This document shows, piece by piece, positions 1 through 43,180 of a stretch of 43,180 nt of DNA. Under the pieces are notes generated by a model. The model saw nothing but the letters and a program-made list of their open reading frames with translations. It did not search any database and was not told the DNA's origin. The stretch comes from a virus (lineage: Duplodnaviria; Caudoviricetes), in IMG/VR virus record IMGVR_UViG_3300044505_000028, positions 1-43,180 of that record; one strand, written 5' to 3'. How positions within the stretch are numbered: the stretch's first letter is position 1; each line of letters opens with the position of its first letter. Made by a program: the position numbers and the translations under genes.

Positions 1-181
1 GCCGATCCGGGAGAAATGATGGCATCGGCCGGCGGCCTTGCTGGCCGACTTGAAAATGCGATCCGCGATAGCGCGTCCCTGACACCGGAACAGCGCGCCG
101 TCTTGGCCGCGATCCGCGACTACGGTTACGCATCCTTTGGTAAGCGCTCGTTCGACGGGATCATGAAGCTGATTGCTGAAC
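1..181. repeat. Terminal direct repeat / circular overlap, left copy
   Basis: 1-181 matches 43000-43180 except at positions 32, 53 and 54. It lies inside a reading frame that continues across the junction. Confidence 0.95.
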
Positions 182-3100
182 ATGCCGCCGGCTCCAAGCG
201 TGCGGCGGATGCGTTTAGGGCACGCGGCGGCGTGATTCAGCACGAAGGCGGCAGCAGCTTCGATGCCAACATCCCAAGCGGACCGAATGTGGCGGCGGTC
301 GCTGATCCGCCCTATTACGGGACCGCGTCCTATAACGATTACGAGGGGGCATCGCGAGTCGAGGCTCCGCTCTACGAAAACACCGCTGCGCTCATGGAGA
401 AGCTGTCAAAGCAAGGGAACAGCGTCATTTATACGGATGAGGCGTGGTGGGCGAAGCGCAAAGTCAAGGGCAAAGACAAGGGCAAGCCCGACGTTCCGCC
501 AGATTGGGAGAAGGGCATCCCGCTACTAGACCGCATCCAGCGCACGCTGGATCGCTTCGACATCACAGATAAGCTCATTGCCGGACGGAACGAAACCCTG
601 GGGATCATCAATGGATTCCAACGAACCAACGAGCAGCGAAGTCAGCCCGCCGGACAACAACAGCCTGCTCGGGTTGATGACCGTGGCGCTCAGCCTGTGG
701 CCGAAAGAGCGCCAGCAGTCGCTCCTGTCGCAACTGAGCCCGCAGGACAACGAAACGATGGAGCGGGTGCCGTTCAGCCAGTGGCCGCCCGAACTGAAGC
801 AGAAGGTCGCCCCGCTCCTACCGGAGAATCTGCGCCAGTAACGCAGCAAGCCGAACCGTCCAAGAATCTCGACCGCGTCGCGCGCATCGCCAAGGCGGTG
901 TTGCCGAACAATGTCGCCGTCGAAGTGAAGGACGGCGCGGTGCATCTGCGCTATCCAGGCGGCGCGCATGTGCAGATGGCGAGCGTGGGAGCCGAGCAGA
1001 TCCCGCTCGACCCTGCCGCGTGGTTCGATTCGGTCGCCAAGCAGCCCGGTGCGCTCAAGGCCGCGTTCAGCCGCGCTGGGTTTGGCGCTGTCTCGCCGCC
1101 GAAGGCCGCGTGGCTCAAGATGCCCAAGGCGACCCAGCAGAAGGTCATGGCCGAGCTGATGCCGCTGGCAGCGATCAGCGACGTTAGCGGTCGCCGCGTC
1201 GGCCTAAGCCGCGAGGCTCTGGTTAAGCTGGTCAATCCCGAAAAGCGCACCGATGCCGAACTGGCCGATGCGGTCGAGGAAGAAGAACACCACTTCACTT
1301 TTTCGGCCCTGCTGGGTGACAAGGAGCGCACGATCGTCCGCGACGAGCTGGGCCGTTCGCGGCCGGAATTGGCGAAGGAAGATCCCGCCAGCCGCGCCGT
1401 CATGGAGGCCGCCTACGAACACTGGCGGCAATGGAATCAGGATCGGCAGCGCGCCGCCGTCACGCCCAAGATGGGCGGCATCTTCGGCCGGTTGCTCGAC
1501 CGGATTCGTGGCCTGCTGCGGTTCTTCAGCAAGTCGCCCACCGTGTCGGCACCGACCGCAGCCCAGGTATGGGAGCAGCTCGACGCCGTGCGCGGTCGCG
1601 TTGCGTCGGGTGAAACGGCGAATCAGCAGACACAAGATGGGTCGAGTGAGGCGGGTGCGAATCAAGCGATGGCGACCAGCCGCCTACGCTTCTCAGTCAA
1701 CCGCCTCGGAGAGATGGCGCGGCAGAACGAACACATGCGCTATTGGTATGACGCGCATCAGCCCGCGCTCCGGGCCGAGGTCGGTGACGATGCCCCAATA
1801 ATGAACCTGATCCTGGCCGCTACCAGCCAGCGGAACACCGTCCCAGGGAACGTCACCGAAGCAGTCGAGCAGTATCGCCGCCTGTTGGCCGGCCAGCCGT
1901 TCTATGGACTGCCAGCGCATCAGTCGAATCTGGAGATGATCCGCAACGGACTGAAAGCCGGGAAAACACCGCGCGAAATCGCCGTTGATCTCATCCGTGG
2001 CGGCAAGATCGCCGAGTTCACCAAGGCGATCCTCGGCGATCCGGACGGCATCGCTGTGGATATGCATGTCGGTCAGCTACTTTACGATGAAACCGATCCC
2101 AGCGCACCCGGCTTGCGCGAGCGCGTCAAGGCTCGCATTCGTGAGATTGCAGCTAACCTTGGATGGGAGCCGAGACAGGTCCAGGCAGCGCTCTGGGCCG
2201 CAAACATTGCCCGCCGGGGCGAGAAAGTGTGGACCTATGCAGACGCCCTCCAACGGCCAGCGACGCGCGATGCCCTCGCCAAAGTCAGAGAAGAACACGC
2301 CCCAATCTCAAGCCCAGACTGGGGACGCGGAAATGCTGGCGAGCGAGCTGCTGCGGCAAATGGCGAACGATCCAGCGGCAAACAAGCCGCCGTTTCGGAA
2401 ACCGCCAGCGGTAAAGAGTCCAAGGATCTAGCCTACTCGACCCCGCGCTTCACCGTTAAGAGCGAGAAGCTGATCGCCAAGCTCCCGCCCAAGGCGAAGG
2501 CCGAACAGGTCGAAGCGACGCTGCGGAACAACGGCATCAACGACCGGGAGCTGGAGTGGACCGGCCTGGGCAAGCTGCTGGCCGACAAGAAGGCCGCTGG
2601 TCAGACGGTCACACGCGAGGAAATCGCGGCGTGCGTTGGGGACTGGTATGGAAAGAACATCACGGAGGAACGCTTAGACGACAGTTCCAACGATGCTCAA
2701 TCGAAATTCGGCCAATACACCCATCCCGGCGGTGAGAAATATCGGGAAGTGTTGGTGACGTTGAATGGCGGCAGCATGGCGAACGCACGCGATAAGGCTG
2801 CGATGCGTCTATATAATAAGCGATACAATGAGATTCCTGCGGATATGCAGCGTCAGGTCGATAGCGACCTCCGCGAATTCCCAGAATCAGCAGTCGGATC
2901 AAGTGGTGTCTATAAATCCAGCCACTGGTCGCAGCCAAACGTCCTCTTCCACCTGCGCCTCAAGGACCGCGTTACGGTCGACGGCAAGCCCATGCTGCAC
3001 GTCGAGGAAGTCCAGAGCGATTGGCATCAAGCTGGGCGCGACAGGGGCTATCGCGGAGATTTGCCAGACGAGAAGGGATGGACCGCAAGGGCATCGACCG

Positions 3101-6100
3101 ATCCACGCGATCAGTTCGATGGCTTCAATATATTCACGATCTACGGAGCGGATGGCAAAGAGATCAGAAACGTCCAGGCAAAGACCGCCGATGAGGCGAT
3201 TGAAAAAGCGCGCCAGAGCGAGGCCGTTGGCAGCTTCGGAGTGCCGAATGCGCCGTTCCGCAAGACCTGGGAGGAGATCGGTTTCAAGCGCGCGTTGATG
3301 GAAGCCGTCGCGACCGGGAAGAAGGTCATCGGCTGGACGACCGGCGAACAGCAGGCGGATCGTTTCGATCTGAGCCGACAGGTTAAGCAGATCCGCTACC
3401 AGAAGCGCGGCGAGGCCTATGACGTGTGGGCATCGGATGAGCATGGCCGTTCCCTGAACGACACCGTCGACAAACAGGGGCTTTTCGCCGATCAGATTGC
3501 GGACTTTGTCGGCAAAGACGTAGCCCGTCGCATTGTTTCCGGCGAGGGCCGAAACGAAGATGGCGACATGGTGCTGGAAGGCGTCGACCTTAAAGTCGGC
3601 GGTGAAGGCATGAAGGCCGCTTATGACCAGCGCCTTGTGTCGATCGCAAACAAGATCGGCAAAAAGTACGGGATCCAGGCCGGCAAGTCGGCTATCGAAT
3701 CAAACGACGACAACGGGACCGATATCCATTCCCTGGAAATCCCAGACCAAATGGCCGAGGACATCAAGGCCGGCGTCGATCTGGCCTTTGCCACTCCGCG
3801 CATTAAAGAGGGAGACGGCTCCTACAGCACCCCCGCCCAGCACCTAAACGACATCCTGCCTCGAGAACAGGCGCAGACCTTCCAGCAATGGGAGGACGAA
3901 GCGCAGCAGATCCTGGCGGATCCGAAGCGCATCGCTGACATTCGCGCGCGCGCTCAGGCGAACGAGGGGCTTTCGCCCGCTGAACAGGTCGTCATGACCG
4001 GGATGGTCAGCGACCAGCTCGCGGAGGCGGCCCAGAGCGGCAACATCAACCGCTGGCGTGAGGCCGCCGAGACTGCCGCGTTGCGGAAGGTTTCGGGCAC
4101 AAGGGCCGCCCGTGAGCTGGCTTCTCGTCGGCTCGATCTATCGACTGCCAAGGGCAGGCGCGAGGCGATCCTGTCCTATAGCTCAGAAATGGGCGAACGC
4201 TGGCAGCGAGCCTACACGAAGGCCAAGAACAAGGCTCAGCGCGAAGCCGCTCTTGACAATTGGGCCAAGCAGCAGCAGCGCATCCAGAAGATGCTCAAGG
4301 CACGGTGGGGCATCGACCTGTCCGATCCGCGTCTAGGCGAGGTCTTTGCCGACGCCTACAGCGTTGGGCGCCTGGCCGACAAGATCGCGGACATTGCCGG
4401 CGAAGAGTTCCACATCGGCAATCTGCTCGGCCTCTATGTTGCCGGAAATCTACTCAGCGGCGCGAGCTTTGCTGCAAACGCGGTCGGCTATCCGCTGATG
4501 GGAACGCTTGCCGGCTTCAAGGGCGTCACAGCGGCCACGGCAAAGGCACTGAGCGGAAACCTGACGAACGAGCAACTTTCCAGCTTTGGCGGCGCATCTG
4601 CGGCGGCGAAAGCCAGCGTTGCGGCCATTGGGCGCGGACTCACGAACGCTTCGCTGGCATGGTGGACCGGCAGGCCGCAGGCGGCTCGCGATGCGCGCCC
4701 ATTTGGCGAGGCTGACGACCAAGACCACACCAGAGCGAACAGCCCCATCCGGAATCCGTTCGTGCGTACGCTGATGGGTCCATTCCTTGAGACAAACCGC
4801 TTCGTGGACGAAATGTTCTGGACGATCGGTTATCATGGCGCGCTGGCATCAGCTGCCGCCGAGCGCCGCATGGCTGGCCGCCAGCAATCGATGGACGAGC
4901 TAATCCAGAATCCTGACGCGGAGATGATCGAGCGCGCCAGCGCATTCGCAGATTGGCTGACCCTGCGCGGTCGCCCAGAGAGCGAGGTTGGTAAGCGGGT
5001 GGTTGGCGCGATTAACACGCTCCGCAGCCCGACGTTTGGCGGTCATGCCCCGAAGTGGGCAGTGAACCCGCTGTATTTCACCATGCCGTTTTTCAATGCC
5101 ATCGCGCAACTCACCATTGAAGGCATCAAGCTGTCGCCCATGGGCATGATCGGATCGGTCGCGATGGCGGCGAAGCGCGGAGTCGATGCCGCGCGCTCCG
5201 ATGAGAAGTCAGTGCGGGATACGTCGTCAGCAAAAGCGATCGCAAACATCGCTTACTTGCTTGGCGGCCTCGGCCTGATGGGCCTGGCCCTGATTCCAGA
5301 TGATGACGAGGAGGACAAGTACGCCTTGCGCGGAAGCCCGACCGATAGCAAGTCTCGCGGTGAGGGTGAGATTCGGCGCAAGGCGGAGAACCCTCGCACG
5401 TTCCTGGGCGTTGATTACAGCAGGCTCGACCCCGTCGCTCTTCCGGCTGCGCTCCACGCCGATTTCCGCGATGCAGTGCGCGCGATTTCCGGCGGCAAGG
5501 ACGCGAAAAAGGAAATCATGGCGCTTGGCGAAAAGGCCATGAACTCAACCATCCAGCGTCAATTCCTGTCCGGAATCGAGGCTCTGTTCAAGCCGCAATA
5601 TGACGAGAACGGAGAGCCGAAGGGGATCGTGCGCAAATGGGCCGAAAACGCAGCGCAAACCCTGATCCCAGGTCGCCCCTACGTCAGCACCTATCGGCGT
5701 CTCACGGAAACGCAGGAGATGCAGCGCCCGAAGGATAAGCTCGGCGGCGCATACGACGCAGGAAGGCCGGCGCGCAACCTATTTGGCGAGAACGAAACGA
5801 CCCGCGAAGACACCCCGCTGGCGGCAGCCATCGGATTAGTCACGCCTCCGCACGGCAAGCCGTCGCCAGATGCGCTGCGCTGGATGGAGCGGATCCATGA
5901 CAACAATGAGAAGCTGAAGGAATCCGGCGGCAATGACTGGTGGCCGCAGCCACCGTCCAGATCGTGGACGAACGCAGGGAAGACCCAGCGCTGGTCGGAT
6001 GACGACTACGACCGCTTGCAGGAAATCGCCGGGAAGAAGTGGCTGGAACTGCTTCAGAGCAGCAGCGCGCTAAGCCGCGACCTTGCGCCCGCCATGGAAA

Positions 6101-6180
6101 TGAAAGTGATTCAGTCCCTGCACTCAGCGGCGAATAAATACGCCGCCGGGCAGGTTCGCAAGGAGGCTGCGGCGAAGTGA
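1..6180 (+). CDS. 3' part of giant polyvalent (probably virion-ejected) protein, continuing from 40102 across the circular junction
   Basis: Same frame as 40102..43180 through the overlap. Contains DPPY MTase motif IV (304-315), degenerate zincin-like EEEHH (~1279-1293), an HhH-GPD-like domain (WY..SQRN..VDMHV..QVQAALW, ~1740-2200), an SHW..LHVEEVQSDWHQ domain (~2920-3030) and a helical C-terminal region. Confidence 0.85.
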   Translation, partial: ADPGEMMASAGGLAGRLENAIRDSASLTPEQRAVLAAIRDYGYASFGKRSFDGIMKLIAEHAAGSKRAADAFRARGGVIQHEGGSSFDANIPSGPNVAAVADPPYYGTASYNDYEGASRVEAPLYENTAALMEKLSKQGNSVIYTDEAWWAKRKVKGKDKGKPDVPPDWEKGIPLLDRIQRTLDRFDITDKLIAGRNETLGIINGFQRTNEQRSQPAGQQQPARVDDRGAQPVAERAPAVAPVATEPAGQRNDGAGAVQPVAARTEAEGRPAPTGESAPVTQQAEPSKNLDRVARIAKAVLPNNVAVEVKDGAVHLRYPGGAHVQMASVGAEQIPLDPAAWFDSVAKQPGALKAAFSRAGFGAVSPPKAAWLKMPKATQQKVMAELMPLAAISDVSGRRVGLSREALVKLVNPEKRTDAELADAVEEEEHHFTFSALLGDKERTIVRDELGRSRPELAKEDPASRAVMEAAYEHWRQWNQDRQRAAVTPKMGGIFGRLLDRIRGLLRFFSKSPTVSAPTAAQVWEQLDAVRGRVASGETANQQTQDGSSEAGANQAMATSRLRFSVNRLGEMARQNEHMRYWYDAHQPALRAEVGDDAPIMNLILAATSQRNTVPGNVTEAVEQYRRLLAGQPFYGLPAHQSNLEMIRNGLKAGKTPREIAVDLIRGGKIAEFTKAILGDPDGIAVDMHVGQLLYDETDPSAPGLRERVKARIREIAANLGWEPRQVQAALWAANIARRGEKVWTYADALQRPATRDALAKVREEHAPISSPDWGRGNAGERAAAANGERSSGKQAAVSETASGKESKDLAYSTPRFTVKSEKLIAKLPPKAKAEQVEATLRNNGINDRELEWTGLGKLLADKKAAGQTVTREEIAACVGDWYGKNITEERLDDSSNDAQSKFGQYTHPGGEKYREVLVTLNGGSMANARDKAAMRLYNKRYNEIPADMQRQVDSDLREFPESAVGSSGVYKSSHWSQPNVLFHLRLKDRVTVDGKPMLHVEEVQSDWHQAGRDRGYRGDLPDEKGWTARASTDPRDQFDGFNIFTIYGADGKEIRNVQAKTADEAIEKARQSEAVGSFGVPNAPFRKTWEEIGFKRALMEAVATGKKVIGWTTGEQQADRFDLSRQVKQIRYQKRGEAYDVWASDEHGRSLNDTVDKQGLFADQIADFVGKDVARRIVSGEGRNEDGDMVLEGVDLKVGGEGMKAAYDQRLVSIANKIGKKYGIQAGKSAIESNDDNGTDIHSLEIPDQMAEDIKAGVDLAFATPRIKEGDGSYSTPAQHLNDILPREQAQTFQQWEDEAQQILADPKRIADIRARAQANEGLSPAEQVVMTGMVSDQLAEAAQSGNINRWREAAETAALRKVSGTRAARELASRRLDLSTAKGRREAILSYSSEMGERWQRAYTKAKNKAQREAALDNWAKQQQRIQKMLKARWGIDLSDPRLGEVFADAYSVGRLADKIADIAGEEFHIGNLLGLYVAGNLLSGASFAANAVGYPLMGTLAGFKGVTAATAKALSGNLTNEQLSSFGGASAAAKASVAAIGRGLTNASLAWWTGRPQAARDARPFGEADDQDHTRANSPIRNPFVRTLMGPFLETNRFVDEMFWTIGYHGALASAAAERRMAGRQQSMDELIQNPDAEMIERASAFADWLTLRGRPESEVGKRVVGAINTLRSPTFGGHAPKWAVNPLYFTMPFFNAIAQLTIEGIKLSPMGMIGSVAMAAKRGVDAARSDEKSVRDTSSAKAIANIAYLLGGLGLMGLALIPDDDEEDKYALRGSPTDSKSRGEGEIRRKAENPRTFLGVDYSRLDPVALPAALHADFRDAVRAISGGKDAKKEIMALGEKAMNSTIQRQFLSGIEALFKPQYDENGEPKGIVRKWAENAAQTLIPGRPYVSTYRRLTETQEMQRPKDKLGGAYDAGRPARNLFGENETTREDTPLAAAIGLVTPPHGKPSPDALRWMERIHDNNEKLKESGGNDWWPQPPSRSWTNAGKTQRWSDDDYDRLQEIAGKKWLELLQSSSALSRDLAPAMEMKVIQSLHSAANKYAAGQVRKEAAAK

Positions 6181-6190
6181 CCGGACGGGG

Positions 6191-6574
6191 CTAAGCCTGG
6201 GCGACTATTGCCGCCCGGCATATCGCCAGCGGGGCGGTTTCTGCTGGCCAGTTTCCTTCCGTTGAGTCTCCGAACCTGGCGAAAAAATAGCCAATCCGCG
6301 ATCTTCCGTCGCTCAGGTGGCGCAGCGGGTTGCCTAGTTCGCTCATCCGCTCCACCACTTCCCACGCATGCGCGATGTCCGTGGATGGCGACCAGTGACG
6401 AACAAAATATCCGCCGGGATTACGAATTGGCCCTTCGACTTCATGCGCCTCGCGCCAATCTCCGAAAGCATCCATGCCTGCGTCGATCCGGTTCTTGCCC
6501 CATTGCCACCCCATCACCATCTCAGCGACAAGGCGGTCGAGTTCGGGACCGGCGGGCAATTCGTCGACGCTCAT
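6191..6574 (-). CDS. Phage ABA-sandwich / BC1872-like protein
   Basis: ELDRLVAE..MGW...SPSTDIAHAWEVVE...TAPLAICRAA pattern. ATG at 6574 overlaps the upstream stop (ATGA). Confidence 0.7.
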   Translation of the reverse strand: MSVDELPAGPELDRLVAEMVMGWQWGKNRIDAGMDAFGDWREAHEVEGPIRNPGGYFVRHWSPSTDIAHAWEVVERMSELGNPLRHLSDGRSRIGYFFARFGDSTEGNWPAETAPLAICRAAIVAQA

Positions 6575-6714
6575 TCCATCCCCACCCATTCATTCATTGC
6601 GTGCGTGATCCGGTCGAAGGCATCGGTCGCCAGCTTGCCCGCGAACATCAGCAAGCACAGCGGTAGCCCGACCGGCAGGAACAGCAGCAGGCCAAGGATT
6701 TTGCGGGGGGTCAT
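6571..6714 (-). CDS. Small membrane protein (47 aa), not in the ORF track
   Basis: MTPRKILGLLLFLPVGLPLCLLMFAGK...; ATGA overlaps at both ends. Confidence 0.6.
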   Translation of the reverse strand: MTPRKILGLLLFLPVGLPLCLLMFAGKLATDAFDRITHAMNEWVGME

Positions 6715-6992
6715 TGTCCTGGCTCCTTGTCGATCTCTAGCGGCTCCCACTCAAAGCACGGTCGCATCAAATCGTCCGTTAGGCGATACCGCGCCTGCGC
6801 GATGGTTTTGCCGTGGTCCGTGAGTGTCAGCGCGGTCCACCCGCCGACGATCCGTTCTTCAAAGCGGAAGCGTTCTAGTTCGCGCCGATGGATAGGGCCA
6901 GCGCCCACCAAGAAACGAGCGTGAAACGCAAGCCAATCGTTGATGGTCTTGCGGATGGTGTGGTCTATCAAGGCCACGGGAGAAACGGTCAT
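6711..6992 (-). CDS. Hypothetical protein
   Basis: Member of the ATGA-coupled chain of early genes. Confidence 0.65.
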   Translation of the reverse strand: MTVSPVALIDHTIRKTINDWLAFHARFLVGAGPIHRRELERFRFEERIVGGWTALTLTDHGKTIAQARYRLTDDLMRPCFEWEPLEIDKEPGQ

Positions 6993-7438
6993 GGCTTACC
7001 CTCTAGTTCCTCGTCGATCTTGGCAATCAGGCCTGCCGCCTCGTCAGAGATTGACCACTTGAGGATTTTCCGCGCCTCCCACAGCAGCGCCAGCAGGTGG
7101 TCGCGGTCGGACTCGGCTTTAGTCGGTTGACCTTGCTCGCAAAACTCGCGTCCCACCACACTCCAAGCATGCTCAAGTGAGCGCATCATCATCTGCTCAT
7201 CCTTGATTGCCCACATGCTGAGGTTGTGCTGGAGGGTTCTTGCGCAGTCGCGCACTGCCTGTCGCAAGACTCTCCGCTCCTTCTCCAGCGCGGCGACCTG
7301 GGCGCGGAGGGCGTCGAGTTCATAGGTAACGGCAAGCCCCGGCAACTTCCCGGCCTTGATCACGTCAACGATCTGCCCCGCAAGCGGCACGGCGGCGCTT
7401 GGGGGCAATCCGGAAAATCGGTGACTAGTGCTAATCAT
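6989..7438 (-). CDS. Hypothetical protein with coiled-coil stretch
   Basis: ATGA-coupled. Heptad-like ELDALRAQVAALEKERR segment. Confidence 0.65.
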   Translation of the reverse strand: MISTSHRFSGLPPSAAVPLAGQIVDVIKAGKLPGLAVTYELDALRAQVAALEKERRVLRQAVRDCARTLQHNLSMWAIKDEQMMMRSLEHAWSVVGREFCEQGQPTKAESDRDHLLALLWEARKILKWSISDEAAGLIAKIDEELEGKP

Positions 7439-7764
7439 TCCGGCAAGGACCAGGATGGGTTGGGCGGACTACACGCAGGCGATGAACAACATCCTGGGCA
7501 ATCATGCGACGTATATCCTGATTCATGGGTATGACCCCGCATAAATTTAGGAATACAATATTCATCATACCACCATTCAATGGTGTCATGGTCGGTCGCA
7601 TTATATGCCACCATGCATTCAGCATGAAACTTTTCTCGCCCATGGGCGTCTTCGTTAACCCATGACACGCAAACATAAAAACTTCCAGCCGATATTTTTT
7701 CATTACACCACACGCAAATGTGGTTTTTATTAGCTTTTACGGGCTTGGCTGATGAACTCGGCAT
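7435..7764 (-). CDS. Low-GC Cys/His-rich putative zinc-binding protein on a cassette-like segment
   Basis: CVWC..KI...HAEC and a second Cys cluster. AT-rich with an AAGGA RBS. Flanked by an 11-bp inverted repeat containing GTTGGGC/GCCCAAC. Confidence 0.7.
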   Translation of the reverse strand: MPSSSAKPVKANKNHICVWCNEKISAGSFYVCVSWVNEDAHGREKFHAECMVAYNATDHDTIEWWYDEYCIPKFMRGHTHESGYTSHDCPGCCSSPACSPPNPSWSLPE

Positions 7765-7892
7765 TTATTTATTTCCTTTATCTTCCGTCCGCCCAACAGC
7801 CCGATCACTGGGTAATTGCCCGGCCCATCCGTGCACAGGATGCGGACCTTCCGCCCGTCGCGGGTTTGGTATTGTTTGGTGATGTCGATCAT
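7737..7892 (-). pseudogene. Probably truncated phage gene (TRDGRKVRILCTD..YPVIGL type)
   Basis: 51-aa ORF whose GC-rich N-terminus switches abruptly to AT-rich sequence at the GTTGGGC core (7797-7791). Confidence 0.45.
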
Positions 7893-8152
7893 GTTTTGTC
7901 CTTCGGGTTGAAAATCTCATGGCAATACCCGGTGCGCCTGCACCAGCTCGCCGCCGCGTTCGTGCAAATGGGTTTCTCGCGCTCGCTCGTTACTTTTCCG
8001 CCAACGACAAATTGGGTGACGAGCCGCCAGCCGGCCAGGTGCGGCGTGCCGGTCGACTTCCCGCAGGTGCGCTCTCCGTTGCGGCATTCCTCGCGGCATT
8101 GCTCAGTGCGCGACGCCTGGAGGCGGTAGAGTTCGGGCTTGGACCAGGTCAT
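7889..8152 (-). CDS. Cys-rich hypothetical protein
   Basis: ATGA-coupled; several Cys. Confidence 0.6.
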   Translation of the reverse strand: MTWSKPELYRLQASRTEQCREECRNGERTCGKSTGTPHLAGWRLVTQFVVGGKVTSEREKPICTNAAASWCRRTGYCHEIFNPKDKT

Positions 8153-8442
8153 GGCGTCACCCACTCCCGCCGCCGCGTCGGTTCCCCGTCCCGGTAGGTC
8201 ACGATCCCCGACCAGCGCCAGCTACGGCCCCGCCGCTTGGCCGGATTGGCCCCTCCCGCCGACGATCTCGCCTTGACCCTAGGCAGGGTAGCGGGCGGGC
8301 GCCCGGTTCGTCCTACGGGCCTGCCTTCGGCAATCGCCCTAGCCGCTCGTCTGGCCCGTCGCTGTTCGCGGACGGTGGCGTGGTAGGCCACGGCGTCGGG
8401 ATGCCGCCGATCGCCAGAGCGGTAGCGGGATGAGGGGGTCAT
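8149..8442 (-). CDS. Arg-rich basic hypothetical protein
   Basis: ATG overlaps the DnaC-like stop (ATGA) and its stop overlaps the next ATG. Confidence 0.5.
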   Translation of the reverse strand: MTPSSRYRSGDRRHPDAVAYHATVREQRRARRAARAIAEGRPVGRTGRPPATLPRVKARSSAGGANPAKRRGRSWRWSGIVTYRDGEPTRRREWVTP

Positions 8443-8963
8443 GGTTTCACCTGCCTGCGGTCTTCGCCGCCCGTGTCGATCACCGCACCGCCGGCCAGCC
8501 GCGACATGACCGGCTCGCCATAGGCGTCGGCAAGGCGGCCACGGTCCAGGTTGGTCGTCCAGATCGTGCGGCGAGCATGTTTCCGTCGTTCGGTGGCCAG
8601 GTGGTAGACCGCCTGCACCGTCCATTCCTGCGGCTTGCGGTATCCGATGTCGTCCACGCACAGCACGCCGGGGAACGTCGCCCACGCGGTAAGCCAATCC
8701 CATTCGAAGCGGTAGCGGTCGATGTCCCCGCACTCGCTGATGACGTGAACCTTGTGCCGGCCCGGCCATTCGGTTCCGGTGACGTGCTTCCGCTGAAGCG
8801 CCCAGAGCTGCCTGGTCTTGCCAGTTCCAGCTGGCCCGACCAGGAGGATTGAGCGCCATTTGGCCGGAATGTTCCGCAGGGCCGGTGATAGTTCGGCGTC
8901 GGCGTACTCAGCCGGCACCGGCTGCGGCCGCAGGATGTCCCAGGGGTTGGTCGTCGCGTTCAC
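8439..8963 (-). CDS. DnaC/IstB-like AAA+ helicase loader
   Basis: Walker A GPAGTGKT, Walker B CVDDIG, TTNL and SRL motifs. Directly downstream of the initiator. Confidence 0.85.
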   Translation of the reverse strand: MNATTNPWDILRPQPVPAEYADAELSPALRNIPAKWRSILLVGPAGTGKTRQLWALQRKHVTGTEWPGRHKVHVISECGDIDRYRFEWDWLTAWATFPGVLCVDDIGYRKPQEWTVQAVYHLATERRKHARRTIWTTNLDRGRLADAYGEPVMSRLAGGAVIDTGGEDRRQVKP

Positions 8964-9721
8964 AGGATCACCACCTTCCGGCCTTCGGCCTGAGCTAGCG
9001 CGTCAGGGCGGCGTTTGCGGTATTCGGCCTCAACGTGATCGGGCCATCGCTTCTCGGGGTCGAGTTTCGCGGCGAACGCGGCCAGCGCAGCCGGATCGCC
9101 CCGGAAGCACTCGTCCAGCAGGGTCTTCCACGCCGGCCAGTTCTGCGGGCCGATTTTGACCCGACCTACCCGCTTGAGGGTCTGTGCCCAGGGCTCGGAT
9201 TGGACGTATGGCCATCGCTCCGCGTCGGTGGAGGGACGGGCCTCGGGCGCGCGCGCGTTCGCGTTCTTTGCTTCTGGAGCTGCTTCTGGAGCTGCTTCTG
9301 CTTGGGCTAACTGTGGTTTACTGGAGTTTACAGAGCTAACAGCGCCAACCGCCCCCTCGGACTTCTTCTTGCGGTAGCGCGCCATGTATTCCCGCATGTA
9401 TTCTCGCCGCTCTTCTTCGTCGCGCCGGTTCCGGTAAACCTCGTAATTGACCAGTCCCCAGCCGCCGTCGAGCTTCACCAGGCGTCGCCCCTCGTTATTC
9501 CCACTCTTGTCGTAAGGGTCGGGCGCGCAAAGCTCGTCCAGCGCGCGCTGCGTCTCTTCCAGCGTCAGATTGCTGATGCGCGCCAGCCCTGGCACGCTGG
9601 CCTCGACAAAGCCCACGGCATTTGCGCGGGCAAGCATGGACAGAAACAGCAGGCGCGTCTCTTTTGACGCGGACCAAAGCGACGACTCGGTGATCGACGA
9701 GAAGAGTTTGGCGTAGCTCAT
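8960..9721 (-). CDS. Phage replication initiator (replisome organiser)
   Basis: YAKLFSSITESSLW N-terminal wHTH-like region, REYMREYMARYR segment and a repeat-rich linker. Upstream of the DnaC-like gene. Confidence 0.75.
   Translation of the reverse strand: MSYAKLFSSITESSLWSASKETRLLFLSMLARANAVGFVEASVPGLARISNLTLEETQRALDELCAPDPYDKSGNNEGRRLVKLDGGWGLVNYEVYRNRRDEEERREYMREYMARYRKKKSEGAVGAVSSVNSSKPQLAQAEAAPEAAPEAKNANARAPEARPSTDAERWPYVQSEPWAQTLKRVGRVKIGPQNWPAWKTLLDECFRGDPAALAAFAAKLDPEKRWPDHVEAEYRKRRPDALAQAEGRKVVIL
9270..9350. promoter_or_regulatory. Putative replication origin iterons inside the initiator gene
   Basis: 12-bp tandem GCTTCTGGAGCT repeats, then GTTTAC/GCTAAC/GCCAAC hexamers at 9-10 bp spacing. 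Related motifs occur upstream of the gene (9730-9770). Confidence 0.4.
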
Positions 9722-9764
9722 GACCGGATGTTAGCCCTGTAAATGTTTACGCAAGTCGGAAGTT

Positions 9765-10244
9765 TTACAGTTCACATCTGTCCAGATCCGGCGGCGTATC
9801 CCGCAGCGGCGGAAACGCCGGACACTGGCCCAGCCAGTGGTGCTGGATGCTCTTGCCCGGACCGAATTCACGCAGGCGGAGGCAGTACCAGTTGAGCAGG
9901 TGCGTCTGGTTCGCGTCAAAGACCGCCAGCACGCCGATCGCGCCGGCAGCGTCGGCCTCGTCCAGCGCGCGGACCTGGTGCAACTCAAGGTCAGAGAAGC
10001 GCACCGGGCGTCCAGGCCGATACTTGCACTCAACGTGAACAGCCTTGCCGTTCGGTGGCAGAATTGCCTTGATGTCACCACTCACCGCCTTAGTGCGAAT
10101 GGTTCGCCCACGGAAGACTTTCGTCGGCGTGGCGATCCGCTCGACCAGCTTGCATCCGTGATAGAGCAGGTGCTGGACGACGACTTGCTCGAATTGGTCG
10201 CCGCGACGTTGCGAGATACGGGACTTGGAGCTACGCGATGGCAT
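9765..10244 (-). CDS. PD-(D/E)XK nuclease, RecU/Holliday-junction resolvase-like
   Basis: RGDQFE...SGDIKAI...HVECK...HQ..AL pattern. Confidence 0.7.
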   Translation of the reverse strand: MPSRSSKSRISQRRGDQFEQVVVQHLLYHGCKLVERIATPTKVFRGRTIRTKAVSGDIKAILPPNGKAVHVECKYRPGRPVRFSDLELHQVRALDEADAAGAIGVLAVFDANQTHLLNWYCLRLREFGPGKSIQHHWLGQCPAFPPLRDTPPDLDRCEL

Positions 10245-10824
10245 TGGATTCTCCGTTGTGGGTTCGGCGGTCGGCGCACCAGCTATCCGCACCACGCGGT
10301 CCTGTGTTAGCCCTTGGCGTGATTATCGCCCTCTCTGCATCCCACCCCATACACCTAATCCGTTTAGTTAATGCAGACAACTTGACGACGCATCGATCGT
10401 CTTCCGCCCATGCAGACAAGCTTTTCGTTTCCCCGAAGGCGGTCACATAGGCGTTATTTCTTTTGTTACGTGCTTGCGTAAAAGAGTCGGTCCAGCGGCA
10501 ATTTTCCCGGAAATAGCCAACGGAATTATCAATCCTGTCGATAGACTGACCAGGCAAAGGCGCCCCCATGTCGGCAAAAAAATTAGCAAATGACGACAGC
10601 CATGCTTCGCAGACCTTTATTCCGCGACCACCATAATCTGAATAATTGTGGGCCGTTCTGACAGTGCAGCGATAACGAATCCCTCTCCATGCACGATATG
10701 CCTTTGTCTTTTTTAGAACGCACCCGCACGATTTGACGTAAGATTGAACGCGATCGCCTTTCCACTTTTCTATAAGCGCCGCGCGGCTGGTGGTGGGGTT
10801 GGAGTAAGGGAGGGAATGGCTCAC
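10231..10824 (-). CDS. HNH-type homing endonuclease-like protein, low GC, possibly N-terminally truncated
   Basis: KSCGC, YGGRGIKVC..W, SIDRIDN..GY...NCRW, QARNKRNN motifs. GTG start overlaps the upstream TGA. Confidence 0.8.
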   Translation of the reverse strand: MSHSLPYSNPTTSRAALIEKWKGDRVQSYVKSCGCVLKKTKAYRAWRGIRYRCTVRTAHNYSDYGGRGIKVCEAWLSSFANFFADMGAPLPGQSIDRIDNSVGYFRENCRWTDSFTQARNKRNNAYVTAFGETKSLSAWAEDDRCVVKLSALTKRIRCMGWDAERAIITPRANTGPRGADSWCADRRTHNGESNAIA

Positions 10825-11102
10825 CAGCAACCCCCTCTGTGAACTCCCGCACGAAGGACGCAGGTGAAACTATTTGCGCGCATCGCCCGATCACGAGCGC
10901 CCTGCCGGTATGCCTCCTTGCGAATCAGCTGAATTGTTTGATCCAGCTTTTCCTGCATGGCGATAGCGAGCGCCCTGACAGCTACGTCGCTGCCGCCAAG
11001 TTCAGTCTTGAGCGGATAACACTCGAGCTTCCCATCGTTTAGGTTGCTGGGAATATCGACATCGACGCGGAGCGCGGTGCCTTCGGAGCGAATCCGGATC
11101 AT
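10821..11102 (-). CDS. Hypothetical protein
   Basis: ATGA-coupled operon member. Confidence 0.6.
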   Translation of the reverse strand: MIRIRSEGTALRVDVDIPSNLNDGKLECYPLKTELGGSDVAVRALAIAMQEKLDQTIQLIRKEAYRQGARDRAMRANSFTCVLRAGVHRGGCW

Positions 11103-11311
11103 GGCCGCACCACCTTCATCAAATCCGCCGCAATGCCGGCGTCATCGAGGTAGGTGTCGAGCGCGGTCTTGAGCGGCTCGCTCTGCACGCCCTGGCCACG
11201 GAGCCAGTCGAGGTAAAGCAGGCCCTCATCGGTGCGGGCGATGTCGTCCAGCGTCCGCCCTCGGTATTGGCCGAAGGGGACGACGACGATCTTGGATTCT
11301 GCGAAGGTCAT
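11099..11311 (-). CDS. DUF3820-like small protein
   Basis: PFGQYRG...YLDWL signature. Confidence 0.7.
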   Translation of the reverse strand: MTFAESKIVVVPFGQYRGRTLDDIARTDEGLLYLDWLRGQGVQSEPLKTALDTYLDDAGIAADLMKVVRP

Positions 11312-11319
11312 GGGTACTC

Positions 11320-11760
11320 CTAGAACGGCGGTTCGTCGTGGTTGCTGGTCGATACGCCGGGCGTCGCCCTTGTCGGCTTCTCCTGCGCCGGCTCCGCATC
11401 GGTCGCGGCCGGCTTGCCGCCATCGCGCTGTCCGCCATCCAAGAACTGCACACCGTCAGCGACGACCTTAAGCTTCTGGCGCTTCTGCCCGTCCTTGTCG
11501 TCCCAGGCGTCGAGCTTGAGCCGGCCCTCGATGAAGGCGGCGCGTCCCTTGGTCAGGTATTGGCCGACCAGCTCGGCAGTGCGGCCCCAGGCCTCAATGT
11601 CGATGAAGGTCACCTCCTCCCTTGGCTCGCCGTCAGCGCCCTTGAAGCGGCGGTTGACGGCCAAGCCGAAGTTGGCGACGGCGGATTGCCCGACCTGTCG
11701 CAGTTGCGGGTCGCGGGTCAGGTTGCCCGCCAGTAGCACGCGGTTGATGGCAACGCTCAT
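11320..11760 (-). CDS. ssb: Single-stranded DNA-binding protein
   Basis: INRVLLAGNLTRDP..., OB-fold motifs, acidic DEPPF tail. Confidence 0.95.
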   Translation of the reverse strand: MSVAINRVLLAGNLTRDPQLRQVGQSAVANFGLAVNRRFKGADGEPREEVTFIDIEAWGRTAELVGQYLTKGRAAFIEGRLKLDAWDDKDGQKRQKLKVVADGVQFLDGGQRDGGKPAATDAEPAQEKPTRATPGVSTSNHDEPPF

Positions 11761-12518
11761 GATTTCCTCCCGGTCGGGGCAGTGCCGACCAATTCATCCA
11801 GGCGGCAGCCTGGGACTTTGATTCCGGCCGTAAGCAGCCGCTTGATTTGCGCTTCATCTGGGACCAGCAGCACAGCGCCGCTGAGTTCGCGCGGAATCAG
11901 GGCGGCGTCTTCGATGACCAGCACCTTGCTGACCTTCTCGCGCACCGACGACTTGACCGGCGGCGGCACGTAGACCGGCTGGATCGGCACCGCCGGCTTT
12001 TCGGGCGCGACGAACGCCACCGTTGGCTCATCGACCGGCACCGGGTCTTCGCCGGGCACCGGATCGTCCTTGGGCAGTGCCGCCAAGCGCGCGGCTTCCT
12101 CGCGCTCACGCTCAAGGCGAATCTGCTCCTGGCGCTGGCGCTCGGCTTCCTCGCGGGCCTTACGTGCCAGTTCTTCGCGGCGTGCATTTTCGCGCTTCTG
12201 CCAATCCTTGATCACAGCGCCCAGCCGGGACTTCTCGGCCTCGATCGGTGCGACCGCTTCCTTGGCGGCGGCGTCCAGCGACCGGCCAAAGTCGAGCGCC
12301 GGCTTCTTCAGCGTCTCTCGCGATTTCTCGATCTCGCGCGACAGTGTTTGGAGCTGCTGATAAGCGGCATCGGCGTTCTTGAACGCCATCTCGTCGCCGT
12401 CAGGGATCGACGCGATCACGCCCGAGGCATGCAAGGCCACATCGATCCGGTTCAGCGCCTCGTCAGAGACGAGGACCGAGACCGCCGGAACCGGGCTGCT
12501 GATGGTGACGGCGGTCAT
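11757..12518 (-). CDS. Coiled-coil recombination-region protein (Gp157/DUF1351-like)
   Basis: Long helical coiled coil ending in IKVPGCRL. Lies between the annealing-protein gene and ssb. Confidence 0.55.
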   Translation of the reverse strand: MTAVTISSPVPAVSVLVSDEALNRIDVALHASGVIASIPDGDEMAFKNADAAYQQLQTLSREIEKSRETLKKPALDFGRSLDAAAKEAVAPIEAEKSRLGAVIKDWQKRENARREELARKAREEAERQRQEQIRLEREREEAARLAALPKDDPVPGEDPVPVDEPTVAFVAPEKPAVPIQPVYVPPPVKSSVREKVSKVLVIEDAALIPRELSGAVLLVPDEAQIKRLLTAGIKVPGCRLDELVGTAPTGRKS

Positions 12519-13558
12519 GGCAGCACCTCGCCATGCGACTGCTTCACTAGGCGGTCGACCAGCGACTTCACCTGGTCGGGCGTCATCTGGTCGTTGCCGT
12601 GGGCATCGACCTCATCCTGGATCAGTTGTCCGCCGGCATCGCCACCCAGCACGGCGACGATGCGCTGGCACGCCTCGCCGATGGTGGTCAGCACGCGCAG
12701 CCGCTCGTCGCGTTGTTCGCTGGCTTTATGCGCCTGCCACACGCGGGTCGCGGCCTTCACGCCGAGGGCCGATTGCACGGCGCGGTAGGCCGCCTGCATG
12801 GGATCGCCGCCGGTAGCAGTGGGGGCTGGCGCTGCTGGCTTGGCCTGCTGCTGCGGCTGGATCGGTGGCGCTGCGGCGGCAGTCTGCTCCGCGCGCTGCG
12901 CATGGCGCTCCGCAGCCTCCTTCTCGGCAGCTTGAGCGTTCGCCTGGATGTCCTCCAGATCCTGAGTGAACAGGTCGCTCGCCGCCGTCGCGGTGATGGT
13001 GGCGTCGACGTAGGCCCGCTTCTTGCCGATCTTCAGGCAGGTATTGAACACGTCGGCGATGTCGGGGTTCTCGACTTTGCCGCGCACTTGGCCTTCGATC
13101 GCTGATGCCGCCGGATTGGCGCCGCAACCGCCCTTGTCCGGTGGGCACCAGTAGCCACGGCTGGTCTTGATCACCGTTTCCTTCTGGCACTCTGGGCATT
13201 TCGCCCGTGAATTGCGCCAGCGGTATTTGCTTTCCATCGTCGAGCAGGTGCCTAGACCCTCGCCCATGACTCGGCCACTCGGCAGCGCCAGCCGGCAAGT
13301 CACGCGATACTCGCGGTGTTCGCCCGGCAACGCGCGCTCTTCGACGACGAAGCTTGGTGAAAGTTGGAACGCCAAGCACAGCTTGTCTGCGCCGGGCTTG
13401 AGCAGGTTCTTCTTCGTGTCGCCAGGGAACGACGCGCCGTAATGCGCGCCCTCCTTCATGACCTTGTGCAGGACTTGCTCGACCAGTTCGACGTGCCGAA
13501 GCACGGTCGCCAGCGTCGGCGCGATGTCCTGGGGTTCTATGGTTGCGGGTGCGTTCAT
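12515..13558 (-). CDS. Putative single-strand annealing recombinase with Zn-ribbon insert
   Basis: KPGADKL...GLGTCSTMESKY...NTCLKIGKKRAYVDA...SDLFTQDLED; CPEC/C..C insert; near ssb. Confidence 0.6.
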   Translation of the reverse strand: MNAPATIEPQDIAPTLATVLRHVELVEQVLHKVMKEGAHYGASFPGDTKKNLLKPGADKLCLAFQLSPSFVVEERALPGEHREYRVTCRLALPSGRVMGEGLGTCSTMESKYRWRNSRAKCPECQKETVIKTSRGYWCPPDKGGCGANPAASAIEGQVRGKVENPDIADVFNTCLKIGKKRAYVDATITATAASDLFTQDLEDIQANAQAAEKEAAERHAQRAEQTAAAAPPIQPQQQAKPAAPAPTATGGDPMQAAYRAVQSALGVKAATRVWQAHKASEQRDERLRVLTTIGEACQRIVAVLGGDAGGQLIQDEVDAHGNDQMTPDQVKSLVDRLVKQSHGEVLP

Positions 13559-13655
13559 GCGTGGCCCCTCCTAGTGGGCCGGTTGGTTGAGGGAAGGTCC
13601 GGTTCCTCCGCAGAGCCGGGGTGCGGTGCGCTGCGGGCCAAGCCCGCTAGGACGG

Positions 13656-13952
13656 TCAGCCCGTCGGCGCAAGTGAATGGATGAATTCGACTTCCTCGGC
13701 GTGCGCAGCGTTCGCCTCCTTCGCGAGTTTCAGTGGGTCGGTCAGCGTGCGAGCGACCAGTGCAGAGAGCAGCAGGGACGCAGACGCAGCGGCCTCCAGC
13801 CGGTGTTTCTCGGGCACGCAGTCGAGCAGATCCGCGAAGTGCCGGCGCCAGTCAGGCAGCGAAGCGCGGAGCCTGCGGCGAGCCTCGGCGGCATTGGTCA
13901 TGAATTTGGCGGCGTCCTCCCTCGTCGGCACCTGGTCAGTGATTTGGTTCAT
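13656..13952 (-). CDS. Hypothetical protein
   Basis: AGGAG RBS upstream; helical ORF. Confidence 0.6.
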   Translation of the reverse strand: MNQITDQVPTREDAAKFMTNAAEARRRLRASLPDWRRHFADLLDCVPEKHRLEAAASASLLLSALVARTLTDPLKLAKEANAAHAEEVEFIHSLAPTG

Positions 13953-14024
13953 GTCTCTCTCCTGGGGCTAGGTGTACCGATAGCGGAACACATGCAAGCG
14001 GAAACTTCCAGCGGCAGATCCGCC

Positions 14025-14240
14025 CTAGATCCGCAGCGGCCTGCCAATCGCGCGGGCGAGTGATTCAGCGGTTTCCAGGGTGCATCCTTTCCCCTGGAGA
14101 AATTCACAGACGCGACTAGGCGACAGGCCGGCGCGGGCTGCGATTGAGCGCAGGGTCGATCCGGCGTCGATCTCGCGACGGACCAGGCAACGCAGGCGGT
14201 CTGATATGGTGGGGGGGCGCTTGATCACGCTTGCGGGCAT
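14025..14240 (-). CDS. XRE-family HTH regulator
   Basis: TLRSIAARAGLSPSRVCEFLQGK...TLETAESLA HTH pattern. Confidence 0.8.
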   Translation of the reverse strand: MPASVIKRPPTISDRLRCLVRREIDAGSTLRSIAARAGLSPSRVCEFLQGKGCTLETAESLARAIGRPLRI

Positions 14241-14269
14241 GTGGTTATCCTTTGGATCAGTTTGCGCGG

Positions 14270-14503
14270 TTAGAGAGGAACGACAGTCGCCGTTTTTGCG
14301 TCGGTATCAATTTCAATCGTGACGTATTCCCCATACTTCACCCACGGCTTCACTGCATGCTGCAGTGTTTCTCGCCGTGATTCCGTAAGGTCCGCCATTT
14401 CGCCATCTGACAGGCCAAGTGATCTGGGGACCGACTCAGCCGCCGCGTCGTTCAGCGATTCATAAATGCCATCAGGATCTTTGAGGGTGATGCGAAGTTT
14501 CAT
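14270..14503 (-). CDS. Hypothetical protein (77 aa)
   Basis: MKLRITLKDPDG...YGEYVTIEIDT; AAGGGA RBS. Confidence 0.65.
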   Translation of the reverse strand: MKLRITLKDPDGIYESLNDAAAESVPRSLGLSDGEMADLTESRRETLQHAVKPWVKYGEYVTIEIDTDAKTATVVPL

Positions 14504-14526
14504 GCTGTCCCTTGAGTGGTGGTTGA

Positions 14527-15075
14527 TCAGCGGCCCGCAGCCAGCACGCGCTCGACGTACCGCTGGGCCTTGGGTGAACGGAAATCGTTTGGCCGGTGCC
14601 ACATGGCCACGGCATCCAGCCAGCTCCCGGTGCGGTCGAAATATCGACCGAGGATCACGCGGGTTGCGCGGATCGCGTAGGCGCGGTCCTGTTCAAAGAA
14701 CGACGGCGAGAAACCATGCAGGCGCAACGTCGCCGGCATCGCCTGCGTGATGCCGACTTCACCGGCACGGCCACGGTTGCGGTTGACGTAGTTGATCGAT
14801 CCATCAGCACGGAAATGGCTGGAGGTCTCGGCAGCCATGATGCCGCGCAGCGCCCAATCCGGGCAGTCAGCGCCGCTGGCCTTGCCGCTGAAAATCAGCG
14901 CGGCGACTGTCAACAGGACGGCCAAAACCAAGGCCAACGGGAGGGCGTATCGCCTTGGCCGGCGATCAGGATCGACGAGCGGGTACGCTTCCGCGCCCTG
15001 ACCGATACACTCGTCGCAATATGCTCGGCCATCGCGTGCCTCGTACTCGCAACCGTGGACGGCGCAGCGGGTCAC
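14527..15075 (-). CDS. Membrane-anchored lytic transglycosylase (SLT/lysozyme-like)
   Basis: Catalytic-like AETS, GEVGITQ and W.DAVAMWH motifs, preceded by a TM helix (LPLALVLAVLLTVAALIF). GTGA-coupled start. Confidence 0.7.
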   Translation of the reverse strand: MTRCAVHGCEYEARDGRAYCDECIGQGAEAYPLVDPDRRPRRYALPLALVLAVLLTVAALIFSGKASGADCPDWALRGIMAAETSSHFRADGSINYVNRNRGRAGEVGITQAMPATLRLHGFSPSFFEQDRAYAIRATRVILGRYFDRTGSWLDAVAMWHRPNDFRSPKAQRYVERVLAAGR

Positions 15076-15269
15076 AGCCCCACCGCCCGCAGCAGCGCCG
15101 CCCGAATGTGCGGATTTCGCGGGAAAAACCCGCGAGTCGCGTGCGAAATGGTCGAACAGGAGCATTCGACTTCCTTCGCCAGCGCGCGCCATGTCTTGCC
15201 GCTGGCTTCAAATGCCGCGCGGAACTCGGCGGCGGTGGGCGGGGTGGGGGTGGGCTTGGTCTTCGGCAT
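15072..15269 (-). CDS. Cro-like HTH protein
   Basis: TWRALAKEVECSCSTISHATRG HTH; near the start of the early operon. Confidence 0.7.
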   Translation of the reverse strand: MPKTKPTPTPPTAAEFRAAFEASGKTWRALAKEVECSCSTISHATRGFFPRNPHIRAALLRAVGL

Positions 15270-15328
15270 GGCCGGGATTCCTAGGTGTTGTCCGGGAGAA
15301 GCAAGTGGAATGTTGCGCGGCAGGAGCG

Positions 15329-15538
15329 TCAGTCGTCCCAGCCACAGCGCCGAGGCTGGCAGTCGCCAAGCGGGTCGAGGCCGAGCGCGAGGCTCACAGC
15401 GGCAATCCTGGTGTCCGACCAGCGACCGTAGTGCGCGCACTCGGCGATCGCTTCGCGGATCGGTTGCCGACCGCCTTCTGCGGCCATGCGGACTTCGGTC
15501 AGGTCGGTTTTGAGGGAGTAGGGGGCGGCGGTGGTCAC
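15329..15538 (-). CDS. Hypothetical protein, first early gene
   Basis: AAGGA RBS before the GTG start. Confidence 0.5.
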   Translation of the reverse strand: MTTAAPYSLKTDLTEVRMAAEGGRQPIREAIAECAHYGRWSDTRIAAVSLALGLDPLGDCQPRRCGWDD

Positions 15539-15742
15539 GGGGGTTCCTTTGCAGGCATTGCCTGCGGTTGGGGTTAGGTTAGAGCCAGCCCTGGCCGGCT
15601 ATGTTTCGCGATAGTAGCAACGGGACGGCGGGCGCAAGTTAATTTCCCGCCCCGGCGCCCCGCCAGCCGGCGAATGATGCGCCCCTCTGGAAATCCCGCA
15701 GACAGCAGCTAGACTCGGCCAGCCCCCGACTCGGAGGACAAA
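15539..15742. promoter_or_regulatory. Divergent control region with candidate leftward promoter
   Basis: The two arms diverge here. The minus strand has TTGCGC (15637-15632) and an extended TG-n-TACTAT -10 (15616-15611); the spacer is only 15 bp. Confidence 0.4.
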
Positions 15743-16084
15743 ATGCCCAGCCGCGACGAATATCTCCGCCACCTACACGACAAGCCGGGCGAGGAACCGG
15801 AAGCGCCGGAGGTGCCCTGGCACTACCGGAAGACAGTCCTCGCCGCTGCCGAACGCCGACTCCGCGAAAAGAACGTCACGCTCGGAGCCAGCGTTGCCGC
15901 CGCGAAGAACAGCGGACAGGTGCGCGTGATGCTGCTGACGCCGGGGTCTGACTTCTCAAAGAACGGATACGCCAACACCGCCGATTGCCAGGGAGCATTC
16001 GAGTCGAATATCGATCCCGAGCAGCTGGGGCGCGAACTGGTCGACAGCCTGCTGGAGAATATCGAGAAGGAGCGGGTCAAATGA
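15743..16084 (+). CDS. Hypothetical protein, first rightward gene
   Basis: GGAGG RBS. Confidence 0.7.
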   Translation: MPSRDEYLRHLHDKPGEEPEAPEVPWHYRKTVLAAAERRLREKNVTLGASVAAAKNSGQVRVMLLTPGSDFSKNGYANTADCQGAFESNIDPEQLGRELVDSLLENIEKERVK

Positions 16085-16380
16085 AGATGCAAATCGGAGA
16101 CGAGCTACACCCACGGCTCATCACTGAGTGCGGCGGACTGACGCACTCACTTCTCCAGGAGAAGCTGGAGGACACCGTAGCGTACCTGCTGAAGTACCTG
16201 CTTCTCAGGCCGGCCAGCCGCAACCAAGAAGAGCATGATGAACTGGTGAAGTACCACGAATCCAATGAGCGCGGAGCCGCGCAGGCGGCAGAGGCTCGCG
16301 CGTTTGTGTCGGCTGTCGGAGCCGCAGCGGCGAAGGGGAATCCGCTGCGCATCATTATCACACTGGAAAGTCAGGAATGA
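16081..16380 (+). CDS. Hypothetical protein
   Basis: ATGA-coupled on both sides. Confidence 0.6.
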   Translation: MKMQIGDELHPRLITECGGLTHSLLQEKLEDTVAYLLKYLLLRPASRNQEEHDELVKYHESNERGAAQAAEARAFVSAVGAAAAKGNPLRIIITLESQE

Positions 16381-16820
16381 GCGCACGCAAAGACCCCGCA
16401 TCAGCACGGACTCGACGCCGAGCGTTCGCTGAACACCTGGCCACTGGCATCAGCCAGACGGAAGCAGCGCGCCGCGCCGGGTACACGGGCACCGATGAAT
16501 CACTGGGAAACACCGCATCGAGACTGATGAAGAATGATGAGGTCCGGCAATGGCTCGACGCAGCTCGCGAGAAGGCCAGCACCGCGCGGATCATGACGGC
16601 CCAGCAGCGCCGCGAGCATCTGACGCGGATTGCACAGACGGAGATGTCAGAACACCGCGACCAGATCAGCGCGATCAAGGTGCTAAATGACATGGACGGC
16701 CTGACGATCAAGAAGATCCACCACGCGGACAAGGACGGGAACAGCCTGGGAGCGGACCTGGCGCAGATCCCGACCGAAGTGCTGCGGAAGAGACTCGATG
16801 AGCTGAGGGGGAAGAAGTGA
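16377..16820 (+). CDS. terS: Terminase small subunit
   Basis: SQTEAARRAGY...NTASRLMKNDEV...DQISAIKVL pattern; upstream of terL. Confidence 0.85.
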   Translation: MSARKDPASARTRRRAFAEHLATGISQTEAARRAGYTGTDESLGNTASRLMKNDEVRQWLDAAREKASTARIMTAQQRREHLTRIAQTEMSEHRDQISAIKVLNDMDGLTIKKIHHADKDGNSLGADLAQIPTEVLRKRLDELRGKK

Positions 16821-16944
16821 GCCCTCTGCCTAAGCGCCAATCCCCAACCGTCGCCATCGAGCTGATGGACCTCTACACCGGCAAGACGTGCCGGATTAAG
16901 TGGCCTACATTCCCGAAGGACACGGATCCAGATCACACTGCCAA
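16817..16944 (+). pseudogene. 5' half of the phage gene interrupted by the cassette array (reads on through attC1 to a stop at 17026)
   Basis: Joins in frame to 18298..18553 when 16945..18297 is removed, giving ...DHTAN|YQWNDGNWGCDCNR..., 127 aa. Confidence 0.8.
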
Positions 16945-16994
16945 CGTCGAAGCTAACGGGGCGCATAGCGCTCCCGTTCAGCGCCCTGTTGGGC
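16939..16994 (-). mobile_element. attC1 integron recombination site (56 bp)
   Basis: Minus strand: R'' GCCCAAC / AGGGC / L'' GCTGAACG / GG A GCGC TAT GCGC CC / L' CGTTAGC / TTCGAC / R' GTTGGCA. Canonical 5- and 6-bp spacers and two extrahelical bases. Confidence 0.9.
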
Positions 16995-17342
16995 GATCAA
17001 ATAACATTCAAGGAGATAAACTATGAGTACACGGATCAACTATATTCCGATGCTGCTGGATGATCTAGGCAATCCAACGTATCCAGATTATGAACTGGAA
17101 GGCGAGGACACGCCGGAACGGGCAGTGATCGAGGCCGCTTATAACTGGGAAACGGCAGCAGAACTGCGCGATGGAAAATTGATGTTGGCCAAGGTTGAAG
17201 ATACGACCGAAATACCGCCAGAAGATGAATGGGAAGACATAAAAAATGCATCTGAGGGGAATTGGAATCCTGGCGACCCGTGGCGGAAGTGGCTTGGTTG
17301 TGTTGAGGTCCGTTTGGTATGTTCCGATGTTCCGATGCCCAA
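16945..17342 (-). mobile_element. Gene cassette A (398 bp)
   Basis: Bounded by AA|C crossover points. Circularising it gives a perfect GCCCAAC...GTTGGGC attC. Visibly lower GC than the flanks. Confidence 0.8.
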
Positions 17343-17406
17343 CGCCAAAGATGACCGGGCCGCTGAAAGCGGCTCCGGTCCATCGCCTTGTTGGGCCGTG
17401 TCATGA
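17023..17406 (+). CDS. Acidic hypothetical protein, cargo of cassette A (its stop lies in the next cassette)
   Basis: AAGGAG RBS. Reads through attC2 (PNAKDDRAAESGSGPSPCWAVS). Confidence 0.75.
   Translation: MSTRINYIPMLLDDLGNPTYPDYELEGEDTPERAVIEAAYNWETAAELRDGKLMLAKVEDTTEIPPEDEWEDIKNASEGNWNPGDPWRKWLGCVEVRLVCSDVPMPNAKDDRAAESGSGPSPCWAVS
17337..17396 (-). mobile_element. attC2 integron recombination site (60 bp)
   Basis: Minus strand: R'' GCCCAAC / AAGGC / L'' GATGGACC / GG A GCCGCT TTC AGCGGC CC / L' GGTCATC / TTTGGC / R' GTTGGGC. Confidence 0.92.
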
Positions 17407-18297
17407 ATCTTTTGCCATTGGGAATGTCATTGACCCCGCCAGCGTCGCCTTGGGGGATCAATTTTGGTGGAGGCCTTAATTCGACAGCGGTTATAATTGA
17501 ATGCCGTAACCGTGGTTTGCGTCCTGATTGGATACTGTTCGCGGACACCGGAAGCGAAATGCCGGGGACGTTAGACCATGTTGAGCGCATGCGGCAATGG
17601 TGCGATGGATGGTGTGAATTAACCGTGGTTAGATGGATTCGGAAAGAACCCGTGCCAATCCATCCAGGGGTCAGCGTCAGGCCCGATGACGTAGATGCGA
17701 CAGCAACATCAGATGACGGGGACGTTGTTGTGTTCTCAAGATTTGAACCACTGCATGCGCAATGCCTGCGGTCTGGCTACCTGCCAAGCAAAGCCTACGG
17801 GAATGCAGGCTGCACAAGTAAATGGAAAATTCAACCGATGGAGAAATGGCGCAAGGAACGCGGTTTTGACCATGGTGCATTTGCCGTGGGATATGATGCA
17901 GGGGAAATTAGCAGAATCACCAAGGCATGCCAGCGCGGAGATGATCCGGGGATGACGGCATGGTATCCGCTGGTCGCCTGGGGGATCGACAGACTTGGAT
18001 GTGAGGCAATTTGCAGCAAGCAAGGGATCACAGTTGGCAAGTCATCGTGTTTTATGTGCCCCAATCTAAGGGCGCATGAATGGGAGGGGTTGCGCATCGA
18101 ACATCCCGATTTGTTCGACATTGCGATGCAGATTGAGGACCGGGCGCGGGAGGCGGGGAACATATCGGCCAGTGTTTCTTGGCCCATGCTGCGTGATCGT
18201 GAGTTTTACCGTAAAAACCAGACAACGATTTTTGACGTCCAGGAGGATCGTTGTCATCACGGAGGATGCTTTACATGATTATTATATCGAGGCCCAA
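17343..18297 (-). mobile_element. Gene cassette B (955 bp)
   Basis: Ends at the predicted GCCCAA|C core (18292-18298), which is complementary to the plus-strand GTTGGGC of attC2. Low GC. Confidence 0.8.
17403..18278 (+). CDS. PAPS-reductase-like (PP-loop) protein, cargo of cassette B
   Basis: NFGGGLNSTA PP-loop-like motif, FADTGSE, CTSKWKIQP, YPL..WG, KSSCFMCP. Confidence 0.8.
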   Translation: MNLLPLGMSLTPPASPWGINFGGGLNSTAVIIECRNRGLRPDWILFADTGSEMPGTLDHVERMRQWCDGWCELTVVRWIRKEPVPIHPGVSVRPDDVDATATSDDGDVVVFSRFEPLHAQCLRSGYLPSKAYGNAGCTSKWKIQPMEKWRKERGFDHGAFAVGYDAGEISRITKACQRGDDPGMTAWYPLVAWGIDRLGCEAICSKQGITVGKSSCFMCPNLRAHEWEGLRIEHPDLFDIAMQIEDRAREAGNISASVSWPMLRDREFYRKNQTTIFDVQEDRCHHGGCFT

Positions 18298-18553
18298 CTA
18301 CCAATGGAACGACGGGAACTGGGGCTGTGACTGCAATCGCTGGGCTGAGTGGACTCGCGCGAACCCGAAAGACGACGACGGCGACGACGACACAAACCAC
18401 GTCTGCGGAGAGCCGCGCATCAGAGCGCGGCGACTGGAAGGAAGAGAGCCATTCGACGACTGGCCGGAGAACGACGAGCAGCGAGTGGAAATGGCGGAAA
18501 GGCTGAAGGCCGAGCGCGCCGAGCTGCGAAAGCAGTGGGACGCGGAGATCTAG
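18275..18553 (+). CDS. 3' half of the interrupted phage gene, restarted by a cassette-borne ATG
   Basis: MIIISRPN|YQWNDGNWGCDCNR. ATG overlaps the PAPS-like stop and the TAG abuts the terL start. Confidence 0.7.
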   Translation: MIIISRPNYQWNDGNWGCDCNRWAEWTRANPKDDDGDDDTNHVCGEPRIRARRLEGREPFDDWPENDEQRVEMAERLKAERAELRKQWDAEI

Positions 18554-20134
18554 GTGGTCGCCGTCGCCGAACTCACCGAAGAGGCGATTGACTACCACGA
18601 GCGACTCTTGCTCGAGCAGGAACTCTATCGCCGGTCGTTCGTCGACTACTGCCGCACCTGCTATCCCGATTTTGAACTGTCGGCATGGCAGGTCACGCTG
18701 TGTGAAAGGTTGCAGGCATTCGCGGAATCAATCGAGGAAGGCAAAAGCCCGCGCCTGATGGTTCACGTCCCTCCGCAGTGCGGCAAAACGACGATCGTTT
18801 CTCGCGCGTTCCCGTCATGGATGGCTGGGCGTCGCCCCGAGTGGGACGGTCTGATGGCCAGTTACGCGCAGTCCATGAGCCGAAAGAACTCACGCTGGGT
18901 CCGTAACCGACTGCGCTCGACCGAGCATCAGCGATTCTTCCCGCGCTGCCGTCTCTCCGACGATAGCCAGTCAATCGAAGATATGGACCTCACCAGCGGC
19001 CACCAGATCATCAGTCGCGGCGTCGGCGGTGGCGCGTCTGGCAATCCGGCAATGTGGGTGATCGTCGATGACCCCTTCGCCGATCGCCAGGAAGCGGACA
19101 GCAAGACGATCAGAGACAACGTTGACGATTGGTACACCGGCACGGCAGTCGCGCGACTCGGGCCAGGCGCCGGAATTCTGATCATGCATACCCGGTGGCA
19201 CATGGACGACTTGTGCGGCCGGCTACTCAAGCGCGCAAAGGACGGCGAGGACGACCCCTTGGTCGATCAGTGGGAGCAAGTGACGTTCCCCGCCGAATGG
19301 ACGAAGGATCAGCCGCGAGAGTTTTACGAGTTCGACGAGCAAAAGCGCGGATGGCTGAGGTGCAGGTTCCGCATGCGCGACCTGATGAAGAAAAAGGCGA
19401 ACCTGCCGGATCGCGACTGGCAATCGCTTTTCAATCAATCGCCGCTGTCCGACGGCGGCAACCTGTTCAAGCGTAAGTGGCTCAACGAAGCGGAAGCGCC
19501 CAAGCGGTTCCAGTACCTCTATCAAGCGTGGGACGTTGCCGTCACCGAAGCGGACCTCGATCGCGGCGACTGGTCGGTCGGCGTGTGCGTCGGCAAGGAT
19601 CAGCTCGGCAGATACTGGCTGCTCGACGTGTGCCGTGGGCAATGGAATTCGGCTGAGCTGGTCGAAGAGATGATGCGCTTCGCCGCCAAGCATAAGACGA
19701 CGCAGCGGGTATGGGTCGAAGGCGGGCCGATTGGCCGATCGATCGAACCATGGCTGAGGAAGCGGATCCGCGAGAAGGCCGCGCTGTTCCAGCTTGAGAT
19801 TGTCGCCCACAGCGGTCGAGGCGACAAGGTTGCCCGCGCGCGTGGTCCGCTGCTGGCCGCGATGAGCAACGGCTCGTTCTACGTCCCCAAGGGGGCCGCC
19901 TGGATCGGGCCGCTCGGCGACGAGCTGGTGGCATTCCCGTCCGCCGCCCACGACGATCAGGTCGATGCACTGGCGATCCTGTTCCTTGAGCTTCAGCAGA
20001 TCCGCGAGAGCGAGCCGGCAGCGGAATTGCTCGCAGCGGATGGCGACGCAGCCCGCGTGACCGGCGGCCAGCTTGAGGACTACTACGCCGAACTCGACCG
20101 GCTGAACAAGCAAACCCCACGGAGAAAGAAATGA
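18554..20134 (+). CDS. terL: Terminase large subunit
   Basis: Walker A PPQCGKT, Walker B IVDDP, TRWH coupling motif, nuclease WDVA and HDDQVDA. Confidence 0.95.
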   Translation: MVAVAELTEEAIDYHERLLLEQELYRRSFVDYCRTCYPDFELSAWQVTLCERLQAFAESIEEGKSPRLMVHVPPQCGKTTIVSRAFPSWMAGRRPEWDGLMASYAQSMSRKNSRWVRNRLRSTEHQRFFPRCRLSDDSQSIEDMDLTSGHQIISRGVGGGASGNPAMWVIVDDPFADRQEADSKTIRDNVDDWYTGTAVARLGPGAGILIMHTRWHMDDLCGRLLKRAKDGEDDPLVDQWEQVTFPAEWTKDQPREFYEFDEQKRGWLRCRFRMRDLMKKKANLPDRDWQSLFNQSPLSDGGNLFKRKWLNEAEAPKRFQYLYQAWDVAVTEADLDRGDWSVGVCVGKDQLGRYWLLDVCRGQWNSAELVEEMMRFAAKHKTTQRVWVEGGPIGRSIEPWLRKRIREKAALFQLEIVAHSGRGDKVARARGPLLAAMSNGSFYVPKGAAWIGPLGDELVAFPSAAHDDQVDALAILFLELQQIRESEPAAELLAADGDAARVTGGQLEDYYAELDRLNKQTPRRKK

Positions 20135-20553
20135 GCAACCCGAGCATCATCATCGCTGGCGACAGCGAGCCGAAGGAGGACCGGCAGAGCGCGAAGCGGC
20201 GGCTGGAGGAAACGACCGCCGGCACGTTCGAAGACGTGGTCGCGCTCAGTGCCGCGATTGATTCCGGCCTGATCGTGGCGTTCACGGTCGGCGCCGAAGA
20301 TTCCGGCAAGGCACTCTGTGAGGTCATATTCCCACGCAAAAGCGGACAGAACGACGACGAGCCGAACCCGTCGCGGCAGGTCGAGGCGCCAACGCCGATC
20401 GGTGCGCTGGCTAAGGCTGGCGAGATCGTGCGCGGCATGATCCAACTCGAGCAGCAGAAGACCGGCAAGCACAGCGCCTATCTGGATGGAGTGACCGAAC
20501 GGAGGAACCTGCGGAAGTCGCTCATCGCAACCCCGTCGCCGTCGAGGAACTGA
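20131..20553 (+). CDS. Hypothetical protein
   Basis: ATGA-coupled to terL. Confidence 0.6.
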   Translation: MSNPSIIIAGDSEPKEDRQSAKRRLEETTAGTFEDVVALSAAIDSGLIVAFTVGAEDSGKALCEVIFPRKSGQNDDEPNPSRQVEAPTPIGALAKAGEIVRGMIQLEQQKTGKHSAYLDGVTERRNLRKSLIATPSPSRN

Positions 20554-21065
20554 TGGCCGCCACTCGATCCCCCTACGTTGCGCCGCTTCGGATGGCCACC
20601 AGGTGGTGCATGTCGCTCGCCGGCAAGCGCCTCATGTCGATCGAGTCAATCGCGATGGTGGCCAACGCTGACGCGAGCCGCGCCCGAGCCTACGCGACGA
20701 TCTTGGTCGCGCGTGGTGCGCTCGTATGGGACGGAGCCGACCATGTGCGCAAAGGCAAGAAGTGGGCCGAATGGGAGTCGTCCGATAGCCGCTCGCGACC
20801 AAAGGGTGCTGGCGGCAGCGGAGACGAGGCGACCATGGACAGCATGCGCCGCCGTCTCTCTGCTGAGATCAAGCGGCTGCGAGAAGCGCGAGGCTGGACG
20901 CAGAACGAGCTGGCCAGGCGAGCCGGAATCAACCACGTGCTGATCGTCCGGTCCGATAAATGGGCCCGCCCGCCCTCTGCTATTGCCACCGCCCTGATTG
21001 CCCAGGCGCTCGGCGTCCCGCTGGGCGAACTCTTCGGACTTGGTGCTTCCTTGGCCCGCGAATAG
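20553..21065 (+). CDS. HTH regulator (wHTH-like N-terminus plus XRE domain)
   Basis: IKRLREARGWTQNELARRAGI...IAQALGVPLGELF. Confidence 0.8.
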   Translation: MAATRSPYVAPLRMATRWCMSLAGKRLMSIESIAMVANADASRARAYATILVARGALVWDGADHVRKGKKWAEWESSDSRSRPKGAGGSGDEATMDSMRRRLSAEIKRLREARGWTQNELARRAGINHVLIVRSDKWARPPSAIATALIAQALGVPLGELFGLGASLARE

Positions 21066-21116
21066 TCCGCGGCATGGAGGGGGCCGAACCCTAACCACTC
21101 CCTCGGAGATTTGGTC

Positions 21117-21890
21117 ATGCCCCCACCCGCCCTCGCGCTGCTCGCCCTCGTCGAGGGCGCCGTCGCTGCCTCCACCCTCTACCCCGTAAGCCCGTTCCCG
21201 GTCTTCAAGCAGTCGCGCCTGATGGGCCCGATTGAGCTTGAGATCGAACGCGCCGGCACCACCGGCGGCGGCACGCTCTGGTCGGCCACGCTGAACGGCA
21301 TGGCCAACAGCAATCGCCAGGACTTCCGCACGGACGGCAGCTCGACCGTCTACGATACCGGCATCGCCCACGTTGCCCTGAGCAACAACAACTGGCTGCT
21401 GCGCATCGACAAGTCGACCCGCACCGGCACCGCCGCCGTCACCGCCAACTCGGCGACCGTGACCGGCACCGGCACCTCGTTCACCACCGAACTGAAGGTC
21501 GGCAGCGAGATCCTGATCAACGGCGAACGCCGCACGGTCCAGACAATCGCCTCGACCACCTCGCTGACGGTCGACGCCCCGTACGTCAACACCGCTTCGG
21601 GCGCGGCGATCACGATGCTCGACGACTTCCTGGTGCCGACCACGGACTTCTCGGTTTCGAGCAACGGCGGCCTCTGCCGCGTCACCCTGGCCGCTGCCGC
21701 CAAGGGACCGGCCAACGCCACCCTCCAGGTCCACTTCGTGGTGCCCAAGTCGCTGTTCACCTACGCGACCGCCACCGTGCAGTTCCTGATCCGTGAGCTG
21801 CCCCAGAGCGGTGACGCCCTGTGGTACGCCCAGGACGCTACCGGCACGCCCAGCAACACCAACATCTACATTCGCGCCATCGGAGCCTGA
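21117..21890 (+). CDS. Beta-rich putative virion decoration/fibre protein
   Basis: TVTGTGTSFTTELKVG..I.ING...I.STTSLT beta module; strongly biased codon usage; GGAG RBS. Confidence 0.6.
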   Translation: MPPPALALLALVEGAVAASTLYPVSPFPVFKQSRLMGPIELEIERAGTTGGGTLWSATLNGMANSNRQDFRTDGSSTVYDTGIAHVALSNNNWLLRIDKSTRTGTAAVTANSATVTGTGTSFTTELKVGSEILINGERRTVQTIASTTSLTVDAPYVNTASGAAITMLDDFLVPTTDFSVSSNGGLCRVTLAAAAKGPANATLQVHFVVPKSLFTYATATVQFLIRELPQSGDALWYAQDATGTPSNTNIYIRAIGA

Positions 21891-21892
21891 AC

Positions 21893-24022
21893 GTGGACGA
21901 AATGGTCACTGACCAGCCGGCGCTTGGTGCCGAGCTGGTCAGCCCATTGCAGATGTCTTCTGATCCCGTCGCCTCAATCGAAGAGGCGCGGGAGTCGGGG
22001 ACATTGGCGGCGGATCGGGAAGAAACCGACACGCCGGAAGAATTGCAGGCTTTGGTCACGCACTGGCTGACCAAGACCAGCAATTACAAGGCTTTTGACG
22101 ACCTCTGTAAGCAGGTCGACCTGGATGAAGAGGCGATCGACGGCGGCAGCGAAGCCGAAAACGAAGACGACTCAGCCAACACGACGAACCACATTTACCG
22201 GAATGCCACGCAGACCGTGGCCATGCTGGTTCCCGAGTTCTCATCGCTCAAGCGCAAGGTGCGCGCGATGGTCGAGCCGGAGCCAGGCGAGCCGGTCAAT
22301 CCTCAAGTGGTCAAATTCAAGCGGCAGGCGCGCGGGCTGGCATCGACGCTCGAGGTGCTGTCCGATACCTACCTTGGAGAGATCGACTTCCAGACCACGC
22401 TTGAGGCGTGGGTGCAGGACGCTTGCCATTACCCGATCGCGATTCTCAAGGTCATGTGGCAGTCGCGGCTGGAGGACGATGCTGTCAGCCAGGAGCGTCT
22501 GACCGACGACCAGGAGAGCTTCGCCCGGCTGGCAATGTTGTCCGAGCAATACAGTCGCGGCGAATTCACGAAGACCGATTACCAGTACCAGGAACTGCGC
22601 GACCTGATGGTCGCCACGCAGAAGCCGAAGCTGTGGATCCGTCAGGGGCTGCTGATCGAAGGTGTGCCCGCACGGCAATGGCGCTGCGATCCACGTGTCA
22701 CCGGGCCGGAAAACGTCGACAGCGCAGCCTGGCAGCGTCAAGACATCCTCATGTCGCGCGCCGAGATCCTGTCGAAGTGGGAACATATCAACCCCGACGA
22801 GCTTGGCAGTGCCCAGGTCTACGGACTGGACGAGCAGGGCCGCTGGCTCAAGCAGAACGCTCAGGACAAGCAGAGCCGGGCATCTGTCAGCGCGAACACT
22901 CGCGATCCGCAAGCCACCACGCGCGGCAAGGACGATGACCTGCTGCTGGTCTGCGAAATCTACGACGCAGAGAGCCGGCAGGTGCTGGTGCTGGTCGAGG
23001 GGCTGGCCTATCCGGCGGCGAAGTATCCAATGGACGAGGACGAAGACGGCTTCCCGTTCGTCCCGATCGTCCTCAATCGCCGCTCTGGCCGCCTCGCCGG
23101 CTTCAGCGACACGCAGCTTCAGCGCAAGGCCCAGAAGGGCCGCAATGAACTGCGCAGCGCCGAGGAAATCGCCCGCGATCTAGCCCAACCGCGGTGGGCC
23201 TACGACCCTGCCCAGGTGTCCGAAACGGTCATGGATCAGGTTGTGAAGGCGCGCCCCGGCGAATCGGTGGCGATCCCGCTCAATGGCCGCGACATTCGCC
23301 AGGCGATCATGCCGCTGGTCGGTACGCATGAGTACCGCGCCGACGAGTACGACGTTTACCGCTTTGACCAGGAGCTGGCGATGATGGCCGCGCTCCCTGA
23401 TGCCGCTAAGGGCGGAATGGGCTCGGCAAAGTTTAGCAGCGAGGTCCAGGTGGCCGCGTCTGGCGCCTCGATCCTCACCGAACATCGCCAAGGCATCATC
23501 AACCGCGCGCTGGTGAAGCTCGTCAAGAAGATCGACCGCCTGATGCTGAAGTACGTCGGCACCGACACGGCGGTTCAGTTCGCCGGACCGCTCGCCGCGC
23601 AGTATTGGCCTGCCGACTACGAGCAGCGGAAGGCGCAGTACGAGTGGTTGCACATCGTTCCGGACGTGAATATCAGCCAGCGCCTCGACCAGTCGAAGCG
23701 CATGGACAACATCGCCCGCCTGCTTGATGCCGGCGCTCGCGCTGGTGCCCGATTCCCGGCCAAGGCGATCGTCAAGCTGATGGGCACCGCCCTGGGCGAC
23801 GAAGAGGTCGCAGACCTGATCCAGCCTGACCCGAATGCGCTCGTGGGGGATCTTGCCCAGACGACGCAGGAACTCGGCGTGCAGGCTCTCGCGCCCGAAT
23901 CGATCCAGGCCCTCGCGCAGATCGCGCAGCAGGCGATGGCGATGCTCCAGCAGCAGCAGATGCAGGCCGCCGCAGCCGAACAGCAGCAACAGCAAGCCCA
24001 ACCCTCACAGACCGGAGCCTAG
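21893..24022 (+). CDS. Portal protein (podovirus-like)
   Basis: ~710 aa after terL, FPFVP motif, Gln-rich C-terminal tail. Start codon uncertain. Confidence 0.75.
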   Translation: MDEMVTDQPALGAELVSPLQMSSDPVASIEEARESGTLAADREETDTPEELQALVTHWLTKTSNYKAFDDLCKQVDLDEEAIDGGSEAENEDDSANTTNHIYRNATQTVAMLVPEFSSLKRKVRAMVEPEPGEPVNPQVVKFKRQARGLASTLEVLSDTYLGEIDFQTTLEAWVQDACHYPIAILKVMWQSRLEDDAVSQERLTDDQESFARLAMLSEQYSRGEFTKTDYQYQELRDLMVATQKPKLWIRQGLLIEGVPARQWRCDPRVTGPENVDSAAWQRQDILMSRAEILSKWEHINPDELGSAQVYGLDEQGRWLKQNAQDKQSRASVSANTRDPQATTRGKDDDLLLVCEIYDAESRQVLVLVEGLAYPAAKYPMDEDEDGFPFVPIVLNRRSGRLAGFSDTQLQRKAQKGRNELRSAEEIARDLAQPRWAYDPAQVSETVMDQVVKARPGESVAIPLNGRDIRQAIMPLVGTHEYRADEYDVYRFDQELAMMAALPDAAKGGMGSAKFSSEVQVAASGASILTEHRQGIINRALVKLVKKIDRLMLKYVGTDTAVQFAGPLAAQYWPADYEQRKAQYEWLHIVPDVNISQRLDQSKRMDNIARLLDAGARAGARFPAKAIVKLMGTALGDEEVADLIQPDPNALVGDLAQTTQELGVQALAPESIQALAQIAQQAMAMLQQQQMQAAAAEQQQQQAQPSQTGA

Positions 24023-24024
24023 CC

Positions 24025-24396
24025 ATGGCCACGACCGCGACCCTCATCAACCTGCCCGCCGGCTCGGCGTACCGCAATGCGGTGATCTACCGCTGGGACT
24101 TGGTCAACGGCGAAAGCGGCGATGCGATCGACCTGGCAGCCTTCCCCGATCGCTCCGTGCAGGTGCTGGGCACCTTTGGCGTCGGCGGTAATGCCCGCTG
24201 CGAGGGTTCGCTGCTGGCCGCCCCGGCGTCGAACTCCGACTACGCCACGCTCACCGACCCTCAGGGAAATGCGCTGGACGTAACCGCCGCCAAGATAGAG
24301 GCTGTGTCCGAAGCCACCCGCTGGTTCCGCCCGCGCATCACTGCTGGCGATGGGACCACCGCCCTGACCATCATCCTCCTCGCCATCAGAAAGTGA
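24025..24396 (+). CDS. Small beta-rich putative virion protein
   Basis: RSVQVLGTFG...EGS...RWFRP pattern; follows portal. Confidence 0.55.
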   Translation: MATTATLINLPAGSAYRNAVIYRWDLVNGESGDAIDLAAFPDRSVQVLGTFGVGGNARCEGSLLAAPASNSDYATLTDPQGNALDVTAAKIEAVSEATRWFRPRITAGDGTTALTIILLAIRK

Positions 24397-24403
24397 GCCG
24401 GCC

Positions 24404-24889
24404 ATGCCCATCGACCTACCGAAGCACCTGCGAGCCGAAGCGCAGCGCGCGGAATTCATCATCGAACTGGTCAAGTCAGCCGACAAGCTGAACAACCTGG
24501 AGCAGGCGGAAGCCGAAAGTCTGGCCAGGATCGAGGACTATCGCAAGGGCGCCGAAGCGATCGAGGCGGAATGCGCAGACCGCATCAAGCGCGCAGACGA
24601 GCGCGTTGCCAAGGCGCTGGGATCCGCAGCCCAAGCAGTGGCCGACGCCAAGGCCGAAGCCGAGCAGATCGTCGCACGCGCGAAGACCGAGGCCGAGAAT
24701 CTGACCGCCAATGGCCGCGCGGCCCTTGCCGCTCTCGATGCCGAACTGACCACGAGCAAGCAGGCGGTTGAAGACGCCAAGGCCGTGATCGCCGCCCTGG
24801 CCGAACAGTACGAAGGATTGAGGAACCAAGCCGACGCGGCAATCGCGGTCATCGCCAAGGCCGAAGCGATTAAGAAAGTGATGGGCTGA
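24404..24889 (+). CDS. Ala-rich coiled-coil protein
   Basis: Heptad/Ala-rich helical composition. Confidence 0.65.
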   Translation: MPIDLPKHLRAEAQRAEFIIELVKSADKLNNLEQAEAESLARIEDYRKGAEAIEAECADRIKRADERVAKALGSAAQAVADAKAEAEQIVARAKTEAENLTANGRAALAALDAELTTSKQAVEDAKAVIAALAEQYEGLRNQADAAIAVIAKAEAIKKVMG

Positions 24890-24892
24890 TCT

Positions 24893-25414
24893 ATGGCCGC
24901 AACCTTCACCGTCACCGTCCAGGGCACCGCGTTCGCCTCGAACAAGTCGCTCTTGTCGTTGTTCAACGGCTCCGGCTCTGGCCGCGTTCTGCGCGTCTAT
25001 CGCGTGTGGATGCTCAACCATCAGACCGGCGCCGTGACCGGCGTGATGACCGCGTGCGAATTGCGCCGAATCACTGCCAGCACAGGCGGCACCGCGCAGA
25101 CCCCCGTCAAGCACGACACCAACAGCAGCAACCTGCCCGCTCAGGTGACCGCCGCCACCGGCCCGACCGATACCGTCACCGACCTCTTTCGCCGCATCCT
25201 GTGGTCTGGCGACGAGCCTGCGGTCGGCACCGGCACCAATGACGAACTCGAATGCTTGCCCGAGCTGGGCAAAATATGGGACGCCGGATATGGTGACACC
25301 AACATCGAGCCGATTGTCCTGCGCGAAGGCCAGGGCGTCAGCGTGCGCCAGCCGGGCGCGAACGCCATCGGCGTGGTCGACGTAATGATCGAGTTTACCG
25401 ACGCGGCGTCGTAA
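24893..25414 (+). CDS. Putative virion protein, single copy of a repeated beta domain
   Basis: Shares NGSG.., DTNSS.LPAQVTA and VLREG motifs with 25594..27609. Confidence 0.65.
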   Translation: MAATFTVTVQGTAFASNKSLLSLFNGSGSGRVLRVYRVWMLNHQTGAVTGVMTACELRRITASTGGTAQTPVKHDTNSSNLPAQVTAATGPTDTVTDLFRRILWSGDEPAVGTGTNDELECLPELGKIWDAGYGDTNIEPIVLREGQGVSVRQPGANAIGVVDVMIEFTDAAS

Positions 25415-25417
25415 CCC

Positions 25418-25597
25418 ATGGAATGGACCGAGCCATCTACGGCCCTGCCTTCAGCGGGGCAGAAAGTGGCTGTCAGGGGCCGTTTCATCGAAATCGGCAT
25501 CGCCGTATTTGACGGGACCATCTTCGAGGTCAACGGACTGAAGGTCGCTCCGGAAGACATCGCTGAATGGTCGCCGCTTGAAGGCGGTGCCGAGTGA
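25418..25597 (+). CDS. Small protein (59 aa), DUF551-like, not in the ORF track
   Basis: MEWTEPSTALPSAGQKVAV...IAEWSPL; stop overlaps the next GTG. Confidence 0.55.
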   Translation: MEWTEPSTALPSAGQKVAVRGRFIEIGIAVFDGTIFEVNGLKVAPEDIAEWSPLEGGAE

Positions 25598-27609
25598 CGC
25601 TCTCGACCTACCGCGTCGGCGGAAAGATGGAGTGGTCAGCGCAAAGCGGCCAGGCCATTATCGCCCTCCAAAACTTCAACGGCAGCGGTCGCAAGGTCAC
25701 GGTCCAGCGAATCGACGTTGATGTGCTGACATCCTGCCAAGGCGCATCCGGCGCAATCTTGCGCGGCCAGCAATTTGTCCAGGTCCAGCGCGGAACGCTT
25801 GGCGGCGGCGGTGAGCCGGTCGCATTCACCGAGAACGACACCAACAGCTCGGCACTCCCTGCGCAGGTAACGGCATGGACGCTTGCTGGGCTTGATTCGC
25901 CCTCGACCCTTGGCCGCCTGTATATCAACCGCAATTTTACTGCGGTTGGATTCAATGATGCCGCCTCAATGGTTCAGCACGGGAAGCTGGCGACGCTCCT
26001 TGGCAAGCGTGGGATGTACTCATCGAGCCTGGAGGCCTACGTTTTGCGCGAGGGCGAGTGTCTGGCGCTCGTCCCGTCCAACGATCGCAGCACCGTCCCC
26101 ATGGAAGTGAGCGCCGATGTCCGTGTCGGGACGCGGTGCTATACGCTGCGCTGCTACACCTGGGCGCTCTGCGGCGGCCTGTCGATGCTGTCGATCAATA
26201 ACGGCACCGGCTCGGGCGTCGTGGTTGAGGTCTTGAACATCCGGCTGTCTGAACTCGGAAGCACGGACACCCCATATCTGCAAGTCGTCCCGGTTGGATC
26301 GATCGACCCGGCTGCAATCGCGCCGGCCATGCGCCTGACCCCAATCAAAAACGACACGGCAAGCCCGACGCTCGACACGGCCAAGGTCGCCGCGTTTGCG
26401 AACGTCGCCATCCTCCCCAGCGGCGTGCCACAATCATACATCCAAGAATCAAGCGCAGGAACGCCGAAGGGATTCAATTACCTCCACACGAAAGACTTTG
26501 CTGGCCCGGTTTATCGAGTCTGCTTCCCCGAGCTTCGCGTTGGAGCGACTGAGCTATTCCCTGACGGCGGGCCATATTTCCTGCGGCAGATCAACCTGCT
26601 GGGGACCAAGAACAACGCGGGCGTCGTCCTGCGCCCCGGTGAAGGCATCGCCGTGTGTAGCGCAGCAGAAAATGCGACCGGCTCCGTCGTCGGCGTCAGC
26701 GCATGGACGAGCCTAGAAATCTGGCTCACCATCACTGACGAGCCGTTGATTGCGCCGTCCGTCACGCTGACCGGCTTGGCGACCGGGGCCGTCGTTGCCG
26801 TGGTCCAGCAAAACACCGAGACGCTGATCGAAGTGCTGGCCGAATCGGGCGGCAGCGTGACGTACAATTACACGGCAAATCCAGGAACTTTCGTTGACTT
26901 CAACATCCTGGCCGCCGGCAAAACATGGCAGCAGCTCGCGGATTTCGAGCTGGTCGAGGCCATCCAGTCGATTCCCATCACGCAGACGACGGATCTTGTC
27001 TATGATGGAGCGACCAGCGAGGGCGTCACGTTCAGCGGATCGACCAAGCGCATTGTTGCCGACACCGGCAACACCACGATCGATGTGCAGGCGCTCTATT
27101 CTGAGTGGGTCGACTGGGCGCTGCTCGGCAGCAACCTGCGATTCTTCCCGGCATTCCAGACGCAGGGCGGCAGCGACATCGACCCCGGCGCGGGAACCTC
27201 AATTCCGTTTTACGTCTACCTCATCAATTCTTGGCGCGTGCGGCCGCAGGAGGCCAGCCATACGCTCAACGTCACAGGCGGCGTGATCCTGGTCGATGGC
27301 GGCGGCGATCCGTTCGTTGACACGCTCGGCAGCTACGTCGTCCGCGTGAACTACCAGCAGCCGGTGCAGGCCATCGTTGTGAATACGTCGGGAACGGTGG
27401 CGCCAAGCCAGGCGCAGATCCAGACCGCTGTCCGCGCCGAACTGACGACCGAGATGGCACGCCTTGACGTAGCGGTCAGCACCAGGTCGACGCCAGCGCA
27501 GGTCACGGCGGCGGCCGCAGCGGTCAACGTCGAGACGATCAACCTGGCCGAGGTCATCGGAGACGGCACCGCCGGCAACGCATGGCGCGGCGTCGGGGTT
27601 CCTCCGTAA
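25594..27609 (+). CDS. Multi-domain putative virion appendage protein
   Basis: Two copies of the 24893 domain, then beta-rich domains and a RLDVAVSTR segment. Confidence 0.65.
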   Translation: MTLSTYRVGGKMEWSAQSGQAIIALQNFNGSGRKVTVQRIDVDVLTSCQGASGAILRGQQFVQVQRGTLGGGGEPVAFTENDTNSSALPAQVTAWTLAGLDSPSTLGRLYINRNFTAVGFNDAASMVQHGKLATLLGKRGMYSSSLEAYVLREGECLALVPSNDRSTVPMEVSADVRVGTRCYTLRCYTWALCGGLSMLSINNGTGSGVVVEVLNIRLSELGSTDTPYLQVVPVGSIDPAAIAPAMRLTPIKNDTASPTLDTAKVAAFANVAILPSGVPQSYIQESSAGTPKGFNYLHTKDFAGPVYRVCFPELRVGATELFPDGGPYFLRQINLLGTKNNAGVVLRPGEGIAVCSAAENATGSVVGVSAWTSLEIWLTITDEPLIAPSVTLTGLATGAVVAVVQQNTETLIEVLAESGGSVTYNYTANPGTFVDFNILAAGKTWQQLADFELVEAIQSIPITQTTDLVYDGATSEGVTFSGSTKRIVADTGNTTIDVQALYSEWVDWALLGSNLRFFPAFQTQGGSDIDPGAGTSIPFYVYLINSWRVRPQEASHTLNVTGGVILVDGGGDPFVDTLGSYVVRVNYQQPVQAIVVNTSGTVAPSQAQIQTAVRAELTTEMARLDVAVSTRSTPAQVTAAAAAVNVETINLAEVIGDGTAGNAWRGVGVPP

Positions 27610-27728
27610 TGTTTTCTCCGACCAGCTTCCTGGCGGTGTCGTTCCTGCCTGTATCGTGGTCGGGAACCGGGGCCGGCGTCCTGACGCAAGGCGAGTGGTA
27701 CATCCGCCAACGCCGTCGTCGGCGCTGA
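27609..27728 (+). CDS. 39-aa peptide with poly-Arg C-terminus, not in the ORF track
   Basis: TAATG-coupled; MFSPTSFLAVSFLPVSW...WYIRQRRRRR. Confidence 0.45.
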   Translation: MFSPTSFLAVSFLPVSWSGTGAGVLTQGEWYIRQRRRRR

Positions 27729-27788
27729 GGACATCGCTGTACTAGGTGCTTACTTGGGTTCCGAGCGCATCGCAGAACACCAGCAGGC

Positions 27789-29054
27789 ATGAATCTACCA
27801 ACCGACACGGTTGAAGACAACGAACCACAGGTCGAGCAAGACGCGCCCAACAGCGGCGCCGAATCGCACGACCGCGAGACTTCCGGCGACACTGCCGGCA
27901 AGCGGTCCCCAGGCGAAGCCAACAAGGCCCAGCGGAAGGACGACGACCTCATTGCCGAGAGCGACCCTCTGGTACGCGCCCGCAAAGGGGCCTTTGACGA
28001 CAAGAAAAAACCCAAGCCGGTCGAACCTCCAGCCCCAGCCGGGCAGGATGACGACGCAGACCAGGGCCAGGCAAGCGACGAACGCAACGCCGAGGAAGAG
28101 GAACCACCGCAGGACGGCGAACCGCCGACCGCCGGTGATGAACCCGCCGAGGAAGAGCGAGACGAAGCGCCGAAGCCCAAGCCTGCGGAGAAGAAATCGC
28201 CGGCAGATGCCAAGCTGCTCGATGCAGACCTCCCACAAGAGGACTGGTCGAAGCTGACGCACAAGGGCAAGTCTCTATTCCTGGGAGTGCGCAAGATCGC
28301 CAAGGCGGCCACCGCCGAAGCGACCAAAGCGCGCCAGGAAGCCGAGGAAGCCAGGGGAAATTACGAGGCCGTCGATGGTTTCGTGCGTTCCAATGGTCTT
28401 GGTGGAGACGAGTTTCGTAACGGGGTGATAACCCTGGGCCTCGCCAAGCGCGGAGATCCGCGCGTGATTCCGGCCCTGGAAAAGACCCTGGACGATTTGC
28501 GGCGGATCAACGGCGTGCAAGCGCCCAAGCCCGCAGCACCGCCCATTGATGCGGACGAGCTGGAGAAGGAAATTGCCGCCGCTGAGGCGTCTTTCGACTT
28601 CGACAAGCTCAAGGGGATCGCCAAGAAGCTGAAGGATTCGAAGGCCGCCACACCGGCCCCGACCCCGACCCAGCAACCGATCCCGCAGCAGCAGCAATCG
28701 CATGGTGGACCGGCGGCCCAGCAGCCGTCAATGGACGCCGAGCGAGTGGCCATGGGGAATATCGCCGCCTATCTGGTTGGTGAGGGCATCGCCCCTGACC
28801 GAATCGAGGCGCATGTCGTCGGGCTTCTGAAGAAATATCCTGGCCTGCGAACGGCCTCGATTGATCAGCGGTTTGCGGAGTTTCAGAAGGTGTTCAAGGC
28901 GGAGAGGTCCAAGGCCACGCAGCCGAGGACAACGCAGACGCGGCAGCCATTGAGCGGTCGCACTTCGGGTTCCGGCGGTCGTGGTGGTCAGTCCTCCACC
29001 CAACCATCCGCCGACCCGCTCGTCCTCGCACGGCAGGGAAGGCTTCGCCCCTAA
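27789..29054 (+). CDS. Capsid scaffolding protein
   Basis: Acidic disordered N-terminus and helical core, immediately before the capsid gene. Confidence 0.7.
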   Translation: MNLPTDTVEDNEPQVEQDAPNSGAESHDRETSGDTAGKRSPGEANKAQRKDDDLIAESDPLVRARKGAFDDKKKPKPVEPPAPAGQDDDADQGQASDERNAEEEEPPQDGEPPTAGDEPAEEERDEAPKPKPAEKKSPADAKLLDADLPQEDWSKLTHKGKSLFLGVRKIAKAATAEATKARQEAEEARGNYEAVDGFVRSNGLGGDEFRNGVITLGLAKRGDPRVIPALEKTLDDLRRINGVQAPKPAAPPIDADELEKEIAAAEASFDFDKLKGIAKKLKDSKAATPAPTPTQQPIPQQQQSHGGPAAQQPSMDAERVAMGNIAAYLVGEGIAPDRIEAHVVGLLKKYPGLRTASIDQRFAEFQKVFKAERSKATQPRTTQTRQPLSGRTSGSGGRGGQSSTQPSADPLVLARQGRLRP

Positions 29055-29066
29055 GGAATCCCAGCC

Positions 29067-30209
29067 ATGCCAGCCGATCGTACCACCCTCACCACCAGCG
29101 AAGTCGACGCGGTCCTCACCGTGACCTCGCAGTCCCGCAACTATCGCGGGAAGAACAAAGTTACGGCCCTCGGCCGTATCAATACCCCCACCCTCAACAT
29201 GTTCCGTGGTCGCGGCTCTGCCCGCTCGGTCCCGGTTCGCGGCGCCTACAAGGCCCAGCTCAAGGGTCTGCGCGGCGGTCGCCTCCAGACCTGGAGCGGT
29301 CGCGATGTGTTCACCTTCCAGTCGATCGACACCATCTTCGACATCGAGTACGCCATCGGTCGCATCCACCTCGGTGACGAGTGGGTCCACCAGCAGCTCG
29401 AAGAAGCTGGCCTCCAGATCGACTACGAAAAGGCCGTCAAGGGCCAGGTCGACCTCCAGAGCCTGTCGGAAGACACCTGGGAAGTCGTCGTCAACCTCGC
29501 CGAAGAGAAGTTCGACGACGCTGAGACGAACTACGTCCTCGAGCTGAACAAGCTCATGTGGCGTTCGAACACCAGCGACTCGAAGGCGTTCGTCGGCCTG
29601 GACGGCGTTCTCTCGCTGGTCAACACCAGCGGCCCGATCGGCAACCGCAGCCGCACCAACCCGCTCCTGCGTCACCAGGTGTCGACCTCGGTCAACACCA
29701 ACGACATGGAGCTGAAGCTCAACCAGCTCGTCCGCGCTGCCAACAAGCGCTGCCGCGATGGCACCCAGCTCAACTACGCGACCTGCGGTGAGTCGTTCTA
29801 CGACGCCCTGGTCGAGAAGTTGTTCACCGGCAGCAACGCGATCACCGTCGCCAACACCCGCACCGTCCGCAATCTGGACATGGCCAAGAGCCAGGCCCAG
29901 GCCGAAGGTGCGAAGATGGGCATCGGCTTCCCCGACAACGCGATCTACGTCGCTGGCGTCGGCGTGCTGGTCATCGAACCCGTGTTCGAAGACCTGGACA
30001 AGGAAGACGCCCCGGCCACCCCGTGGGCCAAGCGCTGCTACCTGTTCAACCTCGACCATCTCGACTTCAAGCCGACCAAGATGAAGGACGGCGCGAAGAT
30101 CATCCACCCCACCCCGTACAACCAGCGCATCACGCGCATGTCGGTCCATGGTGAATACGCCCTCGTGGCGGATCAACTGGACTGCCACGCGGTGATGGCT
30201 CTGGCCTAA
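29067..30209 (+). CDS. Major capsid protein
   Basis: 380 aa, very strong codon bias, GLDG and CYLFN motifs, position after the scaffold. Confidence 0.8.
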   Translation: MPADRTTLTTSEVDAVLTVTSQSRNYRGKNKVTALGRINTPTLNMFRGRGSARSVPVRGAYKAQLKGLRGGRLQTWSGRDVFTFQSIDTIFDIEYAIGRIHLGDEWVHQQLEEAGLQIDYEKAVKGQVDLQSLSEDTWEVVVNLAEEKFDDAETNYVLELNKLMWRSNTSDSKAFVGLDGVLSLVNTSGPIGNRSRTNPLLRHQVSTSVNTNDMELKLNQLVRAANKRCRDGTQLNYATCGESFYDALVEKLFTGSNAITVANTRTVRNLDMAKSQAQAEGAKMGIGFPDNAIYVAGVGVLVIEPVFEDLDKEDAPATPWAKRCYLFNLDHLDFKPTKMKDGAKIIHPTPYNQRITRMSVHGEYALVADQLDCHAVMALA

Positions 30210-30234
30210 GCCGGACACCGGCAAGGACTGCCCC

Positions 30235-30822
30235 ATGGCGAAGCGCACCACCGAATCACAGACGACCCCTGCCGCACAGGTGGGGGCCGACAAGCCGACC
30301 GGCAAACGACCGATCGCCTTCCGTGTGTTCGCGTGGTGCGCCTCGACTGGTCCTCGCGCGGCCCCCGAGTGCCTGTCGATCCATGAGATCGCCTTGGCCA
30401 AGCGCCGCGCCGAGGCTCAGGGTGAGCGCATCGAACTCCTGCCCGACTTCCACGACGGCAAGGATTGGATCGACCGCGAGCGCCCCGTGACCGCCGAAGC
30501 GAACAACGACGAACGTTTCAATGGCTCGATCAGCCTGATGGAAGAACACCAGCGGCTGACCGACCGATATACCTTCCCCGGCGCCAATGGTCAGACGATC
30601 AACCTGGTCGCTGACGTGTATGGCCCGCCCCACCAGGGCCGCCTGCTTGCCGTGCTGCGCCGCATCCACATCGCCGGGCGGAAGCTCGATGAACGTCTGC
30701 GCAAGGATGGCCGCAAGCTGACCTCTGAAGATCTCTCCGAGCTGGTCGCGCTGGCCGATCCAGAAGCTGACCTGTCCGGTTCCACCCTTGACCTTGAGCC
30801 GGCCACTGCCGGCGCTCAGTGA
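30235..30822 (+). CDS. Hypothetical protein
   Basis: AAGGA RBS and biased codons. Confidence 0.65.
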   Translation: MAKRTTESQTTPAAQVGADKPTGKRPIAFRVFAWCASTGPRAAPECLSIHEIALAKRRAEAQGERIELLPDFHDGKDWIDRERPVTAEANNDERFNGSISLMEEHQRLTDRYTFPGANGQTINLVADVYGPPHQGRLLAVLRRIHIAGRKLDERLRKDGRKLTSEDLSELVALADPEADLSGSTLDLEPATAGAQ

Positions 30823-30829
30823 GGCCGCT

Positions 30830-31090
30830 GTGACCGAATCTGCAGCCCTTGCCGAGCCGGTCGACAACGGCGTCACGCCTGACCCGATGCCGGCCCCCGT
30901 TCTTCGGGCGGCCGCTGTTCCCAGCGATACCGCCGCCACCGTTGGCATGCTGCGCCAACTCGCCACCGCCATGGCGACCGATCACGGTCAGCTTGGCGAG
31001 GCATTCGTGCAGTTTGGCAAGATCATCAACGCCCGCCTCGTCGCCATCGAAACCGCGCTTGAACGCGCCGGCTATCCCGTCCAGCGCTAA
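30830..31090 (+). CDS. Small coiled-coil hypothetical protein
   Basis: GAGG RBS before GTG; RLVAIETAL heptad. Confidence 0.5.
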   Translation: MTESAALAEPVDNGVTPDPMPAPVLRAAAVPSDTAATVGMLRQLATAMATDHGQLGEAFVQFGKIINARLVAIETALERAGYPVQR

Positions 31091-31151
31091 TCCGCCCGTT
31101 CCCACCATGCTACGGGCGACACGCCCCGGCCCTGCTTGAAGGAGCAACGCC

Positions 31152-31877
31152 GTGGAGGTGTATGCTCAGAGATCAGAGATCCGCCGACGTATCCTGGCCC
31201 GCCTAGGATACCAGACGGATGATTCGCAGGGCCCGCTGATCAGCGACCGGATCAATGAGAACATCCGTGCCGGCGCGATGGAGGTTTACCGCCGTCAGGC
31301 CGAGTGGACCAATGCCCAGCGCGAAACCCGCGTGTCGGTTGGCATCGATCAGCGCTTCATCAATTACCCAACTGGAGCCACCGCCGGCAATATCATGGCG
31401 GTCGGCGTCTGGACCGGGACTCAGTACGTCCCGCTTCGCCGCGCGCGGATCACCTTGGCCCACGATGACGAGCCGCTGGTTGACATCGGAGAGCCGGATT
31501 CGGTCGGGGGTCGCGGGCAGCCGACGATCTACGAGTGCAAGGCTCAAATTGAGATTTGGCCGCGTCCGGACGAAACGTACGAACTGAAGATTGACCACAC
31601 GGTCAATCCTGACCTTCAAAACGACAGCGATACGTCGGTCGTCGACGCCGAGGCGATTATCCTGTACGTGCTGGGCGAGGTTGCCGAGTACGAGCAACGC
31701 GGCACCGGCCAGATCTATTTCAACCGCATGGAAGCGCGACTGAACAGCTTGCGCGCCATGGAATCGACCCGCCAGACCTTCTCCCGCAGCGATTTCGTCA
31801 AGCTCCGGAAGAATGGCCATAAGGTGCGCGGCGACTTACCCAATAGCGGCCAATGGCCCTCGGTGATGCCGTCGTGA
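31152..31877 (+). CDS. Head-tail adaptor protein
   Basis: G.PTIY...IEIWPRPDETY motif; follows the capsid genes. Confidence 0.75.
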   Translation: MEVYAQRSEIRRRILARLGYQTDDSQGPLISDRINENIRAGAMEVYRRQAEWTNAQRETRVSVGIDQRFINYPTGATAGNIMAVGVWTGTQYVPLRRARITLAHDDEPLVDIGEPDSVGGRGQPTIYECKAQIEIWPRPDETYELKIDHTVNPDLQNDSDTSVVDAEAIILYVLGEVAEYEQRGTGQIYFNRMEARLNSLRAMESTRQTFSRSDFVKLRKNGHKVRGDLPNSGQWPSVMPS

Positions 31878-34150
31878 AGCGCACGTTCGACATTGATGAC
31901 TTCAGCGGCGGCCTTGACCTGCGGGACGGCTATTTCAGCACGGCACAGAATCGCCTACGCGAGCTGCTAAACTGCCGGATCAACAAGGGCCGCCGGCCAA
32001 CTCGTCGCCCGCCTCAGCGGGTAGTGCAGGGGACGCTTGACCCCGTGTCAAAGGGGCTGGTCTCAATTGACGGCCAGCTTTACTGCATCGCCAGGAAGGG
32101 CGACCGCGCGAGCGGATCAGGCGACGTGGCCAGCACGGTCAAGGTGCTGGAGTTCGACAACCCGAACTACGCGACCGATTGGACGCTGCTGCATGCGGCG
32201 GTCTTCTCCGATTACGCGGTCGCATGGATCCGGCACACCTATCCCAGCACGGCATATCCCTACATCGTGATGCTGCACGTCTGGGACGGCTTGCTTTTCT
32301 CTCCGACCTACGTCACCGACCCATACCTGCCGGGCAGCTTCTCGCCGTCGATCGCTGACCTGACGGATCAACGGTACGACTCGACGTTCTCGCCGGTCCT
32401 TGGCTTGGGCGTCTCGAAGCTCTGGACCAGCACCAATCGCGGCAACACGAACTGCTGCCGAACGGCTGATGCCCGCATCTGGAACCAGCGCTCGAAGGAC
32501 ACGATGCTTGCCGACGGCGAGTCTCTGTGCTGGGTCGTCCCCGAGGGTCAAGGCGTCTGGCGAACCTTCGTCGCCGCGCGCAATGCGGAGTGGATGAACC
32601 TCGACCAGCGTTGGGCTTACTACGTCCTCGAATACAAGGTCGGAAGCTCGTGGGTCGTCATGGACGAGGCTTCTGGGTCGCCGGCCGCGCTTGGCTCTTG
32701 GATATGGTCCGCCTCAACCTCTCGGTTCGCCGGCGGTTGGAACGAGGTTGGCATCATCGTGAACTGGCCGACCGAAGCCGCCGGATTGATCCGCCTGCGA
32801 CTGGTCGGCGGCGGCACGAGCGTGATTGCCTCCGGTGCGCTTCCGACCGTGACGACCAGCGGCGCAGGCGCATCACGGTCAGTCAACACCACCACGGCGA
32901 GCGCTTACACTTGGCGCGGCGGCGATGTCGTCAGCGTGCCGGCAACGTCGGCGTTCGCCACGGTCACCCAGGGAAGCGACTACCTCATATCAATGGGGCC
33001 GGACGGCCTATCGTCATGGAATCTGACATCTCAAGGGTTCCCCAATGGCTGGAACCGTGAGCGGCGCCGAATCATCAGCAAGATCACTTGGCCGGGCGCC
33101 GCGCCTGACCCCACGGTCACGGATTACAAGTACGCCTTCGAGGCGAACGCGGACAGCGATTGGTACTCGTCGCTGGTGCTGGAATACGTCGATCTGGCCG
33201 GCGCACAGGACGCGGTCGGCATCTCGACCAGCAGCCAGGACAACACGGGCGGCTCGATCACTGCGATTGCGTGCAGCAAGAACCGCATGGTGGTGTCATA
33301 CGCTGGGTCCTGCCAGCTATGGGCGATCGATCAGGCGACCAACGCCACCACATTCCTAGAGTCGCTGAACTTCGGAACCGGCGAGCAGGAATATCCCAGC
33401 CCGATTTCGTTCTATGGGTCGATCCTGACCCCAACCGAGCGAGGCTTTCGCGCGATCAGCGTGGCGGGCGCCAATCTCGACAGCCTGCAAGATAGCAACG
33501 TGGGCGAGCCGATTGACCGCCTGCCGGTTATGCAGGTCTTGGCCGGCGCGTTCTGGCCGGTCTATGGGTCCGCCATCTTTGCTGGCTACGTCGACGGCGA
33601 CCTGACGTTCCTGCATCTCGATTACTCCCGCGAGTCGAAGGTTACGGCATGGTCCATGTGGACCGTGGCGGGCATCTCATCGATCGACGCCGAGAGCATC
33701 GTGGCCAGCGGCAACAAGCTGTGGTTCCGCACCGGAACGACCCTGTGTTATTTCGACGCCACCGCCACGGATTTCATCGACGACAACGACCCGGCGCAGA
33801 CGCCCTACGAGTCGGCGTTCACGACGCATTTCAACGACTTCGGAACGCCTGGCCGCGAGGCCAAGATGCCGACATTCGACTTGGCGCAGGACGGCTACTG
33901 CGACACCACTTGGCAGGTTTCCCCCTACGGCAGCAGCGACACGGAAGCGGTCGGCCCGAGCGTCTCAGGCCCGCGCGTTGAGGGGCACAGCTTCGGCAAG
34001 GCTCGCCGCCCGCTCGGCCTTCGTGGTTCCGGCGTGGCCGTCCGCATCAGCACCCGCGACAAGCGATCATTTGCCGGCACGCCTCTCGGTTCTCGCGTCG
34101 GCTGGACGTTCCATCGGCTTTCCATCGACCTCATCCCTGTAAACAGGTGA
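31874..34150 (+). CDS. Tail nozzle / tubular protein B-like
   Basis: DFSGGLD N-terminus, beta-rich body, VTAWS motif; follows the adaptor. Confidence 0.7.
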   Translation: MKRTFDIDDFSGGLDLRDGYFSTAQNRLRELLNCRINKGRRPTRRPPQRVVQGTLDPVSKGLVSIDGQLYCIARKGDRASGSGDVASTVKVLEFDNPNYATDWTLLHAAVFSDYAVAWIRHTYPSTAYPYIVMLHVWDGLLFSPTYVTDPYLPGSFSPSIADLTDQRYDSTFSPVLGLGVSKLWTSTNRGNTNCCRTADARIWNQRSKDTMLADGESLCWVVPEGQGVWRTFVAARNAEWMNLDQRWAYYVLEYKVGSSWVVMDEASGSPAALGSWIWSASTSRFAGGWNEVGIIVNWPTEAAGLIRLRLVGGGTSVIASGALPTVTTSGAGASRSVNTTTASAYTWRGGDVVSVPATSAFATVTQGSDYLISMGPDGLSSWNLTSQGFPNGWNRERRRIISKITWPGAAPDPTVTDYKYAFEANADSDWYSSLVLEYVDLAGAQDAVGISTSSQDNTGGSITAIACSKNRMVVSYAGSCQLWAIDQATNATTFLESLNFGTGEQEYPSPISFYGSILTPTERGFRAISVAGANLDSLQDSNVGEPIDRLPVMQVLAGAFWPVYGSAIFAGYVDGDLTFLHLDYSRESKVTAWSMWTVAGISSIDAESIVASGNKLWFRTGTTLCYFDATATDFIDDNDPAQTPYESAFTTHFNDFGTPGREAKMPTFDLAQDGYCDTTWQVSPYGSSDTEAVGPSVSGPRVEGHSFGKARRPLGLRGSGVAVRISTRDKRSFAGTPLGSRVGWTFHRLSIDLIPVNR

Positions 34151-34154
34151 TCCC

Positions 34155-35777
34155 ATGCCATCGACCACGGCACTCGAAATCAGCAACAACTACGCAGCCA
34201 ACGCGCCAAGCGCGACCGACAAGATCAGCGCGAGCGTGCTGGATAACGACCACTCAACCCTGGAGTCATGGGCATCGAACCTGCTGACTGCGCTGAACCG
34301 GGTAATCCGTGCCGACGATACGCTGGTCGATGGTATCGTTCGGACGCGAAACCTGCATCCCGAGATCACCGCGCTGCTCACAGATGGCGGCATGGTCCCC
34401 CTGGAGTCGGCCAAGACGGTTGCGACGACCAATGTGGCGTCACTCAGCGGACTGCAAACCATCAGCTCCTACACGCTGGTCGCTGGCGATCGCATCCTGC
34501 TGACCGCACAGACCAATAACCTGCAAAACGGCCTCTGGGTGGCCGCCGCCGGAAGCTGGACGCGCCCGACCGATTCGGCCAACGGCGCTTCGCTTACCGC
34601 CTACTCGATCGTCAATATCGTCGCTGGATCGCAATTCGGCACCTCTTGGATGCTCAAGGCTGCCGTTACGTCGGTCGATAGCACGGGGCAGACCTGGGTT
34701 CTGTTCGGTGCAACGATCGTCTCGTCAGCGCTCGGCGATCCAGGAGCTAACGGCATCGTGGTTCGCACGGCATCAACGGTCACGACCAATCGATCAATCG
34801 CCGGAAGCTCGTCAATCGGCGTCACGAATGGCGACGGCGTCTCAGGAAATCCGACCATTTCCGTGGCTACTGCCGGCGTCACCTACGCGATGCTCCAGAA
34901 TACGTCCTCTGCATCCGTGCTGCTGGGCCGTGGCTCGTCCATCGCTGGCGTTCCGCAGGAAATCACGCTCGGATCAGGTCTTGCCATTACCGGCACCGTC
35001 ATGACCGCCGCTTCCGCTCAGTTCTGGTCGAAGATTGCCAGCGCGACGGTCGTCAGCATCACCGCAGCCGGATCGGCAACGCTCAATCGTCTGCACGAAG
35101 TCAGCGGCACCTCAGCGAACTACGACATCACGATCAGCGGCTTGTCGCCTGCGGTTGGCGACGTGGTTGGGTTCTATGTGAAGGACTACGCTGCCGCGAA
35201 CAAGGCTTATCGCCTCGACGCCGGCACGTCGGGCAGCCCGAAAATCGCTGGCCGCACCCGATACTTGACCATCCTGCACACCAACGTCGTCCTGCTGCAA
35301 TGGGACGGAACCGATTGGCAGCCGTTGGAGCTGAGTCTAAATACACCATGGGTGGACGGCGGGACAAATACGATCACGGGCAGCGTGACCAATCCAACCA
35401 AGGGGACGATCGCCCGTGACAAAGTTTTATGGAGACGAATTGGCGACTCGCTGCAAGCCAACATTGAGTACCTTCACACGACCGCCGGAACTAACGGATC
35501 TGGATACTACATATTCGCTCTGCCACTAGGGGCCATTGATACAAGCAAGATTCACACGGGCGGCGGCGGTGTAACCCCGTGCCTTGGGGCTGCGTCTGGC
35601 TACAATGGGACGCTGATTTTCTCTGGATATGTGACCTATAACTCGTCCACGTCCGTGCAGCTAATTGAAGGGTGCGATACCGTATCCACTGGATCGGTTG
35701 GCTCCGGCCGCATCGGTTTTGGCAATACATCTGCTCAGGTTGGAGCAAATTACACTGTACCCATGACCGACTGGTGA
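34155..35777 (+). CDS. Tail fibre protein
   Basis: LSGLQTI...GDRILLTAQT...NGLW..AAGSWTRPTD module, GDGVSGNPTI segment, lower-GC C-terminal tip. Confidence 0.8.
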   Translation: MPSTTALEISNNYAANAPSATDKISASVLDNDHSTLESWASNLLTALNRVIRADDTLVDGIVRTRNLHPEITALLTDGGMVPLESAKTVATTNVASLSGLQTISSYTLVAGDRILLTAQTNNLQNGLWVAAAGSWTRPTDSANGASLTAYSIVNIVAGSQFGTSWMLKAAVTSVDSTGQTWVLFGATIVSSALGDPGANGIVVRTASTVTTNRSIAGSSSIGVTNGDGVSGNPTISVATAGVTYAMLQNTSSASVLLGRGSSIAGVPQEITLGSGLAITGTVMTAASAQFWSKIASATVVSITAAGSATLNRLHEVSGTSANYDITISGLSPAVGDVVGFYVKDYAAANKAYRLDAGTSGSPKIAGRTRYLTILHTNVVLLQWDGTDWQPLELSLNTPWVDGGTNTITGSVTNPTKGTIARDKVLWRRIGDSLQANIEYLHTTAGTNGSGYYIFALPLGAIDTSKIHTGGGGVTPCLGAASGYNGTLIFSGYVTYNSSTSVQLIEGCDTVSTGSVGSGRIGFGNTSAQVGANYTVPMTDW

Positions 35778-35780
35778 TCC

Positions 35781-36206
35781 ATGAAAACCTACGACATCGA
35801 CGGAGACGGCTATCTGGTGGGCGCGGCGAACCCCGATCGCGGCACGCCCGGCCCAGTCTCGGTTGCCCCCGAAGGCATCCCGCCCAGCCGTGCCCGCTGG
35901 AACGGCACCGCATGGATTGAGGACGCCAGCCGTGAACAGGCGGCCGCCGTCGCCGCCCTCATGGCATCAGTGGCCGCCGAGATTCAACGCCGACTGAACG
36001 CCCTGGCGGTGGCATGGGGCTATGACTCGATGCTGTCCCTCGTCACCTACCGCGAGAGCAGTATTCCGCAGTTTTCGGCTGAAGCTGAAGCAGGTGCCGC
36101 GTGGCGCGACGCCGCGTGGGCCTATGCCGAAGCCGCAAAAACAACCAACCCAACGCCAGAGCAATTCTGGGCCGGATTTCCGGCGACTCCAACGAGGCCC
36201 GCATGA
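35781..36206 (+). CDS. Tail fibre assembly/chaperone-like protein
   Basis: WNGTAWIED...GYDSMLS..TY..S....F.AEA....AWRDA.W; follows the fibre gene. Confidence 0.65.
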   Translation: MKTYDIDGDGYLVGAANPDRGTPGPVSVAPEGIPPSRARWNGTAWIEDASREQAAAVAALMASVAAEIQRRLNALAVAWGYDSMLSLVTYRESSIPQFSAEAEAGAAWRDAAWAYAEAAKTTNPTPEQFWAGFPATPTRPA

Positions 36207-36490
36207 GCAGCGACGAAGATACTCGAGTAATCAACCGTGGCGGACTGACCGCCGATGAACGGTTGGAACGCATAGAGCATGCGGTCGAGAAGATCGCCGA
36301 GAAGATGGACGACATTCGCGGCGGGCTATCTGACGGCAGCACCCGCTTTGCCACGCTCGACATGACGCTGAACAGCCTCACTCAGCGAGTCCAGAAGCTG
36401 GAAGATGGCCGCGATTTGGTCATCAAGATTGTCATGGGCGCGGTCGGCATCGCATTGCTTGGCCTCGTGGGCCTGAAGGCGGTCGCATGA
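36203..36490 (+). CDS. Putative holin (coiled coil plus C-terminal TM helix)
   Basis: Heptads followed by IVMGAVGIALLGLVGL. Confidence 0.5.
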   Translation: MSSDEDTRVINRGGLTADERLERIEHAVEKIAEKMDDIRGGLSDGSTRFATLDMTLNSLTQRVQKLEDGRDLVIKIVMGAVGIALLGLVGLKAVA

Positions 36491-37209
36491 GACACCTACT
36501 CGCCATCCTCGCCATTCTATTCCTCGTCGGATGCGGCGAGCGTGAGCAGCGCGCCCAGGCCGCAGCGAACGTCGACGCCGGGATCACTGCCGCCAAAGAA
36601 GCAGCAATCGAAGTCGACCAGGGTATCGTTGCTGCGATCAAAGCCGCAGCCGAAGCTGGCGCAAATGATGCCGTGGCAATCCTCGAGGGCGTGCGGAAAC
36701 GCAACAACGTTGTCGAGATTCTGAACGCAACGCAGCGTTACGTCGCGCCAGCCGCCGATGTGCCGCATGCCGAGTGGCCGGCCCCCACTGTGACACCCGA
36801 AGGCATCCGCCGCGACCCCGCTACGTTCGGAGAGATCGCGCCGCCCGAGCCTAAGCCCTGGGGCGCCGGTGTCCTTGCTGGGCTGGGGACTGCAGGGATG
36901 GCCCTCCTCTGGGCTTCCAAGCGCCTCCTGCCCATGGTCCCGGTCTTTGGCGGCCCGGTGAAGTCGCTGATCGGCACCGTCGCTGACGTTGCCTGGGCAG
37001 TCACCGCACATGCCGACCAGAAAAGGGCCGACGCCGCGCAAGCCGCAGTCGCGAAGGCAGCGGGGACAGCCGGCGACGTTCTGGACGCCGTTCGGAAGCT
37101 CGACCCGGCGACTTTGCCACCAGCACTTGCACAGGCGCTGCAACGTCCAGAAGTAGACGCTGCGCTGGCTGTGCTTTCGGGCAAACCTTCAACCGACAAG
37201 GGGGCGTGA
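36487..37209 (+). CDS. Lipoprotein, possible spanin-like lysis protein
   Basis: Signal peptide with LVGC lipobox and an internal hydrophobic helix; follows the holin candidate. Confidence 0.55.
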   Translation: MRHLLAILAILFLVGCGEREQRAQAAANVDAGITAAKEAAIEVDQGIVAAIKAAAEAGANDAVAILEGVRKRNNVVEILNATQRYVAPAADVPHAEWPAPTVTPEGIRRDPATFGEIAPPEPKPWGAGVLAGLGTAGMALLWASKRLLPMVPVFGGPVKSLIGTVADVAWAVTAHADQKRADAAQAAVAKAAGTAGDVLDAVRKLDPATLPPALAQALQRPEVDAALAVLSGKPSTDKGA

Positions 37210-37210
37210 T

Positions 37211-38158
37211 ATGGGCTGGAGATCATCATTTGGCGGCGGACTGGGAATATCGCTTCCTGGCCTTTCGTCCGTCGACCCGGTCAATGCCGTAACGCAGGCA
37301 TACGCGGACGTTGGCAATGGCGCGCAGAGCTTCGGCAACGAAACGGAGCGCTGGTATGGTGACGCCGACGTGTCGCGCGCCGATCCGTATCGGCAGCCAG
37401 ATTACGTAAATCGATTCGGAAAAGAGACGGGCCATACTGGAGCCTATATCTCAACGCTTGGCGCGAGCGAAAAATACCACCTCAACCCTGGCCAGAGCGG
37501 CGATTACATTTTCGGCGGAAGGAGAAAGGCGCAGAGCCGGGCGGAAACTGCCGAGCAGGTTGCTGCCATCAAGGCCGAGATCGCTCGCCGGAATGCGCTG
37601 TTGGATCGCCTGAACGCCGCGTTCGGCATCGGCTCGACCGCCGACGCAGTGGCGAACAAGAGTCGACTCGAGGGGCTTTCTCGCAAGTATTACGACGCCG
37701 TCATTCAGTCGAACCTGCGCGATGCGGAGAACGCCTATGCCGGCGCAACGCGCATTGGCCGACAGAACCTCGCCCGCGTTGGGCAGCTTGGTAGCGGGTT
37801 GGACGCATCCAGCCGCAGCAGTAACTTGGCCGACTTCCTCCGCGCGCGTCAGCGCTCTATTTCGCTTGGCGCGGAACAGCGGTCGAGGCTCCAGAACAAC
37901 ATCGAGAACCAGCGGATGGGCCTCGCCAGCCAGATCAGCGGCGGAACGTTGCTCAGCCCTGACTGGGAGGGCATCACCAAGGGCCAGCAGCGGTCCTACG
38001 ATGAAGCGCGGGGCGAGATCCCGGTGAATGCCGCCGCGAACCTCTTCAACGTCGCCGGCAGCGCGTACACCAATGGGCGAATCCAAGAGGCTCAGGGCAA
38101 TCAGGGTCTGGCGGCGTTCGTCGGTCCATCATCGTCCGGTCGTGGCCGGATCAGCTAA
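37211..38158 (+). CDS. Putative ejection (internal virion) protein
   Basis: Gly/Ala/Gln-rich helical protein at the podovirus ejection-gene position. Confidence 0.55.
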   Translation: MGWRSSFGGGLGISLPGLSSVDPVNAVTQAYADVGNGAQSFGNETERWYGDADVSRADPYRQPDYVNRFGKETGHTGAYISTLGASEKYHLNPGQSGDYIFGGRRKAQSRAETAEQVAAIKAEIARRNALLDRLNAAFGIGSTADAVANKSRLEGLSRKYYDAVIQSNLRDAENAYAGATRIGRQNLARVGQLGSGLDASSRSSNLADFLRARQRSISLGAEQRSRLQNNIENQRMGLASQISGGTLLSPDWEGITKGQQRSYDEARGEIPVNAAANLFNVAGSAYTNGRIQEAQGNQGLAAFVGPSSSGRGRIS

Positions 38159-38167
38159 GGGGCGATC

Positions 38168-38776
38168 ATGTATCAAGCCATGGCAGGGGCAGCGGGCGCG
38201 GTCGGCGGTTCGGTCCTCAACGGGATCGGGCAAGCAATGGCGCTGTCGGCCATGAGCAAGGCCGCGCGCAATGCGAGGGCCAGACAGGCCGAGTATGACC
38301 GGCAAAATTACGAAGACATGACCGGCTTCGTCGGCGGCATCACACCGGAGTCGCTAGTGCCGGTCGCCGGCCAGAACGAGCAGGTGCAACGATCCGACCG
38401 CGATCAGTCGGCAATCATGCGCGCAGCCCTGGGACAAGCGGCACGGCGCAGCGGTGGCCGCGATCCCGAGATGCTGGCCGTATTCCAGGGCAACATGCCC
38501 GGCATCGCGGCGCAGAATCACAACCGGGCTTCGCTCGATGCGCTGATGAATGCTTGGAACCAGGGCGCAGAAGACCTATCGCGCGGATCGCGTGAGCTGG
38601 CGTTCCGCAAGGCTCGTCGACAGGGCGAGGCCGAACTCTGGCAGTCGCTGCTTCCGTACGAACTCAGGGAGGCCGCCAACAAGGGAAGCGAGTTCCGCAC
38701 GCTCGGCAGCCTGCTGTCGATGCTCGGTCAAGGAGGCATGAACTACGGCATGTCCCAGCCGATGGAGGAGGCATGA
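38168..38776 (+). CDS. Putative ejection protein, ending early at a 35-bp duplication
   Basis: Gly/Ala hydrophobic N-terminus; the stop lies inside the second repeat copy. Confidence 0.6.
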   Translation: MYQAMAGAAGAVGGSVLNGIGQAMALSAMSKAARNARARQAEYDRQNYEDMTGFVGGITPESLVPVAGQNEQVQRSDRDQSAIMRAALGQAARRSGGRDPEMLAVFQGNMPGIAAQNHNRASLDALMNAWNQGAEDLSRGSRELAFRKARRQGEAELWQSLLPYELREAANKGSEFRTLGSLLSMLGQGGMNYGMSQPMEEA

Positions 38777-38800
38777 ACTACGGCATGTCCCAGCCGATGG
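38731..38800 (+). repeat. Perfect 35-bp tandem duplication
   Basis: AGGAGGCATGAACTACGGCATGTCCCAGCCGATGG twice (38731-38765, 38766-38800). Confidence 0.95.
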
Positions 38801-38940
38801 GCGGTGGCGGCGGATCGCCAGCGCTCGCGTCTACGCCTGGAACATCCGGCGTCTTTGGCGTTGCCCCTGGATACCCAGAATCGTGGCAGAATCAGCAGCA
38901 CGCAGCCATGGTCCCTGGTCTCAGCGACTTCGGTTACTAA
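38773..38940 (+). CDS. 55-aa ORF, the detached C-terminus of 38168..38776
   Basis: AGGAGG plus ATG supplied by the duplicated unit; ATGA overlap with the upstream stop. Confidence 0.45.
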   Translation: MNYGMSQPMGGGGGSPALASTPGTSGVFGVAPGYPESWQNQQHAAMVPGLSDFGY

Positions 38941-38952
38941 AGAGAGCGCCCC

Positions 38953-40101
38953 ATGCCCCGCATCCTGATCGACAACACCCCGACCACGGCAGTCTTTGAC
39001 GACAGCAACCGCCTGAGCGATGCCATGGCGAACTTCGGTCGGGCGCTGGTCGAGTCGCCGGCAATCGCAGCCAAGATCCGCCAGGAGCGCGAGGATCGGG
39101 ACTATGCGCGAGCGATCCAAGAGGCCGCCGGCGAGCGAGCCGACAACGCGCAGCGACTGCAGGAAGCATGGCACGCAGCGGACGATAAGCGGGCGAACAA
39201 GGCGATGGAGAATCAGCGGCTGTACCAAGAAAACACCTTGAAGCAGACCGCCGCGCGGCTGGATGCAGAGGAAAAATGGCGCAAAGATGAACTGAACCGC
39301 CGGATGCTGTCGGATCTTGGCTCTGGACTGGACAACGCGGCTAAGCGGATCACCGATCTATTCAAAGGATCGACGACCCGTAATGGTTCGACCGGATGGC
39401 ACGAGATCAAAGACATTGACGGCACGACGCGATTCTTCCGCACGGGACTGGACGGGAACCTTCAGACGCTGGACCCGTCAACCGGCAAAATCACGCACTT
39501 CGGCCCCGATGGCGCCCCGGCGACCAGCGCCCCAGCCGTCAACATGCCCAGCAACATCGGATCCGTTGATCCCGCACACCTTGATGCTCTCGACACCTTG
39601 GGCCGAAGCGATCCGGCCAGGCTGAAAGCGCTGATGGGCGAACTCCAGCGGCAGTCCCCAGAGGAATACAAGCAGGTGCAGGATGCGCTGGTGCAGCGGC
39701 ACTCGAAGGGCGGTGGGATGCCGTATAAGGATCCGACCGCTCGCACCTGGTGGTGGAACAGCGGCATCCCCAGCGCGAGAGAATTCAACGCGAGCCAGGA
39801 CGCCAGCGTGGCGAATCCGCACCAGCCGCCGGTCGTCCCGCTTCTTTCTGGAGATGTGGCAGCGCAGCCGAACGGTCCTCGCCAAGATCAGGCGCCACGG
39901 GTCGATGAATGGCTGCCGGTCCTTGCCAATCGCTCAAACCCTGGGTATCAGCAGGCAATTCAGAAGCTGAGAAACTGGAAGCGCGGAGTCGATGAACGCG
40001 GAAACCCATTCCCGCAGGGGCCGCAATGGGCCGCGCAGGTACTCTCAGCGATCGAGGCGCAGAATAGCCGACCCGGCATCACCACTCCATCGGAGCCATA
40101 A
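38953..40101 (+). CDS. Putative ejection protein
   Basis: Coiled-coil N-terminal half; directly precedes the giant protein. Confidence 0.55.
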   Translation: MPRILIDNTPTTAVFDDSNRLSDAMANFGRALVESPAIAAKIRQEREDRDYARAIQEAAGERADNAQRLQEAWHAADDKRANKAMENQRLYQENTLKQTAARLDAEEKWRKDELNRRMLSDLGSGLDNAAKRITDLFKGSTTRNGSTGWHEIKDIDGTTRFFRTGLDGNLQTLDPSTGKITHFGPDGAPATSAPAVNMPSNIGSVDPAHLDALDTLGRSDPARLKALMGELQRQSPEEYKQVQDALVQRHSKGGGMPYKDPTARTWWWNSGIPSAREFNASQDASVANPHQPPVVPLLSGDVAAQPNGPRQDQAPRVDEWLPVLANRSNPGYQQAIQKLRNWKRGVDERGNPFPQGPQWAAQVLSAIEAQNSRPGITTPSEP

Positions 40102-43100
40102 ATGCCCGGTCCATTCGATCAAGCTCTGGCCGACATCAACGCAGACGATGGCGCGCCAGTAAGCGGAGGACTCTCTCACGTTTTAGAAGACCTCGCCGCG
40201 CCGTCTGAGGCCGAGGCGGATCAATTTCGCGGCCTGAGCGGGCTAAATCCAGCGGACGAATTCGTTGTCCCCTTGCTTGGCGACGACGAGCAGGCTCGCC
40301 AGCGGGTCCTCCAATCCATGCCGCCAAATGAGCGGCTCCGTGCTATCACGGCGCTCAGGAAGATGCGCCCGCAGGCCTCTAGCGGAGATGCCATCGCAGA
40401 CATTCAAGCATCGCCATATGACACGCTCGAATCCCAGGCCCGACTAGAGTGGGCTGACCATCCAGTAACAAAATCGAGCGATCGGATGAGCCCGATCGAC
40501 AGCGTCCCGACCCGTTCTCTGTGGCAGGATGTCAGCGATGCCTTTTCGCGCGGCAGCGAAAAGTCGGTCGGGAATGCGATCTTGGATCCGCTGACGGCTG
40601 TTGCCCGTCATGCTGGCATCCCTGGTGTCATCACCGGAGCAGACCTTGAGGCTGGTGCGATCCAGGCGCGGAGCGACATGCTCGCCCTTGGCGCTCGCCT
40701 GGCAGGCCAAGACCAGATGGCGCGCGATGTAGAGCGCGAGGCTGAAATCGCGGACGCGCGGGCGAATACGGTCAATCAGGGGCGGCTAGCGCACACCGTT
40801 CGCGGCGTCACCCGCAGCATGATCCCGATGGCGCTTAGCGGGCCGCTTGGCCCTGCCGGAATGATCGGAACCGCTTCTGGAATTCGTGGTGCGCAAGCAG
40901 TCAGCGAGGCCGAGGATGCCGGCTTGACTGGCGCCGACAAATACGTCTATGTGACCCGAGCGGCCACCATTGAGGCATTGCCGGCCCTGATCTTCCAACG
41001 GATGGGGCTTGGCGGCACTGAGCAGGCGGTTTCCGAGTGGCTGCATGGTGCTGTAAATCAAGGCGTAAAAGACGCGCTGATTCACGCAGGCAAGCGCATT
41101 GCGGTCCAAGAACTGCCGGAAGAGCTGATCACCAGCGCGGCGGATCTTGCCAACCAGAAACTGAGCGGCGTTGACCCGTCTTCGTTGACGGCAGGCCAGG
41201 TCTACGAAACGGTCCTCGATACGACGCTCCAGACGCTTTTGGGCGGCGGCGCGGCGCATGCCCCGCACCTTGCGCGAGCCTACAGGGACGACCGAGATGC
41301 GGCCGCTTTGGCCCAGGCCGAGCAATCGCGCGCAGCACTTGAAAGCATGTCGCCGGACCGTGTGACGGGCCAGCCAGGCGTCGGTCCAACCGTCATCACC
41401 CCCGAAGCCGCCGCCGCCGCTAAGGCGAACCCCGGCCTCGTCGACATCTTCGGCGCACGTGGGCTGCCCGATGCAATCGCCCAGGCGCAGCAAGCCGAGG
41501 CCGATGCCGCCACGAATGCGCCCGAACTGTCCCAGCGTGCGGATGACCTTCGCGCGGCACTCGCGCAGGCCGATCAAACGGCCAGGGAACTGCGGGCACT
41601 GCGGGAGGAAGAGCAGCGGGCCGCCCAGGACCGGGCGTTCGACACGGAACGGGGCATGCGCGCCCTTCGTGAAGCCGACGATGCCGCCCTGCGTTCCCAG
41701 GAGATCCACGACGAGGCCAAGCGGGCCGCGCGTGACATCCAGGCCGAACGCGACCTGGAGCAAGAGCAGCTCGCCGCGCAGGCCAAGGCGCAGCCGGATC
41801 CGGCCCAGCTTGAGGCGCAGCGCCTCCTGGCCGAGCAGCAGCGTGTGCAGCAAGAGAACCTGGACCGGGAACGCCGCCGCATCGCCTTCCTCGTCCGCGA
41901 GGATCTACGCGCCGCCGAGGCTGGTCAGGACGTTGGATGGCACGCCTACGACGAAAACGGCAAGCTGACCATCGACGACAGCCGCCCGAATCGCTTCCTT
42001 GCGCTGCCGCCGGATCAACGCCAGAAGGCGATGGAGAAGGCCCGTAAGTTCGTCCGGATCAACCTGGGCGAAGATGAGGGCGCGAACGCCGTCGACGATC
42101 CGACCTTGTCGCCGCAGGCACGGGAGTTCCGCGCGACCCAGAAGCCGCTTCCGCCGCAGATTGCCGGCGGGGTGCGCTCGTTCAGCGACATTCCGGTCAG
42201 TCCGCGTCCGCCCATCACTGCAGCCGATCTTGCCGCCATGGACCTGCGCACGGCAGCGCGGACCTTTGCCACACTGCCGCCCGAAGAACGGGCCAGGATT
42301 CGGCCTGAGTATGCGCGCCTTCGCCAGCAACAGGCCGCCGAGCGTGAGGCCGCTGCGCACATTCGCGGATTCAACGAGCCGGCCAAGGTTCAGGCACCCG
42401 CCCCCGTCGCCTCACAGCAACCAGCACAGAAAGGAGGTCCAAATGTCCAAGAAGAAAAAGGGCAAGGGCAAGCCGCGCCCCTGCTGAATCAGCAACCGGC
42501 GTCGTCGCCCACACCGGCGGCGCCGGGTTCTACTCGAGCAGATCCAGTAATCCCAGAGATGCGCCAAGCGCCTGGGGCCGAAGTTTTCGATCAGATCGGA
42601 CACACCAAGCGTATCGACAGTCGTATCACCAAGCTGGCACGACGCGCTGCCCGTGTGTGGATTTCGGCCATGCCGACGTTCCAGGGCGGCAAGCAGAAGA
42701 TGGCGATCAGCACGATCGCTGCGATAGATTCGACGCTTGGGCAGGACGCGCAGAAAATCACTGAGGTTCATGACCTCTTTGGCGGCGGCGGATCGTGGGG
42801 TCTATTCCTGACAATGACGCGCTTTCCGAATGCTAAGAAGCTGGTGGTGCGCGAGTACGACGCCGACCGCCTGGCAAAAATTCGCCTGTTCCATGAGCAG
42901 GGGGATCGGTTCTTGGAGATTGCACAGCGCAGCGGAGCCATGGAAATCGCGCGGCGCATGTACGCCGAGGTTCACTCCGACCAAGTCGCTAAGGGGAAGG
43001 CCGATCCGGGAGAAATGATGGCATCGGCCGCCGGCCTTGCTGGCCGACTTGGGAATGCGATCCGCGATAGCGCGTCCCTGACACCGGAACAGCGCGCCGT

Positions 43101-43180
43101 CTTGGCCGCGATCCGCGACTACGGTTACGCATCCTTTGGTAAGCGCTCGTTCGACGGGATCATGAAGCTGATTGCTGAAC
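40102..43180 (+). CDS. 5' part of the giant polyvalent protein (runs off the window, continues at 182..6180; ~3,025 aa in total)
   Basis: ATG follows the upstream TAA and no in-frame stop is seen. Dam-family motifs PTFQGGKQ and HDLFGGGGS (FGGGGS at 42778-42795). Absent from the ORF track, presumably because there is no stop in the window. Confidence 0.85.
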   Translation, partial: MPGPFDQALADINADDGAPVSGGLSHVLEDLAAPSEAEADQFRGLSGLNPADEFVVPLLGDDEQARQRVLQSMPPNERLRAITALRKMRPQASSGDAIADIQASPYDTLESQARLEWADHPVTKSSDRMSPIDSVPTRSLWQDVSDAFSRGSEKSVGNAILDPLTAVARHAGIPGVITGADLEAGAIQARSDMLALGARLAGQDQMARDVEREAEIADARANTVNQGRLAHTVRGVTRSMIPMALSGPLGPAGMIGTASGIRGAQAVSEAEDAGLTGADKYVYVTRAATIEALPALIFQRMGLGGTEQAVSEWLHGAVNQGVKDALIHAGKRIAVQELPEELITSAADLANQKLSGVDPSSLTAGQVYETVLDTTLQTLLGGGAAHAPHLARAYRDDRDAAALAQAEQSRAALESMSPDRVTGQPGVGPTVITPEAAAAAKANPGLVDIFGARGLPDAIAQAQQAEADAATNAPELSQRADDLRAALAQADQTARELRALREEEQRAAQDRAFDTERGMRALREADDAALRSQEIHDEAKRAARDIQAERDLEQEQLAAQAKAQPDPAQLEAQRLLAEQQRVQQENLDRERRRIAFLVREDLRAAEAGQDVGWHAYDENGKLTIDDSRPNRFLALPPDQRQKAMEKARKFVRINLGEDEGANAVDDPTLSPQAREFRATQKPLPPQIAGGVRSFSDIPVSPRPPITAADLAAMDLRTAARTFATLPPEERARIRPEYARLRQQQAAEREAAAHIRGFNEPAKVQAPAPVASQQPAQKGGPNVQEEKGQGQAAPLLNQQPASSPTPAAPGSTRADPVIPEMRQAPGAEVFDQIGHTKRIDSRITKLARRAARVWISAMPTFQGGKQKMAISTIAAIDSTLGQDAQKITEVHDLFGGGGSWGLFLTMTRFPNAKKLVVREYDADRLAKIRLFHEQGDRFLEIAQRSGAMEIARRMYAEVHSDQVAKGKADPGEMMASAAGLAGRLGNAIRDSASLTPEQRAVLAAIRDYGYASFGKRSFDGIMKLIAE
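43000..43180. repeat. Terminal direct repeat / circular overlap, right copy
   Basis: Matches 1-181 with 3 mismatches. Confidence 0.95.

Follow-up and report, generated by a model that had tools for sequence, protein, structure and literature searches.

The terminase region of a phage genome carries a two-cassette insert

The stretch of DNA analyzed here (43,180 bases, hereinafter the window) constitutes a whole virus record with a completeness rating of 95%, the ends of which share a 181-nt overlap with 3 mismatches. Profile searches identified genes for the terminase small and large subunits (terS and terL), a major head protein and an SSB, and also an exonuclease-like gene. We found no close phage relatives, the identity of its terL to those of other phages being at most 33%. 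A gene lying between terS and terL is split by a 1353 bp insert that comprises two cassettes, each with its own attC site (Table 1). This insert has a GC content of 0.527, as against 0.63 in the rest of the genome, and its GC3 is 0.51-0.53, whereas both halves of the split gene have a GC3 of 0.77, like the remaining genes.

Searches of the closed genome for tyrosine recombinases, integron integrases and serine recombinases (PF00589, TIGR02249, PF00239 and PF07508) recovered no matches, with the positive controls being detected; the absence of an integrase claimed in an earlier sequence-only reading of this DNA is thus borne out. There is no intI beside the array, as there would be in a complete integron, and the locus is instead of the CALIN type, i.e. 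at least two clustered attC sites with the integron integrase absent. Scans for promoters and terminators gave results at chance level. Elsewhere in the genome we observed a 2054-aa protein (window 16-6180), probably a large virion or ejection protein, whose sole match is to DUF7178 (575-731), a gene for an HTH protein in the late region two genes past terL (20553-21065), and a segment of the early region (10300-11100) in which the GC content is also lowered (0.53) and which has no attC match.

Table 1. Positions of the features discussed, in window coordinates
Feature	Position	Strand	Properties
Terminase small subunit (terS)	16377..16820	+	PF03592 E 4.5e-11; phrog_51
5' part of split gene	16817..16944	+	reads through attC1 to stop at 17026, 69-aa ORF
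attC1	16939..16994	- (top strand = minus)	34.1 bits, E 1.4e-6; R box 5/7, L box 7/7
Cassette B	16945..17342	-	398 bp; GC 0.51; end is 4/4 complement of own R''
Cassette B gene	17023..17406	+	antisense to attC; final ~21 residues arise from attC2 read-through
attC2	17337..17396	-	50.8 bits, E 7.6e-11; R 7/7, L 7/7
Cassette A	17343..18297	-	955 bp; GC 0.53; end complements attC2 R''; right boundary is the natural junction
Cassette A gene	17403..18278	+	antisense to attC; PP-loop ATP-pyrophosphatase, phage 'PAPS reductase' family; phrog_424 E 1.6e-30
3' part of split gene	18275..18553 (target from 18298)	+	new RBS, ATG and 7 codons from cassette A end
Recombined core, cassette A/target boundary	18292..18298	-	G|TT on top strand
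Terminase large subunit (terL)	18554..20134	+	PF03237, PF17289; phrog_38; immediately 3' of split gene
Probable decayed cassette	7460..7797	+	early region; 338 bp; GC 0.44 vs 0.61-0.62 on both flanks

The hairpins are attC sites with precise cassette boundaries

A scan of both strands with the attC grammar R''-5-L''(8)-core-L'(7)-6-R' returned four candidates, and 7/7 pairing of the L boxes was seen only in the hairpins at 16939-16994 and 17337-17396; 100 shuffled genomes contained on average about 0.11 sites with this degree of L-box pairing. Both hairpins display the R''/R' and L''/L' inverted repeats with unpaired spacers of 5 and 6 nt, and their folding z-scores on the + strand, which is the bottom strand, are -3.3 and -4.7. 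Each has two bulges on this strand, namely a C in L'' and a T in the stem. The usual first extrahelical base of attC is a G (PMC2727003), and a C as the first bulge also occurs in 10 of 51 bacterial sites.

These 51 sites come from a scan of a bacterial genome collection with a degenerate attC pattern, which returned at least 138 stretches; of the candidate integrases at these loci 8 were tested, and all exceed the TIGR02249 cut-off. One attC per locus, taken from 51 loci with canonical calls, was used to construct our own covariance model (R1, distinct from that of IntegronFinder), with 91.7% of the cells in the alignment being paired and double changes numbering 105 versus 46 in shuffles. 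In the phage genome this model matches only the two hairpins, with nothing else under E 0.28, and the opposite strand of attC2 scores just 13.3 bits against 50.8, indicating a strand preference. Given that the seed pattern was drawn partly from attC2 and partly from general attC shapes, the score of attC2 is partly circular; attC1 does not fit the seed pattern. The model is also family-limited, as it missed the sites of the phage TJE1, and no Rfam family matched within the window. With grammar, folding and covariance model in agreement, we conclude that the two hairpins are attC sites.

The end of each cassette is complementary to its own R'' at four of four positions, while the end derived from the target, which contributes bases 16939-16944 of attC1, is so at two of four. 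Closing cassette B as a circle is predicted to raise the pairing probability of its R core from 0.48 to 0.97. A lone copy of the heptamer lies at 18292-18298. The heptamer itself is common, with 12 copies in the window against 7.5 expected; hence, the evidential weight of this copy comes from its position. In these respects the sequence-only reading holds up well: it had placed two hairpins of attC architecture at these coordinates and recommended a covariance-model search, which matched both. It had also delineated cassettes of 398 and 955 bp with ends that complete an attC upon circularization, attributed the imperfect outermost R' (5/7 in the R box) to bases from the target, and taken the lone heptamer as the predicted cassette end.

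The split gene has intact homologues and a natural empty counterpart

Deletion of 16945-18297 generates a frame of 384 nt encoding 127 aa, in keeping with the in-frame restoration that the sequence-only reading had predicted, and a contig from an independent sediment run (X2, see below) omits the matching 1353 bases. HMMER searches initiated with the C-half of the target protein alone recovered 17 other proteins of 89-224 aa, all of which have at least 30 additional N-terminal residues (a word-indexed search with the same half matched only itself). One of these homologues, P0002, is 127 aa in length, with the C-half match starting at residue 44 as predicted, and P0002-P0006, which had been retrieved with the C-half only, match the N-half from the window at their own N-termini. 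Conversely, an HMM of six homologue N-termini recovered the N-half with E 2e-8 among 1039 six-frame pieces, the next best being at E 5.1, and the tail of the 69-aa ORF beyond the crossover showed no match to the homologues. Of 25 loci matched by the X-bridged protein, 12 cover the junction in a single alignment. As intact homologues exist, these comparisons indicate that the intact gene is the ancestral state. All 8 invariant residues of the family fall in the C-half. The structural model of the target protein has a pLDDT of 79.5, its best structural match reaches Z 2.8, and there were no Atlas matches.

The sequence-only reading had looked to uninterrupted homologues situated between terS and terL. 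Such homologues do exist, but in the loci fetched they are not beside terminase genes, except in one (L325) with a terL match 1.1 kb away; the claim of synteny hence rests on the X2 contig.

Seven sediment runs contain part of the region. In run X1, which may be the source of the record, a single contig at depth 15 carries the filled form. In run X2, from a different sample and study, 14 of 19 pieces are at least 99% identical to the window, and a 339-nt contig joins position 16940 to 18294, with 258 nt showing 0 differences, 81 nt on the short side and 5 letters shared at the joint. This empty junction is represented by a single contig of depth 3, aligned at 88% likeness. As the contig skips exactly the 1353 bases, the empty site exists in nature, in a near-identical phage; it is compatible with a lineage that was never filled as well as with one from which the cassettes were re-excised. 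The five shared bases make the exact crossover base ambiguous. On the top strand the empty site reads G|TT, i.e. the core of an attG site (GWT at the crossover); positions 6-9 do not contain the CRGM motif of attG hotspots. Among the junctions that the sequence-only reading had proposed to search for, the empty site was thereby recovered, and no junctions of single cassettes or circles turned up. In runs X3 and X4 both flanks are represented and 17074-18243 is not, which is uninformative at their depth of 2-4. Separately, a 151-nt contig of run X1 matches attC1 (16941-16985) at 44 of 45 bases and departs from it at the crossover side, and is likely the same site elsewhere; a contig of run X4 with low depth (14980-15058) differs from the window by one C>T and four G>A changes, which may be either strain variation or error.

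Cassette genes are inverted relative to attC and form an overlapping chain

Both cassette genes are on the + strand, downstream of and antisense to their own attC, a point absent from the sequence-only reading. Neither cassette has the canonical arrangement, in which the ORF is on the top strand and upstream of attC. The stop of terS and the start of the target gene share 4 bp, and terS, the N-half, the cassette B gene, the cassette A gene and the C-half form a chain of consecutive 4-bp stop/start overlaps that is followed at once by terL. Each of the three junctions has its AAC core in frame.

The cassette B protein has three homologues (102-109 aa, 54-74% identity), which terminate at the cassette end; its Atlas matches were all below 0.9, and no viral locus was found among its relatives. 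The cassette A protein owes its PAPS reductase label to PHROG, since it lacks Pfam or PDB sequence matches and its best NCBIfam match is at E 0.0013. Its structural model (pLDDT 72.7) matches the folds of the tRNA thiolase NcsA, CysH, YcfA and TilS with E 7e-5 to 8e-4, the best match being the tRNA thiolase. It thus shares its fold with the PP-loop ATP pyrophosphatases (CysH/PAPS reductase, the TtuA/NcsA thiolases and TilS), but at an identity of 9-17%. The product is likely to be a PP-loop enzyme that modifies nucleotides or DNA, rather than one of sulfate assimilation.

Relatives of this protein occur at 10 viral loci (49-61% identity), and no attC was detected near them at the 8 loci tested. 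Five phage relatives have the same C-terminus and the same stop/start overlap with no attC nearby, which suggests that cassette A could be a slice of a phage operon, retaining its family's overlap together with 7 codons of a following ORF. A random cut does not account for the perfect R-box match at the end of this cassette. Neither cassette gene was found inside an attC cassette elsewhere among the loci tested. With genes that are inverted and phage-type, both cassettes differ from ordinary bacterial cassettes. Another phrog_424 PP-loop gene, 22% identical to that of cassette A, lies beside an attC in a further locus (L046 209-937), indicating that the family recurs as cargo.

A probable third cassette in the early region

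The segment at 7460-7797 is probably a third, decayed cassette that has lost its hairpin; it is graded only as probable given that the hairpin is missing. Its gene (7764-7435, minus strand) is preceded by an R''-like heptamer and has the heptamer complement at its end, in the same gene-sense order as in the two cassettes. The gene upstream of it (7892-7797), a member of phrog_4466, is cut at GTT, at profile position 34 of 70, and a few codons after the end of the relic lead to a stop that overlaps the next start. There was no covariance-model match in this segment. A weak relative of the relic gene (E 9e-5 among the fetched loci) follows an attC in another locus (L025), and homologues of the ORF after the relic do not settle which gene it split.

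Inverted cassettes predominate at the viral attC loci scanned

We scanned viral contigs with the same attC pattern as the bacteria and obtained at least 132 stretches. Gene orientation was called in both sets with one composition-based gene caller of our own, after removal of duplicate sites and those less than 200 nt from the ends, which left 64 of 80 viral and 68 of 79 bacterial loci among the matches listed, some of which overlap. Within these, the viral loci were antisense in 58 cases, canonical in 1 and mixed in 5 (n=64), whereas the bacterial ones were canonical in 56, antisense in 4 and mixed in 8 (n=68). Four loci from bacterial genomes in the antisense layout (L158, L159, L181 and L193) may be prophage DNA. 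ORF coverage, tried as another test of orientation, was dropped since GC-rich shadow ORFs rendered it uninformative (68 vs 70).

Among the same listed matches, complementarity between a cassette end and its own R'' was seen for 90 of 131 viral cassettes (permuted mean 18.7, maximum 30) and for 96 of 128 bacterial ones (permuted mean 14.4). As both sets obey this rule, their polarity and circular mobility are alike and the genes alone are flipped. The viral upstream genes (n=65 among the matches listed) read through the AAC in frame in 26 cases and stop on it in 19. A PHROG scan covered 119 of the 122 called flanking genes, including four top-strand calls, none of which matched; all 47 genes with a match (of 119 among the matches listed) are on the bottom strand, and 12 of these encode DNA methyltransferases. 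The site TJE1_attC1, validated with IntI1, is canonical relative to the annotated genes, and thus the inversion is not universal in phages.

A mechanism for the insertion and its alternatives

We consider it probable that two inverted-gene attC cassettes were inserted at a bare G|TT by an integron integrase that the host supplied in trans, where it is the action of an integrase and its source that we infer. IntI recombines folded bottom strands and inserts at GWT sites, and use of the GWT core, gene disruption and precise excision have been demonstrated for IntI1 in E. coli (10.1101/2022.09.11.507474); further, IntI1 recombined five of six phage attC sites (PMC9892861). Each cassette would have been excised as a circle from the attC array of another phage, and its folded bottom strand, here the coding strand, would have recombined into double-stranded phage DNA at a site of the attG type, either one cassette after another or as a single two-cassette circle. 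The product would have survived because at the junctions each frame either continues or starts anew: translation would still reach terL, with the conserved C-terminal part of the target still being made, and selection against polarity on terL would have retained this outcome. The cassettes would belong to a phage-side pool in which attC precedes the gene. More speculatively, if genes are co-directional with replication, inversion would place the bottom strand on the lagging-strand template, a configuration that favors recombination (PMC5371416). It might also keep anti-phage cassettes of the host (10.1101/2024.07.02.601686, 10.1101/2024.07.02.601719) silent when they enter phage arrays.

The same chemistry performed by another enzyme, namely an IntI or IntI-like protein encoded by a co-infecting phage or by a prophage or plasmid, or else a hairpin-recognizing tyrosine recombinase other than IntI, appears unlikely to us, if still worth entertaining. 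Phages and phage-plasmids that bear intI do exist (PMC9892861), and both cargo and layout are phage-specific. A host integron with this attC subtype was likewise not found in the genomes scanned (0 of 301 Planctomycetota, 0 of 301 Verrucomicrobiota and 0 of 5 further genomes), although not finding it is different from its being absent. Against this, none of 50 attC-bearing virus records, 10 of them at least 90% complete, has an integron integrase above the TIGR02249 cut-off, with four of the 50 showing weak generic matches, and the same family of attC sites adjoins chromosomal intI genes.

Less probable still is that phage recombination proteins joined a piece of an array, or a circle, from another phage at the five shared bases by microhomology or illegitimate recombination. 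The five letters do fit both sides of the joint, the phage has the exonuclease-like gene and SSB, Qi et al. have suggested such routes (PMC9892861), and hairpins also disappear through deletion, as the probable relic at 7460-7797 shows. However, both ends of the insert lie on cassette boundaries at the IntI core with no extra DNA carried along, and the cassette-end rule recurs in 90 of the 131 listed viral cassettes. A transposon-like element is highly improbable: the five shared bases do flank the insert as a direct repeat, resembling a 5-bp target duplication, but terminal inverted repeats are absent, neither ORF is transposase-like and there is an attC within the insert, which splits it into two units that are each self-complementary.

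Relationship to known systems and implications

The sequence-only reading had presented integrase-less attC clusters as known from bacteria, which needs amendment, as 17 CALINs among 10,705 phages had already been published (Qi et al. 2023, PMC9892861). Those share with the present locus at least two attC sites on one strand of a phage genome without intI, and DNA-modification cargo is common in them. Here, in contrast, base resolution is available for the target site, for the gene that is split and for an empty allele in nature, and the genes are antisense; the main text of that study does not describe an inverted class, while its figures and annotation file may show orientation. The attG insertions, SALINs and small CALINs of Loot et al. 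(10.1101/2022.09.11.507474; Nat Microbiol 2024) likewise feature cassettes at GWT cores outside an integron with disruption of a gene, precise excision is possible, and half of those CALINs have two cassettes. They were, however, described from bacterial chromosomes and in the laboratory, whereas the present case is natural, in phage DNA and without CRGM at the hotspot positions. With the chromosomal integron arrays of Beta- and Gammaproteobacteria, Desulfobacterota, Chloroflexota and others the locus has in common the attC family and the cassette-end rule. In those arrays, however, the top strand carries the gene ahead of its attC, with expression driven from Pc, whereas here attC precedes the gene, the phage late operon would drive expression and the frames cross attC. 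Phage CALINs and attG insertion are thus published, while for the inverted layout and the natural filled/empty pair we found no paper in a literature search that had subscription papers and preprint supplements outside its scope.

The origin of the published phage attC clusters had stayed open, and the filled and empty alleles, whose junction falls on the IntI core, suggest that an integrase inserted the cassettes directly into phage DNA. Somewhat more tentatively, and leaning slightly to the doubtful side ourselves, we propose a phage-owned pool of inverted cassettes, cut from phage operons, which host IntI moves into any AAC/GTT of a phage. If so, insertion would be non-polar, because attC precedes the gene and the frames run through attC, and host cassettes, often anti-phage, would be silent in phage arrays just as phage cassettes would be in attI. 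The locus would then document such an insertion in nature to the exact base, with cassette A tracing the making of a cassette. That the inversion is systematic suggests use of the host cassette machinery by phages for their own accessory genes, which would be a route to phage mosaicism, and inverted cassettes may give a handle on the long-open question of cassette creation. The locus also supplies a ready substrate for a recombination test.

A further phage array observed in the course of the survey (L020 900-3900) contains at least seven attC sites, several of which have an RBS and a start codon inside the loop, and all 5 of the cassette ends scored in it complement their own R''.

Follow-up and report, generated by a model that had tools for sequence, protein, structure and literature searches.

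It is highly probable, in our judgement, that two reversed phage-type attC cassettes split an Asn codon of a resident gene in the phage genome described here, in a format derived from phage integrons and likely through an integron integrase (IntI) supplied from outside. The window, by which we mean the whole stretch of DNA analysed (43,180 nt), is an entire IMG/VR virus record. Its two ends share a stretch of 181 nt (98.3% identity), and on the basis of this overlap the phage genome is judged circular and effectively complete. Both cassettes lie between the terminase genes terS and terL (Table 1).

Table 1. Features of the cassette locus, in window coordinates (the slash in G/TT marks the crossover).
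Feature	Position	Strand	Remarks
Terminase small subunit (terS)	16377..16820	+	Upstream flank; Pfam Terminase_2, E 4.5e-11; phrog_51
Resident gene, 5' half	16817..16944	+	42 codons and the first two bases (AA) of the Asn codon; N-terminus by alignment with intact homologs P0002 and P0003
attC1	16939..16994	- (top strand)	Crossover G/TT between 16945 and 16944
Cassette A	16945..17342	-	398 bp; ~51% G+C vs 61-62% in the flanks
Cargo gene A	17023..17406	+	127 aa; no known family
attC2	17337..17396	- (top strand)	Crossover between 17343 and 17342
Cassette B	17343..18297	-	955 bp; ~53% G+C vs 61-62% in the flanks
Cargo gene B	17403..18278	+	291 aa; putative PAPS-reductase-like phage protein; phrog_424, E 1.6e-30
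Terminal part of cassette B: restart ATG and seven codons	18275..18297	+	Frame shared with the distal AAC
Resident gene, 3' half, with the distal crossover AAC (18296-18298)	18296..18553	+	WxxGNWxCDCNR domain; 48-55% identity to P0002 and P0003
Terminase large subunit (terL)	18554..20134	+	Downstream flank; Pfam Terminase_6N and 6C; phrog_38, E 2.6e-91

Structure of the attC sites

A custom attC scan found exactly two sites in all 43,180 bases, both with the top strand on the minus strand, and a looser scan of the genome returned no third; an IUPAC pattern that matches attC1 and attC2 gave a mean of 0.00 matches in 100 shuffled controls. The attC strand was assigned by comparison with aadA7, whose bottom strand is given in Table S3 of PMC9892861 and reads AAC, a 6-nt spacer, a 7-nt L' box, the stem, an 8-nt L'' box with the extra base, a 5-nt spacer and GTT, and the plus strand at both of our sites follows this order of elements. 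Cores of the R''/R' type (RYYYAAC and GTTRRRY) occur as GCCCAAC with GTTGGGC at attC2 and as GCCCAAC with GTTGGCA at attC1, where the R' side is resident phage sequence and 2/4 outer pairs form. In both sites the L''/L' boxes pair 7/7 with one extrahelical base, between spacers of 5 and 6 nt; the extrahelical base is a C on the bottom strand, as it is in 64/197 bacterial and 50/315 viral sites. Constrained folding gave the recombinogenic bottom-strand fold a probability of 0.36 for attC1 and 0.40 for attC2, and the attC2 region folds as RNA with a z of -3.2. When the cassettes are circularised a perfect core pair is restored in each (7/7; GCCCAAC/GTTGGGC in cassette A), a pairing which the resident side fails to make, and the position of the crossover in the split gene would be consistent with use of the bottom strand. 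A strict attC1-like pattern had 0 matches in the viral collection.

With two co-oriented attC and no intI the locus is a CALIN, and it lacks the intI and attI in cis of a complete integron, its distal junction being coding sequence. A PF00589 profile search for a tyrosine recombinase had 0 matches in the genome, a looser site scan found no attI-like motif within the window, and promoter-like matches between 15400 and 18700 numbered 2 vs 1.4 expected by chance, the promoter and terminator scan being at chance level. A plain moron that came in by illegitimate or homologous recombination, beside hairpins that are merely attC-like, would fit the want of an integrase in cis, the 21/22 gene B-homolog loci without attC and the minimum-energy fold of attC1, which differs from the recombinogenic one. 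We nonetheless hold that account to be most unlikely, given that both ends of the insert fall at AAC with the split gene intact to the base, that perfect cores are restored in both circles, and that sites of this type precede genuine IntI at 36 viral loci (among the best 80 of 563 relatives; see below).

The interrupted resident gene

A single gene is split between the ORF that leads into attC1 and the ORF that follows cassette B. Two intact homologs, of 127 and 131 aa, match both halves, and their spacing over the junction is exact; removal of both cassettes in silico leaves a 127-codon gene, and neither cassette end adds or takes a base. In the present arrangement the frame of the 5' half continues through attC1 and stops at 17026. 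A preliminary description of this DNA, made from the sequence alone, had noted an in-frame AAC at all three crossovers (16943, 17341 and 18296) and a restart ORF whose stop (18553) directly abuts the start of terL (18554), and in both it was accurate. The first and third in-frame AAC are, in fact, one fact since both belong to one interrupted gene, and together with the stop beside terL they follow from a single insertion, made at an Asn codon: the TAG adjoining the terL start is the interrupted gene's own stop. terL is also preceded by its own GGAG motif.

On its minus strand the empty site has the sequence G/TT and thus carries the GWT core of an attG site; the attG hot-spot motif CRGM is absent at +6 to +9, where AGTG is found, with CAGT at +5 to +8. 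Searches for a close relative with an empty site returned none, either through terL (8 loci, best relatives 28-32% identical) or through alignment of the CDCNR domain (9 distant loci, short matches only). The locus offers a compact test case, as its empty site is inferable to the base and a frame can be predicted for each excision product.

Cargo genes A and B

Both cargo genes lie on the plus strand with the attC top strands on the minus, so that each gene occupies the bottom strand of its attC with the site 5' of it, which is the antisense layout that the preliminary description had reported and is unlike a canonical cassette. Gene A has no Pfam or PHROG match and a strong Shine-Dalgarno (SD) motif. 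It was also correctly described as lacking a stop of its own: none stands ahead of its AAC, and attC2 with its leader contributes the final ~20 residues. The three homologs of gene A (102-109 aa) have their C-termini no more than ~3 residues from where the AAC lies.

Gene B, for which we found 210 homologs, has no Pfam or NCBIfam match and no solved relative by sequence search, and is putatively PAPS-reductase-like from its PHROG match. Its SD score is 0 and its start lies 7 nt past attC2. The terminal ATGA, composed of the Thr codon ACA plus TGA, is shared by 6/19 gene B-homolog loci with the stop in view, 0/6 of which have an attC by our custom finder, and is a family trait. An attC is visible at only 1/22 gene B-homolog loci (L311), where it was spotted by eye and missed by the custom finder. 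A GGAGG motif lies 9 nt upstream of the restart ATG, inside the last codons of gene B; SD motifs are thus present for gene A, the restart ORF and terL.

Orientation of cargo at phage and bacterial attC

The survey loci were drawn with attC patterns blind to gene context. Two scans yielded 34 and 131 viral loci (the second covering 16/64 parts of the collection), and the second viral pattern, reused on genomes, yielded 130 loci (2/64 parts); a site passed the pairing filter at 30 and 89 viral and 102 genome loci. Genes were called by a custom hexamer model. The 253 viral sites from 115 contig groups comprise 199 with antisense cargo, 9 with sense cargo, 35 without a call and 10 near an edge, and the 192 bacterial sites from 97 contigs comprise 109 sense, 4 antisense, 73 without a call and 6 at an edge. 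An enrichment of phage attC for antisense genes, which the preliminary description had put forward for survey, is therefore plain from these counts (199/208 oriented viral vs 4/113 oriented bacterial sites). Counted per contig, 94 viral ones are antisense, 7 sense and 14 unresolved vs 3, 60 and 34 bacterial ones, and under the identical search pattern viral loci gave 140 antisense and 5 sense sites vs 4 and 109 in genomes (Fisher p 8e-61). A test that needs no gene call, namely an SD motif with an ATG within 45 nt on the bottom strand, was positive at 133/242 viral vs 3/184 bacterial sites. Antisense cargo is the rule for the phage-borne attC sampled, with 9/208 viral sites as exceptions; of two phages from PMC9892861 that we examined, TJE1 is sense and MW202573 antisense by eye.

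Phage integrases and the geometry of their integrons

No IntI above cut-off was found in the 50 viral records picked for attC (0/50) or in the near-complete ones (0/16). One weak match, to the first 70 IntI codons, lies directly behind six antisense attC and is co-oriented with the cargo, and it led to two full-length viral IntI, L331 and L332, which score 425.8 and 358.7 with TIGR02249 against a cut-off of 265 (these being the only two viral proteins scored). By eye we recognised in the viral IntI what we take to be the IntI-specific insertion. Relatives were collected from about half of the viral collection, and the sample used here is the best 80 of 563 ranked by likeness to L331, which possibly skews it. 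The gene upstream of intI in these best 80 is co-oriented at 62 loci, divergent at 2, missing at 1 and beyond the contig edge at 15, so that intI lies downstream of, and co-oriented with, the genes at 62/65 scorable viral loci. Where an attC stands upstream (36 loci among the best 80) cargo is antisense at 31, unresolved at 4 and sense at 1, and intI is on the attC bottom strand in 36/36, the same as in bacteria. The upstream gene of bacterial intI, by comparison, is divergent in 14/15 loci. In a second and partly overlapping set of 22 bacterial intI, 14 are divergent, 6 co-oriented and 2 uncalled, the co-oriented six consisting of one that is prophage-like, one with a phage-like ORF at attI, one that is ambiguous and three without a nearby attC.

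Co-oriented viral IntI occur in several groups of a quick tree, one of 32 rows with an SH-aLRT of 98. A LexA-box regular expression failed to separate the two arrangements, with 1/14 divergent bacterial and 1/56 co-oriented viral loci matching. The virus Rctr41k has a co-oriented IntI-like gene and no attC by our custom finder.

The window is tied to these reversed phage integrons, as judged from sequence, by the metagenome locus L311, in which an attC is followed by a gene B homolog ending TAA/C and then by a co-oriented intI. This bears on a rival origin, namely that rare antisense cassettes of host integrons were picked up by chance at secondary sites and the readable ones kept by the phage. 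The genome is without intI, genomic insertion by IntI is reported to lack an orientation bias in E. coli (10.1101/2022.09.11.507474), and antisense bacterial sites do exist (4/113), all of which would suit such an origin. Sense cassettes, however, could also have landed co-oriented with the phage genes, so that a mere need to be readable gives antisense cassettes no advantage; gene B, moreover, is a phage-type gene with a homolog in a reversed integron, and PHROG matches at E <1e-10 are found for 57/150 viral antisense vs 10/91 bacterial sense cargo proteins. We thus think a host-cassette origin unlikely, and favour phage-encoded integrons as the source of the format.

A reading-frame rule at the crossovers

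Among the coding frames that reach a crossover, 75 have AAC as an Asn codon, 64 end as TAA/C and the two other possibilities have 1 each. The 141 incoming ORFs fall into 125 protein clusters, which comprise 66 in the Asn frame, 54 of the TAA/C type, 3 mixed, 1 and 1. Codon bias explains part of this, for copies of the motif within coding sequence divide 157:39:54; against this null the CAAC sites (22:0:0, p 4.7e-5) and the TAAC sites (50:0, p 3.8e-12) still stand out, independence being assumed. The enrichment of phage attC for an in-frame AAC, also suggested by the preliminary description, consequently exceeds the codon-bias null.

At 315 pooled viral sites the AAC frame stops inside attC at 262, stops in the leader at 27, ends coupled to the next start at 23 and stays open at 3, while the other two frames remain open at 40 and 39 sites; open for >150 nt past attC are thus 3/315 AAC frames vs 79/630 other frames. 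An attI-like motif, which the 62 co-oriented loci carry at 25 distinct sites and which is absent from 36 of these loci, stops the AAC frame within 51 nt at 25/25 sites. We infer from these sequences a convention by which the next att site supplies the stop for the incoming frame, and since the AAC frame is rarely left open into cargo the cassette system mostly prevents protein fusions.

Translational coupling and fusion

The preliminary description went further, and proposed that every junction preserves translational coupling and that crossovers might shuffle proteins. Its three ATGA overlaps (17023-17026, 17403-17406 and 18275-18278) are all present at the locus, and in that respect the first claim stood; in the survey coupling is seen at just the 23/315 viral sites given above. 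ATGA coupling as a general design of phage cassettes failed on comparison, as 17/177 attC junctions with genes on both sides are tightly coupled vs 252/706 attC-free junctions of the same loci. Moreover, 133/164 cargo genes starting just past an attC have their own SD motif, and from the rarity of tight coupling and the abundance of SD motifs we conclude that coupling is not the general design. An AAC frame that does cross the attC ends coupled in 23/53 cases vs 50/242 for other frames (p 0.001), an enrichment which is weaker when open frames are left out (23/50 vs 50/163, p 0.06). Coupling is concentrated in an attC subtype with an extrahelical C and a GTTGG core, to which attC1 and attC2 belong and which was defined post hoc: this subtype is coupled at 8/14 sites from 5 loci vs 15/301 remaining sites.

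For gene B in particular, translation is likely coupled through attC2, since the gene has no SD motif and starts beside the stable hairpin. The predicted excision of cassette A by standard attC x attC recombination would leave the ATGA on gene B. Excision of B alone is predicted to give a 191-codon in-frame fusion of the A protein to the CDCNR domain, as the preliminary description had foreseen, although the partner would be a non-attC site; excision with a non-attC partner was notable in 2/24 clones in 10.1101/2022.09.11.507474. At other sites a fusion of the AAC frame to cargo occurs in 1/199 cases.

The strongest form of the coupling proposal, in which every junction is built for ATGA coupling, terL depends on it and crossovers serve to shuffle domains, accordingly seems to us quite unlikely. 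It would draw on the three overlaps, on gene B's lack of an SD motif, on the retention of its ATGA after loss of A alone, on the coupled fraction among frames that pass attC, and on the coupling through attC known from class 1 integrons (PMC8876359). Against these stand the junction counts, the frame stopped inside attC at most sites, the marginal p when open frames are omitted, the ATGA of gene B as a family trait, the SD motifs of terL and gene A, and the near absence of fusions between AAC frame and cargo. General ATGA coupling was rejected on the junction counts and the AAC-frame stops inside attC, and protein shuffling as a purpose on the finding that the AAC frame is almost never open into cargo. 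The preliminary description was, then, correct as to anatomy, orientation and frame, and went too far on coupling and shuffling.

Comparison with known integron systems

Phage CALINs have been published, and phage attC are recombined by IntI1 (Qi et al. 2023, PMC9892861). Our locus is like these in having at least two attC on one strand and no intI in a phage genome, and in DNA-modification cargo; antisense cargo, the frame rule and a co-oriented phage intI are not described in the portions of that paper available to us. Canonical integrons, consisting of IntI, attI, Pc and attC (Cury et al. 2016, PMC4889954, consulted in part), share the attC anatomy, and in bacterial and viral loci alike intI lies beyond the array on the attC bottom strand. 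They differ in that bacterial cargo is divergent from intI, whereas viral cargo is co-oriented with it (62/65, best 80 of 563), and in that the window has neither intI nor attI. In the inverted-integrase integrons of Treponema and others, as outlined in PMC4889954, intI and the cassette genes are also co-directional, but there intI is flipped relative to attC, and viral loci flip the genes instead.

IntI1 inserts cassettes at GWT sites, and the attG insertions, SALINs and small CALINs of Loot et al. (10.1101/2022.09.11.507474) resemble our locus in their insertion at a GTT core inside a gene with no integron nearby; in the sections of that preprint available to us they are reported from bacterial genomes, and the window differs from them in its reversed cargo and in having no CRGM at +6 to +9. 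ORF-11 in attI1 and the short ORFs of attC (PMC8876359, in the part on hand) are likewise crossover-spanning ORFs that take their stop from the next element, and in class 1 integrons termination-reinitiation through attC helps the downstream gene. Those ORFs are short leader peptides on the top strand of sense cassettes, whereas in the window and the phage pool it is entire cargo proteins that terminate within the following site, on its bottom strand. In a literature search of titles and the starts of abstracts, with subscription journals thinly covered, reversed cargo, a co-oriented phage intI and the frame rule were not described. Phage CALINs, attG insertion, inverted-integrase integrons and coupling at att sites in class 1 integrons were already known.

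A proposed phage-run cassette system

The mechanism we propose is that an integron integrase from outside the genome inserted the cassettes at the Asn codon of the resident gene, and that the source was phage-encoded integrons in which intI, an attI-like site and attC retain their standard geometry with the cargo flipped. As intI closes a phage operon at its 3' end, a single phage transcript would read the array and then the integrase, with no Pc. Cargo genes of this pool have at the crossover either a TAA or an AAC that is read as Asn, the att site that follows, whether attC or attI-like, provides the in-frame stop, and genes without a stop are thereby predicted to terminate wherever they are inserted. 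At most sites this stop falls inside attC, and the next gene has a ribosome-binding motif of its own; in the subtype seen in the window the frame passes through the entire hairpin and ends as an ATGA on the cargo start, which likely couples gene B.

Such cassettes would, by their geometry, face away from Pc inside a host integron, as the preliminary description held. Phages likely run a gene-swapping system whose cargo would be readable in phage operons and silent in host integrons. A broader proposal, toward which we lean with some reserve, is that phages run an integron network of their own, with an IntI at the 3' end of operons, a compact attI, a pool of reversed cassettes, a shared frame code, a flip that acts as a firewall, and integrase provided in trans for phages that, like this one, have none. 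If the firewall is real, phage cargo would be silent in host integrons and host anti-phage cassettes silent in phage arrays. Integrons have recently been seen as stores of anti-phage defence genes (10.1101/2024.07.02.601686, 10.1101/2024.07.02.601719, both consulted in part). They are treated as bacterial devices, and a reversed phage-side pool would be their counterpart and a site-specific route to phage genome mosaicism. The data bear also on cassette genesis, in that most gene B homologs are plain phage genes and a few have an attC, and that cassette ends coincide with the natural gene end.

The network, if it exists, would have a pool rich in DNA-modification and anti-restriction genes. 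A PHROG scan covered 150/171 proteins of viral antisense cargo and the full 91 of bacterial sense cargo; a DNA methyltransferase was the best match in 17/150 viral vs 1/91 bacterial proteins, and further viral cargo was queuine tRNA-ribosyltransferase-like (3), PAPS-reductase-like (2), Mom-like (2) and Lar-like (2). Additionally, 18/57 cross-contig alignments have one end within 5 nt of a crossover, a raw count given without a null.

The attI-like motif and phage intI loci

A conserved attI-like motif, containing two YAAC copies at a spacing of ~30 nt, was found in 25 viral IntI loci (among L340-L401), and in 17 of them the second copy provides a TAA in the AAC frame, that is, the frame reading the crossover AAC as Asn. 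At viral locus L331 the start of the phage intI lies about 35 nt downstream of the attI-like crossover, and the intI stop overlaps the next phage gene. A second viral locus, L330, retains only the first 70 codons of an 87% identical intI, and this remnant is preceded by six antisense attC sites.

Phage-like features were also observed at intI loci in bacteria. Locus L418, a bacterial integron with a LexA-like box, carries a short phage-like ORF about 160-410 nt upstream of intI, with its TAA on the integron crossover, and this ORF may represent a phage-format cassette in a host integron. The intI of L428, from bacterial genome G082, has a phage-type attI-like motif and co-oriented upstream genes, and is placed inside the 32-row viral clade of our quick IntI tree; we consider this locus probably a prophage.

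Starts and cargo at antisense attC

Our own gene caller placed the start codon within the attC loop region in 25/199 antisense cassettes. Core-type genes directly follow some antisense attC (head maturation protease, holin and helicase at L022, L021 and L010), which suggests solo or domesticated sites. Separately, P0011, a homolog of the PAPS-reductase-like cargo of cassette B examined as protein sequence, has a 36-residue N-terminal extension resembling a translated attC bottom strand.

Positions of loci and compositional features
Feature	Locus	Position	G+C	Setting
Start codon inside attC loop region (own caller; example)	L009	near 1806
Same	L012
Same	L026
Phage intI	L331	4950-5975
Partial intI	L330	3640-3897
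Low-G+C stretch	window	7500-8000	49%	among short minus-strand genes
Low-G+C stretch	window	10000-11000	53-57%	among short minus-strand genes

Composition and ends of the window

A looser scan returned no attC in the two low-G+C stretches, which are additional to the cassettes. The window ends share a 181-nt overlap at 98.3% identity, and a single ORF of ~3000 codons (40102-43180 plus 1-6180) appears to span the contig join, with DUF7178 as its sole family match.
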